Origin: Promethearchaeota archaeon
GTDB lineage: Archaea > Asgardarchaeota > Lokiarchaeia > Sigyniarchaeales > SOKP01
DNA length: 48,823 nt
NCBI GenBank assembly: GCA_013375475.1
Contig: JABXKD010000018.1
Span: forward strand, 306-49,128
Reading direction: 5' to 3'
Shown: piece by piece, positions 1-48,823 of the stretch
How positions within the stretch are numbered: the stretch's first letter is position 1
How the letters are laid out: the number at the start of each line of letters is the position of its first letter
The notes under the pieces: generated by a model
Told to the model about the DNA's origin: nothing
What the model saw: only the letters and a program-made list of their open reading frames with translations
Databases searched by the model: none
Position numbers and translations under genes: made by a program

Positions 1-1921
1 ATTCCATTAGTGCTAATTCAGTCTGTCTTCTTTCTGTAATATCTCGAGAAATAAATAAATATTTTAGTTTACCTTGCTCATCCTTGAACATCTTGGTTTT
101 AACTTCAAACCACAAATAATAACCCTTCTTATGTCGCATCCTTGATACATGAATCTCCTCCTTATGCTTGAATAAATTCAGCATATATCTTCTTAATTTA
201 GGATAATCTTCAGGAAGAAATAATTTTGTATCAAAACTTCCAATTAAATCATCACGAGAGTATCCTAGTACTTGTTGATGAGTTTTTTCGTTCAAAAATT
301 CTATTTTAAAATCTTCAGAAAGCACTCTTATTAAATCGTTGGAATTTTCAGTGATTAGTCGGTATTTTTGCTCTGATTCTTTAAGAGCCTTTTCAGCTTT
401 TATTCTTTCTGTGACATCGCGGGATATCATCAAGTATTTTTGATTACCTTGTTCATCTGAAAACATTTTTGCTTTGTTCTCATACCAAATCCAGCTACCA
501 TTTTTATGTTGTACCCTAACAGTGTGTACATTTTCTCCATACTTGAATAATTTGAGCATAAAACGTCGAACTTTTTTATAGTCATCGGGATGGTTTACGC
601 GTATTGAATTCTCACCAAGAAATTCTTGCTTTGAATAACCTAATAAATTTTTGAGAGAAACTTCGTTTACATATTCGACTTTAAATTTGTCGTTTAAGAC
701 CCTTATCAAATCGTTAGAATTTTCTGTGATTAATCGGTAATTTTGCTCCGATTCTTTCAACTTTTGTTCAGCTAGCTTCTTATCAGTTATATCTTTTAAA
801 GTTGAAATAAATCCAATGACATTTCCCTCGTCATCACAATAATTTTTAGATGAACTTGAAAACCAAATGTAATCTCCATGCTTAGGCAGAATTCTAAATT
901 CAACTGATTTTTCAGTTAAGAATTTCTCTTTAATCGTAGTTTTGAAATAAGAAATCAATTTTTTAGTATCCTCTTTATGAATGTACTGAAAGAATCTACT
1001 ACTCATTCCAATTTCTCTCCCTTTCAACATCATTGATAATTGTGGTGAGTTGTATAATAATTTTCCATTAAAATCTATTATAACAATCGCCTCCTTCGTG
1101 TTTTCAATAATATTTTGAAATTCCTTTTCCGATTTCTTCAATTTTATTTCTGAAATCTTTCTGTCTGTTATATCTTTTACAATTGTTACTACTTGAACGA
1201 CTTTTTCTTCGTTAAAAATTGGAATCTTCCTTACTTCTGTGTAAATCGAATTTTCGTTAAGTTTTGTGAATTCTTCATTTATCACACTTTTTCCTGTTTC
1301 GAAAACACTACGATATTCTTCAATTACTTTTTCTGGTAAAAAAGGAAAAGCTTCGGAAATTTCCTTCCCAACTATATCCTGATTAATATTAAAATGATTT
1401 ACCCAATCTTTTAATGTATTATTGGTAAGAATAACTTTCAAATCTTCATCAATTACATGTATTGGATCTCCCATGGATTCAATTATAGTCCGATATTGAT
1501 GCTCCGAATCTTTTAGTTTTTGATCAGCAATTTTATTTTCTGTAATATCTCGAATCACTGCTATTAAATTTGTTTTTCCCTCATGATTGATGGTTCCACC
1601 TTTAGCAGAAACATACACATACCCGCCATTTTTGTGTTTTGCCCTGTATTCATATGATATATGTTTTTTATCTTTTATCACGGTTTTCATTAAATTCATT
1701 ACAGATAATATATCATCAGGGTGAATGAATTGAAATCCACTTTTTCCAAGGACTTCGTGAGGCTCATATCCAAACATTTGGTAACATTGAGGACTTACGT
1801 AGGTAAATTTGCCCTTTAAATCAATTTCCACGATTGTATCTCTAATATCGTTAATAATACTCTGGTAAATATCGTCAGGAACCTCAAGTGCTTTTTGTTC
1901 ATTTTTCTTATCTGAAATCAA
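1..1921 (-). CDS. Multi-PAS domain sensor protein, N-terminal part; ORF runs off the left edge
   Basis: Hand translation from TTG at 1921 gives ISDKKNEQKALEVPDDIYQSIINDIRDTIVEIDLKGKFTYVSPQCYQMFGYEPHEVLGKSGFQFIHPDD. About five PAS-PAC units end in D(I/V)T motifs, and the frame is the same at both ends. Absent from the ORF track, presumably because there is no stop in the window. Confidence 0.85.
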   Translation of the reverse strand, partial: MISDKKNEQKALEVPDDIYQSIINDIRDTIVEIDLKGKFTYVSPQCYQMFGYEPHEVLGKSGFQFIHPDDILSVMNLMKTVIKDKKHISYEYRAKHKNGGYVYVSAKGGTINHEGKTNLIAVIRDITENKIADQKLKDSEHQYRTIIESMGDPIHVIDEDLKVILTNNTLKDWVNHFNINQDIVGKEISEAFPFLPEKVIEEYRSVFETGKSVINEEFTKLNENSIYTEVRKIPIFNEEKVVQVVTIVKDITDRKISEIKLKKSEKEFQNIIENTKEAIVIIDFNGKLLYNSPQLSMMLKGREIGMSSRFFQYIHKEDTKKLISYFKTTIKEKFLTEKSVEFRILPKHGDYIWFSSSSKNYCDDEGNVIGFISTLKDITDKKLAEQKLKESEQNYRLITENSNDLIRVLNDKFKVEYVNEVSLKNLLGYSKQEFLGENSIRVNHPDDYKKVRRFMLKLFKYGENVHTVRVQHKNGSWIWYENKAKMFSDEQGNQKYLMISRDVTERIKAEKALKESEQKYRLITENSNDLIRVLSEDFKIEFLNEKTHQQVLGYSRDDLIGSFDTKLFLPEDYPKLRRYMLNLFKHKEEIHVSRMRHKKGYYLWFEVKTKMFKDEQGKLKYLFISRDITERRQTELALME

Positions 1922-2189
1922 TCTCAACAAACCCCATTATTTTAAGTTAAAAATATAATAAATTATATTTCTACGAGTAAATTTTTATCTAAAGAAGTAA
2001 TAATTAAAAATCGTTGAAAAATCTAATTAATTCTCCTTATAGTAAATCTAATTTAAGCAGATTTTAACTATATTCAAAAAAAGTGCTTGTTCGTTAATTT
2101 GATACGGAACTATTTTATTAAAAAAGCTACATCAATAGATAAAAATTTATTTGCGAATCGTCATTAATAAATAGTAATTCTCAATTTTT

Positions 2190-2260
2190 GCGCTTGTAGT
2201 AAAGTGGTATTATACCAGGTTCCCAACCTGGTGTCCCGGGTTCAATTCCCGGCAGGCGCA
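2190..2260 (+). tRNA. tRNA-Gly (CCC)
   Basis: Acceptor stem GCGCTTG/CAGGCGC plus A, anticodon arm CCAGG-TTCCCAA-CCTGG, T arm CCGGG-TTCAATT-CCCGG. No encoded CCA and no intron. Confidence 0.97.
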
Positions 2261-2275
2261 TTTAACTTTTTAAGC

Positions 2276-4465
2276 TTACCAAGAAAGTCCTTTAATAAAT
2301 CGAAGATCATTAATTAATTTGTTAGCTTCATGTGTAGGAACTTCAAGAAAGGCGTGAAATGTATTTTGCCAGAACGCTCGTCCCGATGTACTGGAGCGAA
2401 TATCTTCCGCAAACTTAATTGAATTTCTTACGGGAATAAGGATATCGATAATTGCTTGGTAATCTTTTTCTTGATCAACATTTTTAATTTTAGCAGAATA
2501 TTTCGAGAGAAGGGAAAGCGCATTTTTAATATAATCTGGTGGTATTTGAATAATGGTATGATATATCGGTTCAAGAAGGATTAGTTCGGCTTGATTTAAA
2601 GCCATTTTGATGGCATCGTAGAACATTGTGGATAATTCATTAAAGGAGTTTTCTTCATCTAACTTTACAATTTTTAACTCTTCAATTTTAATTTTTATTC
2701 CTGTGAGTTTTTCCCCACATAAAAATCCACTAGAAAGAATCTTTCCAATAACTTCAGTAATTATTTCCTTGTAGCCTTGGTTCAGATCTTCATTCAGATT
2801 GTAAATCACAATATTGTCATTGTCATAGTACATCCAAAAGTCTTGAATTTCGGTCTCTGTTAAATTAGTATATTCTTTCAATAATTCCTTTAATCTTGCT
2901 TTGGGTTTAATTGCTTTATAATCATGAGTTTGAAAAAACTTGGCTGTTTTTTCATTTAATCTCTCTAGTTTAATTTTAAGAGAGTTTTTATAGATCGGCG
3001 ATTCAATAGATACTATAGATGAACTATGTCTACAAGATTCTTTAAAAACTGCACGAGGGGCCGATATTGAAACGTTAATACCTCGTTTCTCAATCTCGTT
3101 TGCAGTTATTTCTAAATGTAATGGTCCCACACCAGATAGCAAAAATTCGCCATTTTCTTCGTTAATTTCGAATCTTAAATTTGGGTCTTCGATCAATAAG
3201 TCTTCAATCAATTCTTTCATTTTATCTAATTCTCGTAAATATTCGGGTTCGATTGAAACTGTGACAACGGGTGTAGACATATATTTAACATCTTCAAAGG
3301 GGATCATCTCGCCTGCAAATTCTGTGTCTATAATCGTCTCACCACTTTGAATTCGTTTCAATCCTTCGATTGCTACAATGTTTCCAACCGGTACATATTC
3401 GACTTGTTCTCTCCTCTGCCCCATAAATATAGCCGTTTTTCTAATCGTGTCAGTATTATTTTCTCTTAATAAGAATACTTCCTTTTTCATAGAACACTTC
3501 CCAGAAAAAATCCTTCCAGTTCCGACTAAACTATGTTTATCTGCTTGTACTTTACTTAAGCAAATAATTAGAGGTCCCTCAGGATCACAATTGATCATTG
3601 CTTTTCCTATTTCTGAATTTAAATCCCCATCCCATATTTTACCAATTCTATATTTCTGTGCTTCTATAGGGTTGGGAAGGTGATCAACAACCATCTCTAA
3701 AATGGCGTGATGAACCGGAAAATAAAGCGCTAAATCAGAGTAACTTTCTTTAGTGTAAGTCTCTTTTTTATATCGGGCTCTAATATCTGAAAACTTTAAA
3801 TCATTGTTCTCTAAAAGATTTAGTGTAAAGCCCCACTTGTGGAGGGCTGAACCGAATGCGACGTTTCCATCTGCAGGAGATACTTGCCATTCTGTTTTAA
3901 ACGGTTTATCTGCATACCTTTTAACAAGCGTATTAAAATCTTTAATGATACGAGTATATTTCTTTCTTATTTGATCGTCTGTTAACTTTAATTCCCTGAT
4001 AAGACGATCTACTTTGTTAATATAAAGCACAGGCTTTACACCTTCTTGAAGAGCTTGTTTGATTACAGTCTCAGATTGAGTAATTATCTCCTCTACAGCG
4101 TCAACAACAACTATTACACCATCAATTAATCTTAAAGCTCGAGTAACTTTCCCACTAAAATCTAAGTGACCGGGTGTATCAACAAGGTTTATTAGAAAAG
4201 GATCGTGAGTTTCAAGTGATTTTTCGTAATATAACGAAATGTTGGTAGATTTCATTGTAATCCCACGCTTTTGTTCTTCCTCTAAATAATCTAAAGCACG
4301 CGCCTCACCTGCTAAATCTGGTGATAATAATCCTGCTTCACTTAAAAGCGAATCTGATAGCGTAGTTTTACCGTGATCTATATGTCCGACAAAACCAATG
4401 TTTCTAATATTCTCAGTTTTTTCCATCATATTCAGAATTTCTGAGATCTCCTTTCTACGAGGCAT
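2276..4465 (-). CDS. Elongation factor 2 paralog (aEF-2p type) lacking the diphthamide HRG motif
   Basis: Intact G motifs GHIDHGKTT, RGIT, DTPGH and NKVD, with EF-G/EF-2 domain layout. The domain IV loop reads KIVKLDEENSFNEL instead of the canonical ..DAIHRG.. Confidence 0.9.
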   Translation of the reverse strand: MPRRKEISEILNMMEKTENIRNIGFVGHIDHGKTTLSDSLLSEAGLLSPDLAGEARALDYLEEEQKRGITMKSTNISLYYEKSLETHDPFLINLVDTPGHLDFSGKVTRALRLIDGVIVVVDAVEEIITQSETVIKQALQEGVKPVLYINKVDRLIRELKLTDDQIRKKYTRIIKDFNTLVKRYADKPFKTEWQVSPADGNVAFGSALHKWGFTLNLLENNDLKFSDIRARYKKETYTKESYSDLALYFPVHHAILEMVVDHLPNPIEAQKYRIGKIWDGDLNSEIGKAMINCDPEGPLIICLSKVQADKHSLVGTGRIFSGKCSMKKEVFLLRENNTDTIRKTAIFMGQRREQVEYVPVGNIVAIEGLKRIQSGETIIDTEFAGEMIPFEDVKYMSTPVVTVSIEPEYLRELDKMKELIEDLLIEDPNLRFEINEENGEFLLSGVGPLHLEITANEIEKRGINVSISAPRAVFKESCRHSSSIVSIESPIYKNSLKIKLERLNEKTAKFFQTHDYKAIKPKARLKELLKEYTNLTETEIQDFWMYYDNDNIVIYNLNEDLNQGYKEIITEVIGKILSSGFLCGEKLTGIKIKIEELKIVKLDEENSFNELSTMFYDAIKMALNQAELILLEPIYHTIIQIPPDYIKNALSLLSKYSAKIKNVDQEKDYQAIIDILIPVRNSIKFAEDIRSSTSGRAFWQNTFHAFLEVPTHEANKLINDLRFIKGLSW

Positions 4466-4557
4466 CTTTACTTTTTTCTCTTGTAAAATGATAATTTTAT
4501 ATTATTTAACCATGATTGATTTGATTAAAATTTAAGGATTATTTGAAATTAATAGGA

Positions 4558-4663
4558 GCGGGAAATGAAAAATCTCATTACTCAAGATCTTCTTCATTAA
4601 GTTAAGCAGACGCTTAACTCGTCAGGTGGGTCAGAGAATTCATTGAAAATATCTATCTCCCGC
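4558..4663 (-). ncRNA. Candidate box C/D guide sRNA; predicted target tRNA-Leu(CAA) C34
   Basis: Terminal stem GCGGGAGAU/AUUUCCCGC; C-like AUGAAUU; 11-nt guide; D' CUGA; hairpin GUUAAGC-GUCU-GCUUAAC; C' AUGAAGA; 12-nt guide AGAUCUUGAGUA; D-like AUGA. Confidence 0.7.
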
Positions 4664-4681
4664 ATAATTAACTAATTACTA

Positions 4682-5317
4682 TTATAAATTTACATCGCCA
4701 TCTACTATAACAAGTCTACCAGCAATGCTCAATTTTTTATCACAAAACAATTCAATTGCCTTTGGGAAGATTTTATGCTCCCATTCTAATACTCGTGATC
4801 CTAAAGTAGCCTCTGTGTCTGTATCATATACCGGAACACATTTTTGAATAATAATTGGTCCATGATCCGATTCAACATCAACGAAATGAACTGTGCATCC
4901 AGAAACTTTTGCTCCGTATTCTAATACATCTCTATGTGCATGCAACCCTTTAAATGCGGGTAGTAGAGCAGGATGAATGTTCATTATGTTCCCATTAAAT
5001 GCATTGATAAGGTTCTTGCTTATTAACCTCATATATCCTACTAAGACTATTAAATCACAATTATATTTTTTCAAAACTTTTATCATCCTTTCATCGTATT
5101 CCTCTCTTGGGAGGTGAAGAAACTTATCAGATTCAATTAATTCATACGGAATATTGTGATTTTTTGCTCGTTCCATGCAAAATGCGCCAGCTTTATTACA
5201 AATAAGTACTTCCACACTTGCTTTAGTTTTTAAAATGCCATCTTCACATGACTTTATGATAGCTTCTAAATTTGAACCAGAACCACTAGCGATCGCGCCA
5301 ATTTTTAATTTTGCCAT
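4682..5317 (-). CDS. purN: Phosphoribosylglycinamide formyltransferase
   Basis: SGSGSNL, GYMR, NIHPALLPAFKG, GCTVHFV..D.GPII and EHKIFP motifs. Confidence 0.95.
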   Translation of the reverse strand: MAKLKIGAIASGSGSNLEAIIKSCEDGILKTKASVEVLICNKAGAFCMERAKNHNIPYELIESDKFLHLPREEYDERMIKVLKKYNCDLIVLVGYMRLISKNLINAFNGNIMNIHPALLPAFKGLHAHRDVLEYGAKVSGCTVHFVDVESDHGPIIIQKCVPVYDTDTEATLGSRVLEWEHKIFPKAIELFCDKKLSIAGRLVIVDGDVNL

Positions 5318-5679
5318 GGTTGTTACTAACTCTCTTTTTTTAAAAATAAATTTATGAAATTAAATATTAGATATACAATTTAACACATTCTATAATGAAA
5401 ATGTTTTTATTTGATTAATTTATATATTATATAGAAATTAGAATTAATTCATTCTTAAATTTAATCTCTGGTATTAGTATTAATATCTAAGAATTATTCT
5501 ATTTGTTTTAAACCATAATTTAAAGAACTAAAATAACTATGTAGATAATTTTAAAGGAGATTGTAATTATTTTATTACAATTAATTCAATCCGACAATCA
5601 GATTATAACATAACAATCTAAGGGTTAATTGCTTTTATTCAAGAAATTAAATTAGAATTATACAGAAAATTGAGAATAT

Positions 5680-7590
5680 ATGAGTTTTGAAGGAGAATTA
5701 CAAAGAATTAAAGAAGAAATTATCAAATATCTCCCACCTGAGATAGAGGTAAAAAAAATTGAGTTTGAGGGTCCAGAAATAGCAGTTTATTCTGAAAATA
5801 CTAATCTAGAATCAATAGAAAGTTCAGAAGTGTTAAAGGAACTCGCAAAATCTATGAGGAAAAGGGTAGTTTTTCGGTGGAATGTAGAAAAAAGGAAAGA
5901 TCCATCTGAGACAGAAGATTATATTAGAAATTTAATTAGTGAAGATGCGGAAATTTCAGAGATTGAGTTCGATCATACCCGTGGCGAGGTAATTATAGAA
6001 TCGGGCAAGCCTGGATTAGTAATTGGCAAGAAAGGAGTGAATTTAAAAGAGATTAGGATGAATACTTTTTGGCAGCCAAAGACCATTAGAACCCCTCCAT
6101 TAGCTTCAAGAACTATTAGTTTAATTAGACAAATGTTGACCAAAGAACGACAGAATCAAAAAGATATTCTTCTTAATATTGGAAAGAGAATTCACAGACC
6201 TGCTCTTTTTAACGATTTAGACATTCGTTTAACTTCATTAGGAGGTTTTAGGGAGGTTGGCAGGTCATGTATTTTAATGCAAACAAAAGACAGTAATGTT
6301 CTGTTAGATTGTGGTTTGAATATTGGAAACAAGAATGATCAGTTTCCATACTTTGATGTTCCAGAATTCTCAATAAGAGATTTGGACGCCGTTATTATAT
6401 CTCACGCTCACTTGGATCATTGTGGTATGGTTCCGTATTTATTTAAGTATGGATATAGAGGGCCAGTATATTGCACCCTTCCCACTCGCAATCTTTCAAC
6501 CATGTTACAGTTGGATTTTGTCCAGATATGTGAAAAAGAGGGTGTTCCAATGCCCTATTCAAAAATGGATGTAAAAAATACGGTACTTCATACGATACCT
6601 CTTTCGTGGGGGAAAGTTACGGATATCGCTCCAGATATTAAATTGACTCTTCACAATTCCGGACACATACTAGGCTCTTCACTTGTTCATCTACATTTTG
6701 GGAAAGGTGGATTTAACTTTATTTACACGGGCGATATGAAGTACCAAAAGACTCGATTGCTCGAAAAAGCTGCTGTGAAATTCCCTAGGGTTGAAGCTCT
6801 GCTTGTAGAATCTACTTATGGCGGACCGCAAGATAGAATTCCCAGTAGGCAAGATTCCGAGAGAGAACTTAGACAAATTTTAACCTCAACGATTAGGCGT
6901 GGCGGTAAAGTTCTTATCCCTGTGTTAGCAGTAGGTAGGGCACAGGAGCTCATAATTGTCTTGGAGGAACTCATTTCTAAGGGTATCATTGATCAAGTTC
7001 CTATTTTTCTAGATGGTTTGATCTCAGAAGCGACTGCGATCCACACCGCAAATCCTGATTTTCTTAGCTCTGATTTAAGAGAAAAGATATTACACCAAGG
7101 AAAAAATCCTTTTTTGAGTGAATTCTTTACTACAGTCTCAGGTCACGATGAAAGAAACGATGTTATTATGGGTGGACCTTGTATAATTTTGGCGACGAGC
7201 GGTATGTTAATTGGTGGCCCATCAGTGCAGTACTTAAAAGCTTTAGCAGAAGACAAAAACAACTCTCTAATTTTCGTGTCTTATCAAGTGAACGGCACTT
7301 TGGGTTCAAGAATACAACGTGGATTCCGTGAAATTCAATACACGAACCCTAAAGGGAGAACTCAACTCGTAAGATTAAACTTAAATGTGTTTACGCTAGA
7401 AGGATTTAGCGGTCACTCCTCAAGAAGTCAAATATCTCAATTCTTACGCAGAATTCAACCCAAACCAAAGTTGATTATAACAAACCATGGAGAAGAAAGT
7501 AAATGCGTTAGTTTATCAACAATGATTCATAAAAAATTAAGAAAAGCAACCAAGAGTCCTAAAAACAGAGAGACTATACTCTTAAAATAG
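5680..7590 (+). CDS. KH-domain beta-CASP ribonuclease aCPSF1 (FttA transcription termination factor)
   Basis: N-terminal KH domains (KPGLVIGKKG), GGFREVGRS, SHAHLDH, GHILGS, ESTYGG, FSGHS and NHGE motifs; 636 aa. Confidence 0.95.
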   Translation: MSFEGELQRIKEEIIKYLPPEIEVKKIEFEGPEIAVYSENTNLESIESSEVLKELAKSMRKRVVFRWNVEKRKDPSETEDYIRNLISEDAEISEIEFDHTRGEVIIESGKPGLVIGKKGVNLKEIRMNTFWQPKTIRTPPLASRTISLIRQMLTKERQNQKDILLNIGKRIHRPALFNDLDIRLTSLGGFREVGRSCILMQTKDSNVLLDCGLNIGNKNDQFPYFDVPEFSIRDLDAVIISHAHLDHCGMVPYLFKYGYRGPVYCTLPTRNLSTMLQLDFVQICEKEGVPMPYSKMDVKNTVLHTIPLSWGKVTDIAPDIKLTLHNSGHILGSSLVHLHFGKGGFNFIYTGDMKYQKTRLLEKAAVKFPRVEALLVESTYGGPQDRIPSRQDSERELRQILTSTIRRGGKVLIPVLAVGRAQELIIVLEELISKGIIDQVPIFLDGLISEATAIHTANPDFLSSDLREKILHQGKNPFLSEFFTTVSGHDERNDVIMGGPCIILATSGMLIGGPSVQYLKALAEDKNNSLIFVSYQVNGTLGSRIQRGFREIQYTNPKGRTQLVRLNLNVFTLEGFSGHSSRSQISQFLRRIQPKPKLIITNHGEESKCVSLSTMIHKKLRKATKSPKNRETILLK

Positions 7591-7726
7591 AATTTTTTTA
7601 TTCTATTATCTCCTGTATTCATTCTAAGAACTTTTCATTAATTTCGTTGATACACCTCTTTTTTAAAATTTAGGATAAATTTTAAGTATAGATTAAAGAT
7701 AATTTTATTTCAATAGAGATGATTTT

Positions 7727-8161
7727 ATGCCAATAATTGAACTAAAAAAAGAGATACCGTCACCAGTGGAAACAATTTATGAGGTTTTGAACAATTATCT
7801 AGCTTTACCCAGATGGAATATTATAGTGACTGAATGCACTCAACTTGAATCTAAAAAATATTTCTTAAAAACGAATGTCGGTGATATAACAAATATAGAA
7901 ATTGAGAATATTCCCAATGAAAAGATGACATCCATTCAAGAAGGAAGTCCTATGCAAAAAATAGGGTACATATTCGAACCTAAAGGTGATACAACCTTAG
8001 TTACTCTCTGGACTGAATTTGAGTTAGATGACCAAAAAGAAATCATGGAGATGGCTGGAGACTTATTTTTAAAAAGTTTAACGGTATATATTGACTATCT
8101 TAAGGCTGGTGGAAATCCAGAAGAATACAAAAAATCATTTAGTAAAATCAAAAAAGCATAA
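7727..8161 (+). CDS. SRPBCC/START-like family protein
   Basis: PVETIYEVL..Y..LPRWN N-terminal pattern, beta-rich core and C-terminal helix. Confidence 0.65.
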   Translation: MPIIELKKEIPSPVETIYEVLNNYLALPRWNIIVTECTQLESKKYFLKTNVGDITNIEIENIPNEKMTSIQEGSPMQKIGYIFEPKGDTTLVTLWTEFELDDQKEIMEMAGDLFLKSLTVYIDYLKAGGNPEEYKKSFSKIKKA

Positions 8162-8263
8162 CCATAATATCTTCACATTTTTTTTATTTCACCTTTATTG
8201 GTTTCCGTTTGAGAAGATCAATTTTTTTAACCAGCAATTATTTATTAATTTAAAATTTAACGT

Positions 8264-9214
8264 GTGATATCTTTGAGATTTAAAAGATTAAAGATAAGAA
8301 AAAATTCTATCAAAATTAGCCGTAGGATAATTCAGATATTTGCGTTTTTACTAATAAATTACATTATTCTTGAAACAATTTTACCTATTAATCTTATAAG
8401 TTTAGAAGGAATTGTTAAAGTTTTACCCATTTTAAACTCGCCAAGAAATCCTCTTTCTAATGGAGCAGGAATTCTAGAGTATATTTTCTTTTCCATGGGA
8501 CTAGGTATCTTTCCATTTCTTCTTTTAGCTATATTAATTTTAGTTCTATTATTTACAAATCGAGTATTTTGTGGTTGGATATGTCCGATTGGTTCAATTC
8601 AGGATTTATGTGCTGCAGTACCCACAAAAAAAAGAAAATTTAGTATATCAACTCACAAAAGACTTCTCAATATTAAATATATTTTTATAATTATTACGAT
8701 AATTATTATCTTTCCCTTAGGTATTACTAAAAATGCAAATTTCCCATTTTACATCGATTTTAAAAACCAATTAGGCATATTCGCTGACCAACCAATAGGA
8801 TTTTTCTCTTTATCGGAATTTATTTTTGTATATTTCCCCCAATTATTTCAAAATGTTTTCTTACCCGTACAACTTGGCGCTTTAGAATTCGGAGGCTGGA
8901 TCATCTTGATTTCTTATTCTTTAATTATTGTTCTATCGTTTTGGTATCCACGTATTTATTGTAGATATATTTGTCCATTCGCCGCAGTTTCCTCAGCAGT
9001 TACGGAATACTCATTTTTAAAATTAGCTAGGAACCCTGTAAAATGTGTAGGTAGGTCTGAATGTGGTATTTGTGAAGAAGTGTGTCCAAAACAAATAAGA
9101 ATACTGGACGAACCCTTTGAGTTCTTCACAGGGAAGGGGGAATGTAATCTGTGTCTAGAATGCAAGGAGAAATGTCCTCACGACGCGGTTTTAATTAAGT
9201 TTGGAAATGTATAA
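8264..9214 (+). CDS. Membrane polyferredoxin, NapH/MauN-like 4Fe-4S binding protein
   Basis: TM helices, RVFCGWICPIG and RIYCRYICPF motifs, two C-terminal ferredoxin Cys clusters. True start may be the TTG at 8273. Confidence 0.85.
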   Translation: MISLRFKRLKIRKNSIKISRRIIQIFAFLLINYIILETILPINLISLEGIVKVLPILNSPRNPLSNGAGILEYIFFSMGLGIFPFLLLAILILVLLFTNRVFCGWICPIGSIQDLCAAVPTKKRKFSISTHKRLLNIKYIFIIITIIIIFPLGITKNANFPFYIDFKNQLGIFADQPIGFFSLSEFIFVYFPQLFQNVFLPVQLGALEFGGWIILISYSLIIVLSFWYPRIYCRYICPFAAVSSAVTEYSFLKLARNPVKCVGRSECGICEEVCPKQIRILDEPFEFFTGKGECNLCLECKEKCPHDAVLIKFGNV

Positions 9215-9256
9215 TGTATTCATTATTTTTCTATTCAAATACAAGTGATATAGTGC

Positions 9257-10462
9257 GTGGATTCTAAAAATCTTAAAATATATACATTACACATGAGAAG
9301 AGATTCTGATATAGGAGATAAAGCTATATCCGATTCTCAAGCAATAAGGTATTACGAAGAAGATGAAGAATCTAATATTGATATTCGACCCGCTTTTTTT
9401 AGAGATGTAGATCGCATCGTCCATAGTAAAGCATATGCGCGCTATATAGATAAAACCCAAGTTTTTTTTGGGATTAACAATGCGAACATTACTCATCGTT
9501 CTTTACATGTTGTTTTAGTATCCCGGATTGCCCGCCAAATAGGTCGAATTTTAAAATTTAACACTGACTTAATTGAAGCAATAGCTTTGAGTCACGATGT
9601 AGGACATTCCCCATTTGGACATTTAGGTGAAGCGATATTAAATGAAATAAGTTTAAAAAACAATATGGGTGTTTTTAACCACAACGCTCAAGGCGTAAGG
9701 TGGTTATCTTATCTTGAAAAAAGATTTCCTGATAAACCGGCAAAAGGTTTAAACCTAACCCTCCAAGTGTTAGACGGGGTCCTTTGTCACGATGGGGAAG
9801 TTAACGAAAAAGACCTAAAACCTGTATCAATAAATGGAAAAAGTTGGGAAGATCACTTTGCAGAATACAAAGAAAGTTTTAAGGCAAATAATATTAAAAG
9901 AATCCCCATGTCATTTGAAGCAATAGCTGTGAGATTTGCAGATTCTATTGCTTATATTGGGAGAGATATTGAAGACGCAATACTATTGAAGTTAATTAAA
10001 AGATCAGATATCCCAAAAAGTTGCAGAGAAGTACTTGGTGATACTAATCGAAAAATCATGAAAACCCTAATTATGGATTTGTTGAATACTAGTTTACATA
10101 ACGATGAAATAGGGTACAGCGAACCGATATTTAATGCTTTTAAAGAATTAAAAAAATTTAACTATGACCGTATATACAGCCGCCGTGATATGTACAAAAC
10201 CGAAGATTCAAAGACTTCTTTCCTAGAGAATTTAACTCAAGAGTTTGAACTAATCTTCCAGAGATCTTTAGAAAATTTAGAAAAAGAAAACTTGAATGCT
10301 CCTATTTTTAGAGATCATATTGAATACATAGATGATGAGAAATATTCTACTTATTATAAACCAAATAAAGAACAGGATAATCTGGCATTAATAGTTCGTG
10401 ATTATATTGCTGGAATGAGCGATAAATATTTTCATGAAGTTTTCACAATGTTAAATTCTTAA
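9257..10462 (+). CDS. HD-domain dGTP triphosphohydrolase-like protein
   Basis: FFRDVDRIVHSKAY, KTQVF, HRSLH, HDVGHSPFGHLGE, ADSIAY..DIEDA and DYIAGMSD motifs. Confidence 0.9.
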   Translation: MDSKNLKIYTLHMRRDSDIGDKAISDSQAIRYYEEDEESNIDIRPAFFRDVDRIVHSKAYARYIDKTQVFFGINNANITHRSLHVVLVSRIARQIGRILKFNTDLIEAIALSHDVGHSPFGHLGEAILNEISLKNNMGVFNHNAQGVRWLSYLEKRFPDKPAKGLNLTLQVLDGVLCHDGEVNEKDLKPVSINGKSWEDHFAEYKESFKANNIKRIPMSFEAIAVRFADSIAYIGRDIEDAILLKLIKRSDIPKSCREVLGDTNRKIMKTLIMDLLNTSLHNDEIGYSEPIFNAFKELKKFNYDRIYSRRDMYKTEDSKTSFLENLTQEFELIFQRSLENLEKENLNAPIFRDHIEYIDDEKYSTYYKPNKEQDNLALIVRDYIAGMSDKYFHEVFTMLNS

Positions 10463-10533
10463 AACAGAGAGTATAACTAAGGTTTATACCCTTAGTGAAT
10501 TAAATTACTAAAATACTTACATTTTATTAAAAA

Positions 10534-10680
10534 GGATTACACCGGGAGGATCAATTTTTTTAGTTTACATAACGGGGTTTTGTTTTTTCAGTCACGGGGT
10601 TTTAATACTCTCAGTTAGAAAAGTATTAACAAAAACAAGAATTTTTTAGAATCCTCCTTGCAATAATGCTAGTGTAATCC
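10534..10680 (-). ncRNA. Candidate structured non-coding RNA of unknown class
   Basis: Nested stems GGAUUACACU/GGUGUAAUCC and GGAGGAUU/GAUCCUCC with G-U pairs favouring the minus strand. TATA-like TTTTTATTA at -23 to -31 and TTTTT directly after the 3' end. Confidence 0.6.
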
Positions 10681-10769
10681 AATAAAGTATAAGTTGATAC
10701 TCTAATAAAAATCTATCCTTATTCGAAAATTTTTTTAGAATTTTTTTTGAACTAAAATATTATTTTTAG

Positions 10770-10793
10770 AAAATAGCCCGGCACGGAATTTCG
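10770..10793 (-). repeat. Degenerate direct repeat of the tRNA-Gln 3' end (att-like scar)
   Basis: aaaatagcccggcacggaatttcga versus aaaatagcccagcacggattcga at 10948-10970. Confidence 0.75.
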
Positions 10794-10951
10794 ATGAATG
10801 AAGCAAATTCATTAATATTTAATGAGTTATAACATAGAAAATTTGAGGAAATTCTTAAAGTCTCAATTTATAGGAGATGATCTATACTGGTGATGATTGG
10901 CAATATTAAAGAACTGGATAAGCCTCAAATTGCAAAATAGAAGAGTAAAAA

Positions 10952-11024
10952 TAGCCCAGCACGGATTCGAACCGTGGTCGCGGGGTTCAGGGCCCCACAT
11001 GCTTGACCGCTACACTACTGGGCT
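10952..11024 (-). tRNA. tRNA-Gln (CTG)
   Basis: AGCCCAG/CTGGGCT plus A acceptor (archaeal Gln A1-U72), anticodon arm TGGGG-CCCTGAA-CCCCG, T arm CACGG-TTCGAAT-CCGTG. Confidence 0.95.
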
Positions 11025-11090
11025 TCAGATAAAATATGAAAAATCATCCGTGAGGTTAATATTAAAAGTATTTGGTAATATTAATATAGT

Positions 11091-11369
11091 ATGGAAAAGC
11101 AAACTATCCAAGATGAAAAAGTTCACGCTTATAATAATCTGATTGATGAGGGCAAGAATTTAGAAGAAATCTTGGCAATGCTTGAAAGGGCGTATAGCAA
11201 AGTTATAAAAACCGAGATAAATCAAGACGATAAAAAAAAGTTTTACGATTTTATCCAATCGGTTTATTACAAAAGAGACGCACTATTTATAAAAGCACAA
11301 ACGATAATGAAAGAAATAGGAAGATATAATAAAAGAAAACTTAAGAATGAAAGAAATAAAGAGATTTAG
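11091..11369 (+). CDS. Hypothetical helical protein
   Basis: 92-aa ATG ORF, charged amphipathic helices, no recognised motif. Confidence 0.6.
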   Translation: MEKQTIQDEKVHAYNNLIDEGKNLEEILAMLERAYSKVIKTEINQDDKKKFYDFIQSVYYKRDALFIKAQTIMKEIGRYNKRKLKNERNKEI

Positions 11370-11441
11370 TCTGAAAATTGATCATATAAATTTATTATTA
11401 ATTATAATCTTAACTGTTTTTAATGATTTAAAACAGTAGAT

Positions 11442-11798
11442 TTATCCCGTCCTTTTAATAACATGATATCCAAACTTAGATTTAACTGGTTGAGAGATTT
11501 CACCGATTTTTAATTTAGTACAAGCATTCCAGAATTCAGGGACCATATCGCCTTTAGAAAATTCTCCGAGGTTTCCTCCCTTTTTTTTACTCGAACATGT
11601 GGAAAATTGGCGTGCTAAATTTTCAAAATTTTCCCCTGCTTGTAAATCTTCATATAATTCTTGTGCTTTACTAAACTTCTCAACTAACACATGACTCGCT
11701 TTAATTTTTCCAGCTCGAATAGGTGTCCCTCCTGCTTTTGAACTTTTCGAAGAAGTTCCTTTACTTACATACCCCTTACCATATTTATTTTTTCCCAT
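11442..11798 (-). CDS. Parvulin (PpiC-type) peptidyl-prolyl isomerase with basic N-terminal tail
   Basis: KASHVLV, FENLARQFSTCSS, GGNLGEF, MVPEF and PVKSKFGYHVI motifs. ATG at 11798 preferred as start. Confidence 0.93.
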   Translation of the reverse strand: MGKNKYGKGYVSKGTSSKSSKAGGTPIRAGKIKASHVLVEKFSKAQELYEDLQAGENFENLARQFSTCSSKKKGGNLGEFSKGDMVPEFWNACTKLKIGEISQPVKSKFGYHVIKRTG

Positions 11799-11817
11799 TA
11801 TGAACACTCGATTATAT

Positions 11818-12930
11818 TTATTCTATACCTTTATCCTTTCTTCTTAATTCTGCTCTCTTATCCATAATTTTTAAGAATAACTCCTGGGATGTATCAGGAG
11901 GAATCACTTCTTTTTCTTTCTGGTGCAGATTAATTGCTTGTTCAGGACAACTAACGACACAATTACCGCAACCAATGCATAGTAATTTATCTACAATAGC
12001 ATGATTATTGTCTATTTGAATAGCATCCATTAAACATCTTCCAATACATGTCTCGCATCCTATACATAAATCAGCATCAACTTCAGCCAAATAGTTTGAT
12101 GTTATTAGTTCCCATGGACGATCAAGTTTTTTAAGATTAGTTAGTAAATCACAACAAGAACAGCAGCAGCATATATATGATGGTTTTTTAGAATTTCCCG
12201 GTTGAATCACTAATCCTTCTTCTTGAGCTTGTACCAAAATCGAGAATGCTTCATTTTTTGTAATGAGATGGCCGTATCCTCTATTTACAGCATTTACTGC
12301 TGAGTTATCAATTGTAAAACATCGTTCTGACATTGAATTACAAGCTTTATCTAAGAGTTGATAAGCTTTATGACAAATGCATGGAGAAACTGCAATCTTT
12401 TCAGCGTCTTCAAATATTTTCTTCAATTCGTCATATGTGGCAATATTATGTTCAGGAGAAATGCTTTTTTGAACTGGAATCGTTCGAAGTTGATTTATTT
12501 TTGTTCGTGCAAATTCATCTCTGAAGGCTTCCTCCATATATTGTTCAAAATCTTCAAAAAATTCTTTTGTGATTCTTTTTACTTGGTATTCAAACATTCC
12601 TACTGCCAAGGGAAAAAGCTGATAAATATTCTCATCACTACCATCGTCTTTTTTCCGTCTAGCTTTTCTTATCGCTCCCTTTATAAACATTCTTTCTAAT
12701 ATTTTACCTAATTGTTCAAGTGATATTCCTAGTTTCTTCACACGACGGTAAATTTTTTCGATGGGTTCAGGAATATATCTCATGTTCAGTGCAATTTTTA
12801 CTTCTTCAGGAGAAAATAAGAATTTGAGTATTCTTAGTTCAACCCCTGATTCTGTAGCAGGATAACCGATAGGTAGTGTATCAAGATGCTCCTGTAATTT
12901 TCTGTAATTCTCAGATTCTACTTGATTCAA
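11818..12930 (-). CDS. 4Fe-4S dicluster ferredoxin-domain protein with N-terminal HTH-like region
   Basis: YRKLQEHLD..PIGYPATESGVELRIL, CICH, ICCCCSCC and two CxxCxxCxxxC motifs. Start moved to TTG 12930 after a GTGAT SD-like motif. Confidence 0.85.
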   Translation of the reverse strand: MNQVESENYRKLQEHLDTLPIGYPATESGVELRILKFLFSPEEVKIALNMRYIPEPIEKIYRRVKKLGISLEQLGKILERMFIKGAIRKARRKKDDGSDENIYQLFPLAVGMFEYQVKRITKEFFEDFEQYMEEAFRDEFARTKINQLRTIPVQKSISPEHNIATYDELKKIFEDAEKIAVSPCICHKAYQLLDKACNSMSERCFTIDNSAVNAVNRGYGHLITKNEAFSILVQAQEEGLVIQPGNSKKPSYICCCCSCCDLLTNLKKLDRPWELITSNYLAEVDADLCIGCETCIGRCLMDAIQIDNNHAIVDKLLCIGCGNCVVSCPEQAINLHQKEKEVIPPDTSQELFLKIMDKRAELRRKDKGIE

Positions 12931-13058
12931 TTTTCTAATCACTTTTAGTCTCGAATTAATAAGTATACTAATAGGAATTAAATAAGGAGTCAAAATTAAT
13001 TTTATGTTTATGGATTTATAAAAAATTAGAAATATTAAGAAAATGAACAAAGAAATAT

Positions 13059-13475
13059 TTAATTTATAATTAGGTATCGAAAATTCTTTAATTCTTTAAT
13101 TCCATTTATTTCCACTACGATACTTTGAAACTCCTGAATCTCCCCTTCAAATATCATAAAAATTATAAGGTTTTCGCCTTGGAAGTGTTGATTCTTGTTT
13201 ACAACTTGCTCTTTATATCTATTCTCTATTTTATTCAATTTTCTCTGTACGGTTGGATCGTGTGGAGCAACGATTATCAAATTACCAACAATTCTTTTAG
13301 CTATTGTGCCTAAATCTCCATAAGTTTCCAGACTAGAGATTTCAATATCCGACATTAGCCGCAAGAGAGCATCTCTTATCAACTTGGATTTATTTTCATA
13401 TTGATTTCTGGAAACTAATTTATTAATAAATTGCTTTAAACTTTCATTAATAGAAAAACTGATTATAGGACTCAT
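13059..13475 (-). CDS. NikR-like ribbon-helix-helix plus ACT-like regulator
   Basis: IISFSINESL...YENKSKLIRDAL RHH motif and an ACT-like C-terminal domain. Most NikR His/Cys ligands are absent. Confidence 0.75.
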   Translation of the reverse strand: MSPIISFSINESLKQFINKLVSRNQYENKSKLIRDALLRLMSDIEISSLETYGDLGTIAKRIVGNLIIVAPHDPTVQRKLNKIENRYKEQVVNKNQHFQGENLIIFMIFEGEIQEFQSIVVEINGIKELKNFRYLIIN

Positions 13476-13551
13476 CTGAATACTTAACTCTTCTTACTTA
13501 TTACTAATATAAATTCATCACTACACTTATAAATATTTTCAGCAAAGAAAG

Positions 13552-15924
13552 CTATAATTTAATGGCTCGACTAATGACATTATTGAACTTTTCAATATCG
13601 TTAACTAATTTATCAGCGTGCTCATCACTGATTTTATCGTCTTTGCCATACTTATTCAACTCTGTCAACCAATATTCAATTCTTCCTAAGATAGCTTCGT
13701 TATCTCCTAGAATTTTTCTTACTCTTACAAAAGTATCATGTAATTTATTACGAATATTTTGTGCTTTCCATCGTAACATACAATAATCCGAGACTTCAGC
13801 AAGATTCTGAGTTATAGCCATTACATCAATGGTTCTTTCCCTTTCTTCCGATTTAATCTTCCGGATTATATTTATCTGTTCGAACAATAATTCAATGACC
13901 TTTGCTAGGAATCCTGTAAGTTGTCCTGGATTTCCACACCAAACTCTTACTTCTAACGACTGACTCGTCTCGGAGACGTAAACTCTTGTGATTATTCTCC
14001 CGCCTGTTACTTTTGCTTCTGCACAAAACCAAGCTTCCGCTTCGTAGTTTCCTTTGGCGTCAGAACCTTCATGGGAAGTAACAGCGCTAGTATCAAAATT
14101 TTTCAAAGTACGAATTGCTGCTCTGAACGCCAATCGAGGATCTAAATCAGCGATTAAAAATGCGCGTGCATCATTTCCTAGCGTTTGAATTGCAGTTTGA
14201 CAGTCCTCTATAGTGCTCATCGAGGTGCAAACCAAGGGGCATTTAATTTGGATTTCTTTTTTCCTTATGTGAAGCGTGTGTTTAGTGCCTTGGGCATCCT
14301 TGTAGATAACATCGCCTCCAACATTGGAGATTCCGCATTGTTTTGGCTCAAGGTAAAAATCTACACCTCTACTATTGTTAGCCTCAATTACGGGAATATT
14401 AATTAACGGTTGTTTGAGTTTATAGCTTGAAGGAGCGTCTAGAATTACTTTAACATTATTTATTGCCATAGTGCTTAAGTTACGAACGGCAATTTTCATG
14501 TGTACTTGCCCGCCTTCAAAATCATAGTCCCTCACAACTTCAATTTTACCTTCTTCAACAGTTTCAGCCTTTTTCTGTTTTGCCCGAGGTGATTCTGTTG
14601 TGGTGCGAGGAACGCTATATGCGGTAAACATTCTTTTTCCTAAATCGATATACCCATCAATATCTCCATTTCCAATTAATTGGGCAAGATGTTCCTCTAT
14701 GCTTGACTCGGTCACACCCAATCGATTTGATAACTCTCTTAAAGGCATTGTTCTATAAGCCCTAGCAATCTCTTTTATTTTTGTTTCCAGATATTTGCGG
14801 GTCATAAATTCCCTACGCTGAGTAAAGAGTCCTTTTACTTTTCCAGATTTAATAAGTTCGTGAAGGCTTTTTCTCGCTAATTCTACTGCGATTTTGAGTT
14901 TTTTGGCTAGGTTAGATAATTCAAATAATCCTACTTCTTTAGAATATTGCTTTATTTCTTTGTAAATTTTGTCTGAAGTGATAATTTCGTTTCCACGATC
15001 TGCAAAAAATCCGTTAATGGTATTTAATCTCATTAAATTAACGCAAAAAGATTTTGCTAACTCTGTGGGGATATCAAAAACTTCGGAAAGTTTAACTAGT
15101 GAAATTCTTCCCTTTTTATTGATTTCTTCCACTAAACGATCCATTATATATTTTTGAGAATAATAAAACTGTTTTGTTTGTGAAAACGAGCCTTTAATTT
15201 GGAATTGACTAAGTAATTTGTAGATAACTTTGATCGCAGCTTCAGAACTCATATCAAGCATTACCGCCAGATCTGGTACTTTTATAATTCCTTCATTTTG
15301 AATCTTTGAAAGAATTTTCTCCCGGATTTCATAGGAGATATAGAAAAATATCTGGTTTTTCTGATCAACTATGCCGTATATTCGATCTTCGTCAATATAT
15401 TGATTTATTAATTTTACCATCTGTTGAGCATTTATTTTAAATGATTCTATAATTGTTGAGAAATTTGTAATTGGGGCTCTTTTCAGAAATTCTAAAAAAC
15501 AATTTGGGCAAATATCCTTTCCAATTATCCTTTTCAACGTTCTACGACATAAATTGAGCCTATAACCTTGAATCAAGTTATATTTTGTCGCTTCTCTAGC
15601 TAATTGCTCTTTAGTAGGAAAAAACAATCCCGGAGATTTTGAGTAAGAGTTCCAACTACATGTTTCATCAATGCACTCTAAATAGTATTGGCCAGAGGAC
15701 AATCTCTCTAGTCTTAAAAGGGATTTACACTCTGGGCATTTGCTATTCTCGATAACTGTGCACTTATAAAATTTTTCAGCAGCACTTGCTTTTGAATAGT
15801 GTAACTCATGCTTCTTACAAAGCCAACTTTCTGTAGTTGCCATATGGTGGATGCAAAAACTCGAATTGCATTTCTCACACGTAAATGAGATGTTTTTGTT
15901 TTCGCAGAATTTGCAATCAACCAT
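13552..15924 (-). CDS. Multidomain protein: Zn fingers, tandem winged-helix (PCI-like) repeats, Ig-like plus platform domain, helical tail
   Basis: Cys/His clusters in the first ~150 aa, about five L..L...L....G.I.G repeats, then a beta-sandwich and an alpha/beta domain. ATG at 15924 follows GGAG. Confidence 0.85.
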   Translation of the reverse strand: MVDCKFCENKNISFTCEKCNSSFCIHHMATTESWLCKKHELHYSKASAAEKFYKCTVIENSKCPECKSLLRLERLSSGQYYLECIDETCSWNSYSKSPGLFFPTKEQLAREATKYNLIQGYRLNLCRRTLKRIIGKDICPNCFLEFLKRAPITNFSTIIESFKINAQQMVKLINQYIDEDRIYGIVDQKNQIFFYISYEIREKILSKIQNEGIIKVPDLAVMLDMSSEAAIKVIYKLLSQFQIKGSFSQTKQFYYSQKYIMDRLVEEINKKGRISLVKLSEVFDIPTELAKSFCVNLMRLNTINGFFADRGNEIITSDKIYKEIKQYSKEVGLFELSNLAKKLKIAVELARKSLHELIKSGKVKGLFTQRREFMTRKYLETKIKEIARAYRTMPLRELSNRLGVTESSIEEHLAQLIGNGDIDGYIDLGKRMFTAYSVPRTTTESPRAKQKKAETVEEGKIEVVRDYDFEGGQVHMKIAVRNLSTMAINNVKVILDAPSSYKLKQPLINIPVIEANNSRGVDFYLEPKQCGISNVGGDVIYKDAQGTKHTLHIRKKEIQIKCPLVCTSMSTIEDCQTAIQTLGNDARAFLIADLDPRLAFRAAIRTLKNFDTSAVTSHEGSDAKGNYEAEAWFCAEAKVTGGRIITRVYVSETSQSLEVRVWCGNPGQLTGFLAKVIELLFEQINIIRKIKSEERERTIDVMAITQNLAEVSDYCMLRWKAQNIRNKLHDTFVRVRKILGDNEAILGRIEYWLTELNKYGKDDKISDEHADKLVNDIEKFNNVISRAIKL

Positions 15925-16090
15925 TATTCGCTTTTCTCCATTTATCAAATACGAAATAATTAGTATACAATATATATGAAAATACTGATATAAATTATTT
16001 TATGAGACCAATAATGATTCTTTTGAATTATTAATGGGTTTTTAATTTTGTGTTTAAAATCCAAAAAACTATTAATTGCTTTCATAGTAA

Positions 16091-16801
16091 CTATAAACCT
16101 TCTACTGGAAACACAGAAATCCGCAAAAAGGAGAGCAACATAACCACTGTATTGAAGATGATGATGATCAATATCATAATATAGAAAATAGTTTTTTTTC
16201 TGTCTTTTTTTGTCTTCACGATAAGAGAACTACCTTGTTTAGCAAGAGCAAGTGGAAATAATCCCACGAAGGTGCCTAAAGAAAAATAAAATACCACTAA
16301 TAAGCCTTCTATAAATCCATACCCAAGAGAAAACGAAATTGATTGCGAATATATAATTAATTCAAATATACAAGGTGCGAATCCCGCTAAAATTCCAAAA
16401 AAATAAGGAGTTTTCTTTAGTTCCCAATCTAAACTTGCAATATCCTTAAAATATTTGGAATGAGGCATATAATCCCTTCTTGTGATGAAAAAAAGAAGAA
16501 ATATCCCCGCAAACATAGAAGTGAAAGCCCCAAAAAAGTTTACAATGTATGGGTCAGGATCATAAGCGGGAAAGACAAATCGAGGCACTTGTGTAATAAA
16601 TACTGATATAGATGCAATGATCATATTAGCACTAATTAAACCCAATCCATATAATGCCAGTATATATATGCTCTTCTTAGGAGTTTTAGCGATGCCAAAC
16701 GACCAAAAGAAGAAGATGGCTTTGTCTTCGCAAGGGATGGCTGTGTGGAGGATTCCTAATAAAAATGCTGGCATTAAAATGAAGAAATATTCTTGAACCA
16801 T
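16091..16801 (-). CDS. Membrane protein of DsbD/UreH/NicO-like (LysE superfamily) type
   Basis: About six TM helices with LGILHTAIPCEDK and GFAPCIFE motifs. ATG at 16801 preferred as start. Confidence 0.6.
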   Translation of the reverse strand: MVQEYFFILMPAFLLGILHTAIPCEDKAIFFFWSFGIAKTPKKSIYILALYGLGLISANMIIASISVFITQVPRFVFPAYDPDPYIVNFFGAFTSMFAGIFLLFFITRRDYMPHSKYFKDIASLDWELKKTPYFFGILAGFAPCIFELIIYSQSISFSLGYGFIEGLLVVFYFSLGTFVGLFPLALAKQGSSLIVKTKKDRKKTIFYIMILIIIIFNTVVMLLSFLRISVFPVEGL

Positions 16802-16964
16802 TTTTATTTCAAAGTGTCTTTTGGTTTCGTTTATTATTTTTAATATTCTATATTTCATGTAAAATGTAGGATCGAAATTATTTAACTTTAATCATTACTT
16901 GCTAAACTGAGAATTATAGTAGGCTAGAACTTATTTAAATTGTGAATGATAAATTTATTTCTTG

Positions 16965-18257
16965 TTAATTTACTCCATTATTTTGCTTTTTTAAACAGTA
17001 CCTACTAACTCCTATAAAAATTAGAATTAAAAAGAGGGTTGATGCAAAATTAAAAGGAAAATATGGCAAGGTTAACCAAATTACACCTGTGAAAACAAGA
17101 CTAAAGAAGTTTAAAAAGAAAAAACTAGGTTTTATGTATTTTCTGGTTATTTCTGAACTTCTCGGTAAAGTAAACATAGTTAAAATCAATAATGGCGTTA
17201 TTTGGAGTATATGATGATCCCATGTATCAAAATAAGCGAGAAACATAATCAAGATTCCAAAAAGATATCCAATTATCAAAGTGTTTACATGAGATCTTCT
17301 GAATATGTAGAAAATAAAACCCAAGACTCCAGTAATAAGAAGCACTCCAAGGAAAATAGGTAATACGCTTATCTCTTCTGAAGGAACTCCAAAGTATAAG
17401 AACATATTTGAAATTATTTTCGTAATACTAAATGAATGGTTTAAAAGCACAGTCTCAGAACCAGTAAAATTAGTGTTTAAAAATCCATCTAACAAATTAG
17501 GATACACTAAAAACATAATTAGATTTAATGATAATGGGAGCGCAACCCCTACTATTCTTATAACGCTTTTGGTAAATTTGAAAGTAATTTTCTTCTTTTC
17601 AAAATTATAACCAATTATTATTATAAAGGGAATCATGAATAGAGTCGTAGGTTTAATTATAATGCTTATCCCTAAGATCACACTTGCTATGAATTGTCTT
17701 TTATTATCCGAGTATTTAATAAAAATAAACAAAGATAATAGAATGAGTAACGTAACATACAAATTGATTTGTCCAAGAATATAGTTAAATAATTGGGGTA
17801 AACCGATTATGTAAAGGCAAATATATAGGATTACCCTTCTATCTTCCCTCTCATGATCAGTTCCTCTAACCAATATAACGATTTTGTAAAGGATCATCGA
17901 GATTATTATATTTAGAATCAAATTAATTAGGTTAAATATGATAAATCCTAACTCAAATCCCATCAAATAGTAAGGTACGAACATAATTGCTGATAATGGA
18001 AAATATCTAAAAGGCCAAATGTCAATGTAATTTAATGGGTTATAAAGATTGTTTGGATCGTTTACAAAAATCTCTCCTACTCTGTAATATACATAAAAAT
18101 CGCTCTGGGATCTAAATACAAATAAAGTGATAAGAGTTGAAAAGATAAAGAAAAAAATTTGAAGTAAGACACTATATCTAAAAATCTTAAGTTTCCAAAG
18201 TTCTGCTAAACGCGGTTTAAATCTACTTATGATTCTTTTTAATTCGAGCTTAGTCAT
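16965..18257 (-). CDS. GT87/DUF2029-like GT-C membrane glycosyltransferase
   Basis: DFYVYY..G, PFRYFPLSA, LGQIN, IIKPT and WDHH motifs; polytopic. Confidence 0.85.
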   Translation of the reverse strand: MTKLELKRIISRFKPRLAELWKLKIFRYSVLLQIFFFIFSTLITLFVFRSQSDFYVYYRVGEIFVNDPNNLYNPLNYIDIWPFRYFPLSAIMFVPYYLMGFELGFIIFNLINLILNIIISMILYKIVILVRGTDHEREDRRVILYICLYIIGLPQLFNYILGQINLYVTLLILLSLFIFIKYSDNKRQFIASVILGISIIIKPTTLFMIPFIIIIGYNFEKKKITFKFTKSVIRIVGVALPLSLNLIMFLVYPNLLDGFLNTNFTGSETVLLNHSFSITKIISNMFLYFGVPSEEISVLPIFLGVLLITGVLGFIFYIFRRSHVNTLIIGYLFGILIMFLAYFDTWDHHILQITPLLILTMFTLPRSSEITRKYIKPSFFFLNFFSLVFTGVIWLTLPYFPFNFASTLFLILIFIGVSRYCLKKQNNGVN

Positions 18258-19045
18258 TTTGATCTATTTATAGATTCATTATTTCTTTGTTTTTTGACAT
18301 ATAAAATTATTGCGATAAAAAATGCTCCTATTAAACCTAGGGTTGCGGGTAATACATAAATGGGTAAAGATTCCAACTCAATATCGATTACGACTACATT
18401 TCCGCTTGTATATAATTTAAAGGTGCTTAAAATCCCATCGATGTTGTAGAATGCAATTATTAATATTCTTTCTGAAGGATAATCTGGCTGTAGAAAGTCC
18501 TTATCAATTTCTACATTAAGAGTTGGTAAAACGCGATTATCGATATCATACATACTGCTTAATTTTAGAGAGCCTATGTATTCACTAATTGGAACCGGGA
18601 ACCAGAATGGTACAAACGGAATAACATTCAACAAAGTATACTCAGTAGGGTATTGACTTGTGTCATCTAAATGGGTGAATTCTACATTATAATCGTAAGG
18701 ACCCCAATTTTCTTCATTACTCCACATCCAAATGTCAACATTTGCATATAATATTGTTGAATTTATAGATGAATTTTGTCGCCAACCATTTCCATTAATT
18801 TGCCATTTCATTCTTTTCCCTTGACTCAAGTTTTCAAATAAACCTACTCTACTCCAGTTTTCTCCAAATAAATCATTCATTTTATTATTATCACATACAT
18901 GGCAATTCCAAATTAATTCATCATTTATTTCAAAACCAAATTCATAATAATAAATCTTAGACGCAATTACATCTGAAGTAGAACTAATTAATGAAGTTGA
19001 GATAATAAAGATGATAGCGTAAAGATTTTTATCTCTAGTATTCAT
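18254..19045 (-). CDS. Secreted, C-terminally anchored surface protein
   Basis: N-terminal signal-like stretch, beta-rich Trp/Asn domain with N-x-S/T sequons, C-terminal TM helix followed by KKQR. Confidence 0.75.
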   Translation of the reverse strand: MNTRDKNLYAIIFIISTSLISSTSDVIASKIYYYEFGFEINDELIWNCHVCDNNKMNDLFGENWSRVGLFENLSQGKRMKWQINGNGWRQNSSINSTILYANVDIWMWSNEENWGPYDYNVEFTHLDDTSQYPTEYTLLNVIPFVPFWFPVPISEYIGSLKLSSMYDIDNRVLPTLNVEIDKDFLQPDYPSERILIIAFYNIDGILSTFKLYTSGNVVVIDIELESLPIYVLPATLGLIGAFFIAIILYVKKQRNNESINRSK

Positions 19046-20319
19046 GAATCTCCCTCTTTAACATGTTCCATTTTTTTAACAATCAGGTATTTAGAAATAC
19101 CATAAAAAGTTAAAAATAGAAAAAAAGTTCCTACAAAATTAAATGGAAATATTGGATATGTAAAAAGCCAGATCCCAACAAATATAAGATCAAAGAAATT
19201 GAAAAAGAATAAACTAGGTTTAATATAATGTAATAAGTTGGAATGCCTTGGAAGATTGAAAATAATAATCATCATTAAAGGAATAAGATTTAAGAGGTGA
19301 TGATTCCAAGAATCGTAATAAGTGAGTAGCATTATTAACATTCCTATAGAATAGCCATATAAGATAGAATTTTTGGTTCTCCTCCTTAAAATAAAGATAA
19401 AAAATCCTAATCCTCCAATGATACCAGCGGAGGCGATTAATACAGTCAATTGACTAAATGGAATGTTAAACAAAAAACAAAAATTCGTAATTAGTTTTGT
19501 TAAACTGAAAGAATAATTTAAAGCGATAGGATTGCTTCCAGTAAAATTTGTTGAGAGAAAACCCCCCCATAGTTTAGGGAAGGCAACAAATAACACAAAA
19601 TTTGCCAAAACGGGTAATAATACTCCAATTAATCTTATAATGCTTGTAAAAAAATCAAATTTTAACTTTCTTTTCTCCAAATCAAAATGTATTATTAACA
19701 GAAATGGGATTAATAAGAGGGATGTTGGTTTAATTATAATACTAATCCCTAAAATAACGCTTCCAATAAACTGCCACGAGTTCTTTTTATACATAATGAA
19801 AATTAATAACGATATTAAAATGAAAATCGTGACGAATAGATTTATTTGACCGTAAATATAATTTAGAATGTGTGGTACTCCCATCAAGTAAAAACTAAGA
19901 TATAAAATCAATCTTTTATCGTCTTTTTCGTGATCTTGTCTCCGAATAATTTTTATAATTTTATACATAATCAAGCAGATTAAGATGTTAAGAATAAAAT
20001 TAAGGCAATTAAAGAGAATAAAAGCTAAGCCAAAATTTAAGAAAGAAAACGGAACAAAAAATAACGCAGAGAAAGGAAAATACCTAAAATCCCATATGTA
20101 ATTCGTTTGGTTATACAGATTCTCGATGTCTGTGAGAAAAATCCTCCCTGATTGATAAAATATGGCGAAATCATTTAATTGATAAAAAAATAGGAAAAAT
20201 AAAATAATAGACAAAGTAAAATAGATTATTTGAGCTAAAATTGCAAAGCGGAACACTTTTACGTCCCAAAACTCCTTAAGCTTTCCAATTATTCTCGAGA
20301 ATAAAGATAATAAAGTCAT
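19042..20319 (-). CDS. GT87/DUF2029-like GT-C membrane glycosyltransferase, paralog of 16965-18257
   Basis: DFAIFY..G, DFRYFPFSA, YGQIN, IIKPT and WNHH motifs; collinear with the downstream paralog. Confidence 0.85.
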   Translation of the reverse strand: MTLLSLFSRIIGKLKEFWDVKVFRFAILAQIIYFTLSIILFFLFFYQLNDFAIFYQSGRIFLTDIENLYNQTNYIWDFRYFPFSALFFVPFSFLNFGLAFILFNCLNFILNILICLIMYKIIKIIRRQDHEKDDKRLILYLSFYLMGVPHILNYIYGQINLFVTIFILISLLIFIMYKKNSWQFIGSVILGISIIIKPTSLLLIPFLLIIHFDLEKRKLKFDFFTSIIRLIGVLLPVLANFVLFVAFPKLWGGFLSTNFTGSNPIALNYSFSLTKLITNFCFLFNIPFSQLTVLIASAGIIGGLGFFIFILRRRTKNSILYGYSIGMLIMLLTYYDSWNHHLLNLIPLMMIIIFNLPRHSNLLHYIKPSLFFFNFFDLIFVGIWLFTYPIFPFNFVGTFFLFLTFYGISKYLIVKKMEHVKEGDS

Positions 20320-20445
20320 TTACTATTTCATAGATCACTCTTGTTATAAGTTTTAGAATTAGTCCATAACAATTAAATTTTTTAAATTCGGAAAAATAAC
20401 CAATTATAAATCACATAATTTTTGAATCAAAGAGGTATCTAACAA

Positions 20446-21339
20446 ATGAAATTATTAAAAACTCCGGAAATTAGGTTTGAAAACCTTCCTGATTTTCCAT
20501 TTGAACCCCACTATTTAGATGTTAAGAGGATTAGAATTCATTATTTAGACGAAGGGCCAAGGAGCTCAGAATGTGTGTTACTCATGCATGGAGAACCTTC
20601 TTGGTGCTTTTTATATAGATATATGATTCCTATTCTTATAAACGCAGGATACAGAACCTTGGCGCCCGATTTAGTAGGATTTGGGCGATCTGATAAACCA
20701 ACGGAACAAAGCGATCATACTTATCGTAAACATGTTGAGTGGATAATACAATGGGTAAGATTACTAAATCTTCAAAAAATAACTCTATTTTGTCAAGATT
20801 GGGGGTCCTTGATAGGTTTACGTGTTGCTATAGAAAATCAAGACCGATTCAGCAGAATTGTCTTGTCAAACGGAGGACTCCCAACAGGTGAGCAAAGAAT
20901 GAGTGATGCATTTTTAAATTGGAGAGAATTCTCAAGAACCGCAGATAAATTCGATGTTGGAAGGATAGTACAGGGGGGTACAATCAAGAACTTATCGAGA
21001 GATGTCATTAAAGCTTATGATGCGCCATTTCCGGACGACTCTTTTAAAGCTGGAGCTCGGATTATGCCTTCTTTAGTTCCTATTAGTAAAGATGATCCTG
21101 AACACCTAACTAATAAAAAGGCGATAGAGCAGTTTGGAAAATGGAAAAAACCTTTTCTAACAGCATTTTCTGACGGGGATCCTATCACGAAAGGAGGCGA
21201 AAAATTTTGGCAAGAAACCGTACCGGGTGCACAAAGTCAAAATCACACTACGATTAGAGATGCGGGACATTTCGTCCAAGAGGATCGAGGACCGGAACTA
21301 GCTAAACTTATTATAAGATTTATCAAAGATAATCCCTAA
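20446..21339 (+). CDS. Haloalkane dehalogenase family alpha/beta hydrolase
   Basis: HGEPSW, PDLVGFGRSDKP, nucleophile QDWG and AGHFVQED motifs. Confidence 0.92.
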   Translation: MKLLKTPEIRFENLPDFPFEPHYLDVKRIRIHYLDEGPRSSECVLLMHGEPSWCFLYRYMIPILINAGYRTLAPDLVGFGRSDKPTEQSDHTYRKHVEWIIQWVRLLNLQKITLFCQDWGSLIGLRVAIENQDRFSRIVLSNGGLPTGEQRMSDAFLNWREFSRTADKFDVGRIVQGGTIKNLSRDVIKAYDAPFPDDSFKAGARIMPSLVPISKDDPEHLTNKKAIEQFGKWKKPFLTAFSDGDPITKGGEKFWQETVPGAQSQNHTTIRDAGHFVQEDRGPELAKLIIRFIKDNP

Positions 21340-21508
21340 GCTCCTTTAACGAAAAGATTTAACTTCTACTTAAAAATTATTTTTTTTTAATGATTTCTAA
21401 ATGGAAGAAGTATGATAAACTATAATAAGCAAACGATCTAAATATTTTATTAATCATTTATTAGGTTAAAAATTTATTTTAATAAAATGATTGGAATAGT
21501 AGATTTCA

Positions 21509-22771
21509 ATGGGTACAGAACAAGTTTATTTGAAAATTGCTAATACTAAATTAATAAGCTTCAAGAAGTTAGAAGATGGGAGGATTATAGGCACGGGTAT
21601 TTTAAATCCTCTTATTAACAAATTAAGGTTATTCACAATGCTCTATTTACAATCAAAACTCTATAGGAATTATAACAATCTCGCAAGATATAAAGGGATG
21701 ATGGTAACAAATACTTTTGCGCCTCCAGTTGGAAGTCGAGCTCAGTTGCGTGCCCTTAAAGGATTGATTAAATCCCATATACTCGGAAAACCTTTTCCTC
21801 TTGCAATAACTTTTGCTGTGACCTATGATTGTATGTGCAATTGTGTCCATTGCAGTGCTGGAAAACATTACAGAGAGGGGGTACCATACCTCAGCACCGA
21901 GGAAGCTAAAGATCTTATTGATCAAGCCCAAAAACTAGGGATGTCTATAATTGCTTTCACTGGAGGAGAGCCCTTGATCCGGAAGGACCTTTTCGAGTTG
22001 ATCTCTTACGTTAATAAGAAAAAAACAATGCCTATTATGTTCACCAATGGATTATTGCTTACAGATGAAAATGTGGATAAATTAGTTGATGCAGGACTTT
22101 ACTCTATTTTTGTTAGCATTGATAGTCCCATTCCAGAGGAACATAATAGACTTAGAGGAATGCCAGGAATTTTTGAACAAGCAATTAAAGGGATTAAAAG
22201 ATTAAAATCAAAGGGGGTATTAGTAGGATTATCTTCCTATGCGACTCGTTCAGCAACCGAAAAAGGGATGTATAAAAAAATACACGAACTAGGGAAAGAA
22301 TTAGGAGTTCATAATATAATTCTCTTTGATGGAGTACCTACAGGAAATATGTTAAAAGACACCAGTGAGCTATTAACGCAAAGTTTGCACGAAGAGATTC
22401 ATGCTTATTCTGCTAAAATTTTTAAGAATAAAATTATTCCTCCTCTTTCCTCTCAAGCATGGCAGAACTCTGTAGAAGGAGTTTTGTCAGGAATCGGTTG
22501 CCTAGCTGCGAATATCCAATGTTATGCCTCAGCTTATGGTGATATAGCTCCCTGTGATTTTACTCCAATCTCTTTTGGTAATATTCATGAGCAATCTTTA
22601 AAGAGAATATGGAAATCAATGATAAATCATCCCGCTTATACTCATAGAAGTGATTTTTGTCGAATGCAGAATCCTCAATTCCGTCATACCTATATAGATC
22701 CTATCCCTGAGGACGCTAAACTACCATATCCGATAGAAAAGCTTCCCCGTGTAGATTATCGGAGTTACTAG
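21509..22771 (+). CDS. Radical SAM protein with SPASM/twitch domain
   Basis: CMCNCVHC, FTGGEP, TNG and GCLA..GDIAPC..FGNI motifs. Confidence 0.92.
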   Translation: MGTEQVYLKIANTKLISFKKLEDGRIIGTGILNPLINKLRLFTMLYLQSKLYRNYNNLARYKGMMVTNTFAPPVGSRAQLRALKGLIKSHILGKPFPLAITFAVTYDCMCNCVHCSAGKHYREGVPYLSTEEAKDLIDQAQKLGMSIIAFTGGEPLIRKDLFELISYVNKKKTMPIMFTNGLLLTDENVDKLVDAGLYSIFVSIDSPIPEEHNRLRGMPGIFEQAIKGIKRLKSKGVLVGLSSYATRSATEKGMYKKIHELGKELGVHNIILFDGVPTGNMLKDTSELLTQSLHEEIHAYSAKIFKNKIIPPLSSQAWQNSVEGVLSGIGCLAANIQCYASAYGDIAPCDFTPISFGNIHEQSLKRIWKSMINHPAYTHRSDFCRMQNPQFRHTYIDPIPEDAKLPYPIEKLPRVDYRSY

Positions 22772-22793
22772 AATAAAGTAGAAAAAAATAAAA

Positions 22794-23597
22794 TTAATTA
22801 TTCTCTATTATGGCAACAGGTCTTACCCACGCAGCACTTGCTCCTAAAATTTTAATAGGAAAACAACTTATCTTGAATCCATAGGACGGAAGTTTATCTA
22901 AATTAGTCAATTTTTCCATCTGATAATATTCTCTCTCAATACCCGCGTAATGACCTTCCCAAATTAGACTTTTATCTCCTGTCTCACGGAATTCTTTAGC
23001 TTGAATATGAAAAGGACGATCCCAACCCGCTGCGTCAGTTCCAACTACTTTTATCCCCTGATCGACAAGCCAAATTGTCCCTTCTCGCCCTACTCCCGTG
23101 TAATCTGTCCAATATTTTAGAGTATCCCAATATTTATCAGCACCAGTCCGAATAAGAACAATATCTAAGGATTTTAATGTATAATCTATTTTTTGAAGAG
23201 CTTCTTGAATATCATCAGAGCTTATTAAATCCCCTGGCTCTTTATGTGTCATGTCTAACACAACCCCATCACTGAAACAGTATTCGATAGGGATTTCATC
23301 AATAGTTTTTGATTTTTTCCCTTCACTTGTCGGATGGTAATGCCATGGAGCGTCCATATGTGTGCCCATATGAACTCCCAAAGATAAAAAATCATCAGCC
23401 CAGGCTAATCCATCCGGAAGATCTTCACCGGAAATTCCTGGAAATGATTTAACCATAATGGACACATTTTCTTTATGACTTGCGTGTTTTATCTTTGCAG
23501 ATAAATTTTCTTCAAGATATTTAAATTTTGGTGGCAAATCACCTAGGCCTTCCTTAATTTCCAAACTCAAATCGACAAATCGTGTATTATTAACCAT
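22794..23597 (-). CDS. Cyclase / kynurenine formamidase-like metal hydrolase
   Basis: HMGTHMDAPWH, VLIRTG, VGTD and EKLTNL motifs. Confidence 0.9.
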   Translation of the reverse strand: MVNNTRFVDLSLEIKEGLGDLPPKFKYLEENLSAKIKHASHKENVSIMVKSFPGISGEDLPDGLAWADDFLSLGVHMGTHMDAPWHYHPTSEGKKSKTIDEIPIEYCFSDGVVLDMTHKEPGDLISSDDIQEALQKIDYTLKSLDIVLIRTGADKYWDTLKYWTDYTGVGREGTIWLVDQGIKVVGTDAAGWDRPFHIQAKEFRETGDKSLIWEGHYAGIEREYYQMEKLTNLDKLPSYGFKISCFPIKILGASAAWVRPVAIIENN

Positions 23598-23858
23598 CTT
23601 AATAAATACTCCTTAGCTTTTAATACATTTAATAATTTTCACCTTAAATACAATGGAAGAATGAGTTAAAAATTCTATTTAATCTTTTAGAAAATATAAG
23701 AAATGAGTGAGATTGATTTAGATATAGAACTCAGAAATACTAGGAAACATATTTCCAATAATATAAAGAATTAAATCTCTTATTTTTTTTTGAAAAAAGT
23801 TAAAACAAGGAGAAAATTTACTTATTTAGTTAAATATTATCTTAGAAGGAATTAAGAA

Positions 23859-25286
23859 ATGTCATTTATACAGAGTAAAGAGATGAAATCAACTTTTGGG
23901 ATTATTTTAGGAAATAGAGATGTATTTCCAGATCATTTAGTAAAAACGGGTAGAAGTGATATAATAGAGGTAATGAATGAATTAGGATATAATTATGTTA
24001 TTTTGAATAAAGAAGATACGCCATTAGGGGCAGTAGAGACTTACTCAGATGCTAAAAAGTGTGCAGAACTTTTCAAAAAGAATTCTGATAAAATTTCGGG
24101 GATAATTTTATGTCTTTGCAATTTTGGTGACGAGAAAGCTATAGCAAACGCTATAAAGCTATCAGAATTGAATGTTCCAATCCTCGTTCAAGCGTCTTCA
24201 GATGAGATCGAAAAAATGGGGAGAGAATTTCGAAGAGATGCTTTTTGCGGAAAAATATCCGTATGTAGCGTGTTGTACCAACATGGAATTCCATTTACTC
24301 TAACGGGAACACATACTTGCTCAATTACCTCAAAGCAATTTAAAGTAGATATGCTTCAGTTTGCTAGCGTATGTAAAATTGTAAAAAAACTTAAGAATGT
24401 AAGATTTGGACAAATTGGTACCAGACCCAACGCTTTTGAAACCGTGAGATATAGCGAAAAAATTTTGGAATTCCATGGTATAACCATAGAACCAATTGAT
24501 TTGTCTGAAATATTTGGAGAAATTAGCAGACTAGAGGATAACAATTCAAAAGTAAAGGAAAAAATAGAGTTCATTAAAAATTATACCCCTACTACAACAT
24601 TTCCTGAAGATGGATTATTAAAACTAGCAAAATTAGCCGTTGTTGTAGAAAAGTGGGTCTCAGAAAATGAATTAGATGGATTTGCTTTTCAATGTTGGCC
24701 TTCTATTCAAGATAATTTTGGAATTGTACCATGCGCCGTAATGAGCATGTTTAGCGAAGGATTAGTGCCCGCTGCTTGTGAAGTTGATATTTCGGGACTA
24801 ATTGGGATGTATATTTTACAACTTGCAACTGATACACCCTCAGCGATTTTAGATTGGAATAATAATTACGGAGATGATCCTAACAAAATGGTGCTCTTTC
24901 ATTGTAGTAATCTTCCAAAATCGTTTTTTAAAGACACTAAAATGACAATACACCCTATTATTTCAGATCTCAAGGGAGGTGATCTTAGTTTTGGAGCTAT
25001 TCAAGGTAGAATTAAATCTGAACCTTGTACGTTATTAAGGATCGAGACAGACGATATTTACGGAGAAATAAAAGCTTTATTAGTAGAAGGTAATTACACC
25101 GATGATCTTTTAGATACATTTGGAGGCTATGGCGTAATAGAAATTCCTAATTTACAAGATGTTTTGAAAGTACTATGTAAAGAAGGATTCGCTCACCATG
25201 TAGCCGCCTCGTTAAACAGTGTTGCAGATATCATATCTGAAGCTCTTTCAAACTATTTAGGATGGGATTTAATTTACCCAAAATAA
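23859..25286 (+). CDS. L-fucose/L-arabinose isomerase family protein
   Basis: NFGDE, RRDAFCGKIS, QCW, ACEVD, FHC and GFAHH motifs. Confidence 0.88.
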   Translation: MSFIQSKEMKSTFGIILGNRDVFPDHLVKTGRSDIIEVMNELGYNYVILNKEDTPLGAVETYSDAKKCAELFKKNSDKISGIILCLCNFGDEKAIANAIKLSELNVPILVQASSDEIEKMGREFRRDAFCGKISVCSVLYQHGIPFTLTGTHTCSITSKQFKVDMLQFASVCKIVKKLKNVRFGQIGTRPNAFETVRYSEKILEFHGITIEPIDLSEIFGEISRLEDNNSKVKEKIEFIKNYTPTTTFPEDGLLKLAKLAVVVEKWVSENELDGFAFQCWPSIQDNFGIVPCAVMSMFSEGLVPAACEVDISGLIGMYILQLATDTPSAILDWNNNYGDDPNKMVLFHCSNLPKSFFKDTKMTIHPIISDLKGGDLSFGAIQGRIKSEPCTLLRIETDDIYGEIKALLVEGNYTDDLLDTFGGYGVIEIPNLQDVLKVLCKEGFAHHVAASLNSVADIISEALSNYLGWDLIYPK

Positions 25287-25292
25287 ATATCA

Positions 25293-26381
25293 CTACTTTC
25301 TTTTTATTTTCAATTCTTTTTCAAAAAAGCCTGAATTAATTAATTCCTTTTTTTCTTCGTCAATGTGAGCATAAGATTCAATTAAATCTTTTGGGTTTGT
25401 AGAATTTTGTTCATTTTTTCTAATATTAATTAACCTCTTCCGGGTTAAGTATATTGAGTATTTTGAAATATCACAACCTATCCACTTTCTATTTAATTTA
25501 TCAGCAACCATTATAGTAGTTCCAGAACCACAGAAAAAATCCGCCACAATATCTCCTTCGTTACTGCCAATTTTAATTATCCGCTCTAGCAAATCGTGGT
25601 GCTTTTGTGTTGGAAAACCGGTCCACTCTTTTGAAGCAGGTTGCAAACAAGGTATTTTCCAAACATCGTCTAATTTTTTGTCTGTTACAGTTCTATAGAT
25701 AACATGACCATTTTCATCCTTAGCATTTTTCAATACTCCATTTACCATTTCTCGTTTAAGCTGTTTTGTAGGTTTTTTACGGTGGATTCTTTGTTCGTTA
25801 AAAGTAAAATTCGACGATTTCGAATACACCAAAATATTATCATGTGCCCGAGGAAGGTTTTTTTTTCCAGCAGAATATTTATTGTAATAGTACCAGATAA
25901 TTTCATTTATGAATCGATTCTTTCCAAAAATTTCATCTAAGATTAATTTCATATAATGACTTGCGTGCCAGTCAAGATGAATAAAAATTACACCGTTTTT
26001 TGATAATAGCTTCTTAAAATTAGTAATCCTTTCGTATAGCATTTGTAAATACGAGTCTAAGTCCTTATTCCAGCAATCAAAATAAGCTATCGAATCATAT
26101 TTAGTGGCTCCTTCTAAAACACTAATATTGTAATTGGAGCCCGAAAAGAAAGGGGGGTCGAGGTAAATCAAATCAATTTTTTCTTCGAAATTATTCAGTA
26201 AGTGATATGATACATTTAAATTATCACCCCAAAATAACATGTTTTTCCAATTTTGGTTATTACTAGCCTTTTTACGCTGAGATATCACTTCAATTCTGGT
26301 ATAGTAATCTCGATATGTGGTTTTTAATTTAGAATAATTATTTAAGGGGTCCTTCTTGTTTTCCCAGATTAGCTTTACCAT
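25293..26381 (-). CDS. Site-specific N6-adenine/N4-cytosine DNA methyltransferase (beta class), orphan
   Basis: IYLDPPF (motif IV) precedes FPTQK and DFFCGSGTT (motif I). No adjacent endonuclease. Confidence 0.9.
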   Translation of the reverse strand: MVKLIWENKKDPLNNYSKLKTTYRDYYTRIEVISQRKKASNNQNWKNMLFWGDNLNVSYHLLNNFEEKIDLIYLDPPFFSGSNYNISVLEGATKYDSIAYFDCWNKDLDSYLQMLYERITNFKKLLSKNGVIFIHLDWHASHYMKLILDEIFGKNRFINEIIWYYYNKYSAGKKNLPRAHDNILVYSKSSNFTFNEQRIHRKKPTKQLKREMVNGVLKNAKDENGHVIYRTVTDKKLDDVWKIPCLQPASKEWTGFPTQKHHDLLERIIKIGSNEGDIVADFFCGSGTTIMVADKLNRKWIGCDISKYSIYLTRKRLINIRKNEQNSTNPKDLIESYAHIDEEKKELINSGFFEKELKIKRK

Positions 26382-26411
26382 GATTAACCAATAATTTAAG
26401 ATTAAAAGAAA

Positions 26412-27683
26412 TTAAAAAATTGATAGATTAAATATATTTATCGTAACAAATGTCATTGAAATCAGGATACTTATGGTAATGATAATGTAAATGATTAGAT
26501 GAATGAGATATATTTTTTTGTTTTTCTTTTCATCCAAAGATCTTGTAGAATAAAAAATCTTATTCAAAATTGCCGCAGATAATCCAATTGTTAACATCAA
26601 TAACGCGTTTCCTAAGTTAATTAGATTTTTATAAAATGCAGATGCTACAAATAGAGAGGACGCTCCTCCAGAAAGTAATCCTATTCCAAATACAATCAGA
26701 TAATAAGTAAGATAATTTAATTCAAAAAAGCTTAACACGATTGATAAAACTAATCCAATCAAATATGTTCCTGCAAAAACTAAAGCGCTTTTAATTGATA
26801 AAGGATTTTTTATTTTTTCAAGAGTTAATTGAGTTTCTTTATTTCTTAAAATTAAAAACGATCCAATTAAACCTATAATTGATGTAATTAGAATAGGATA
26901 CAAGGCATAACCTAATAAAGTAGGTGTGATCATTAGAACAATAATCATTCTTATTAGCATAGTTTGAATAACAAGCCAAATTGATGAAGAAGATGCGCCA
27001 ATTCCCGCTAACTCAACGGTTGTGGCCTCGCTGTGAGCGAAACCTCCTAAAAATGAGATATAATATAGATTTTTTTCAGTTGTACTTTTTAATAAAAAAT
27101 AACTGAAATATTTTACAGCCAAAATTACGATAAAGATTATTATGATTGATTTAACAACAATACCAAAAATTTCAAGGTTATCTGGAATTAGAATATAAAG
27201 TAAAACTACGATTGCAATAAATTCAACGGTTCCAGTCCATTCAATTTCCTTCAATCTTCTGATTTTATGGAACTGTTTTTTTGTAGAAAGAATAATTAAA
27301 AATATAACAGAAATGGCAATAGCAAGATATTCACTATAATAACACAAAATACCAACAATCATTGCCAGCATCATTGATAGAGTAGATGTATACCCTGGAT
27401 CTCCTTCCCGAAATAATCTATATATAGACCCAATCAACAAAAAAGTGATCATTCCACCTAAAAACAAAACAATAATGATAAATCCTTCAGATACAGGGAA
27501 AAAGATATCATGCAGTATTATTAATGAAGTCGAAATCATTGAGAAAAAAATGTGATCTCGAGCACCGTATTGGGCTTCCACCCTAGTACGCTCTATCCCT
27601 ATAACGAAACCACAGAAAAACGACACAATGATTTTAAAGAATAAAATATAAAAATCCTCTAAAGATATTATTTGAAATAACAT
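26412..27683 (-). CDS. MgtC/SapB plus DUF4010-like membrane protein
   Basis: GFVIGIER..GARDH, PGYTS, LGGFAHSEATT and NPLSIKSALVF motifs. Confidence 0.85.
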   Translation of the reverse strand: MLFQIISLEDFYILFFKIIVSFFCGFVIGIERTRVEAQYGARDHIFFSMISTSLIILHDIFFPVSEGFIIIVLFLGGMITFLLIGSIYRLFREGDPGYTSTLSMMLAMIVGILCYYSEYLAIAISVIFLIILSTKKQFHKIRRLKEIEWTGTVEFIAIVVLLYILIPDNLEIFGIVVKSIIIIFIVILAVKYFSYFLLKSTTEKNLYYISFLGGFAHSEATTVELAGIGASSSSIWLVIQTMLIRMIIVLMITPTLLGYALYPILITSIIGLIGSFLILRNKETQLTLEKIKNPLSIKSALVFAGTYLIGLVLSIVLSFFELNYLTYYLIVFGIGLLSGGASSLFVASAFYKNLINLGNALLMLTIGLSAAILNKIFYSTRSLDEKKNKKIYLIHLIIYIIITISILISMTFVTINIFNLSIF

Positions 27684-27786
27684 TTAAATCTCCATTTTGC
27701 TTATCATTTAACAGAATTTATATATATGACTCATTATTTGGATGTCAAATCTTAAATAAATTAAAAAATAAAACAAGAAAGAATAT

Positions 27787-28497
27787 TTAATATTGCTTAC
27801 CTGCAAGTATATCTTCCAATTCCTTATCGCTTAAAAATCCCTTAATTGACATAGTTTCTCTAATTCTTTCAACAACTTGAGGTGCTCCTTTTGCTTCTTC
27901 AATATAATCCTCTAAAGATTTTACTTTGAGTCCAATTGCTTCTATCTCTTTATTCTTTGCTTCAATTTCGTTCCTAAGCTGAGTAATTTCTGCTTCTTTA
28001 TTATTTAATTGTTCCGTTAGTTCGTCTTTTAAGCTTTCTATTTCAACATATTTATCAGAAATAGTTTGTTGTAGATCCTTTTTGACTCCTTCAAGTTCCC
28101 GTTCTTTTTGTTCGTAATCTTCTTTGAGACTACCTACTTGAGGTTCTAATTCCTCTAACTTTCCTTTAGCAATAGAGTATTCGTTTTTAATATTTGAATG
28201 TTCTTTCTTTAAGCTATCTAACTCTGTACGCATTGTGCTATTTTCTTCTTTTGTGGAATTCAACTCACTTTTGATAGAGGTTAGTTCTTGTGTTGTGGTG
28301 TTAAGTTCTGTTTCATTTCGAGATAATTCTACTTTAGTTTGACTTAGCTCCTTGGAAATAATATCGACATTTTTCTCTCTCTGCTTTAACTGTTGTTCAA
28401 CATCATCAATTTTTGCTCTAAGGTCTAATAGAAATCGTCCCTCAATTTTTTGGGTCTTTTCAGGGCTTTCTGACGCTTTTTCCCAGTCTATCGAAAT
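27787..28497 (-). CDS. Coiled-coil protein with conserved head and tail (paralog A), extended to a probable ATT start
   Basis: The frame continues upstream of 28263 as (I)SIDWEKASESPEKTQKIEGRFLLDLRAKI, aligning with the N-terminus of 28650-29312. In-frame TGA upstream, with no ATG/GTG/TTG between it and this motif. Confidence 0.8.
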   Translation of the reverse strand: MSIDWEKASESPEKTQKIEGRFLLDLRAKIDDVEQQLKQREKNVDIISKELSQTKVELSRNETELNTTTQELTSIKSELNSTKEENSTMRTELDSLKKEHSNIKNEYSIAKGKLEELEPQVGSLKEDYEQKERELEGVKKDLQQTISDKYVEIESLKDELTEQLNNKEAEITQLRNEIEAKNKEIEAIGLKVKSLEDYIEEAKGAPQVVERIRETMSIKGFLSDKELEDILAGKQY

Positions 28498-28649
28498 TTT
28501 TCTTACACCTTCATTTATTTTCTTTTTATTTCATTATTTTATATTAATATTCTTACGATATACAATATATATTTTTTTCAAGATATTTATTTGCTCACAT
28601 TTAATTATAGGGTTAGTTTTATTTACCCAAGTTTGTTGTGTTATGGAGA

Positions 28650-29312
28650 TCACTCAAATTCGCTCAAAATTTTTTCGATCTCACGATCAGTAATAAATCC
28701 TTTATGTACCATCAAATCTCTTATGCTTTCCAAAATTTTGGGAGATGACTCTGCTTCATTAAGCTTACTTTCAAGGGAATTTATTTTTTTAATGAATTCC
28801 TCTGTCTCCATTTGATTCATTTTAATATTTTCGTTAAGTTTGTCTATTTCTTTTTTTCTATTTACCAAATCTTCTTTATTGTTTTCAATTTGTTTATCCT
28901 TAAACTTTATGCTCTGTTCCATCTCACTATTTTTCTCAGATGTAAATTTTAATTCGCTCTCTAATTTTGTAATAGTACTATTAGCTTCCTTTAAATTAGA
29001 TTCAAGTTCTTCAAGTTTAGGCTTTATTCGAGTTAATTCTATGTCAGTATTTAGTTTGTTTTCAGACACATTATCTAGATTTTTTTTAGCTGATGAAAAT
29101 TTTTCGCTAATCTTAACTAGGCTCTTTTCCCTCCCAGTTAATTTATTCTGAGTTTCTTTTAATTCTTCTCTAGTCTTCTTAAAATCCTCTTTTAATTTTA
29201 GTAATTCCCTCTCTAACTCGTTGATTTTAGCCCGTAAATCTAATAAAACTCTACCTTCTATTTTTTGAGCTTTATCAGGTGCTAATTCTGCGCGTTCCCA
29301 ATTTATGCTCAT
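28650..29312 (-). CDS. Coiled-coil protein with conserved head and tail (paralog B)
   Basis: Head MSINWERAELAPDKAQKIEGRVLLDLRAKI, heptad-rich rod, tail KGFITDREIEKIL. Confidence 0.88.
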   Translation of the reverse strand: MSINWERAELAPDKAQKIEGRVLLDLRAKINELERELLKLKEDFKKTREELKETQNKLTGREKSLVKISEKFSSAKKNLDNVSENKLNTDIELTRIKPKLEELESNLKEANSTITKLESELKFTSEKNSEMEQSIKFKDKQIENNKEDLVNRKKEIDKLNENIKMNQMETEEFIKKINSLESKLNEAESSPKILESIRDLMVHKGFITDREIEKILSEFE

Positions 29313-29552
29313 TTCCGCCCACCTTTTAACTTTTTTTAATAATATTTAATTTTAAATTGATAATTTATTTCTAAAGTTTTTTTTGACATTTTCTCGTTAT
29401 TGATATGAACTTATATAAATAGTCTCTTTTTCTTTTATTAAACTTTACTAAGCTATTAACTTTTTATAAGGAGTATTTATTTTATTGAATACAGTTAAAA
29501 AATAAAACAACAGTATTATAAAATTATTGTTAAATTTTCTTAGTGGACTTGG

Positions 29553-30353
29553 ATGGTTAAATTAAGTCTTGGATGCGCTGGATGGGATTATAAAGACTGG
29601 GTGGGGACATTTTATCCTAAACCTCTTGAGAGTTATAATCATTTAGAGTTCTACTCGAATTTTTTTGATATAATTGAGATTAATTCAACTTTTTATAATC
29701 TCCCTAATCGAACCACAGTAAGTAAGTGGTATAACCAAGTTTCAGCGAATTTTAAGTTTGTAGTTAAAGTGTGGCAAAAAATTACTCATAATTTAAATGA
29801 TTCCGATCTCGATCATTTAGTTTCTCAATTTTTTATTCAATTATCTCCTTTACGAGAAAAGGTTGTAGCATATTTACTGCAATTTCCTCCATGGTTTAAG
29901 TTCACGGAAAAACACTTTAAACAGTTAAAATTCTTATCTAAAGAACTCCCTCCGGAGCATAAATATATAATAGAATTACGGGATAACTCTTGGTTTAAAG
30001 AAGAAATAGTTTCAGAGATTATTGACGGATCACGCTTTATTTTAGGAACAACTTACATGCCAGGAATAGAAGCTTATTATTTAACAAACCAAAATTTTTA
30101 TTATATTCGCCTTATTGGTGACCGAGAGCTAAGCGTGTTTAACAGAATTCAAAGAAATCAAGAAGAAAGCATAGAAGATCTTATTAGAAATTTACAAATG
30201 CTTGAAAAAGTCTCTAAAATTTATGAAATTTTCATTATTGTGAACAACCACTTCCAGGGGAATGCTCCTGAATCTGTCAATTTACTCAAAAAGCGATTAA
30301 ATCTACCCCTTAAAGAGTTCACTCAACAGAAGAAATTATCAGATTACTTATAA
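29553..30353 (+). CDS. DUF72 family protein
   Basis: GCAGWDYKDW.G.FYP, EINSTFY, QFPP, ELRDNSW, YIRLIG and NNH motifs. Confidence 0.92.
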   Translation: MVKLSLGCAGWDYKDWVGTFYPKPLESYNHLEFYSNFFDIIEINSTFYNLPNRTTVSKWYNQVSANFKFVVKVWQKITHNLNDSDLDHLVSQFFIQLSPLREKVVAYLLQFPPWFKFTEKHFKQLKFLSKELPPEHKYIIELRDNSWFKEEIVSEIIDGSRFILGTTYMPGIEAYYLTNQNFYYIRLIGDRELSVFNRIQRNQEESIEDLIRNLQMLEKVSKIYEIFIIVNNHFQGNAPESVNLLKKRLNLPLKEFTQQKKLSDYL

Positions 30354-30389
30354 GCTTACAAATCCAAAAATAAAAAATAAAATAAAAAA

Positions 30390-31088
30390 TTAGAGAATAT
30401 TCATAAATATACTTATCCCGAAACCCCATAGCAAAATTCCTTGAACCAATCCGAAGACCCCTATGACGAGTGCAATAGGAGGCCATGAAAGGAATTTTGA
30501 AATTGCTTGGAGAACTCCAATGTAAAATTTGGCAGTCAAAGCTACTATTGCTGCAACCACAATTAATACGATAATGAGTAATAATTTTGGATTTATCCAT
30601 TCAGCAATTATTACTTCCCATCCTGGAGGAATCAATGCGGCTAAGATTGCTGCTGCTGCTGTACCTGCTAATAATCCTATTATACTTGCGAGTGGTAAGT
30701 CATTGATTGGTTTAAAAAACATCGCAATGCCAACGACAATCAAGAATATGCATGTAAAGTGATCTGCATTAGCATTAATCGCCCCATATGCAAAACTTGG
30801 AGGGATATTTAAAATTAAACCCATTGATCCTGCCCAAACATCAAGGATTCCAACAACAACACCAGAATAAGATATAATTCTTAAGGTTATTTTCAAAAGC
30901 TTGGAAAGAGCTGAGGTTTTTTCGGATTTTCTTTTGAAGAACGAACCCCTACGTACCAATTCGAACCCAAACCATGACATAGCAACAATTCCGCTTAAGA
31001 GAACAAAGATTCCCGCTGATTCTGAAACCCAATTAAAGAAACCTACTATGTATGGCCAATACTCTGTTTGTAATAACAAATAAATCAC
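30390..31088 (-). CDS. Hypothetical polytopic membrane protein
   Basis: About six hydrophobic segments. Start may be the TTG at 31079. Confidence 0.75.
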   Translation of the reverse strand: MIYLLLQTEYWPYIVGFFNWVSESAGIFVLLSGIVAMSWFGFELVRRGSFFKRKSEKTSALSKLLKITLRIISYSGVVVGILDVWAGSMGLILNIPPSFAYGAINANADHFTCIFLIVVGIAMFFKPINDLPLASIIGLLAGTAAAAILAALIPPGWEVIIAEWINPKLLLIIVLIVVAAIVALTAKFYIGVLQAISKFLSWPPIALVIGVFGLVQGILLWGFGISIFMNIL

Positions 31089-31218
31089 ATCAAAATTAGG
31101 TAAATTTTAATAAATATATCGAGTATGCTTTTAAATATTTATTGTAATGTTGTTTCTTATTAATCACTCGATCTTACATATTATAAAATTTTAAATATAT
31201 GAAGTCTATCTTTTTTTT

Positions 31219-32511
31219 ATGGACACTATCGAAAACTTAAAGAAATTAGGTCTTAAAGAAAATCGTAAATATTTAATCCTTATTGTATGGCTTCTCCTGA
31301 ATATTACAATTATTCAACTTCCTTTTGGGTTTTCAGTACAAATTTTTGCTGTCAACATGGATATATTAGATTTAATCGGCGTCGTAACGTACATCCCTTT
31401 TCTAACCTTCTTAGTCTTTACGTTTTTATACTCGCTTATAGCTAAAAAAGATGTTAAAGATATAGCTTCATGGAAAGTACTTTTGACTTTCTTCTTGACT
31501 CTCCCACTAATGTTTTTCTTGATTCCAATTATGGTAGGAATCTTTTTATTCTCGATATTTTCTTACTTTTTCTTTACATCGTGGTTTATATTATATGGTG
31601 CTTATCTTTCGAGTAAAAGATTAGACGACAACCTTAAAAAGCGCGTTCATAGTACATTTTACAGAGTAATTCAATTCTTTGGTGGCTCTATCCTTTCAAT
31701 CGTTCTATTAACTGCTTACGTATTCGGTTCACAAAGTATTGGGAACTTAATAGGTGTTACTTTTACTCAAGGCGTTTATGATACTTTGAACTATGTGGTA
31801 ATTTTTATCGGGGTTATAATTCTAATTTTTATTACCGTCGGAATCATCTTCATGTTCAAAAGAATATTTAACGCTTGGCTTGGGATGTTTTCTTTATCAG
31901 TGGTAATTTACACTTTTTATTTACTCATCAAGATCTTTTTCGCTATTAGAAGCACAGGTGGAGAGGAATCTTCAACTACAACTCAAGTTGTAATGTTATT
32001 TCTTGATCTATTTATACTGCTCTATTCTATTAGCACTTTAATGGGGTCTCAAGCTGAACTTTTAAGTAAAAATATTGGAATTAAGCGAATTGGAGTCGAC
32101 TCAATTTTAATTTGGTTAGTATTTTCAAAAGTAGCGTATGAGTTTATTCATAATTATCCATTTCAACTATTTAGCGCCTTCGCTTATATTGATTTCATAG
32201 ATTTTTTAGATGAGGCAATTATTAATCTGAGTAAAAATATTGGGGTTCTGTTTTTCTTTCTAATTCTTTTGGTAGCATTGGGATTCCACCAGATAAGGAA
32301 ATATAATCTTAACGAGAGAAAGTTTAAAGATAAAGTTGACCAAGAAGTTAAAGATCTATTAAGCCCAGTAGATTTTGTAGAACAAGTGAAAGAACCTCTC
32401 CATGCACCGGATTCCATAGTTGAGGAAGAAAATGGGGAGTTAGAATCCTACGAAGAAGAGGACTCCAGTTCCGAATCTCTTGAGAATGATAATTCCGAAA
32501 ATTTTTTCTAA
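31219..32511 (+). CDS. Hypothetical polytopic membrane protein with acidic C-terminal tail
   Basis: About ten TM segments followed by an E/S/D-rich tail. Confidence 0.8.
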   Translation: MDTIENLKKLGLKENRKYLILIVWLLLNITIIQLPFGFSVQIFAVNMDILDLIGVVTYIPFLTFLVFTFLYSLIAKKDVKDIASWKVLLTFFLTLPLMFFLIPIMVGIFLFSIFSYFFFTSWFILYGAYLSSKRLDDNLKKRVHSTFYRVIQFFGGSILSIVLLTAYVFGSQSIGNLIGVTFTQGVYDTLNYVVIFIGVIILIFITVGIIFMFKRIFNAWLGMFSLSVVIYTFYLLIKIFFAIRSTGGEESSTTTQVVMLFLDLFILLYSISTLMGSQAELLSKNIGIKRIGVDSILIWLVFSKVAYEFIHNYPFQLFSAFAYIDFIDFLDEAIINLSKNIGVLFFFLILLVALGFHQIRKYNLNERKFKDKVDQEVKDLLSPVDFVEQVKEPLHAPDSIVEEENGELESYEEEDSSSESLENDNSENFF

Positions 32512-32661
32512 CAATAATACCTCTTTCTTTCTTTTTTTTCCATTTTTAAGTTCTTAATGATAAGAAACTACTAAATCTAACGAGATTAATCCTTTAATAA
32601 TTAGTTTTATTAACCAATAAATCAAAACATATCACACTTAATTTAATAGGTGCCATCTCTA

Positions 32662-33186
32662 ATGAGTGAAAGTGAGAACATAATTGATAAGGAATTGTTT
32701 CTCGAAAAATTTGAAAAAATGTCGTTAAAAATTGAACAGTTAACGCTTGAAATCTCGAAGATGAGAGAAAAACTAGAAAAAACCAACAAAATTAACAGGA
32801 GTTTTGGATTAGAGGCACTAAAAAATTCTAAACCTTTAACATTTGCACGAGAGATTCATGGGATAAAAAGCCCTACAAAACTTTACATTTTGTCAATTAG
32901 AACTGTGTCTGAATTATGGAAAGGAAGAAAAAATGATTTTTTACTTGCTATTAGACAACAAGAAAAAGAAACTCATATGGACCTTAAAGCGCTAGGAATT
33001 AGAATCCCAATTGATGATATGAAAAATCTTACAACTTTGGCAAAAGAAGTCCTTTCAATGCTCTATATTTCTAGTGAACTAAAGGGAATTGAAGTTACGG
33101 AAATCCTAAGAGATATAATTTCCCAAATCAATAAAGATGGACAAGAAATGGTTCGAGAAGTAAAAGAAAATGTGGCACTTCAATAA
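32662..33186 (+). CDS. Hypothetical protein: coiled coil plus possible PC4-like domain
   Basis: ATG at 32662 follows AGGTG. N-terminal heptads, then LLAIRQQ...GIRIPIDDMKNL. Confidence 0.7.
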   Translation: MSESENIIDKELFLEKFEKMSLKIEQLTLEISKMREKLEKTNKINRSFGLEALKNSKPLTFAREIHGIKSPTKLYILSIRTVSELWKGRKNDFLLAIRQQEKETHMDLKALGIRIPIDDMKNLTTLAKEVLSMLYISSELKGIEVTEILRDIISQINKDGQEMVREVKENVALQ

Positions 33187-33226
33187 GATTGCGTATTATA
33201 ATGAAGCCAATGTAATCGTAGAATAA

Positions 33227-33874
33227 TTACTTTTTTCTGAGGAGGTATACATTTACCATTTCACTGTTTAATTCTTCAATTCTAATATCAGCGCGATCAA
33301 TAAAATCTCTCGGATATATGTAATCAATTTTAAATCCATATTTTTTAAAATCCACTTCGATCTGTTTGTTAGTCCATTCAATAATAACAATAATACCATC
33401 ATTCTTGACAACTCTTACGCATTCGTTAAGGGCTTTCTCTCTATTTTTAACATGCTGTAATGTATCGTATAAGAAAATACCATCAAAAGATTCATTAGCA
33501 AAAGTTAGTTTCTGAACATCGAAATTTTGATACCTTATTTGGTTTTCCACTCCAAGATTCTTTGCAGACGTTCTCCAATCATCCCATGATTCCCCATGAT
33601 GTTCTTCATGGCTCTCGTAGTGAATTTCGTTATTGTGTTCATGATGATGATCGTGATGATTTCCTTCATCTCCCTCAGGACCCATCTCAGGTTCACCAGT
33701 TAAAACCTGAAATCCATTTAACGCGAGCAATATTGACATCGCCCCCATACCTATTCCGACATCTAAAATCTTGGAATCTTTATCTAGATTTAAATTATTA
33801 ATTACCTCATTAATGAAATCTACATCAGAGGCAAAATCGCGAAATATCTTCTTATATTTTGTTAAATCTATCAT
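33227..33874 (-). CDS. Class I SAM methyltransferase with His-rich insertion
   Basis: ILDVGIGMG, ESFDGI, TLQHV and RVVKNDG motifs; insert NHHDHHHEHNNEIHYESHEEHH. Confidence 0.88.
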   Translation of the reverse strand: MIDLTKYKKIFRDFASDVDFINEVINNLNLDKDSKILDVGIGMGAMSILLALNGFQVLTGEPEMGPEGDEGNHHDHHHEHNNEIHYESHEEHHGESWDDWRTSAKNLGVENQIRYQNFDVQKLTFANESFDGIFLYDTLQHVKNREKALNECVRVVKNDGIIVIIEWTNKQIEVDFKKYGFKIDYIYPRDFIDRADIRIEELNSEMVNVYLLRKK

Positions 33875-33948
33875 TTCACAACAAATTCGATAGATTAGAA
33901 GTACTTAATAATTTAGGGGTAATAAAATAAAAATAATAAATTTTAAAA

Positions 33949-35247
33949 TTATTTTCGATACACACCATATTTATGAACGGCGTCAGTCATTGCTTTCACA
34001 TTCTCATGTCTTGCTTCATTAGGGATTCCTGAAACTCCGCCATCAACGAGATATCCGCCGCCTTCCATGCAACCTTCTATACATTTTTTAACATATTCTT
34101 CGACAGCGCTTGGGGGACCACCTACTAATAGAGATGCAGGAACATTTCCTCTGATACACACATCATCACCCATCATTTCCTTGACTTTGATGATATCTGT
34201 ATCGTGGAACCAGTAGACAGCTTTCGCTTTATGCGTTCTTGCGAACTCTGCTAAATATTCTAGCCGATCTGAATATCTTCCCTCAAAAAATGGCATTGGA
34301 ATAATATCTTTCTTAATCATTAGATCCATGAGTCTTGTTAAGGATGGCCAATAGAACTCCTCAAACTGAGCATTAGACATGAATCCATCGGCACCTCTAT
34401 GTAAAGGTATAAAAGAAAGCGTAATTGTGTTTTCATCGGGGTCTCCTAATTGCAAAGGAGAATTTTCCATAGCTGTTAAGCAGGGTTCAACTAATCGATC
34501 GCATATTGTCTTTAATTCCTCAGGGTTTCTGATCATGTCTAACATTGCACCCCTCATACCTCTCAATGTATCCGAAACCATGTCAAATGGCGCTTGTGCT
34601 ATGGCAAATTGCCCAGCTACGGGATTTCCCATTTTTTTCATTTTTTTCGGGTAGCTTTGCATTCCCATTAATCCGCCAATCATACTTCTCAATGTTTTCT
34701 TGTATCTTTTTATCAGTTTTTTCACATCTTTATCTATGAAAAAGAAGAAAAAACCTATTCCATTAAACATCATGGCCAAATCAGATAATTGAGGGAATTT
34801 TTTCAAAATTTTTAACGAATCATTTTGGGCTGGTACTACATTTCTAATTAGATAACCCGTAGGATCTTTTAAAAGTTCTTCATATTCTGATGCTTCCATC
34901 CATGGCTTTTCTATATATTGATAAGGTTTATTATCTTCTAAACAAAATTCTGGATTTGCTGCTCCAGGCCACTTCATTGCAGTGACTCCAAGTCCGTCAT
35001 TTAATTTTCCCATTCCTGGAAAAAGAAGGGTTGGATAAAGATCCCAATCATATCGACTATACACTTTTATCGCAGCTTTAGCATATTTTCTACCTTTGTA
35101 CATCGCCTCTTTATGAGTCATACCTGCTTGTAGAGCTGGAAAGAATATATCTGAAAAAGGTGTAATCGGGACGCGATCAGGTTCTTTTAAAGCGACAGCA
35201 TCTCTCACTCTTTGAACTTTTTCTTTTAGTATTTGTTCTGTATCCAT
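33949..35247 (-). CDS. Uroporphyrinogen decarboxylase-like (MtaA/CmuA superfamily) protein
   Basis: EPDRVP, APFD...LRG, FMSNAQFEEFYWP, CIRGNVP and GGGY motifs; adjacent to a corrinoid protein. Confidence 0.88.
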   Translation of the reverse strand: MDTEQILKEKVQRVRDAVALKEPDRVPITPFSDIFFPALQAGMTHKEAMYKGRKYAKAAIKVYSRYDWDLYPTLLFPGMGKLNDGLGVTAMKWPGAANPEFCLEDNKPYQYIEKPWMEASEYEELLKDPTGYLIRNVVPAQNDSLKILKKFPQLSDLAMMFNGIGFFFFFIDKDVKKLIKRYKKTLRSMIGGLMGMQSYPKKMKKMGNPVAGQFAIAQAPFDMVSDTLRGMRGAMLDMIRNPEELKTICDRLVEPCLTAMENSPLQLGDPDENTITLSFIPLHRGADGFMSNAQFEEFYWPSLTRLMDLMIKKDIIPMPFFEGRYSDRLEYLAEFARTHKAKAVYWFHDTDIIKVKEMMGDDVCIRGNVPASLLVGGPPSAVEEYVKKCIEGCMEGGGYLVDGGVSGIPNEARHENVKAMTDAVHKYGVYRK

Positions 35248-35253
35248 CTTTAT

Positions 35254-35889
35254 TTAAACCTCCGTCCATTTAGTTGCTAAATTTACGGCATCAACAGCAC
35301 TTTCTCCGTAAGCATCAGCTCCAACAAAATCAACGATTCTCTCGTCAACAGTACCTCCTCCAATCATAATTTTCACTCCGTCTCTTAAACCTGCAGCTTT
35401 TAGTTTTTCAATTATTTCTTTCATTGAATCATATGCTAGCGTTAGGAAACCACTTAAAGCTAATACTTTAGGGTGAAATTCCTTCAAGCTCTGGATAAAT
35501 TTGTCTGCGGGAACATCTACTCCTAAATCCATTACTTCGAATCCGTTCGCGTCTAGCATAAATTTAACGACATCTTTGCCTATGTCATGAATATCGCCAA
35601 AAACTGTTCCTAATAACACTTTTCCTTTCTTTTCTCCACCTTTCTGTGCTTCCTTTAGTTTTGGACCTAGAGCTTGGAATATTTGTGTTAAAATTTCTCC
35701 CGACATAATTAATTCAGGAAGAAAATAATCTTTATTGGTAAATTTATCGCCTATAATCTTCATAGCCTCCTTGACATCATCCATTATCTTAAGGGGATCT
35801 TCGTTGTTTTGAAGCCGTTCTTTTGTCATTTCATATACATTATTCTCATTTAATTCAACTATTTCGTTTATAAAATCTATAATAATCAC
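35254..35889 (-). CDS. Corrinoid (B12-binding) methyl-acceptor protein, MtaC-like
   Basis: Cap domain YFLPEL, GDIHDIGKD (DxHxxG), DLGVDVP and IGGG motifs. Confidence 0.93.
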   Translation of the reverse strand: MIIIDFINEIVELNENNVYEMTKERLQNNEDPLKIMDDVKEAMKIIGDKFTNKDYFLPELIMSGEILTQIFQALGPKLKEAQKGGEKKGKVLLGTVFGDIHDIGKDVVKFMLDANGFEVMDLGVDVPADKFIQSLKEFHPKVLALSGFLTLAYDSMKEIIEKLKAAGLRDGVKIMIGGGTVDERIVDFVGADAYGESAVDAVNLATKWTEV

Positions 35890-36055
35890 ATCTTAATGTT
35901 TTTGAATTATTATTTATAATTACGATCTTACCTTCTATAAAAAACTATCTTATTCTGATTTTCTCTTATTTAATAATGAGTATTTGATAACTCAAAACTT
36001 AAAAACTTAAAATAATTAGAGAAAACTAATTTAAAAAGAGAAAGTAGTGAAGATA

Positions 36056-36550
36056 ATGAAAGTTTTGTTAGTTTACTTCTCGTTGGGAGGAAGAACTAAA
36101 AAGGTTTCCGAAAAAATTGCAGAAGGGCTTGATATTTCAGATGTAAGCATCGAATTTTTTGAATATACTAAGAAGTCCAGAGAAATGATACCGGAACAAA
36201 ACGACATTATGAAAGGAGACCTCTCAAATTTTAAGTATAATGAGAGTATTATGGATCTTGCTCCTTAAAATCTCATATTTTTTGGATTTCCTACACATGG
36301 AGGACGTCCTGCAACTGTATTCAATGGATATTTACAACACGCCCAAAATCTTGACGGGAAAAAATTTGTTGTCTATAATACATGTAGAATGATACCAGGA
36401 AAAACTCTTGATATAATGCAAGCCGAAATTGAACGGAGGGGAGGTTCTGTAGCAAATAAACGGATTTTCAAGGGTTTAATCAGGATCAAAATGACGAAAG
36501 TAGAAGATTTCATTGAGGAACTCAATCAAGAACTGATGAAGTCAAACTAG
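36056..36550 (+). pseudogene. Flavodoxin-like gene interrupted by an in-frame TAA at 36266-36268
   Basis: VYFSLGGRTKKV start. After MDLAP* the same frame continues NLIFFGFPTHGGRPATVFNGYLQHAQNLDGKKFVVYNTC... to TAG at 36550. Confidence 0.88.
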
Positions 36551-36576
36551 AAATAGACTTTAAATTTGTTTAAATT

Positions 36577-36598
36577 TCGTGAAACAGAAGTTTCACGA
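36577..36598. other. Perfect 9-bp inverted repeat (hairpin or operator)
   Basis: TCGTGAAAC-AGAA-GTTTCACGA, 26 nt after the flavodoxin stop and followed by a T-rich tract. Confidence 0.5.
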
Positions 36599-37183
36599 TG
36601 TGTATTTATTGTTTTTTTAACAAAATAGTAATTATTTATGCTTCGGTGCACATATTTAGTGTAATTGTAATTTTAGAAATTCGAGTATAGGCAATATAAA
36701 TATGCCTCCATAAACCGAATAATCCTCATTCTTATTAAATTAATTCAAATATAAAATTCAAGAAAATGATACTATAATAATTTAATTTATGTAATCAACT
36801 TTTAAAGAATAATTAAAAGATTTGAATCCAAAAAAGGGATATATTGGAGTAAACATCATAAAAAGGCTTCTTATGTTATCTTACCTTTAATAGATAGGGA
36901 TAGAAAGATTTATAAATAAAGTTAATTTTCTTTGATTTCAATATTAAAGGATTATTCAAATAAAAAAAAACCAAATCTATATAAAATTCAGATTAGATTC
37001 ATACAAATATAGTGCATGATGACAATATACGATATTGTATTCAGAAGAAACTTAGCTAATTTCTACAAGGTTTATGATAGAGTTTTTTTGGAAGAACTAT
37101 GGCTAATTATTATAATTTCAAGTTTATGTAGTTTTTCAATAGCTTTTAATAATAAAAAACAAAACAATAAATAAAAAAAGAAA

Positions 37184-39130
37184 ATGAATACTGAGAATAA
37201 AAAGAGGAGCAGTACCGATATAGGAAAAGGGGGAAACATTAATTCACATTGTCTTGGACCCTTAAATAATCTAGAGGAATATGTTAAGAAAGACTGGTGG
37301 AAAAGGATTTTCAATTCTTATTATTTGAAAACAGATGGGGATGTTGTTGAAGATAAAAAGATTACTTCATATGAGATTGATGTTTTTTCAAAGATTTTGG
37401 AATTAAAACCAGAAAATAAAATTTTAGATCTTTGTTGTGGTCAAGGACGCCATTCAATTGAATTAGCAAAAAGGGGATTTGAAAATATTGAAGGTTTGGA
37501 TCGATCAAGATTCTTAATACAAAAAGCCAGAACTAGTGCGAAAAAAAATGGTGTTATATGCAAATTTCGCGAAGGAGATGCCCGAAAATTGCCACATTCT
37601 CCAGATTCATTTGACGTTATTATGATCTTAGGGAATAGTTTCGGTTATTTTGAAGCAATAAATGATGATTTAAAAGTGTTAAAGGAGGCATTTCGTACTC
37701 TTAAACCATGGGGGAAAATACTCATTGATATTACAGAGGGTGAGTATTTAAGAAATAATTTTCAACAACGTTCCTGGGAATGGATTGATAAAGAATTTTT
37801 CGTATGTCGTGAAAGATCTTTATCTTTAAATAAACAACGACTAATTTCTCGTGAAGTTATTACACACGTTAATAAAGGTGTACTCGTGGATCAATTTTAT
37901 GCTGAAAGACTGTATTCCGAGGATCAAATTACAGGGATATTAGAGAAAGCAGGTTTTAGTGATATAACATTTCATGGTATTATTCAACCTGAATCTCAAC
38001 GAGATCAGGATTTAGGAATGATGGAAAGAAGACTTCAAGTAACCGCTAGAGTAAAAAAAGAATGGACATCTGTTAAAAAAAAAATTAATCCTCTTGAAAA
38101 AAATGTGGTAGTATTATTAGGAGACCCAAATAAGCCTGATCTGCTTAAACCCTCGACAATCTTCGATGAGGATGATCTGTATACCATAGATAAATTAAAA
38201 GCAGCATTAAAAGAGATAAGAGGATATAATTTTACTTACTTAAATGAACATGACACTATAATTCAAGATTTACTTAAAATGAAGGGAAAAATTGATTACA
38301 TTTTCAATCTATGCGATGAAGGTTATTACAATGATCCTCGAAAAGAATTACATCTCCCTGCTCTTTTGGAAATGCTTAAAATTCCTTATTCCGGGTCTGG
38401 TCCACAATGCCTTGCTTTCTGTTATGATAAATCGTTAATAAGAGGTATAGCTACAGAGTTAGAAATCCCTGTATCAGACGCAATATTTATTAAACCGGGA
38501 GATAAAACTATTGACTTAACATTATATTTCCCTGCTATTGTAAAGCCTAATTTCGGGGATTCAAGTTTTGGAATTACTCAAAGGAGTGTGGTTAATAATG
38601 GAGAAGAATTGTTAAATGCAATAACAGAAATTAGAGAAAAATTTGGATATGATAAACCAATTTTAATTGAACAATTCCTCACTGGAAAAGATTTAACATT
38701 AGGTATTATTGGGAATCCTCCTGATGATTATATTATTCTACCGATAATCGAAGAAGATTATTCTAGCTTACCTCAAGGATTACCAAAGATATGTGGATAT
38801 GAGGCTAAGTGGCTTCCAGATTCCCCTTATTGGAATATTAAGTCAATACCTGCCCACCTTCCGGAAAAAGTCACTCAGTTAATCGAATCATGTTCTTTAA
38901 AATTATTTGAAAGATTAGAATGCAAAGATTATGTAAGATTTGACTGGAGACTTGATAAGGAGGGAAATCCTAAATTATTAGAAGTTAATCCAAATCCGGG
39001 TTGGTGTTGGGATGGACACTTAGCTAAAATGTCCAAAATATCTGGCTATTCATATAAAGAAATGTTACTACAAATTATTCAAACTGTCGAGCATCGATTA
39101 AAAGTTTATAAAGATAAAGAAGAATTTTAG
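37184..39130 (+). CDS. Fusion of SAM methyltransferase and D-Ala-D-Ala-ligase-like ATP-grasp domain
   Basis: LDLCCGQGRH and GDAR in the N-half; IPYSGS, DK, VKP..GDSSFGI, EQFL.G, RFDWR and EVNPNPG in the C-half. Confidence 0.9.
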   Translation: MNTENKKRSSTDIGKGGNINSHCLGPLNNLEEYVKKDWWKRIFNSYYLKTDGDVVEDKKITSYEIDVFSKILELKPENKILDLCCGQGRHSIELAKRGFENIEGLDRSRFLIQKARTSAKKNGVICKFREGDARKLPHSPDSFDVIMILGNSFGYFEAINDDLKVLKEAFRTLKPWGKILIDITEGEYLRNNFQQRSWEWIDKEFFVCRERSLSLNKQRLISREVITHVNKGVLVDQFYAERLYSEDQITGILEKAGFSDITFHGIIQPESQRDQDLGMMERRLQVTARVKKEWTSVKKKINPLEKNVVVLLGDPNKPDLLKPSTIFDEDDLYTIDKLKAALKEIRGYNFTYLNEHDTIIQDLLKMKGKIDYIFNLCDEGYYNDPRKELHLPALLEMLKIPYSGSGPQCLAFCYDKSLIRGIATELEIPVSDAIFIKPGDKTIDLTLYFPAIVKPNFGDSSFGITQRSVVNNGEELLNAITEIREKFGYDKPILIEQFLTGKDLTLGIIGNPPDDYIILPIIEEDYSSLPQGLPKICGYEAKWLPDSPYWNIKSIPAHLPEKVTQLIESCSLKLFERLECKDYVRFDWRLDKEGNPKLLEVNPNPGWCWDGHLAKMSKISGYSYKEMLLQIIQTVEHRLKVYKDKEEF

Positions 39131-39327
39131 AATGATGAATTAAAATTTCTATCCTATTTTAAAAATTTTTTTTAATTAATTTATTAAATCTTAAAATAGT
39201 GATATAGACCGCTTTTTGATAAATATCATTTAGAGTAGAAACACATTAGGAACTGTTATATATTTCAAGTTCATTCTTATTGATTAATTATTAAATTGAA
39301 AATAAAATTATGTAGAGATGAGATAGA

Positions 39328-40119
39328 TTGGATTATGAAGATATAAAATTTGAAAAGAAAAATGGTATTGCTCGTATAACCATCAATCGACCTCAACGTT
39401 ACAATGCTTGTACCCAACAAACAGTGCATGAACTGATTGATGCATTTAATCGGTGTATGGATGATGAAATAGGTGTTGTTGTATTTACTGGCGTTGGAGA
39501 AAAAGCTTTTTGTACTGGTGGTGATCAAACCACTCGTGAGAAGGGAGGTTACAAAGGGGAATATCTACTACCCTTAGAAGTTGGCTGGCAGCACGTCACT
39601 CGTTTGATTCGCACTCTACCTAAACCTGTTATATCCCGAGTAAATGGATATGCAATAGGGGGGGGTCATGTATGGCATGTTGCATCTGATCTCAGTATTG
39701 CAGCAGAGCACGCTCAACTTGGACAAGCTGGCCCACGCGTTGGTTCTTTTGATCCGGGATATGGGACAAGTGATTTAATGCGTGCCGTTGGAATGAAACG
39801 AGCGAAAGAAATTTGGTTTCTTTGTCGCAGATATACAGCTCAACAAGCGTTGGATATGGGTTTGGTAAATGCTGTTGTACCATATGAAAAATTGGATGAA
39901 GAAGTTGAGATTTGGTGTCGAGAAATACTAGAAAAAAGTCCAACAGCACTGAAGATGTTGAAGTTTGCGTTCCTAGCAGAAACAGATGGAACTCATGGTA
40001 TCACACAATTAGGTGTGGGAGGTTTATCTCTCTATTATGGTACTGAAGAGGCGCTGGAAGGAAAAAATGCGTTTGTACAAAAGCGTAAACCAGATTTCAT
40101 GAAATTCCGGAGGAAGTGA
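39328..40119 (+). CDS. Crotonase-family MenB/BadI-like enzyme
   Basis: AFCTGGDQ, GYAIGGGHV, GQAGPRVGSFDPG and LYYGTEEA.EG..AF..KRKP motifs; TTG start. Confidence 0.88.
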   Translation: MDYEDIKFEKKNGIARITINRPQRYNACTQQTVHELIDAFNRCMDDEIGVVVFTGVGEKAFCTGGDQTTREKGGYKGEYLLPLEVGWQHVTRLIRTLPKPVISRVNGYAIGGGHVWHVASDLSIAAEHAQLGQAGPRVGSFDPGYGTSDLMRAVGMKRAKEIWFLCRRYTAQQALDMGLVNAVVPYEKLDEEVEIWCREILEKSPTALKMLKFAFLAETDGTHGITQLGVGGLSLYYGTEEALEGKNAFVQKRKPDFMKFRRK

Positions 40120-40126
40120 GGGAGAT

Positions 40127-40978
40127 TTGGAAATTAAAAATATATGTGTAATAGGTGCCGGAGTCATGGGCTCAGGAATAGCACAATTAGCAGCAACACA
40201 CGGATATCATGTAAATTTAGTTGATGTGAATGAAGAAATATTAGAAAAAGCGAAAGTTACTATGGATAAGAACTTAAATAGATTCTTTGTAGCAAAAGAT
40301 AAAATCACAAATGAAGATGCTCAGAATATTCTTAGTAGAATACAACTGTTTACTAACAGAGATAAAGCGATAAAGGATGCTCACATTGTAATCGAGGCTG
40401 TATACGAAGATATGGCTTTGAAGCAACAACTGTTATCTGATTTAGATAAGAAATGTCATAAAGAAGTTATACTAGCTACTAATACATCTTCTTTAAGTGT
40501 TACAGACATGGCATTGAACTCAAAAAATCAAGAAAGAATTGTCGGTATTCACTTCTTTAACCCCGCTCCAGTTATGAAATTAATTGAGTTAATCAAAGGA
40601 AAAAACACTTCAAAAGAAATACTAGAACGAGCTAAAAAGTTTTCTGAAAGTCTTAATAAAACTATTGTCACTGTGAACGATTCACCTGGATTTATAACAA
40701 CTAGACTTATTTATGTTTTATGTAACGAAGCGATAAACATGAAGCAAGAAGGCATCGCGAGCACAGAAGACATAGATACTGCGGTTAAATTAGCTTTTAA
40801 CTTTCCAATGGGGCCATTAGAACTATCTGATTTAGTGGGTAACGATATTTATCTTCACATAGGGGAATATCTATCTGAGAAATTAGGGCAATATTATCAG
40901 CCGAGTTCTTTATTAGTTGAAATGGTAAAAGATAATCAGATTGGTCGAAAAACAAAAAAGGGATTCTATAATTACTAA
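40127..40978 (+). CDS. 3-hydroxyacyl/3-hydroxybutyryl-CoA dehydrogenase
   Basis: GAGVMGSGIAQ, IEAVYE, TNTSSL, HFFNP and PMGPLEL.D.VG motifs. Confidence 0.95.
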   Translation: MEIKNICVIGAGVMGSGIAQLAATHGYHVNLVDVNEEILEKAKVTMDKNLNRFFVAKDKITNEDAQNILSRIQLFTNRDKAIKDAHIVIEAVYEDMALKQQLLSDLDKKCHKEVILATNTSSLSVTDMALNSKNQERIVGIHFFNPAPVMKLIELIKGKNTSKEILERAKKFSESLNKTIVTVNDSPGFITTRLIYVLCNEAINMKQEGIASTEDIDTAVKLAFNFPMGPLELSDLVGNDIYLHIGEYLSEKLGQYYQPSSLLVEMVKDNQIGRKTKKGFYNY

Positions 40979-41011
40979 TATTTTTAAAAATAGAATAAAA
41001 AAAATTTAGAT

Positions 41012-41257
41012 TTAGAAGGTTCCATAATTCCTGTAGTGAACGTTTCTCTTCGTGGCATCCGGGGAAACTAACTCTTCCAGATATTTTGCATTATACTTAC
41101 CTTTCTTCAGTAATTTTAATAATGCTTTTTTCACTGGTTTCTGTCCTTCCTGTGGTTTCGCTTCTTCAAGCAATTCTTGTCTAACAGGAACTTCCTCTAA
41201 AACTACTACTTCAAATTTTAATTCTGGTTCCTCTTTTCTTACAAGCACTTGCTCCAT
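41012..41257 (-). CDS. Small hypothetical protein
   Basis: ATG preceded by a strong SD (GGAGGTGA); acidic then basic composition. Confidence 0.75.
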   Translation of the reverse strand: MEQVLVRKEEPELKFEVVVLEEVPVRQELLEEAKPQEGQKPVKKALLKLLKKGKYNAKYLEELVSPDATKRNVHYRNYGTF

Positions 41258-41285
41258 ATTATTTTCACCTCCTAATTTATAATTT

Positions 41286-41624
41286 TTATAAGTTTTTCAA
41301 ACTAAACCGGAATTTTTCAGGATTTAAATTATAATATCCTGCTGATTGTTTCCATTTTTTAATCAATCTTCTTTTATCTATCTCTCTCGACTCCGGTATT
41401 TTGAAAGGGGTCTTAATGGGTGCCGGTTCAGACTCCTCTTTAATACTTTCCTTTAAAGCTTGAGATAAAGTTTGTTCCAACTCAAAAATTATTATTTTTT
41501 TACTTTCTGTCAAATTTCGCCACCTCCCCCCGATTTTTTTTCGGGTTTTAGCTAAATAATATTGGGTTTTTGTTACATATTTAGTTTTCATTTGCGAACT
41601 TTGAATAGACTTTTGAATATTCAA
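41286..41624 (-). CDS. Small hypothetical basic protein
   Basis: 112-aa TTG ORF co-oriented with 41012-41257; start uncertain. Confidence 0.6.
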   Translation of the reverse strand: MNIQKSIQSSQMKTKYVTKTQYYLAKTRKKIGGRWRNLTESKKIIIFELEQTLSQALKESIKEESEPAPIKTPFKIPESREIDKRRLIKKWKQSAGYYNLNPEKFRFSLKNL

Positions 41625-41708
41625 TAGACACTAACTTATAGACAGTAAGTTTGAATTATCTAAGAGGAAATAAAGGTTTTTTTTTAGTTTAAAATTTTAT
41701 TTATGGTT

Positions 41709-41882
41709 ATGCCAACAAAAGAAGTAATATGTGAAAATTGTGGAGAAAATCCTAACGATCGACTCTATGATTGTTATGAATGTAGGAATCAAATATGTGA
41801 TAATTGTGCAAACATTTGTAAGCAATGTGACGAAAGTTTCTGTGATGGATGTTATCACGATCATAAAAAAGCTTGTAAATAA
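41709..41882 (+). CDS. Small Cys-rich zinc-finger protein (57 aa), not in ORF track
   Basis: MPTKEVICENCGENPNDRLYDCYECRNQICDNCANICKQCDESFCDGCYHDHKKACK, with five CxxC pairs. Its stop abuts the next ATG. Confidence 0.88.
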   Translation: MPTKEVICENCGENPNDRLYDCYECRNQICDNCANICKQCDESFCDGCYHDHKKACK

Positions 41883-42287
41883 ATGAAAGGAAGTTATATC
41901 GTAGTTATATATCTACCGGAAAATGCTTGTATACAAATAGGGGCATTGGGGGAAATTAGTTTTGATAAAGGGCATTACTTATACATAGGTTCTGCAATGG
42001 CAAAAATTGGTCCTAATACTTTAGAAAATAGAATTAGAAGACATGTTTCTGAACACAATAACAAAAAACTCTTTTGGCACATTGACTATTTATTAGCTAG
42101 TAAAATCTCCTTAGTAACCATGATATATTTAATACCCACTATATTCCGGCTGGAATGTATTATTTCTAAAGAAATTTCAGAAGTATCAGATAATCACATT
42201 AAAGATTTTGGTTCGAGTGATTGCTTTTGCCCAAGTCATCTTTATTATTTCAAAGATTTCCAGGGAATAGAAGATTTTTCTAATTAA
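41883..42287 (+). CDS. GIY-YIG nuclease family protein (DUF123-like)
   Basis: KGSY, YLYIGSA, RIRRH, WHIDYLL and FGSSDC.C.SHL motifs. Confidence 0.92.
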   Translation: MKGSYIVVIYLPENACIQIGALGEISFDKGHYLYIGSAMAKIGPNTLENRIRRHVSEHNNKKLFWHIDYLLASKISLVTMIYLIPTIFRLECIISKEISEVSDNHIKDFGSSDCFCPSHLYYFKDFQGIEDFSN

Positions 42288-42696
42288 CTTTATTTCTATC
42301 AATTACTTTTAGTTCCATTATAATCCTTCCCCAACCTCCGCATTCTAATCCAATATCAGTACAGCCAACTCTTTTAAAACGCATTTCGTTTGGATCCACT
42401 CCAGCATACATCAATTCGATTGCAGAGTTAATCAATGTATCTAGAACCGATAAAGCGTACATACATATTCTTTTGGGGCTTAACTTCGTAAGTAAGTTCC
42501 CCGAACCATCAAAATAAATCTTATCTCCTATTTTATGTTGACTACTACATCCTTTCGATTCGATTACTTCAATGACTATGGTTTTTTTTAACAATGGTAA
42601 CGATTTGGTAAGTATTTCGATATTCTTGGGGTTATCAAGAAATATTTTTAATTCTTCGTCGTTATACTCTAACCGCTCTTTAATATTTTTTTTCAT
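42280..42696 (-). CDS. Hypothetical Cys-containing protein (TIGR04076-like)
   Basis: EVIESKGC...H..GD, ICMYAL and CTD.G..CGGWG motifs. A possible ACG start lies at 42714. Confidence 0.7.
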   Translation of the reverse strand: MKKNIKERLEYNDEELKIFLDNPKNIEILTKSLPLLKKTIVIEVIESKGCSSQHKIGDKIYFDGSGNLLTKLSPKRICMYALSVLDTLINSAIELMYAGVDPNEMRFKRVGCTDIGLECGGWGRIIMELKVIDRNKVN

Positions 42697-42753
42697 TTCT
42701 TCGCTTAATTTCGTAGAATTTCATCTCCATTTTTAATATGAGCTTAGAAGCTT

Positions 42754-43272
42754 TTATATAATAAAAATAGATGCTTCGAGAAATATTAAACTTATGGATA
42801 AAACACAGATTAAAAAAATTTCAATAAATACTCCAGATCGTTTATATATTCTTCTGGGAAGCCAGAAAAATAGCTTATCTCTTACCCAATCAACGATACG
42901 ATGGAAGTAATATTTATCACCCCATTTAGATTCCGGATTTTTTTTTCTTATTTTCTTTTGAATAGGTCTTAAAGTGAACCAATCCCAAAGATCCATGATA
43001 TTGGCAAATAACATGCTTAACCAATAAGGAATAAAGAAAATTACTATTGAGAATAAAGATACTCCGTATATGAAGTAATGCCAAATGAGCCAAAATTTAT
43101 CCTCTTTTTGAGGATCAGGTGTATGGTAGGTTATGACAGCAAAATCATCAACAATTATATGTGATATAAATGCAAAAATAATTGTAAATATAAGATTCCA
43201 AGGGTATATCAAGAAATTAAAGCATAGGATTTGAATAACTACTGCAACGAGGTTATGGGTTATCGTTTCCAA
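42754..43272 (-). CDS. Small membrane protein with putative metal-binding His/Asp motifs
   Basis: ITH, SHIIVD, TYH, ANIMD and FH motifs within TM segments. Confidence 0.7.
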   Translation of the reverse strand: METITHNLVAVVIQILCFNFLIYPWNLIFTIIFAFISHIIVDDFAVITYHTPDPQKEDKFWLIWHYFIYGVSLFSIVIFFIPYWLSMLFANIMDLWDWFTLRPIQKKIRKKNPESKWGDKYYFHRIVDWVRDKLFFWLPRRIYKRSGVFIEIFLICVLSISLIFLEASIFII

Positions 43273-43408
43273 TTAATTCCTCTCCTTTTCGCGGACTATA
43301 ATATAATTAGTATGTAATTGAATTATCTCAAATTCTTAAGATTTTTTAACTTTGTAATTGATTTTATCATACTAAAATTCAAACTTAAAATTTTGTAAGT
43401 GATAAAAA

Positions 43409-44353
43409 ATGGGAATGTTAGATGGTAAGGTTGCCATTATAACTGGCGCTGGTCGAGGTTTAGGAAGAGAAGAAGCGTTATTAATGGCAAAAGAAGGATG
43501 CGATTTAGTGATAAACGATCTAGGTGCCGGATTTGATGGAAAAGGAGCAGAAGCTAATATAGCTGACATCGTTGCTGAAGAATGTAAAAAAATTGGTGTT
43601 AAAGCAGTTGGTAACTACGACTCCGTTACCGATTTTAACAAAGCAAAGGGAATGATAGATCAAGCAATTTCCGAGTTTGGAAAGTTAGATATCGTTGTGA
43701 ACAATGCTGGTATCCTAAGAGATCGTATGCTCTTTAACATGTCTGAAGAAGAATTTGATGGAGTAATTGCTGTCCATTTAAAGGGAACCTTTAACATGAC
43801 TCGTCATGTAGCCGCTTATTTTAGAGAGTCTGGAAAAGCAGATCCGGATTTGAAAAACTTTGGTCGAATTATCAATACCGCTTCTGATGCGGGATTATTA
43901 GGTAACATGGGCCAAACTAATTACGGTGCTGCAAAAGCAGGAATTGCCGCTCTTACCGTAATTGCTTCAATGGAACTAAAAAAATATGCCACAGTTAATT
44001 GTATTGTTCCAGTTGCTAGAACACGTCTCACAACTGATGCGACTCCAAACATGGTTGAAATAATGAATAAATTGGATAGTGCTGGGTTTGATGTGTTTGA
44101 TCCTGCGAATGTTGCTCCTATGGTTGCGTTCTTAGCTTCGGATCGCGCTAAAAAAATTAATGGTGAAGTATTTCGCGTAGTAGCAGATAGAGTTTTTATT
44201 TTTCAAGGTTGGCATACTTACAACGAAATTGATAATGGAGGTAAACCTTTTACACCACAAATTCTTGCTGAAAGAGTTAAATCAGAATTGATGAAAGGTG
44301 CTCCAAGGAAAGAAACTTTAATGGATGCAATTGGTTCGTTAATAAAAATGTAG
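43409..44353 (+). CDS. SDR oxidoreductase, hydroxyacyl-CoA dehydrogenase-like (MFE-2/HSD17B4-type)
   Basis: TGAGRGLG, INDLG, NNAGILRD, VHLKG, GQTNYGAAK and ARTRLT motifs. Confidence 0.93.
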   Translation: MGMLDGKVAIITGAGRGLGREEALLMAKEGCDLVINDLGAGFDGKGAEANIADIVAEECKKIGVKAVGNYDSVTDFNKAKGMIDQAISEFGKLDIVVNNAGILRDRMLFNMSEEEFDGVIAVHLKGTFNMTRHVAAYFRESGKADPDLKNFGRIINTASDAGLLGNMGQTNYGAAKAGIAALTVIASMELKKYATVNCIVPVARTRLTTDATPNMVEIMNKLDSAGFDVFDPANVAPMVAFLASDRAKKINGEVFRVVADRVFIFQGWHTYNEIDNGGKPFTPQILAERVKSELMKGAPRKETLMDAIGSLIKM

Positions 44354-44381
44354 TTAAATATTCCTTCTATTTTTTTTTAAT

Positions 44382-44678
44382 CTATTTTCTTTTTATTAAG
44401 CATTCTAACTTGCAAATGATTTCTTGAAATATTTGATAGATTAATATTACAACTTTATCAAAATCCTTATCGGATAATTCCGTGTCATTATTTTTTAAAG
44501 TATTCAGTAGGTAATCTAGCTTATTTAAAGCGATTTCTATACTATCAGTCTCTTCATTTACAGTTAATTTCTTCAAATGACTCTTTAAGAAAATAATCTC
44601 GCTAAGAAGTAAGTTCACTAACTTTTCTCTTCTTGGTTCAAATAAGTCCGAATACTGCCATTTTAATACTTTACTCAT
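44382..44678 (-). CDS. Hypothetical helical protein
   Basis: 98-aa ATG ORF with a GTGGTGG SD-like motif. Confidence 0.6.
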   Translation of the reverse strand: MSKVLKWQYSDLFEPRREKLVNLLLSEIIFLKSHLKKLTVNEETDSIEIALNKLDYLLNTLKNNDTELSDKDFDKVVILIYQIFQEIICKLECLIKRK

Positions 44679-44808
44679 ATGTTTTCCACCACTTTCATTA
44701 TTCTTACTAAAATAAGTGGGATATGATATTAATCTCTTAGAGAGTCCAATTTTTATTCGGACATTTCGCTAGTTCAAAGGAAAAAAAAAGTTAGAATTCC
44801 CAAAAACT

Positions 44809-46236
44809 TTAGTTTTTCAACCTGTGGTGGGGTGGTTTTAACCCTTCGGGAAGTGGAGATTTATATGGTTTATCTTTATGTGAGCCATCGTGTTCTTTCT
44901 TCGCTTTTTCTACTAATTCAGGATTTTTCATGAAATCGAGAGCAGAAATTGCTAGTATTTTTGCTGCGGTTAACATTCCTTTATGACCAATACTCATTCC
45001 CGATGTTACTACATTTTGCCATGAATGTCCTGGAGAACCCATAACTTCGCAAGCCGTTCCAAACTCTCCAAGTGGTATTTTCCAAGAAACATCGGCAACA
45101 TCGGTGCTTCCGGGCATCACTTTGCCTTTTCCCATAGGAGGGATTATTAATTTATTGAGAGGCTGGTTAAGAATCACCTTTGCCAACTCCAACTTATCGG
45201 GAGGGATTAACTTGTAATAATCTTCAATAGAATTTTTTGGAAACGATTTTTTAAGTTCTTTTGCAAAGGCTATATCGTCCTTATTAAATCTTGGAGCACC
45301 AACTTTTTGCATCGCATTAGAAATTACATCAGAAACTATATTTGTATACATTGTATTATACATACCACTTATAAAGCTGATTTCCATTGTGGTATCAGTC
45401 ATTAAGGATGCTCCTTTTGCTACATTTACTAGTCTATCGTATAGTTCTTCCACTTGGTGTCGTTGTGGAGCACGCACAAAATAATGAACTTCTGCTTCGG
45501 CCGGAACCACATTTGGAACGTCTCCCCCATTAGTTATAACGTAATGTAGTCTTGCGTCAGATATCATATGTTCCCTCATGAAATTTGCCCCAATATTCAT
45601 CAACTCAACCGCGTCTAAAGCACTCCTCCCATTTTGAGGGTCTCCAGCTGCATGGGCTGTAAGTCCATGGAATTTAAATTTTACAGAATTCATAGCTAAA
45701 GAACTCATCAAATTTAACATGTTGAAATTTCCTGGATGCCAAGTCAATCCTATATCTACATCGTCGAACAATCCTTCGCGTATCATATATCCCTTTGTGT
45801 TAAACATTTCCTCAGCAGGGCAACCGTAAAACCGAATTGTTCCATTAACATTACCCATATCAATAGCTTCTTTAACTGCTAATACCGTTCCTAAAGAAGC
45901 CACGCCTAAGAGGTTGTGACCGCAACCATGACCCGGTGCCCCTTCATTTAACACCTCTCTAAAAGGCTTGATTTTCTGGCTAAGACCTGGGAGAGCGTCA
46001 TATTCACCTAATATCCCTATAACAGGCTTTCCTTTTCCATAGTCAGCGTAAAAAGCTGTAGGCATATCTGCAACATTCGATTTTACCGAAAAACCAGCAT
46101 CATTTAGAGTTTTTATCAATAATTTTGACGATTTGAATTCTTCAAATCCTAATTCAGCGAATTCCCAAATCTGATCACTCGCATCAATTAATAGATCTTG
46201 GTTTGTCTTAACACTTTTAATTGCTTGTTTAAACAT
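44809..46236 (-). CDS. M20 amidohydrolase, AbgB-like (p-aminobenzoyl-glutamate hydrolase subunit B family)
   Basis: EYDALPG, GHGCGHNLLG, GCPAEE, WHP, GRSALDA, GSTDVADVSW and HSWQ motifs. Confidence 0.92.
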   Translation of the reverse strand: MFKQAIKSVKTNQDLLIDASDQIWEFAELGFEEFKSSKLLIKTLNDAGFSVKSNVADMPTAFYADYGKGKPVIGILGEYDALPGLSQKIKPFREVLNEGAPGHGCGHNLLGVASLGTVLAVKEAIDMGNVNGTIRFYGCPAEEMFNTKGYMIREGLFDDVDIGLTWHPGNFNMLNLMSSLAMNSVKFKFHGLTAHAAGDPQNGRSALDAVELMNIGANFMREHMISDARLHYVITNGGDVPNVVPAEAEVHYFVRAPQRHQVEELYDRLVNVAKGASLMTDTTMEISFISGMYNTMYTNIVSDVISNAMQKVGAPRFNKDDIAFAKELKKSFPKNSIEDYYKLIPPDKLELAKVILNQPLNKLIIPPMGKGKVMPGSTDVADVSWKIPLGEFGTACEVMGSPGHSWQNVVTSGMSIGHKGMLTAAKILAISALDFMKNPELVEKAKKEHDGSHKDKPYKSPLPEGLKPPHHRLKN

Positions 46237-46313
46237 ATTAAGCTAAATGTTGGGGTGTTAATATTTTTTATTTTGAATTTCTCTTAAAATCCTGCTATCA
46301 AAAAAAAGCGAAA

Positions 46314-47309
46314 TTAAAGGATATCACCATCTTTTAGTAAGATCTTTGATGAACCATCCTTGTAAGTAACTTTCATTGTTGGTTTATAGAATAAGAAATC
46401 TCTATGGGTTTTTGATTTGTTCTGCCCCCCAACCATATCTTCATTATTCCCAAAAGCTACATGGGCCGTTTGAAGGGCTTTTTCATCCTCGAGCATATTT
46501 CCGCTCAATTTGGCACCAGGGTTAAATCCTATTCCTAATTCTCCAACGATTCTTGCTTCTTCATCTATGTTGATTAATTTCTCAACTTCATCTACTAGTT
46601 TTTGATCGTCACTTTCTAGATTGATAATTTTACCTTTCTCTAAAAAAATCTTCAATGGTTTACTTACTTTACCTATATCTCCAATGGACCCATCACATAC
46701 TATTAACCCATCACCCTCAGTTTCTACTGGACCGCACCATATTTCACCACATGGTATATTAGCTATATGGGATGCGTCAATAAGTTTAACATCCGTTGAA
46801 AATCCTCGATCTTCGATATATAAAATAATATCGGTTCCTCCCGGTGCTGTAATGTGTACTTGTTTAGCGTTATCAAAACTGTTTATCATCTTATTTGCTG
46901 AAATTGCCATTTTTTCGTAGTCTATGTTCATTGGACCTTCAATCATCATCGATTTAGTAATCCCAGGACAATGACCTACACGAGTTGATTTTGTAGCAAG
47001 AACAACGTCCATCCATTTAATACGAAAAGGTGTTTCCTCGCTAAAACCTTTAATTGCATTAATAACTACCGTTTTTCCATCTACAAGCGAACTTAATTCG
47101 GAGGGTACTTTTAATAATGGTCGATCTTTTTCAGGTAAAAAATATATATGAGCTTTACACCCATATTCAATAGCGGCGGTGTAAAACGCCTCACCCTCTT
47201 TTTTAGTATGTTTGTCAGTTACCACTAAAACTACATCTTCTTGAATCAAATTTAATACGTGAATCATTGCGTTTTGAGCAGAACTTTTCATTTTTTCGAA
47301 TTCGTTCAT
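46314..47309 (-). CDS. M29-like (thermophilic metalloprotease) aminopeptidase
   Basis: GGTD, NIPCGE, ELGIGFNP, EDEK..TAHVAFG and HRD motifs. ATG at 47309 follows GAGG. Confidence 0.9.
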   Translation of the reverse strand: MNEFEKMKSSAQNAMIHVLNLIQEDVVLVVTDKHTKKEGEAFYTAAIEYGCKAHIYFLPEKDRPLLKVPSELSSLVDGKTVVINAIKGFSEETPFRIKWMDVVLATKSTRVGHCPGITKSMMIEGPMNIDYEKMAISANKMINSFDNAKQVHITAPGGTDIILYIEDRGFSTDVKLIDASHIANIPCGEIWCGPVETEGDGLIVCDGSIGDIGKVSKPLKIFLEKGKIINLESDDQKLVDEVEKLINIDEEARIVGELGIGFNPGAKLSGNMLEDEKALQTAHVAFGNNEDMVGGQNKSKTHRDFLFYKPTMKVTYKDGSSKILLKDGDIL

Positions 47310-47531
47310 TGTAGCGTCCTCTACTATTGTATTGTTTAAATTTTTAATTTGAATTATCAAAATGAATGTTTATTAATATTCTTTTTTTTAGAGTAGAAAA
47401 TATCATTTGCAAAATTTTACTCTACTTTTTACACTTAAATAGGATGAAACCATAAAGATCAATTAAAATACTTTATAATATCAAATCTTAAACAACTATA
47501 TGAAAAAAGTTGACTAAACATTAGTGATGAG

Positions 47532-48560
47532 ATATTAACTGTTAACGAAACTCAAGCGGAACGAAAAAGGCATTATTGGATCGACCACGCAAGGGGTATC
47601 ATAATGATTTTCCTTGTAATTACGGAATTTCTACCTGCTTTTATTAGGGTAGGATCCGAAATCGGGCATTTCTTTCTTGCTCACCCTTACAATGAAAAAA
47701 TTGTAGAATACATGAATTTTTACGATATTGGTGCTCCTGTTTTTATTTTTATAATGGGGTTACTTATGCCATTATCTTTTTCACGTAGAAAAGAAAGAGA
47801 TGGAGTAAAAAAGGCAGTTAGCCACATGATTATACGTTATGGGATAATTTTAATTCTTGGTTTTATCGTGATTTTCATTGATCAAGGTGAAATTATTAAG
47901 ATGGAAGGAGATGTTCTTATAATTTATTGGGATGTTCTTCCAACTCTGGGATTCGTCGGATTATTGGCTTTACCATTATTATGGCTAAAACCTAAGCCCC
48001 GTGCACTTGTAGCTACAGTTATGCTGGTCTTTTACCAATTTATGCTTCTATATGGTGGTTGGCGAGAATATGCGATTTTATCTATCCATGGCGGTATTTT
48101 CGGAACCATTTTTGGCTTCTCCGCGATGATGATTTACGCGACATGCTTAGGGGACGTAATGCTACTAAATAAAGAATATACGGATAAAAAGAAGTATCAA
48201 ATTTACGCAATTGTTGGTGCGATAGCTTTAATAGGTGGACTTCTGCTTTGGTTGGTGCCTGGGTGGTATCCAAATAAGCGTCAAGTAACATTGACGTATA
48301 TATCAATCAGCTTGGGGGCCTCTATTCTATTGTCATTTATTTTCATAGGCATTGATAAGAAAGTTCAGAAACCGATATTCATTCTAGACAGTTATGGAAA
48401 ATCTCCATTTATAATTTACGCGATAGCGATCGTACTAGAATTTTTAATAGCAGATATTATTGGCTTAGAGATGGATATTCTAATTTTCATTGTAATGGTT
48501 ATCGTAATGACCGTCATTGCGATAATTCTTGACAAATGGGGCAAAGTTATAAAGCTTTAA
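47532..48560 (+). CDS. Membrane acyltransferase, HGSNAT/DUF1624-like
   Basis: RHYWIDHARG motif lies in frame upstream of the first ATG (47604). Also DIGAPVFIFIMG, DVL and PNKR motifs. Exact start uncertain. Confidence 0.78.
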   Translation: MLTVNETQAERKRHYWIDHARGIIMIFLVITEFLPAFIRVGSEIGHFFLAHPYNEKIVEYMNFYDIGAPVFIFIMGLLMPLSFSRRKERDGVKKAVSHMIIRYGIILILGFIVIFIDQGEIIKMEGDVLIIYWDVLPTLGFVGLLALPLLWLKPKPRALVATVMLVFYQFMLLYGGWREYAILSIHGGIFGTIFGFSAMMIYATCLGDVMLLNKEYTDKKKYQIYAIVGAIALIGGLLLWLVPGWYPNKRQVTLTYISISLGASILLSFIFIGIDKKVQKPIFILDSYGKSPFIIYAIAIVLEFLIADIIGLEMDILIFIVMVIVMTVIAIILDKWGKVIKL

Positions 48561-48823
48561 CTTAATTTTTTTTATATAAAAATTGGGTTATAACCGTAAT
48601 TTTAAAAAATTTTTCCCAAAATCAGATACAACTATTTTTTTTTTGTAATTTAAAAATTAACTTTGTTTTTATGTGAGATTTTTTTATGTCAAATAGGTCC
48701 GTTTATGAAACATATTATTCAAGATTATATGATACAATCCAAAAATATGTCAAAAATTTAATCTTAAGATTTTGAACTTTATTTCCGATAGTTTCGCGAA
48801 TTTCTTTCTTAGTAGGAAAATTT

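Follow-up and report, generated by a model that had tools for sequence, protein, structure and literature searches.

A conserved Asgard archaeal RNA with box C/D features and guides complementary to tRNA-Leu(CAA) and to the intron of tRNA-Met(CAU)

Does the intergenic space that separates the genes for a PurN-like formyltransferase and an EF-2-type GTPase in an Asgard archaeon encode an RNA that guides tRNA methylation, and, if so, which tRNAs would it serve? The locus lies within a window of 48,823 nucleotides (the whole stretch of DNA that was analysed) from a Promethearchaeota genome, here called G000; Promethearchaeota and Promethearchaeia are the formal names of the Asgard/Loki lineage (PMC11316595, in excerpt). 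From the letters of the window, the original prediction had read a box C/D guide RNA on the minus strand, directed at the wobble nucleotide C34 of tRNA-Leu(CAA). So far, C/D-guided wobble methylation of tRNAs comes from Euryarchaeota and, for tRNA-Met, from humans.

Archaeal box C/D sRNAs are typically about 50-70 nt long, with a short D'-C' loop. Their hallmarks are a terminal box C (RUGAUGA) and a terminal box D (CUGA), which form a K-turn beside a terminal stem. Internal boxes C' and D' are likewise typical, as is a spacing of ~12 nt from C' to D and from C to D'. The guide itself is a stretch of 10-12 nt of antisense to a tRNA or rRNA immediately upstream of D or D', and the nucleotide to be methylated is found at N+5.

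A conserved, structured, single-copy RNA

On the minus strand, from 4663 to 4558, the element (Table 1) reads GCGGGAGAUAGAUAUUUUCA-AUGAAUU-CUCUGACCCAC-CUGA-C up to a 9-bp hairpin and A-AUGAAGA-AGAUCUUGAGUA-AUGA-GAUUUUUCAUUUCCCGC after it; the outer pairs of its terminal stem are GCGGGA/UCCCGC (4663-4658 with 4563-4558). Box motifs, guides and terminal stem were all found on this strand, where the original prediction had placed them; the internal hairpin, predicted at 7 bp, gained two pairs upon folding.

Table 1. Coordinates of the RNA, its parts and associated genes (positions in the window unless a contig is named).
Feature	Position	Strand	Remark
Whole sRNA, 106 nt	4558..4663	-	First to last terminal-stem base; covariance model R1 matched over full length 1-103
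Terminal stem, 5' arm GCGGGAGAUAGA	4652..4663	-	Partner is 4558-4568
Terminal stem, 3' arm UCAUUUCCCGC	4558..4568	-	Partner of the 5' arm
Degenerate box C, AUGAAUU	4637..4643	-	
D' guide CUCUGACCCAC	4626..4636	-	Core UCUGACCC at 4635-4628
Box D', CUGA	4622..4625	-	
9-bp hairpin between D' and C'	4599..4620	-	Closes the C'/D' K-turn
Box C', AUGAAGA	4591..4597	-	
D guide AGAUCUUGAGUA, 12 nt	4579..4590	-	Invariant core GAUCUUGAGU at 4589-4580
Degenerate box D, AUGA	4575..4578	-	
TATA-like word TTTATAAT	4681..4688	-	About 23 nt before the stem; overlaps the stop codon of the formyltransferase gene upstream
Downstream EF-2-type GTPase gene (context)	2276..4465	-	Pfam GTP_EFTU, EFG_III, EFG_C
Upstream PurN-like formyltransferase gene (context)	4682..5317	-	Pfam Formyl_trans_N
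tRNA(CAU) gene with 41-nt intron holding the D' complement	C225:4593-4709	-	In G000

By fold energy the element is no more than moderately unusual, and the two strands differ little (z of -3.5 on the minus and -3.75 on the plus strand); the case for an RNA rests on conservation. Of 36 genomes in the genus, 32 contain the element by blastn, with identities of 71-83%. An alignment of 30 of these loci revealed two invariant blocks, CUCUGACCCA-N-CUGA and AUGA(A/U)GA-N-GAUCUUGAGU-N-(A/U)UGA, separated by a hairpin that varies through compensatory substitutions. When a covariance model (R1) was built from 29 of the aligned sequences, it matched 121 of the 151 genomes of the order, nearly all of them with exactly one copy; by family, the matches were 109/131 (f1), 11/14 (f2), 0/1 (f3) and 0/4 (f4). 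The complete genomes G044, G050 and G055 are among those matched.

Covariation was examined in 57 members, drawn from both f1 and f2. Each of the 22 modelled pairs varies at both of its positions. The paired cells reach 87.6%, compared with 67.8% in shuffles (0/500 shuffles reach the observed value) and with at most 59% for sliding partners, figures that are biased in favour of pairing by the fitting of the alignment to the covariance model. Terminal helices 1-2 are paired at 90-96% with both-sided changes, and the internal hairpin (helices 4-5) is variable in sequence, again with compensatory changes. The search for covariation in the loci of relatives, proposed along with the original prediction, was positive, the stems and the internal boxes being mostly kept. 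The accompanying check for a known family gave none: a search of Rfam with the element returned no match at E-values up to 10, nor any at the gathering threshold. All together, the observation is confirmed that the element is a conserved, structured, single-copy RNA.

Box C/D anatomy, strand and genomic setting

Box C' follows NUGANGA in 55 of the 57 members (a perfect AUGAUGA or GUGAUGA in 7), and for box D', 43 members read CUGA and 56 fit NNGA. This internal pair is canonical, and the variable hairpin would serve as the canonical stem of its K-turn. From C' to the D-like box the spacing is 12 nt in 57/57 members; from the C-like box to D' it is 11-12 nt, with a 1-nt insertion in one member, and the D'-C' spacer spans 12-48 nt. 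The terminal pair is looser: its box C retains UGA in 46/57 and GA in 48/57 members, while its box D is mostly (A/U)UGA, ends with GA in 50/57 and reads CUGA in only 2/57. The nine members in which box C lacks GA carry GC(G/U/A)A as the D-like box, so that G-C pairs replace the terminal K-turn there.

The predicted box C/D architecture is thus borne out by an internal C'/D' pair that is canonical and kept and by a closing hairpin that covaries. Likewise, an RNA of about 106 nt with an internal stem and non-consensus terminal boxes is seen both in the sequence and in the family alignment. The compensating A-U pairs that were predicted for a second K-turn, formed by the terminal boxes, are confined to G000, where AUGAAUU and AUGA could form tandem G.A/A.G pairs; in most relatives the motif is degenerate and the 5' AAUGA belongs to an 11-bp terminal stem, GCGGGAAAUGA/UCAUUUCCCGC. 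Members of the order measure 88-136 nt, about twice the usual size of an archaeal C/D sRNA, so that the compact format with a short D'-C' loop is found only in the Bathyarchaeia form described below. Judged from the alignments, the strongest sequence constraint falls on the two guide blocks rather than on the K-turns. Genes for fibrillarin and Nop5 (adjacent to each other) and for two L7Ae-family proteins are present in G000.

A one-genome-per-species scan yields no distribution, many of the matches listed being chance bacterial ones, but the matches include at least six Bathyarchaeia contigs that carry both guides in a compact canonical C/D RNA: GUGAUGA-(4 nt)-UCUGACCCUU-CUGA-(~12 nt)-GUGAUGU-AGAUCUUGAGUG-YNGA. 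Its terminal stem is short, and a TTAAATA box lies ~30 nt upstream of it. One Bathyarchaeia copy aligns end to end (positions 1-58) with the Rfam family snoPyro_CD (RF00095), sub-threshold at 23.4 bits versus a gathering score of 45; the window RNA gives no match to this family. The same RNA also occurs in at least a few MAGs of other lineages among the matches listed.

The minus strand stands out as the functional one because covariance-model scores drop by about 70-100 bits on the reverse strand, the stems contain G.U pairs, which would turn into A.C on the plus strand, and the box words fit only the minus strand. These observations bear on the idea that the element is no C/D RNP at all and represents another structured RNA, or an RNA of the plus strand, with box words arising by chance in A+T-rich DNA. 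The non-consensus terminal boxes, the plus strand that folds about equally well and the empty Rfam search would agree with it, but not so the canonical, conserved C'/D' pair, the guide spacing of exactly 12 nt, the consensus boxes of the Bathyarchaeia RNA and its end-to-end alignment on snoPyro_CD. We consider this idea very improbable.

The genomic setting raises another alternative. In 9/9 Loki-type loci examined (eight from families f1 and f2, plus G160), the sRNA lies directly upstream of, and co-oriented with, the EF-2-type gene; the interval measures ~93 nt in G000 and about 1.6 kb in G088. Moreover, family f2 shows a Shine-Dalgarno-like GGUG(A/G) run and an ATG ~25-40 nt past the terminal stem, so the sRNA may be cut from the EF-2 leader. 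The element could accordingly act in cis, for example as an L7Ae-bound K-turn that controls translation or processing of the EF-2 mRNA, its complementarity to tRNA being secondary; L7Ae-dependent translational control has been reported in archaea (PMC5539422, in excerpt). Yet such a leader sits poorly with the 1.6 kb of G088, with three of three Bathyarchaeia loci that are not beside EF-2 and have their own TTAAATA-type box, and with a constraint that is highest on the guide blocks, not on the K-turns. Besides, location in a leader and action in trans are compatible, as cotranscription with neighbouring genes is common among archaeal C/D sRNAs (PMC7994747, in excerpt). A mainly cis-acting leader is therefore improbable in our eyes, and we retain a guide RNA acting in trans as the preferred reading.

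A TATA-like word ~23 nt upstream of the stem is present in 22/30 sequences of the genus, which is weak evidence in A+T-rich DNA. In public RNA data, a single metatranscriptome contig from a relative spans the sRNA, with strand and ends that are not readable and with DNA carry-over possible; two other RNA runs cover the neighbouring genes only, and no more than a small fraction of the words was present in three runs. These data indicate neither transcription nor silence of the sRNA.

Complementarity of the two guides to tRNA-Leu(CAA) and to the tRNA-Met(CAU) intron

The core of the D guide, GAUCUUGAGU (positions 2-11 from the D-like box), is present in 57/57 members; positions 1 and 12 vary freely. 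In relatives, A31-C40 of tRNA-Leu(CAA) complements it over 10 bp without a mismatch, and C34 lies at N+5: ACUCAAGAUC matches it at 10/10 positions in the tRNA-Leu(CAA) genes of G032, G025, G042, G046, G159 and G157. ARAGORN calls the orthologues of G032, G025, G042 and G046 Leu(CAA) with no extra intron, and these read GGACUCAAGAUC; they belong to a set of nine sequences, four of which are Leu(CAA) and four of a two-intron type, one (G006, a different tRNA) having been dropped.

In G000, a screen covering 36 tRNA hits, one archaeal 16S and contaminant rRNAs gave as the best ungapped partner of the D guide a class II Leu-type tRNA gene with two introns (C234:9751-9910), which forms 10 pairs including one G.U and places C34 opposite position 5. 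ARAGORN labels this gene Lys, a mislabelling caused by its two introns. Its anticodon region reads GGAUUCAAGAUC and the target, in this gene with its extra intron, AUUCAAGAUC, which gives the one G.U pair. By homology, splicing of the extra intron would leave C32 or U32, either of which would pair with the G of the guide. The predicted complementarity to the anticodon loop and 3' stem of tRNA-Leu(CAA), and the placement of C34 by the D+5 rule, hence hold in relatives and in G000. The exact 12-nt target does not: the predicted 12-mer and 11-mer occur in G000 only in the sRNA gene itself, plus one coding site, and guide positions 1 and 12 are unpaired as well as variable.

Equally stable partners in G000 are found by 5% of shuffled D guides, and the argument for this guide consequently rests on the invariance, across genomes, of exactly ten paired positions. 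Two MAGs, one from Ca. Asgardarchaeum and one from Bathyarchaeia, have the same 10-mer in their tRNA-Leu(CAA) gene; of the Bathyarchaeia, three genomes were screened, all of them small MAGs, and one contained it. As far as sequence can show, the core reading is supported, and the D guide appears built to direct 2'-O-methylation of C34 in tRNA-Leu(CAA). This would be a known kind of function, because C/D guides for C34 of tRNA-Leu(CAA), tRNA-Met and tRNA-Trp are already predicted in Pyrococcus (PMC7994747; PMC7668247, both in excerpt).

For the D' guide, the original prediction had expected a D-loop-like target, perhaps on the same tRNA. We found no such site. Its core, UCUGACCC, present in 56/57 members, instead has its complement, GGGUCAGA, in a tRNA(CAU) gene of elongator type, within the loop of the intron, and a scan of the non-coding DNA of G000 yielded a single exact 9-mer outside the sRNA gene, inside this very intron. 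The initiator tRNA, with three G-C pairs in its anticodon stem, sits on contig C12, and the C225 tRNA(CAU) is not an initiator; by reading, we take it as elongator-type tRNA-Met, Met and Ile2 being inseparable by sequence here.

The intron match extends well beyond G000. In 18/18 aligned tRNA-Met orthologues, which represent five genera, GGGUCAGA occupies the intron-hairpin loop; elsewhere the intron is variable. The intron is of two positional types, inserted after nt 32 or after nt 37, and in both layouts the motif lies ~13 nt from the anticodon. A search with the pattern CTCATAA-N5-40-GGGTCAGA matched 92 of the 151 genomes, compared with 5 for a reversed-pattern control. In the opposite order the pattern matched 31/151 genomes (11 for the control), of which 23 read as tRNA-Met and none is among the 92. 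Combining both orders, about 112-115 of the 151 genomes, by reading, carry the motif in tRNA-Met, a figure that is only approximate because a handful of the 92 do not look like tRNA. In families f3 and f4, the sRNA (0/5) and the intron motif (0/5) are both missing. Farther away, 3/3 Bathyarchaeia genomes examined have a tRNA-Met(CAU) with a canonical intron containing A(A)GGGUCAGA.

Since the cores of guide and target never vary, they carry no covariation; guide position 2 is more informative. Where it is U, the intron has A in 5/5 genomes (three Bathyarchaeia, G044 and G104). Among the 32 genomes with A at this guide position, the intron shows U 23 times, A 7 times and C twice, so that position 2 is unpaired in 9 of these 32. 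In the Bathyarchaeia, the guide has UU at positions 2-1 and the intron AA, whereas most Loki-type genomes combine a guide AA with an intron UU or AU. This hand tally covers 37 genomes, about a dozen further A-with-U genomes of the same genus being left out; its entries include kin, which do not count as independent, and represent perhaps three independent switches. Taken as such, the tally suggests that guide position 2 covaries with the tRNA-Met intron.

Several other partners of the D' guide were considered and set aside. The sole D-loop-like match, in a tRNA on contig C9, is mismatched at guide position 3. The T-arm of tRNA-Leu(CAA) pairs with the guide in G000; in relatives the T-loop varies, by eye, while the guide is constant. 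A 23S rRNA site, UGGGUUAGA, is present in 4/4 23S sequences of the same genus and in 0/5 from other families; being confined to one genus while the D' guide is invariant across families, it was rejected as a conserved target. No ungapped match of at least 8 bp was found between the D' guide and 16S rRNA. Across the genus, the 10-mer TGGGTCAGAG returned mostly self-matches and a conserved coding site, and searches with the pattern GGAYTCAAGATC, or with the 8-mer alone in five genomes, lacked the specificity to be used.

These results have to be weighed against the view that the D guide is real and the D' guide an orphan, or directed elsewhere, the intron motif being kept for reasons within the pre-tRNA, such as an alternative fold or splicing, and matching the guide by coincidence. 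In favour of that view, energetics in G000 alone fail to single out the intron: 29% of shuffled D' guides find an equally stable partner there, so that the duplex taken by itself is unexceptional, and another tRNA outscores the intron slightly when a bulge is allowed. The motif also contains CAGAC, which resembles the 5' strand CCAGAC of the anticodon stem, the archaeal 23S rRNA is absent from G000, which leaves the target screen incomplete there, and tRNA-targeting sRNAs often have one orphan guide (PMC7994747, in excerpt). A coincidence, however, would have to reproduce a motif and a guide that both stay constant in two families and once more in Bathyarchaeia against a variable remainder of the intron, the U/A correspondence at position 2, the joint absence of sRNA and motif in f3 and f4, and the unique non-coding 9-mer of G000, with no rival site in 16S and a 23S near-match limited to one genus. 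An orphan D' guide seems unlikely to us, and we keep the intron as the preferred partner. An invariant 8-nt loop motif of an archaeal tRNA intron thereby gains a testable reason, namely its match to a guide RNA.

Proposed mechanism and relation to known guide systems

All together, the element is probably a trans-acting box C/D guide sRNA, whose D guide would address C34 of tRNA-Leu(CAA) and whose D' guide would address the intron loop of pre-tRNA(CAU). L7Ae, Nop5 and fibrillarin would bind the canonical C'/D' pair and the degenerate terminal C/D pair. The 12-nt D guide would pair with A31-C40 of tRNA-Leu(CAA), as precursor or mature molecule, and fibrillarin would convert C34, at N+5 of this complementary stretch, to Cm34. 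The D' guide would form 8-10 bp with the intron-hairpin loop of the elongator-type pre-tRNA(CAU). N+5 of that duplex is a G within the intron, with no obvious use. Alternatively, the D' guide could do no more than methylate or chaperone the intron.

The role that we favour for this second duplex is to dock the sRNP on intron-containing pre-tRNA-Met. The D guide pairs with tRNA-Met at 8/10 positions (A31-A35 and A38-C40, with mismatches at U36 and A37), and a separate guide for C34 of tRNA-Met was not convincingly found in G000, where the search gave no other 10-mer guide with a D-like box; both facts favour docking, by which the sRNP may help the imperfect D guide to methylate C34 of tRNA-Met as well. 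In solved structures of C/D RNPs, a substrate leaves one guide duplex at the K-turn that marks the start of the other. Speculatively, the ~13-nt linker could thus let both guides hold one pre-tRNA in either intron layout. That they do clamp pre-tRNA-Met, so that its C34 is methylated by a guide perfect for Leu(CAA) and the intron is retained as a docking site, is a tentative proposal that we regard as rather doubtful; if true, a tRNA-Met intron would have been kept from Bathyarchaeia to Asgard archaea as a docking site for modification. In any case, the match between sRNA and intron is relevant to the purpose of tRNA introns, a long-standing question.

How does the RNA compare with known systems? 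Haloferax and Pyrococcus have a box C/D RNA within the intron of tRNA-Trp. Like the arrangement proposed here, it ties a tRNA intron to the formation of Cm34 under C/D guidance, and its two guides share a single pre-tRNA as substrate; the difference is that the intron itself is the guide in that case, whereas here it would be the target or docking site. Among the papers found by literature search, none describes C/D sRNAs of Asgard archaea or links a second guide to a tRNA intron in this manner.

The closest functional counterpart of the D guide is the Pyrococcus guide for Cm34 of tRNA-Leu(CAA) (Clouet-d'Orval et al. 2001, as summarised in PMC7994747 and PMC7668247, both in excerpt), with the same predicted reaction and target and C34 at N+5. 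Compared by description in these excerpts, the present RNA differs by its length of 88-136 nt, its D'-C' hairpin, its long terminal stem and its degenerate terminal C/D boxes, and it occurs in Asgard archaea and Bathyarchaeia, the Pyrococcus guide in Thermococcales. Bacteria reach the product predicted here, Cm34 in tRNA-Leu(CAA), by protein alone, through the stand-alone SPOUT methyltransferase TrmL and with no guide RNA (PMC4033218, in excerpt). The family described here is an enlarged, order-wide, single-copy Asgard form of a known guide type, and guidance of Cm34 in tRNA-Leu(CAA) is itself a function already predicted for Pyrococcus.

For tRNA-Met, Cm34 of Euryarchaeota is C/D-guided, by guides that pair partly with the intron, and methylation therefore precedes splicing (PMC2584109). 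Haloferax sR-tMet and Pyrococcus sR49 resemble the present RNA as trans-acting C/D sRNAs that pair with the intron of pre-tRNA-Met, and halobacterial forms of sR-tMet share its degenerate boxes and long D'-C' spacer (PMC2584109). Their single guide, however, runs continuously from the anticodon loop into the beginning of the intron (PMC2584109). The present RNA has no continuous guide of this kind with C34 at N+5: its intron pairing, seen as complementarity, involves a separate guide whose complement lies entirely within the intron loop, at a distance of ~13 nt from the anticodon, and its C34-facing guide fits tRNA-Met imperfectly. In humans, C34 of elongator tRNA-Met is methylated by the C/D RNPs of SNORD97 and SCARNA97, which are likened to the present RNA by function and which, unlike it, are directly antisense to the anticodon arm of tRNA-Met (PMC6601510, in excerpt). 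The Asgard family hence bears on the relation between the archaeal and the eukaryotic guide systems for Cm34 of tRNA-Met.

Genomic neighbourhood of the guide RNA

The box C/D guide RNA was linked to an EF-2-type gene in nine of the nine Loki-type loci examined. Since the terminal stem of the RNA is followed closely, in members of family f2, by a run of GGUG(A/G) and a start codon, the RNA may be processed out of the EF-2 leader. The divergently oriented gene of the window encodes a transcription termination factor of the FttA/aCPSF1 type. An Rfam match to SNORD42 fell below threshold and inside the EF-2 coding start, and it was taken as a chance match.

Coordinates of features in the window and of the two predicted target tRNA genes
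Feature	Position	Strand	Remarks
Guide RNA and EF-2-type gene	window 2276-4663		loci L288-L292, L085, L086, L004, L294
Divergently oriented gene	window 5680-7590	+	KH, metallo-beta-lactamase and beta-CASP domains
Sub-threshold Rfam SNORD42 match	window 4390-4435	-	21.7 bits vs 39
tRNA-Leu(CAA) gene	source genome, contig C234:9751-9910 (= locus L034:101-260)		two introns
tRNA-Met(CAU) gene and orthologues	source genome, contig C225:4593-4709; loci L109-L126		intron-bearing

Terminal boxes

In some lineages (loci L095, L096, L140, L150-L155, L157 and L158), the sequence of the terminal C-like box is AUG(C/U)GC and that of the D-like box is GC(G/U/A)A, and both guides are invariant in these members. 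It seems that G-C pairs stand in for the terminal K-turn in those lineages.

Introns of the predicted target tRNA genes

The tRNA-Leu(CAA) gene of the source genome, labelled Lys(UUU) by ARAGORN, carries one intron near nt 32/33 and the other at the canonical site; the first of these is missing in two relatives (G032 and G025). The position of the tRNA-Met(CAU) intron differs within a single genus, being after nt 32 or after nt 37 with the same loop motif, an apparent intron relocation.

Contig assignment

On the Ca. Asgardarchaeum abyssi contig (L293), a tRNA, the SRP RNA and the C/D guide RNA lie in a row at 471-1200. A stretch identical to that of this contig is also filed under a Spirochaetes MAG (L171 = L165), which suggests a mis-binned contig. 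Archaeal 23S rRNA is absent from the assembly of the source genome. Contig C263 of that assembly, outside the window, carries 16S, tRNA-Ile(GAU), tRNA-Ala(UGC) and 23S in the bacterial spacer layout. Against the archaeal model, the 23S of this contig reaches 1829 bits, where relatives reach about 2550; the contig is probably a contaminant.

Follow-up and report, generated by a model that had tools for sequence, protein, structure and literature searches.

The question raised by this locus is whether a 147-nt stretch on the minus strand (10680→10534) of the 48.8-kb DNA analysed here, in the following called the window, encodes an RNA, and if so, of what kind. No known prokaryotes are closer to eukaryotes than the Asgard archaea, whose non-coding RNA repertoire is, to our knowledge, almost unexplored. 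The initial annotation had described the stretch as an independently transcribed, structured RNA outside the known families, and the 147-nt sequence itself, when re-read, is as given there. Read on the minus strand, it folds with a minimum free energy (MFE) of -36.5 kcal/mol (z = -5.14, equalled by 0 of 200 shuffles), compared to z = -1.60 for the plus strand of 10534-10680, where 15 of 200 shuffles are as good. A scan with Rfam 15 (4227 models) returned nothing that overlaps 10534-10680, neither at the gathering score nor at E <= 10, and the RNAs of the eight homologous loci described below are without an Rfam match at E <= 5. The titles and abstract openings covered by a literature search mention neither this RNA nor any Asgard-specific RNA family. 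There is no conserved small ORF within the RNA; short reading frames vary among the family members, and the RNA is thus taken as non-coding. Implementing all this, the locus is best explained as an apparently single-copy gene that encodes a small non-coding RNA of ~140-147 nt, belonging to an undescribed family that is conserved in Asgard archaea (kingdom Promethearchaeati). We consider it very probable that this RNA gene is real and conserved, and that the family is new.

Homologues were collected by one genome scan with the twin motif, a C-rich word that occurs twice in the RNA, and at least 123 loci were obtained. Among those listed, eight are full-length homologues of 138–143 nt, all from Asgard MAGs, which gives nine sequences together with the window. 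All nine start with GGAUUACAC and finish with GUGUAAUCC, and the complementary blocks GGAGGA/UCCUC(C) are kept. The covariance model R1 assigns 99-157 bits to the eight homologues, at most 34 bits to their antisense strands and at most 24.6 bits to the other 115 listed loci, where the high scores of the eight are in part due to construction, because R1 was built from them. Within the window, R1 yields 95.8 bits at the RNA gene and at most 15.9 bits elsewhere, and neither blastn nor the unfiltered covariance model found a second copy in the 48.8 kb. Of the 174 columns in the alignment of the nine sequences, 64 are invariant, 20 as a consequence of the search pattern and 44 independently of it. 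The same ascertainment effect holds for the twin motif of the homologues, which is a product of the search pattern, such that members without the motif would be missed.

The conserved stretch is bounded by the promoter on one side and by the RNA's 3' end on the other. Mean pairwise identity is 0.67 in the RNA and 0.64 in positions -40..-1, compared to 0.36 in -140..-41 and 0.35 in the 70 nt downstream, with 0.25 in a shuffled control. The T-rich, TATA-like box at -31..-23 that had been pointed out initially is present, and lies within the longer box GATAGATTTTTATT. This box is exact in five of the nine family members and carries one to three substitutions in the remaining four; its distance to the RNA is identical in eight of nine and shifted by 1 nt in L029. 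The window holds no other exact copy of GATAGATTTTTATT, and its tRNA promoters do not have this box. At the other end, TTTTT is read directly 3' of the last base, as noted before. The homologues show T-tracts of 3-6 within ~30 nt downstream, which is weak evidence in DNA of 30% GC. A scan for sigma-70 promoters and intrinsic terminators (8 promoter-like sites vs 6.4 expected, 0 terminators) is uninformative for an archaeon. The comparison thus backs the claim of an independently promoted RNA gene, with eight homologues that share an equidistant promoter box and with conservation bounded by promoter and 3' end. Transcription presumably starts and ends close to the boundaries given in Table 1.

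Table 1. Features of the small RNA gene and its flanks in the window (RNA nt 1 corresponds to position 10680).
Feature	Coordinates	Strand	Remarks
Small RNA gene	10534..10680	minus	147 nt; one of a 9-sequence family
BRE/TATA-like promoter box GATAGATTTTTATT	10704..10717	minus	-37..-24
P1, 5' strand GGAUUACACU	10671..10680	minus	nt 1-10; first 9 nt invariant in 9/9; paired in MFE structure and RNAalifold consensus
Mini-hairpin GCA-UUAU-UGC	10660..10669	minus	nt 12-21; in MFE structure; window only
P3, 5' strand GGAGGAUU	10650..10657	minus	nt 24-31; GGAGGA invariant in 9/9
A-run/U-run hairpin with conserved U5 tract	10631..10646	minus	nt 35-50; in MFE structure
Apical hairpin UUAAUACU...AGUAUUAA	10602..10629	minus	nt 52-79; in MFE structure; subtype-specific
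C-rich element 1, AAAACCCCGU	10594..10603	minus	nt 78-87
Linker GACUGAAAAAAC between C-rich elements	10582..10593	minus	nt 88-99
C-rich element 2, AAAACCCCGU	10572..10581	minus	nt 100-109
P3, 3' strand GAUCCUCC	10545..10552	minus	nt 129-136; UCCUC invariant
P1, 3' strand GGUGUAAUCC	10534..10543	minus	nt 138-147; last 9 nt invariant in 9/9
T5 tract, likely transcription stop	10529..10533	minus	abuts last paired base

Sense-strand folds are more stable than those of shuffled sequences in all nine members (z-scores of -2.7 to -5.2), and in seven of them the sense strand gives the better fold of the two; in most members, the antisense strand is likewise significantly more stable than shuffled sequences (z of -1.6 to -4.4). 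The window MFE reproduces the closing helix P1, the GCA/UGC mini-hairpin, the helix P3 and the apical hairpin as they were initially drawn, but only P1 and P3 are found family-wide, and both were returned independently by RNAalifold. The tenth pair of P1 varies across the nine members (AU in three, UA in two, UG in one, unpaired in three), and the last C of P3 is a U in L029, which leaves a G-U pair, and an A in L106, which leaves a mismatch. At the position of the mini-hairpin, the homologues carry an unpaired strand of 10-13 nt. In place of the apical hairpin, L011 and L107 have a different one (ACCCUAU/AUAGGGU type); none is present there in the six type II members. Another proposed helix, P4, between UUGUUUUU and AAAAACAA is complementary on paper, but the partition function pairs the U-run with the upstream A-run (P 0.84) and not with the stretch between the motifs (P 0.01). 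Across the family, the U-run finds its partner upstream in type I (P 0.71-0.84), while type II pairs it with the A-run between the motifs (P 0.73-0.91), such that the P4 pairing is favoured in type II members only. Consequently, the placement of the second motif just 3' of a stem, as well as the junction topology, is model-dependent. The CUAAAAAA repeats, with CUAAAAAAUU at nt 32-41 and CUAAAAAAAUU at nt 118-128 read directly from the RNA sequence, are window-specific or subtype-specific. Hence the mini-hairpin with its three-way junction, P4, the sequence of the apical hairpin and the CUAAAAAA repeats, being absent or different in the homologues, do not hold as general features.

When the tested helices are projected onto the alignment, 95.1% of their cells are paired, compared to 35-50% with partners slid by 1-3 columns, and G-U wobble cells are present. 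Covariation, whose absence the initial annotation had named, together with absent expression, as a refuting outcome, is nearly absent here, because the only shared helices, P1 and P3, are both invariant. Of the 23 pairs tested in P1, P3 and a P5-like helix, 15 never vary and two change on both sides; the resulting score is reached by 44 of 500 shuffles, and the RNAalifold covariation term is +0.11. The helices thus gain no support from covariation. Since P1 and P3 never vary, the structure is drawn from conservation and thermodynamics rather than proven, and the helices are best understood as predicted RNA structure.

Helices that are invariant on both strands, with covariation almost nil and both strands folding, would also fit a DNA-level element, i.e., inverted repeats bound by a protein, a shared or bidirectional terminator, or a replication-related site, and selection could formally act on the DNA sequence instead. 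The locus indeed lies between plus-strand genes (5680-10462) and minus-strand genes (11442-20319) that point towards each other, and on the plus strand, the sense strand of the neighbouring HD gene, the twin motif reads as units of ACGGGG followed by a T-run. We nevertheless regard this as very improbable: the promoter-like box is conserved on one side only and at fixed distance, and the spacing between the repeat pairs is asymmetric, with 10-14 nt on one arm and 1-4 nt on the other, as would be expected of an internal loop in an RNA and not of symmetric protein sites. The window and L011/L107 carry different hairpins at the same position, and G-U wobble cells speak for RNA pairing. Base-for-base conservation is not usual for terminators, and L003 keeps the element without an HD gene to terminate. 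A replication origin was dropped as a candidate, as the window has no Orc1/Cdc6-type gene and the genes converge rather than diverge.

The perfect 9-bp terminal inverted repeat (GGATTACAC and GTGTAATCC) and the size of ~140 bp could likewise point to a MITE, a non-autonomous mobile element, which, in many dispersed copies with target-site duplications, had been named initially as one of the refuting outcomes. There is one copy in the window and one per fetched locus, and each of the eight Asgard MAGs appears once among the at least 123 loci listed, compared to 7-10 times per MAG for true repeats. The longest flanking direct repeat measures 0-2 nt in all nine members, with no sign of a target-site duplication; the position is orthologous (HD gene in 8/9 loci, PPIase in 6/9), the conserved promoter lies outside the terminal inverted repeat, and phage and plasmid collections hold no match to the RNA (blastn, distant mode). 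The copy number in the loci covered, the lack of a target-site duplication and the conserved synteny speak strongly against a MITE, a reading to which we assign next to no probability.

The most conspicuous part of the RNA is the pair of C-rich elements. As initially reported, the 10-mer AAAACCCCGT occurs twice, at 10572-10581 and 10594-10603, 22 nt apart from start to start, and these are the sole two copies in 48.8 kb; two copies were reached in 1 of 100 shuffles. The CCCC cores are predicted to be unpaired in all nine members with P 0.75-0.96, compared to a whole-RNA mean of 0.41-0.48 (element 1: 0.75 in the window, 0.80-0.93 in the homologues; element 2: 0.87 and 0.76-0.96, respectively). 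The linker G(UG)ACUGAAA (GUG(UG)ACUGAAA between the motifs) is conserved in 9/9 and lies outside the search pattern; its A-run varies in length, which leads to an element spacing of 20-23 nt from start to start.

Two accessible, invariant C-runs on a stand-alone RNA gene with its own promoter suggest, as the main rival to the explanation that we prefer below, a trans-acting sRNA whose C-rich elements are seeds for ACGGGG(U)-type sites in mRNAs or stable RNAs, with the P1/P3 handle serving stability only. There are bacterial sRNAs that carry several C-rich seeds, and base-pairing sRNAs are also known from archaea. The RsaE/RoxS type, multi-C-rich-motif base-pairing sRNAs of Firmicutes, resembles the Asgard RNA in that a gene of its own encodes a small RNA whose folded scaffold presents two unpaired C-runs of identical sequence. 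The Asgard RNA differs in its archaeal host and in the lack of an Rfam match (the two were compared via Rfam models only), as well as in carrying its C-runs within a 10-nt invariant word with an invariant linker and in having its ends closed by an invariant helix instead of a terminator hairpin. Furthermore, G-rich ribosome-binding sites are not found in the window, where Shine-Dalgarno use appears weak. GGGG occurs in 1 of 40 start regions of the window (47604 only), and the four ACGGGG words outside the gene are all located inside coding sequences or in antisense, none near a start codon. Among the neighbouring dGTPase genes, none of 5 homologues has a conserved complement of the twin motif, and a model based on seeds only does not need both helix strands to be invariant. 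The evidence against targets is weak because the search space is tiny (48.8 kb plus short flanks), and we consider such a twin-seed function rather unlikely.

One of the C-rich elements had also been reported to match the anticodon arm and variable region of the neighbouring tRNA-Gln at 10 of 11 positions. This match is found in the window (31 of 1000 mononucleotide shuffles score as high), but such similarity holds in only two of the four loci with a nearby tRNA-Gln: L029 matches its own tRNA-Gln at 10 of 10 positions (1 of 1000 shuffles), whereas L076 (918/1000) and L019 (486/1000) are no better than chance. The RNA could accordingly be seen as a tRNA-Gln-derived element or mimic, in which the C-rich elements copy the 3' half of the anticodon arm and the variable region of tRNA-Gln(CUG), either as remnants of rearrangements at the tRNA gene or as binding sites for an enzyme that handles tRNA-Gln. 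A tRNA-Gln(CTG) gene is found within 300 nt of the RNA in three loci (the window, L029 and L076), and L019 has one at a distance of 1.4 kb; in the window, a 25-nt copy of a tRNA 3' end is located between tRNA and RNA. On the other hand, the match leaves out the anticodon and the 5' strand, so that no arm can form; ARAGORN and the Rfam tRNA model give no cloverleaf or tRNA score at the RNA and find only the genes of tRNA-Gly and tRNA-Gln, and the flanks of L011 and L017 are without a tRNA. Such a mimic appears highly unlikely.

The genomic neighbourhood offers a further candidate for the function. A dGTPase-family HD gene converges on the RNA in eight of nine loci; it is fully covered in the window, L011, L017, L019, L029 and L076, while its C-terminus is seen in L106 and L107. 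Its product belongs to the dGTPase subfamily (TIGR01353, 175 bits vs a cut-off of 152), and the proteins are 65.7-67.6% identical across loci. The promoter side is occupied by a PPIase in six of nine loci; in L017 and L019 this neighbour differs, and the adjacency to the HD gene is kept. With spacers of ~70-115 nt in five loci, the RNA might be a cis-linked partner of this dGTP-triphosphohydrolase-family gene, either as a 3'-overlapping antisense RNA that controls its mRNA, in a layout like that of type-I TA systems, or as a ligand of the enzyme. The spacer of the window has no T5 run, and HD transcripts could therefore run into the RNA gene; however, five of the six loci with a defined HD end have a T5-T8 run of their own in the spacer, so that an overlap is not a conserved feature. 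L003 has the RNA but no HD gene; its neighbours belong to no Pfam family except for a PIN domain and have no homologue in the window. A cis-antisense role would not need invariant sequence blocks either, and the HD genes are without a complement of the twin motif. Moreover, the block ferredoxin-HD-RNA-tRNA-Gln-PPIase is syntenic as a whole, and the adjacency may thus be due to simple inheritance. A cis-linked role of this kind is clearly unlikely in our view. The same holds for its most specific version, a dedicated RNA partner whose C-rich elements would dock two subunits of an oligomeric enzyme and gate dNTP hydrolysis. If this long shot were true, it would mean that the archaeal relatives of eukaryotes have a SAMHD1-like dNTPase under RNA control and, more broadly, that this RNA is a subunit of an Asgard RNP as yet unknown.

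Weighing these alternatives, we tentatively prefer a stable scaffold or decoy with two identical single-stranded docking sites. The RNA would be transcribed from its own BRE/TATA-type promoter and end at or just past the last helix. The invariant 9-bp P1 would lock the 5' and 3' ends and, beyond an asymmetric loop, be followed by the invariant 6-bp P3 (GGAGGA/UCCUCC), which together form a two-helix handle. This handle would bear an A/U-rich body that is remodelled between lineages, yet always shows two single-stranded copies of AAAACCCCGU, 20-23 nt apart, with G(UG)ACUGAAA and the variable A-run between them. Each C-rich element may then dock one copy or subunit of a sequence-specific protein that binds single-stranded RNA, while the handle protects the ends and possibly provides a second recognition site. 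The whole docking step is a proposal. We favour docking over base pairing for three reasons: both strands of both helices are frozen and do not covary, the linker length floats by 3 nt, and GGGG and ACGGGG are scarce at the gene starts of the window. Constraint of this strength is usual for RNAs that are held by proteins. A search of the neighbourhood found no conserved gene of an RNA-binding protein adjoining the RNA.

Several known systems can be compared to such a scaffold. Y RNAs, the RNAs of the Ro60 RNP in eukaryotes and some bacteria, are of roughly comparable short size, and the Asgard RNA shares with them the pairing of 5' and 3' ends in a frozen stem (9 bp of P1, in 9/9), an unpaired interior rich in pyrimidines, a likely stop at a T-tract and a TATA-type promoter upstream. 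In contrast to this, there is no match to the Rfam Y_RNA model, stem sequence and twin motif bear no relation to Y RNAs, and none of the 42 ORFs scanned in the window is a TROVE/Ro-like gene, so that Y RNAs serve as a working analogy only. Protein-titrating RNAs of the CsrB/RsmZ type also present repeated identical single-stranded words on a structured body; the Asgard RNA differs by having two sites only, which are C-rich instead of GGA, and by the lack of an Rfam match, and archaea are not known to have a CsrA-like partner. With C/D box and H/ACA guides, the RNA shares its archaeal origin, small size, paired termini and the presence of CUGA words, but its 140 nt exceed the typical length of such guides. 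A C/D box sRNA was rejected, as box C (RUGAUGA) is found in 0/9 members even with one mismatch and CUGA is internal only (positions 67-103); an H/ACA sRNA was rejected since there is no ACA at the 3' end, where all nine members finish within P1. MITEs, finally, are similar in their 9-bp terminal inverted repeat and ~140 bp length; the Asgard RNA is unlike them in being single-copy where tested, without target-site duplication, at an orthologous site and with a conserved external promoter. What is new here is the family, its architecture and its lineage, while a stand-alone small RNA that displays single-stranded motifs is not.

From a biological point of view, the constraint on this locus is the point to be stressed: ~44 invariant positions independent of the search, a conserved promoter and a fixed address, next to neighbouring proteins that are only ~66% identical. 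The RNA could join the RNA family libraries and thereby become available for annotation in Asgard genomes. If it is expressed, it would provide a handle toward a new Asgard RNP or regulon, in the form of a 140-nt bait with two mutable 10-nt sites.

The minus-strand sequence of 10534-10680 reads as the initial annotation had given it, and the C-rich 10-mer AAAACCCCGT occurs at the two reported places (elements 1 and 2) and nowhere else within the 48,823-base window; two matches were reached in 1 of 100 shuffles. The RNA folds with a minimum free energy of -36.5 kcal/mol (z = -5.14), which none of 200 shuffles equalled, while the plus strand of the same stretch gives z = -1.60. The terminal helix P1, the mini-hairpin, the GGAGGA/UCCUC(C) helix P3 and the apical hairpin are all contained in this fold. 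The proposed helix P4 is missing from it: the partition function gives the U-run an upstream A-run as partner at P 0.84, and the inter-motif stretch at only P 0.01. A T-rich box at -31..-23 from the RNA 5' end and a T5 directly after the last base are present. The only gathering-score matches of Rfam 15 in the window are two tRNAs, in good agreement with the claim of no recognised family, and 10534-10680 has no Rfam 15 match even at E <= 10.

Relatives were sought by scanning genome contigs for the twin motif with a gap of 4-34 nt. The scan returned at least 123 loci (L-numbers below); the window's own genome is not among the matches listed. Eight loci among the at least 123 matches listed carry full-length relatives of 138-143 nt. 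Their MAGs were deposited as Promethearchaeota (L011, L019, L029, L076, L106), Candidatus Hermodarchaeota (L003), Candidatus Hodarchaeota (L107) and 'uncultured archaeon' (L017); the phylum labels are those of the depositors, and the kingdom Promethearchaeati takes in all named taxa. The remaining 115 matches listed are bacterial or unrelated, several being repeat arrays. Among the matches listed, one Roseburia MAG gives 10 loci (L027, L031-L033, L062, L067, L071, L086, L087, L094) and one Prevotella MAG 7 (L015, L016, L053, L058, L079, L080, L105). In L025, the pattern stands in arrays of ~66-nt periodicity that look CRISPR-like or REP-like. The covariance model R1, built from the nine RNA sequences of the window and the eight loci, scores 99-157 bits on the sense strands of the relatives' loci, which is partly by construction; it does not exceed 34 bits on the antisense strands there, nor 24.6 bits at any place in the other 115 loci listed. 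The multi-copy bacterial repeats (Roseburia, Prevotella, L025; R1 at most 24.6 bits) are unrelated to the Asgard RNA. The scan pattern demanded both 10-mers, so that finding them conserved is ascertainment and not evidence; relatives without them would have been missed, and the homologue set, drawn from the at least 123 matches listed, is small and biased by this pattern.

Aligned with MAFFT (A1, 174 columns), the nine RNAs have 64 invariant columns, 20 of which are imposed by the search pattern. The invariant blocks independent of the pattern (n=9) are the 5'-terminal GGAUUACAC, the 3'-terminal GUGUAAUCC, GGAGGA, UCCUC(C), the U-run with (A)CUA before it, and G(UG)ACUGAAA, which links the two C-rich words. 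The upstream box GATAGATTTTTATT at -37..-24 is exact in five of nine members and carries 1-3 substitutions in four; in L029 it is displaced by one base. Mean pairwise identity amounts to 0.67 in the RNA, 0.64 in -40..-1, 0.36 in -140..-41, 0.35 in the 70 nt downstream and 0.25 in the shuffled control; conservation around the RNA and its promoter segment has sharp edges. For scale, the proteins adjoining the RNA are 65.7-67.6% identical. In archaeal promoters a BRE directly precedes a TATA box whose centre lies near -26/-27, and the position of the conserved box fits this layout. Box position and T-tract together indicate the transcribed strand; the opposite side of the RNA gene shows no conserved element (n=9).

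The RNAalifold consensus of A1 consists of just two helices, P1 with 10 pairs and P3 with 6, and its covariation term is +0.11, i.e., no covariation support. Pairs were counted after adding a P5-like helix to P1 and P3 (23 pairs); 95.1% of cells are paired, against 35-50% with partners slid. Covariation, named as a check by the initial annotation, is nearly absent: only 2 of the 23 pairs change on both sides, 15 never vary, and a covariation score as high arises in 44 of 500 shuffles. Pair 10 of P1 occurs as AU (3), UA (2), UG (1) or unpaired (3), the varying P5 pair as CG (6) or UA (1). Against shuffles, the fold is better for the sense strand of every member (z -2.7 to -5.2) and also for the antisense strand of most (z -1.6 to -4.4); sense exceeds antisense in 7 of 9.

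By their interior, the RNAs fall into type I (window, L011, L107) and type II (six loci). In type I, the 3' part is short and element 1 is immediately preceded by a hairpin, differing in sequence between the window and L011/L107; type II lacks this hairpin but gains the helices AAAAAG/CUUUUU and CAGUUUA/UAAACUG. The predicted partner of the U-run lies upstream in type I (P 0.71-0.84) and is the inter-motif A-run in type II (P 0.73-0.91). Because this partner differs by subtype, P4 stands as the favoured pairing of type II but not of the window RNA. In all nine members the CCCC cores are predicted to be unpaired (P 0.75-0.96, against a whole-molecule mean of 0.41-0.48), and the two elements lie 20-23 nt apart, start to start.

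Features of the RNA locus and its surroundings (window positions unless a locus is named)
Feature	Position	Strand	Remark
aCPSF1/FttA-type termination factor	5680-7590	+	3 kb from RNA gene
Ferredoxin-type gene	8264-9214	+	first in local order
HD/HD_assoc gene	9257-10462	+	between ferredoxin-type gene and RNA
HD-RNA spacer	10463-10533		HD stop codon to RNA 3' end
Small RNA gene	10534-10680	-	between HD gene and tRNA-Gln
Twin 10-mer	10572-10581, 10594-10603		within RNA gene
25-nt tRNA copy	10770-10795	-	178 nt downstream of intact tRNA-Gln
tRNA-Gln(CTG)	10952-11024	-	between RNA and PPIase
Parvulin PPIase	11442-11807	-	then second Fe-S protein
798-aa protein	13552-15948	-	
Start region with GGGG run	47604		
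107-aa ORF, then PIN-domain ORF	L003:2295-2919	+	after RNA
tRNA-Gln(CTG)	L029:2276-2348	+	
tRNA-Gln(CTG), 102 nt	L076:215-316	-	
tRNA-Gln(CTG), 102 nt	L019:3535-3636	+	

The window genome is of Asgard type with ~30% GC. The HD gene belongs to the dGTP triphosphohydrolase subfamily (TIGR01353, 175 bits, cut-off 152). In the window and at 7 of the 8 homologue loci it is convergent with the RNA: L011, L017, L019, L029 and L076 carry the full gene, in L106 and L107 its C-terminal end only lies within the 300-nt flanks, and L003 has the RNA without it. The PPIase stands on the promoter side in L003, L011, L017, L029 and L076, and tRNA-Gln(CTG) is near the RNA in L029, L076 and L019. The RNA locus is orthologous and, in the window and each fetched locus, single-copy. 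The two ORFs of L003, the sole locus without an HD neighbour, form a VapBC-like pair. The 798-aa protein, with PCI, E3 UFM1-ligase, DDRGK, S25-like and VPS28-like Pfam matches, is a eukaryote-signature multidomain protein; over its 244 C-terminal residues, identity in L029 is 79.5%. The termination factor carries KH_TffA, beta-CASP and RMMBL domains.

The initial annotation had offered a MITE as alternative. Neither blastn nor unfiltered R1 finds a second copy in the window (next best 15.9 bits), each fetched locus holds one copy, and flanking direct repeats measure just 0-2 nt in all nine cases; a MITE is hardly credible. Phage and plasmid collections gave no match to the RNA. Short reading frames are not alike between members, box C occurs in none of nine with one mismatch allowed, and none of the nine has a 3' ACA; the defining boxes of archaeal guide RNAs, both C/D and H/ACA, are missing. 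By these tests, the family appears to be neither mobile nor coding, nor a guide RNA.

The reported match to tRNA-Gln(CTG) at 10 of 11 positions was recovered. An origin of the RNA from this tRNA would draw on a resemblance that reaches significance in two loci, the window (31 of 1000 shuffles) and L029 (1 of 1000). L076 and L019 do not show it, and it leaves out both the anticodon and the arm's 5' strand; we consider such a derivation quite improbable. The tRNA-Gln genes of L076 and L019, detected by Rfam and missed by ARAGORN, carry a ~29-nt insertion just after the anticodon, presumably an intron. The 25-nt copy in the window comprises a tRNA-Gln-like part from T-loop to 3' end, with one base different in the acceptor strand, and looks like an att-type remnant of integration or rearrangement. 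In the window, tRNA-Gln and the RNA share a strand; in L029 and L076 the tRNA gene lies on the other strand and diverges from the RNA, which suggests a local inversion in the window's lineage.

The convergent dGTPase-family gene might have the RNA as its cis partner. The complement of the twin motif is absent from all five homologous HD genes. The spacer has its own T5-T8 run in 5 of 6 loci with a defined HD end, so a conserved 3' overlap of HD transcripts with the RNA gene is not supported. We regard a cis role as improbable. The window spacer has no T5 run, the first T7 lying 22 nt inside the RNA gene; it contains a 6-bp palindrome, CTAAGG...CCTTAG. Read on the HD-sense strand, the twin motif becomes ACGGGG with T-runs after it, 4-7 long in the window and up to 10 long in homologues.

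The twin words could also act as two antisense seeds. Outside the RNA gene, the window contains four ACGGGG words, none near a start codon; a GGGG run occurs in one of 40 start regions, among which Shine-Dalgarno-like words are rare. These counts cover 48.8 kb, far too small a search space to decide on such targets. We hold this reading to be rather unlikely, less so than those above but behind a protein-docking scaffold.

Taken together, the locus represents a family of small RNA genes in Asgard archaea that are under strong constraint, carry a promoter box of their own and occur once per locus covered. The sequences of P1 and P3, the helices closing the molecule, are fixed on either strand, the interior has been remodelled between lineages, and two identical, accessible 10-nt words are held at a slightly elastic distance; from these features, recognition by a protein may be inferred. 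We tentatively favour a stable scaffold or decoy RNA that would offer two equivalent docking sites for a protein. A DNA-level element is regarded as very improbable. No RNA-binding protein gene is conserved next to the RNA in the window and the homologue loci.

sRNAs with several C-rich seeds are a known kind of RNA, and in Y-type RNP RNAs a terminal stem of frozen sequence goes with an interior rich in pyrimidines, a TATA-type promoter upstream and a stop at a T-tract. The Asgard RNA resembles both, as well as protein sponges with repeated sites, in working terms; it is a member of none, because no Rfam model matches. A literature search covering titles and the openings of abstracts found nothing on such an RNA there. 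We rate it as a new family with a new architecture within a known general kind of RNA.

Follow-up and report, generated by a model that had tools for sequence, protein, structure and literature searches.

Animals cannot do without UFMylation, the E3 of which is peculiar in that it contains neither a RING nor a HECT domain, and two proteins, UFL1 and DDRGK1, complete one domain. A lokiarchaeial gene whose product resembles both proteins within a single chain raises the question of what such a protein does and how it is related to the eukaryotic pair. The gene lies in a stretch of 48,823 nucleotides from a Promethearchaeota archaeon (contig JABXKD010000018.1, positions 306 to 49,128), hereafter the window, in which all coordinates are given. 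The region 14610-15924, which drew attention to the locus, comprises residues 9-446 of one minus-strand open reading frame, and the two peptides quoted in the preliminary description were located in its translation at residues 197-228 and 266-294. As listed, the frame extends over 13552-15948 and encodes 798 amino acids from a TTG start at 15948; homologues (787-791 amino acids) align from residue 9-12, that is, the start is the ATG at 15924, which yields a protein of 790 amino acids. Residue numbers refer to the 798-residue frame. The gene is present in a single copy in the source genome, and its product consists, from the N to the C terminus, of a Cys-rich zinc head, five winged-helix (WH) units of about 60 amino acids, a disordered linker, an adaptin/COPI-type appendage, and a Vps28 C-terminal bundle:

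13552..15924, minus strand: whole gene, 790 amino acids; ATG at 15924, stop codon at 13552-13554
15808..15915, minus strand: first zinc module, residues 12-47; eight Cys/His ligands, capacity for two zinc ions
15658..15762, minus strand: second zinc module, residues 63-97; zinc-ribbon-like CxxC...CxnC cluster
15499..15549, minus strand: third Cys cluster, residues 134-150 (C134, C147, C150), at the entry to WH1
15334..15507, minus strand: WH1, residues 148-205; counterpart of the full DDRGK1 WH (WH1')
15157..15333, minus strand: WH2, residues 206-264; intact counterpart of the eukaryotic composite WH
14977..15156, minus strand: WH3, residues 265-324; counterpart of UFL1 WH1
14800..14976, minus strand: WH4, residues 325-383; counterpart of UFL1 WH2
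14620..14799, minus strand: WH5, residues 384-443; counterpart of UFL1 WH3
14545..14619, minus strand: flexible linker, residues 444-468; pLDDT below 50 in both models
14239..14544, minus strand: appendage beta-sandwich, residues 469-570; Foldseek matches to COPI/AP2 appendages
13858..14238, minus strand: appendage platform subdomain, residues 571-697; match to the AP4 beta appendage
13555..13857, minus strand: four-helix bundle resembling the Vps28 C-terminal domain, residues 698-798; matched by Pfam VPS28 and 2j9w_A

Contigs from RNA libraries (three runs from two studies) match parts of 13399-15876 with 95-99% identity at low depth; because these contigs neither show the strand nor rule out carried-over DNA, they are no proof of expression.

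The initial impression of about five tandem repeats of some 60 amino acids was borne out by structure prediction and by a shuffle test alike. The AlphaFold2 model of the array, built without templates from a 23-row alignment (mean pLDDT 87.8, pTM 0.62), contains five consecutive units with a common helix-strand-helix-helix-hairpin pattern, at residues 148-205, 206-264, 265-324, 325-383, and 384-443. When the five units were locally aligned in all 10 pairs, with 300 shuffles each, none of the shuffles reached the score of 5 pairs (z 5.1-10.6), 2 pairs were marginal (5 and 11 of 300 shuffles), and the remaining 3 did not rise above their 300 shuffles. At the sequence level, the tandem WH repeat exceeds chance. 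Among the individual units, WH4 is the most basic (net charge +7), and WH5 is the best conserved WH, with 49% mean identity to three distant orthologues.

The array is specifically UFL1/DDRGK1-like, not generically WH, as had been surmised from the letters of the sequence. In the Pfam scan, E3_UFM1_ligase (PF09743) scores 61.3 bits against a cut-off of 23.2, with residues 233-443 colinear with positions 21-234 of the 272-position profile, and this is the only locus in the source genome that matches the family. DDRGK (PF09756) scores 55.4 bits against a cut-off of 27.8; the best single stretch in the whole-protein scan is 210-289, one repeat downstream of WH1, and WH1 in isolation has DDRGK as its top family (33.1 bits, profile positions 102-180 of 188). 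WH3 in isolation matches Ribosomal_S25 (25.4 bits), DDRGK (19.3), E3_UFM1_ligase (17.7), and PCI (17.4), all below the respective cut-offs. The DDRGK1-UFL1 chimera 8b9x leads the PDB matches both in sequence (E 6e-6 for a single sequence, 2.1e-14 for a 12-row profile) and in fold (Foldseek E 7.7e-14); ribosome-bound UFL1 comes next by fold (8.5e-12 to 2.2e-10), compared with 9e-6 for SelB (at an rmsd of 15 A), 6.5e-4 for ESCRT-II, and 2.6e-3 or worse for the lid and CSN. Full-length UFL1 chains were not among the matches at E up to 1 when the family profile was compared with PDB sequences. In VIA-align comparisons of the predicted model with solved structures, 8b9x_B aligns with a Z of 16.4 and an rmsd of 3.3 A over 240 of 255 residues, and the head-to-tail packing is, therefore, common to both; UFL1 on the 60S aligns with a Z of 10.7-10.9 over 206-207 residues. 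UFL1 29-246 falls on model residues 227-435. Generic PCI, ESCRT-II, or SelB WH domains, considered from the start as possible equal or better matches, do not score so for the whole array: because the chimera outscores SelB, ESCRT-II, and the lid and CSN subunits, and the packing is shared with UFL1, a generic WH assignment does not account for the array. Running the other way, PCI (PF01399) leads the Pfam scan by summed score (77.1 bits over five stretches), and WH5 alone is the most PCI-like unit (PCI 40 bits in isolation; single-WH Z of 12-13 to CSN and lid subunits).

The human UFL1-DDRGK1 (UFBP1) scaffold (8b9x; 8ohd, 8qfc, and 9gy4 on the 60S) and the archaeal protein are alike in the order and packing of their PCI-like WH domains, the archaeal WH1 to WH5 being equivalent to DDRGK1 WH1', the composite WH, and UFL1 WH1, WH2, and WH3, respectively. 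One early pairing had to be shifted: the KYIMDRL... unit, which had been matched to the 'YLDRLAEEVN' unit of UFL1, was one repeat out of register, given that significant colinear alignments place it on UFL1 WH1 and pair the 'YLDRLAEEVN' unit with the archaeal WH4. SelB, ESCRT-II, and the PCI subunits of the lid, CSN, and eIF3 have the same fold in the single WH unit, but the packing of the SelB and ESCRT-II arrays differs from that in the archaeal protein, and the helical-repeat region that precedes the WH in PCI subunits is missing from the archaeal model. The differences from the human scaffold lie elsewhere. The human scaffold consists of two chains, whereas the archaeal one is a single chain in which an ordinary, uninterrupted WH takes the place of the composite one. 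The archaeal protein lacks the UFL1 N-terminal helix as well as the membrane anchor and long helix of DDRGK1, and bears the zinc head, the appendage, and the Vps28 bundle instead; after WH5, UFL1 WH4-5 and the helical C-terminal region of UFL1 are missing, and the disordered linker, appendage, and bundle follow.

It is in WH2 that the two eukaryotic proteins meet. Native human DDRGK1 217-297 aligns to positions 138-219 of the family profile (E 3.1e-6), and a 194-residue UFL1 fragment aligns to positions 221-343 (E 0.0033). Because the two ranges abut, DDRGK1 ending at position 219 and UFL1 beginning at 221, WH2 is the eukaryotic composite WH in unbroken form, with its first half similar to the partial WH of DDRGK1 and its second half to that of UFL1. 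The position matching the eukaryotic break is at about residues 230-232 (window 15256-15258), and a single alignment with chimera 8b9x runs across the chimera junction. VIA-align places UFL1 residue 29 at the start of WH2 helix 3, and the site matching UFL1 residues 27-29 lies inside the intact WH2, preceded by helices 1 and 2 of this unit. In UFL1, the partial WH is preceded by an N-terminal helix (residues 1-25), the UFC1-binding element; because the chain is continuous at that position, the archaeal protein has no free N-terminal helix of the UFL1 type.

We consider it somewhat more probable than the opposite that eukaryotic UFL1 and DDRGK1 originated by fission of a single-chain Asgard WH array, cut between helices 2 and 3 of WH2, and that the lokiarchaeial protein represents the pre-fission state. 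The direction would be fission, not fusion, because WH2 is an ordinary member of the tandem repeat: taken whole, it shows significant similarity to both WH3 (z 5.6 in the shuffle test) and WH4 (z 10.6). In the AlphaFold2 model, the secondary-structure pattern of WH2 is that of WH3-5. If this scenario is true, the scaffold would be older than UFM1 conjugation and would have first worked with coat and ESCRT-type modules, and the N terminus newly made by the cut would be the place where UFL1 later acquired its E2-binding helix. Our literature searches turned up no publication that derives UFL1 and DDRGK1 from the splitting of such a chain.

The zinc head, which was initially described as AN1-like and zinc-ribbon Cys clusters ahead of the array, stands as far as the clusters are concerned. 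In the first module, C12, C15, C24, C27, C32, H35, and C44 are invariant and H47 is nearly invariant among 12 aligned homologues; in the second, C63, C71, C74, and C92 are invariant and C97 nearly so in the same comparison; C134, C147, and C150 of the third cluster are invariant in 12 of 12, and at least 90% of the 23 rows retain C147 and C150. The AN1 label fared less well: the first module is possibly AN1-like, the match to the AN1-type zinc finger protein 1 (7yab_A) being a weak one at E 0.29, with 1x4v_A at E 0.14, and zf-AN1 is absent among the four Pfam families listed for the zinc head at E up to 1. The second module, in which the AlphaFold2 model has beta hairpins, matches Zn_ribbon_Top1 at E 0.21, a lead only, and an Atlas search with the zinc head likewise yielded, as a lead and no more, topoisomerase-type zinc ribbons with scores of only 0.77. 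Overall, residues 9-147 are modeled as Cys-rich hairpins and two short helices, without a membrane anchor or long helical region of the DDRGK1 type, and the head is basic.

Downstream of the array, the linker, with 12% mean identity to distant orthologues and a varying length, leads into a C-terminal half modeled at a pLDDT of 90.6. The proposed fusion to an appendage module proved real: Foldseek matches this half to COPI and AP2 appendages at E 1.9e-10 to 1e-8 over 234-256 columns. The appendages ('ears') of AP2 alpha and beta2, AP4 beta, and COPI gamma and beta share with it the two-lobed arrangement of sandwich and platform; the archaeal version differs in lacking the adaptin trunk and hinge and in the predicted orientation of the lobes, so that joint alignment of both lobes to solved appendages gives an rmsd of 11.6-13.6 A. 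Taken singly, the sandwich is a generic Ig-like sandwich (Z about 12-13.7), on which the Pfam families GAE_BBS1 and Alpha_adaptinC2 remain below their cut-offs (14.8 vs 27.6 for the latter), and the platform aligns to the AP4 beta appendage 2mj7 with a Z of 13.7 and an rmsd of 2.7 A over 118 residues, while nothing in Pfam matches residues 600-698 at E up to 1. Conservation within the protein is highest in sandwich and platform, which are 58-60% identical to orthologues whose overall identity is 40-45%. The terminal four-helix bundle is shared with the ESCRT-I subunit Vps28: Pfam VPS28 reaches 29.6 bits when the segment is scanned alone and 24.5, equal to the cut-off of 24.5, in the whole protein, over profile positions 88-182 of 188, and the Vps28 C-terminal domain 2j9w_A aligns with a Z of 14.9 and an rmsd of 2.2 A over 98 of 101 residues. 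Missing is the N-terminal ESCRT-I core of Vps28 (profile positions 1-87), the part that pairs with Vps23.

We agree that this single-chain architecture is not a eukaryotic one, but the expectation of an undescribed system has to be abandoned, in view of descriptions already in print. Liu et al. (preprint 10.1101/2020.10.19.343400) mention, for Asgard archaea, proteins that join Vps28/Vps23, adaptin/COPI C-terminal domains, and E3 UFM1 ligase 1; Makarova et al. (preprint 10.1101/2024.02.06.579148) discuss the class that combines Vps28-C, appendage, and HTH/PCI as an ESCRT-0 analogue; Picchianti et al. 2023 (PMC10183829) report Asgard relatives of UFL1 and DDRGK1; and the PMC12962969 supplement lists Asgard proteins with UFL1 as the best SwissProt structural match, the term 'ddrgk' being absent there. 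Compared by text description, the gene is most likely a member of the described Asgard class of Vps28-C plus adaptin appendage. The zinc head, the DDRGK1-like first WH, and the residue-level match to the DDRGK1/UFL1 junction are unmentioned in the text of Liu et al. and Makarova et al. that deals with this class. The architecture is, then, already part of the Asgard literature, and what is added here is the residue-level mapping and the fission reading.

As to function, domain homology suggests for this Asgard eukaryotic-signature protein, with about an even chance of being right, a non-catalytic adaptor to ESCRT, an ESCRT-0-like cargo adaptor, rather than a UFM1 ligase. The zinc head, together with the WH rod, would serve to bind a protein or some large assembly; the five PCI-like WH would form a stiff rod, followed by the flexible linker; the appendage would gather partners that bear short motifs; and the Vps28-like bundle would dock the protein onto ESCRT-II/III, bypassing ESCRT-I. 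A protein that both docks in this way and collects motif-bearing partners would, therefore, act as an ESCRT-0-like cargo adaptor. The gene content of the host is in line with this role: the genome has a separate gene for a canonical Vps28 (profile positions 2-186), a Vps22-like gene adjoins Vps4, and there are three ubiquitin-family genes above the cut-off and three E2-type matches. The published reading of the protein class agrees with it (10.1101/2020.10.19.343400; 10.1101/2024.02.06.579148), and ESCRT-I proteins (Vps28 and/or Vps23) from Loki- and Heimdallarchaea are reported to have bound Vps22 in yeast two-hybrid experiments. A complex prediction for residues 674-798 and the Vps22-like protein of this genome returned 'no answer' with a score of 0.00 and is uninformative on binding. 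Counting against the adaptor are the unhelpful neighbours, the location of the gene outside the ESCRT cluster, which is on another contig, the atypical orientation of the lobes, and the absence of the Vps28 N-terminal core.

Gene neighbourhood was rejected as a functional clue, synteny being confined to close kin. A ribbon-helix-helix gene downstream and a DsbD-like gene upstream accompany it at 75 of 80 close loci; at 5 of 5 loci with orthologues of 41-46% identity, none of the 17 window neighbours was found. Pfam scans of 40 open reading frames from the window yielded housekeeping and metabolic genes, with no ubiquitin or ESCRT partner among them. As for distribution, E3_UFM1_ligase matches occur in 117 of the 134 genomes of the same family, in 12 of 19 genomes from other families of the order, and in 7 of 7 genomes from other orders of the class.

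The protein might instead be a scaffold-type E3 for an archaeal ubiquitin-like modifier, either ubiquitin or a divergent Ufm1-like protein, with the equivalent of WH1-WH3 activating a charged E2. The human WH1', composite WH, and WH1 are jointly enough for ligase activity, and because the archaeal WH1-WH3, which superpose on them, are the equivalent of this minimal ligase domain, a ligase-like role is conceivable, although we consider it unlikely. The ubiquitin-family and E2-type genes of the genome would fit such a role, and a structure-based study from 2026 reports, from nine Asgard clades, Ufm1 homologues that evidently escape the Ufm1 Pfam model: with that model, there was no match at E 0.001 in this genome (best E 1.4) nor in any of 400 Asgard genomes. 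The UFC1 Pfam model matched nothing in the genome, though the control search matched in no genome either. Against a ligase, too, the chain is continuous where UFL1 has its N-terminal helix (residues 1-25), with no such helix present, and Picchianti et al. (PMC10183829) detected UFM1, UFC1, and UFSP2 in eukaryotes only. The label 'E3-like' used at first thus seems unwarranted, the parts that let the eukaryotic pair act as a ligase on ribosomes being absent.

The same missing parts weigh on a second possibility, a UFM1-independent ribosome-associated factor, that is, an ancestor of the clamp that would bind the large subunit and link it to membrane or quality-control machinery, which we regard as distinctly improbable. 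UFL1 WH4-5, the C-terminal region of UFL1, and the long N-terminal region of DDRGK1, which are the main 60S-binding parts, are all lacking, and outside close kin the gene has no conserved ribosomal or translation neighbour, even though UFL1 chains on the 60S rank right behind the chimera among the nearest solved relatives, WH3 resembles ribosomal protein S25e (25.4-25.6 bits vs a cut-off of 28.8), and both WH4 and the zinc head are basic. Very improbable, in our view, is a part in a PCI-type complex (lid, CSN, or eIF3-like) unrelated to ESCRT, as a subunit or as a scaffold that assembles itself, with oligomerisation by WH-WH contacts: the top summed Pfam score and the alignment of WH4-5 to CSN and Rpn subunits (Z 12-13) speak for it, but there is no helical-repeat region ahead of the WH, unlike in canonical PCI subunits, the Foldseek E values of such subunits for the array fall far behind that of the UFL1/DDRGK1 chimera, and the appendage and the Vps28-like bundle are left without a role. 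A DNA-binding transcription regulator, as in the source names of some automatically annotated homologues ('DNA-binding Lrp family transcriptional regulator'), is the least credible and can be nearly discounted, given that, for all the weak matches to HTH families (HTH_DeoR, HTH_24, and ArsR types), the zinc fingers, and several basic units, every HTH-family score is below the cut-off, the array-level matches are protein scaffolds, and regulators offer no parallel for a fusion to an appendage and a Vps28 bundle.

The presence of both halves of the composite WH in one ordinary archaeal repeat would explain the oddity of the UFM1 E3, a domain completed by two proteins. The archaeal protein would, then, be a concrete pre-UFM1 ancestor with testable partners, and its fusion to an appendage and a Vps28 bundle would tie such an ancestor to the membrane-remodelling machinery, with a bearing on how the trafficking and quality-control systems were assembled before eukaryotes.

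The span 14610-15924 singled out in the preliminary description forms the N-terminal 55% of a single long open reading frame on the minus strand, listed as 13552-15948 (798 aa, TTG start). Because homologues of 787-791 aa begin to align at residue 9-12 of this frame, the ATG at 15924 is likely to be the start codon of what would be a 790-aa protein; the automatic 798-aa call would overshoot by the 8-codon extension that reaches upstream to the TTG (15925-15948). Residues are numbered here in the 798-aa frame. The G+C content of the window is 28-36%, and the source assembly comprises 3.92 Mb in 288 contigs (marker completeness 100, contamination 6.4). Two studies contribute three metatranscriptome libraries whose contigs overlie parts of 13399-15876 at 95-99% identity and low depth; such contigs indicate neither the strand nor whether DNA was carried over. 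One 527-base metatranscriptome contig crosses the stop codon of the gene into the beginning of the downstream gene. Cover by the RNA libraries is absent over the flanks 13000-13392 and 15882-16536, both of which were covered by a DNA run.

The N-terminal half was modelled with AlphaFold2 from a 23-row alignment without templates (mean pLDDT 87.8, pTM 0.62), and the C-terminal half yielded a model with pLDDT 90.6 and pTM 0.71.

Modules of the protein (gene on the minus strand), in order
Residues 12-47: zinc module with eight ligands (conserved Cys/His)
Residues 63-97: ribbon-like module (conserved Cys/His)
C134/C147/C150: conserved Cys cluster
Residues 148-205: winged helix WH1 (AlphaFold2 model)
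Residues 206-264: WH2 (AlphaFold2 model)
Residues 265-324: WH3 (AlphaFold2 model)
Residues 325-383: WH4 (AlphaFold2 model)
Residues 384-443: WH5 (AlphaFold2 model)
Residues 469-570: generic Ig-like sandwich (VIA-align)
Platform: AP4 beta appendage-like (VIA-align Z 13.7, rmsd 2.7 A, 118 residues)
Vps28 C-terminal bundle: VIA-align with 2j9w_A, Z 14.9, rmsd 2.2 A, 98 of 101 residues

In the N-terminal model, Cys-rich hairpins extend to residue ~141 and are followed by five units with one common secondary-structure pattern. Five of the ten unit pairs beat all 300 shuffles by sequence (z 5.1-10.6), two are marginal, and three are not above chance in the same 300 shuffles; the modelled units and the shuffle test together bear out the description of about five tandem ~60-aa repeats. 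In the head, all 12 aligned homologues share 14 Cys/His positions, and a further two positions are nearly invariant. Cys clusters precede the array, as had been described, but the AN1-like character given to them stood less well: an AN1-type chain matches the head at E 0.29, and the four families in its Pfam listing at E up to 1 do not include zf-AN1.

Individually, the winged helices are PCI-like, as the human units are also described by Peter et al., whereas the array as a whole is UFL1/DDRGK1-specific. Tested alone, WH1 has DDRGK (33.1 bits) as its top Pfam family, WH2 has E3_UFM1_ligase (20.4 bits), WH5 has PCI (40 bits), and WH3 gives mixed scores, none reaching cut-off. The whole protein scores 77.1 bits with PCI, in five stretches, 55.4 bits with DDRGK (cut-off 27.8), and 61.3 bits with E3_UFM1_ligase (cut-off 23.2), the latter in a colinear match of residues 233-443 to profile positions 21-234 of 272. 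The human DDRGK1-UFL1 chimera 8b9x is the top PDB chain by sequence (E 6e-6 with one sequence, 2.1e-14 with a 12-row profile; COP9 subunit 4 at 0.12, Rpn9 at 0.89) and by fold, with a Foldseek value of 7.7e-14 and a TM of 0.69-0.70 on the target. Ribosome-bound UFL1 chains follow at 8.5e-12 to 2.2e-10, and generic arrays trail, with SelB at 9e-6, ESCRT-II at 6.5e-4, and lid/CSN subunits at 2.6e-3 or worse. VIA-align superimposes the chimera on WH1-WH4 (Z 16.4, rmsd 3.3 A, 240 of 255 residues) and native UFL1 29-246 on WH3-WH5 together with the latter half of WH2 (Z 10.7-10.9). For PCI subunits, Z values of 12-13 are confined to one or two units. The packing of consecutive units in the predicted model is common to the archaeal array and DDRGK1-UFL1, and the refutation proposed in the preliminary description, an equal or better match to generic PCI, ESCRT-II or SelB winged helices without such head-to-tail packing, is not borne out.

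The proposed fusion to an appendage module is borne out as well, given that the top Foldseek matches of the C-terminal half are COPI and AP2 appendages (1.9e-10 to 1e-8), with both lobes covered. Compared with solved ears, the lobes of the predicted archaeal appendage are differently placed (rmsd 11.6-13.6 A). The VPS28 Pfam model agrees with the bundle assignment at 24.5-29.6 bits (cut-off 24.5). Conservation is highest in these C-terminal domains: the sandwich and platform are 58-60% identical to distant orthologues, against 21-32% for WH1-3. Residues 601-790 (cf. window 13555-14146) match the NCBIfam model Sel_Asgard ("putative selenocysteine system protein") at 35-38 bits; a 226-aa protein encoded elsewhere in the same genome (contig C230, locus L118:13638-14318, minus strand), directly downstream of an O-phosphoseryl-tRNA(Sec) selenium transferase gene, scores 222 bits with that model, so the platform and Vps28-like module also has a stand-alone paralogue, linked to selenocysteine genes.

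The gene product is genuine, a well-conserved eukaryotic-signature protein of Asgard archaea. A word-indexed search, in which 7,997 candidates were scored, recovered 255 proteins at E <= 0.001; among the matches listed (120 of 255), identity is 72-96%, length is 735-795 aa, PF01399, PF09743 and PF09756 are present in every one, and most entries carry the name "PCI domain-containing protein" or "DUF2042 domain-containing protein" and come from bins of Lokiarchaeota/Promethearchaeota. An exhaustive search of 50% clusters gave 526 proteins at E 0.001, of which 168 also pass 1e-10 and 26 pass 1e-30; the best 150 of the 526 include only three full-length orthologues (41-46% identity), and most of the others match residues ~455-700 alone, that is, a promiscuous appendage module. 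Among species-representative genomes, 132 pattern matches yielded 121 confirmed loci, the best 80 of which are 65-99% identical and nearly all labelled Promethearchaeota. One full-length copy, 87% identical, lies in a bin labelled as an actinobacterial family (L005, titled Nanopelagicaceae bacterium); its contig is probably archaeal and mis-binned. Of 400 Asgard genomes, 177 have a match to the Pfam UFL1 model, which in 172 exceeds the cut-off. Such matches occur in 117 of 134 genomes from the family to which the window belongs, in 12 of 19 from the order's remaining families, in 7 of 7 from the class's remaining orders, and in 40 of 239 from the rest of the phylum, there often as shorter or different proteins.

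The neighbours in the window are housekeeping and metabolic genes, several of them recurrent among 80 close loci.

13059-13475 (minus strand): 138-aa ribbon-helix-helix-like gene, 77 bases downstream; 75 of 80 loci
Upstream: DsbD-like gene; 75 of 80 loci
Beside the gene: PPIase; 70 of 80 loci
Beside the gene: GT87-type genes; 68 of 80 loci

The 138-aa gene has no Pfam family at E 1e-5, the ribbon-helix-helix look of its N-terminus being a judgement by eye. None of 17 window neighbours, this gene included, lies beside five orthologues of 41-46% identity, which implies that the synteny reflects kinship rather than function. Two genomes from a different family of the class (L122:6354-8660 and L126:8897-11168; being kin, one observation) encode a relative of the zinc head and winged-helix half, at 25% identity, adjoining a homologue of the PF04199 putative cyclase; the window encodes such a cyclase at 22794-23597, ~7 kb from the gene.

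By the human domain map of Peter et al., the archaeal protein lacks the N-terminal helix, WH4-5 and C-terminal region of UFL1, as well as the membrane anchor and long helix of DDRGK1, and with them the ligase and ribosome parts. Pfam finds no Ufm1 at E 0.001 in the host genome (best E 1.4) or across the 400 Asgard genomes, and no UFC1 in the host genome, the control for the UFC1 model being silent in every genome. UFM1, UFC1 and UFSP2 are reported by Picchianti et al. (PMC10183829) in eukaryotes only; according to a 2026 structural survey, nine Asgard clades have Ufm1 homologues. The host has three ubiquitin-family genes over cut-off and three E2-type matches; an E2-type (UQ_con) match (61 bits; contig C226:31094-31558, minus strand, L133) contains three in-frame stops (one TAG, two TAA), which could reflect either a disrupted gene or misassembly. 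The host also encodes a canonical Vps28 and, in a compact ESCRT cluster (contig C209, L082:1498-3656), a Vps22-like gene (EAP30, 31.8 bits). Beside the latter lies a divergent 299-aa coiled-coil gene whose end looks WH-like by eye, and the cluster includes the 3' part of a gene resembling, again by eye, a Vps4-type AAA ATPase.

Judging from the domain content, the protein has about an even chance of being a non-catalytic, ESCRT-0-like cargo adaptor: it would hold a target by its zinc head and rod, collect partners with suitable motifs through the appendage, and attach to ESCRT-II/III by way of the Vps28-like bundle. Makarova et al. (10.1101/2024.02.06.579148) read this protein class as "functional analogs of ESCRT-0" that reach ESCRT-II without ESCRT-I. 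Published two-hybrid results have Vps22 bound by Loki and Heimdall ESCRT-I proteins (Vps28 and/or Vps23). A ligase-like scaffold for another ubiquitin-like protein, suggested by the UFL1/DDRGK1 homology and the host's ubiquitin-family and E2-type genes, is unlikely, the ligase parts being missing. Somewhat less likely still is a UFM1-independent ribosome factor, with the fold of ribosome-bound UFL1 but no ribosome parts. A PCI-type assembly subunit, for which the single units speak and the architecture of the array does not, is improbable, and a DNA-binding regulator, for which HTH-family hits stay below cut-off, is highly improbable, the array as a whole matching protein scaffolds.

The initial observation and homology call were right, and the "E3" and "undescribed" readings are unsupported. 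Liu et al. (10.1101/2020.10.19.343400) mention proteins in which Vps28/Vps23 is fused to C-terminal domains of adaptin/COPI and to E3 UFM1 ligase 1, so the architecture is already in print, and the supplement of PMC12962969 includes Asgard proteins with UFL1 as best structural match.

What the comparison adds concerns the junction between the two eukaryotic proteins. Native human DDRGK1 217-297 (of 314) aligns to family profile positions 138-219 and the UFL1 fragment to 221-343, and the 8b9x chimera runs through both ranges in one alignment. DDRGK1 ends opposite ~M230 and UFL1 starts opposite ~D232, which places the eukaryotic break between helix 2 and helix 3 of WH2 (window 15256-15258). The human pair, according to Peter et al., has seven winged-helix repeats, with partial winged helices of UFBP1/DDRGK1 and UFL1 forming a composite domain; in the archaeal protein, an unsplit DDRGK1-UFL1 rod, this domain is instead an ordinary intact unit. 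Diverged relatives keep the order of a DDRGK-like unit followed by a UFL1-like array (from profile position ~25).

Protein P0122: DDRGK-like 136-221, then UFL1-like array 226-434
Protein P0173: DDRGK-like 6-92, then UFL1-like array 103-294

Two results weaken the mapping of the junction. When the whole protein is scanned with Pfam, the top-scoring single DDRGK stretch lies one repeat downstream (210-289), so repeat similarity blurs the register; and full-length UFL1 chains are not listed at E up to 1 when the family profile is compared with the PDB. On balance, we slightly favor the view that eukaryotic UFL1 and DDRGK1 arose by fission of a single-chain Asgard winged-helix array like this one. 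In the searched text of the literature on Asgard UFM1/UFL1/DDRGK1, ufmylation and Vps28/adaptin, no passage was found that equates both eukaryotic proteins with one archaeal chain cut inside a winged helix; figures and appendices may bear on the point. This possible origin of the two UFM1 ligase subunits from one archaeal protein is the part of the analysis that deserves follow-up.
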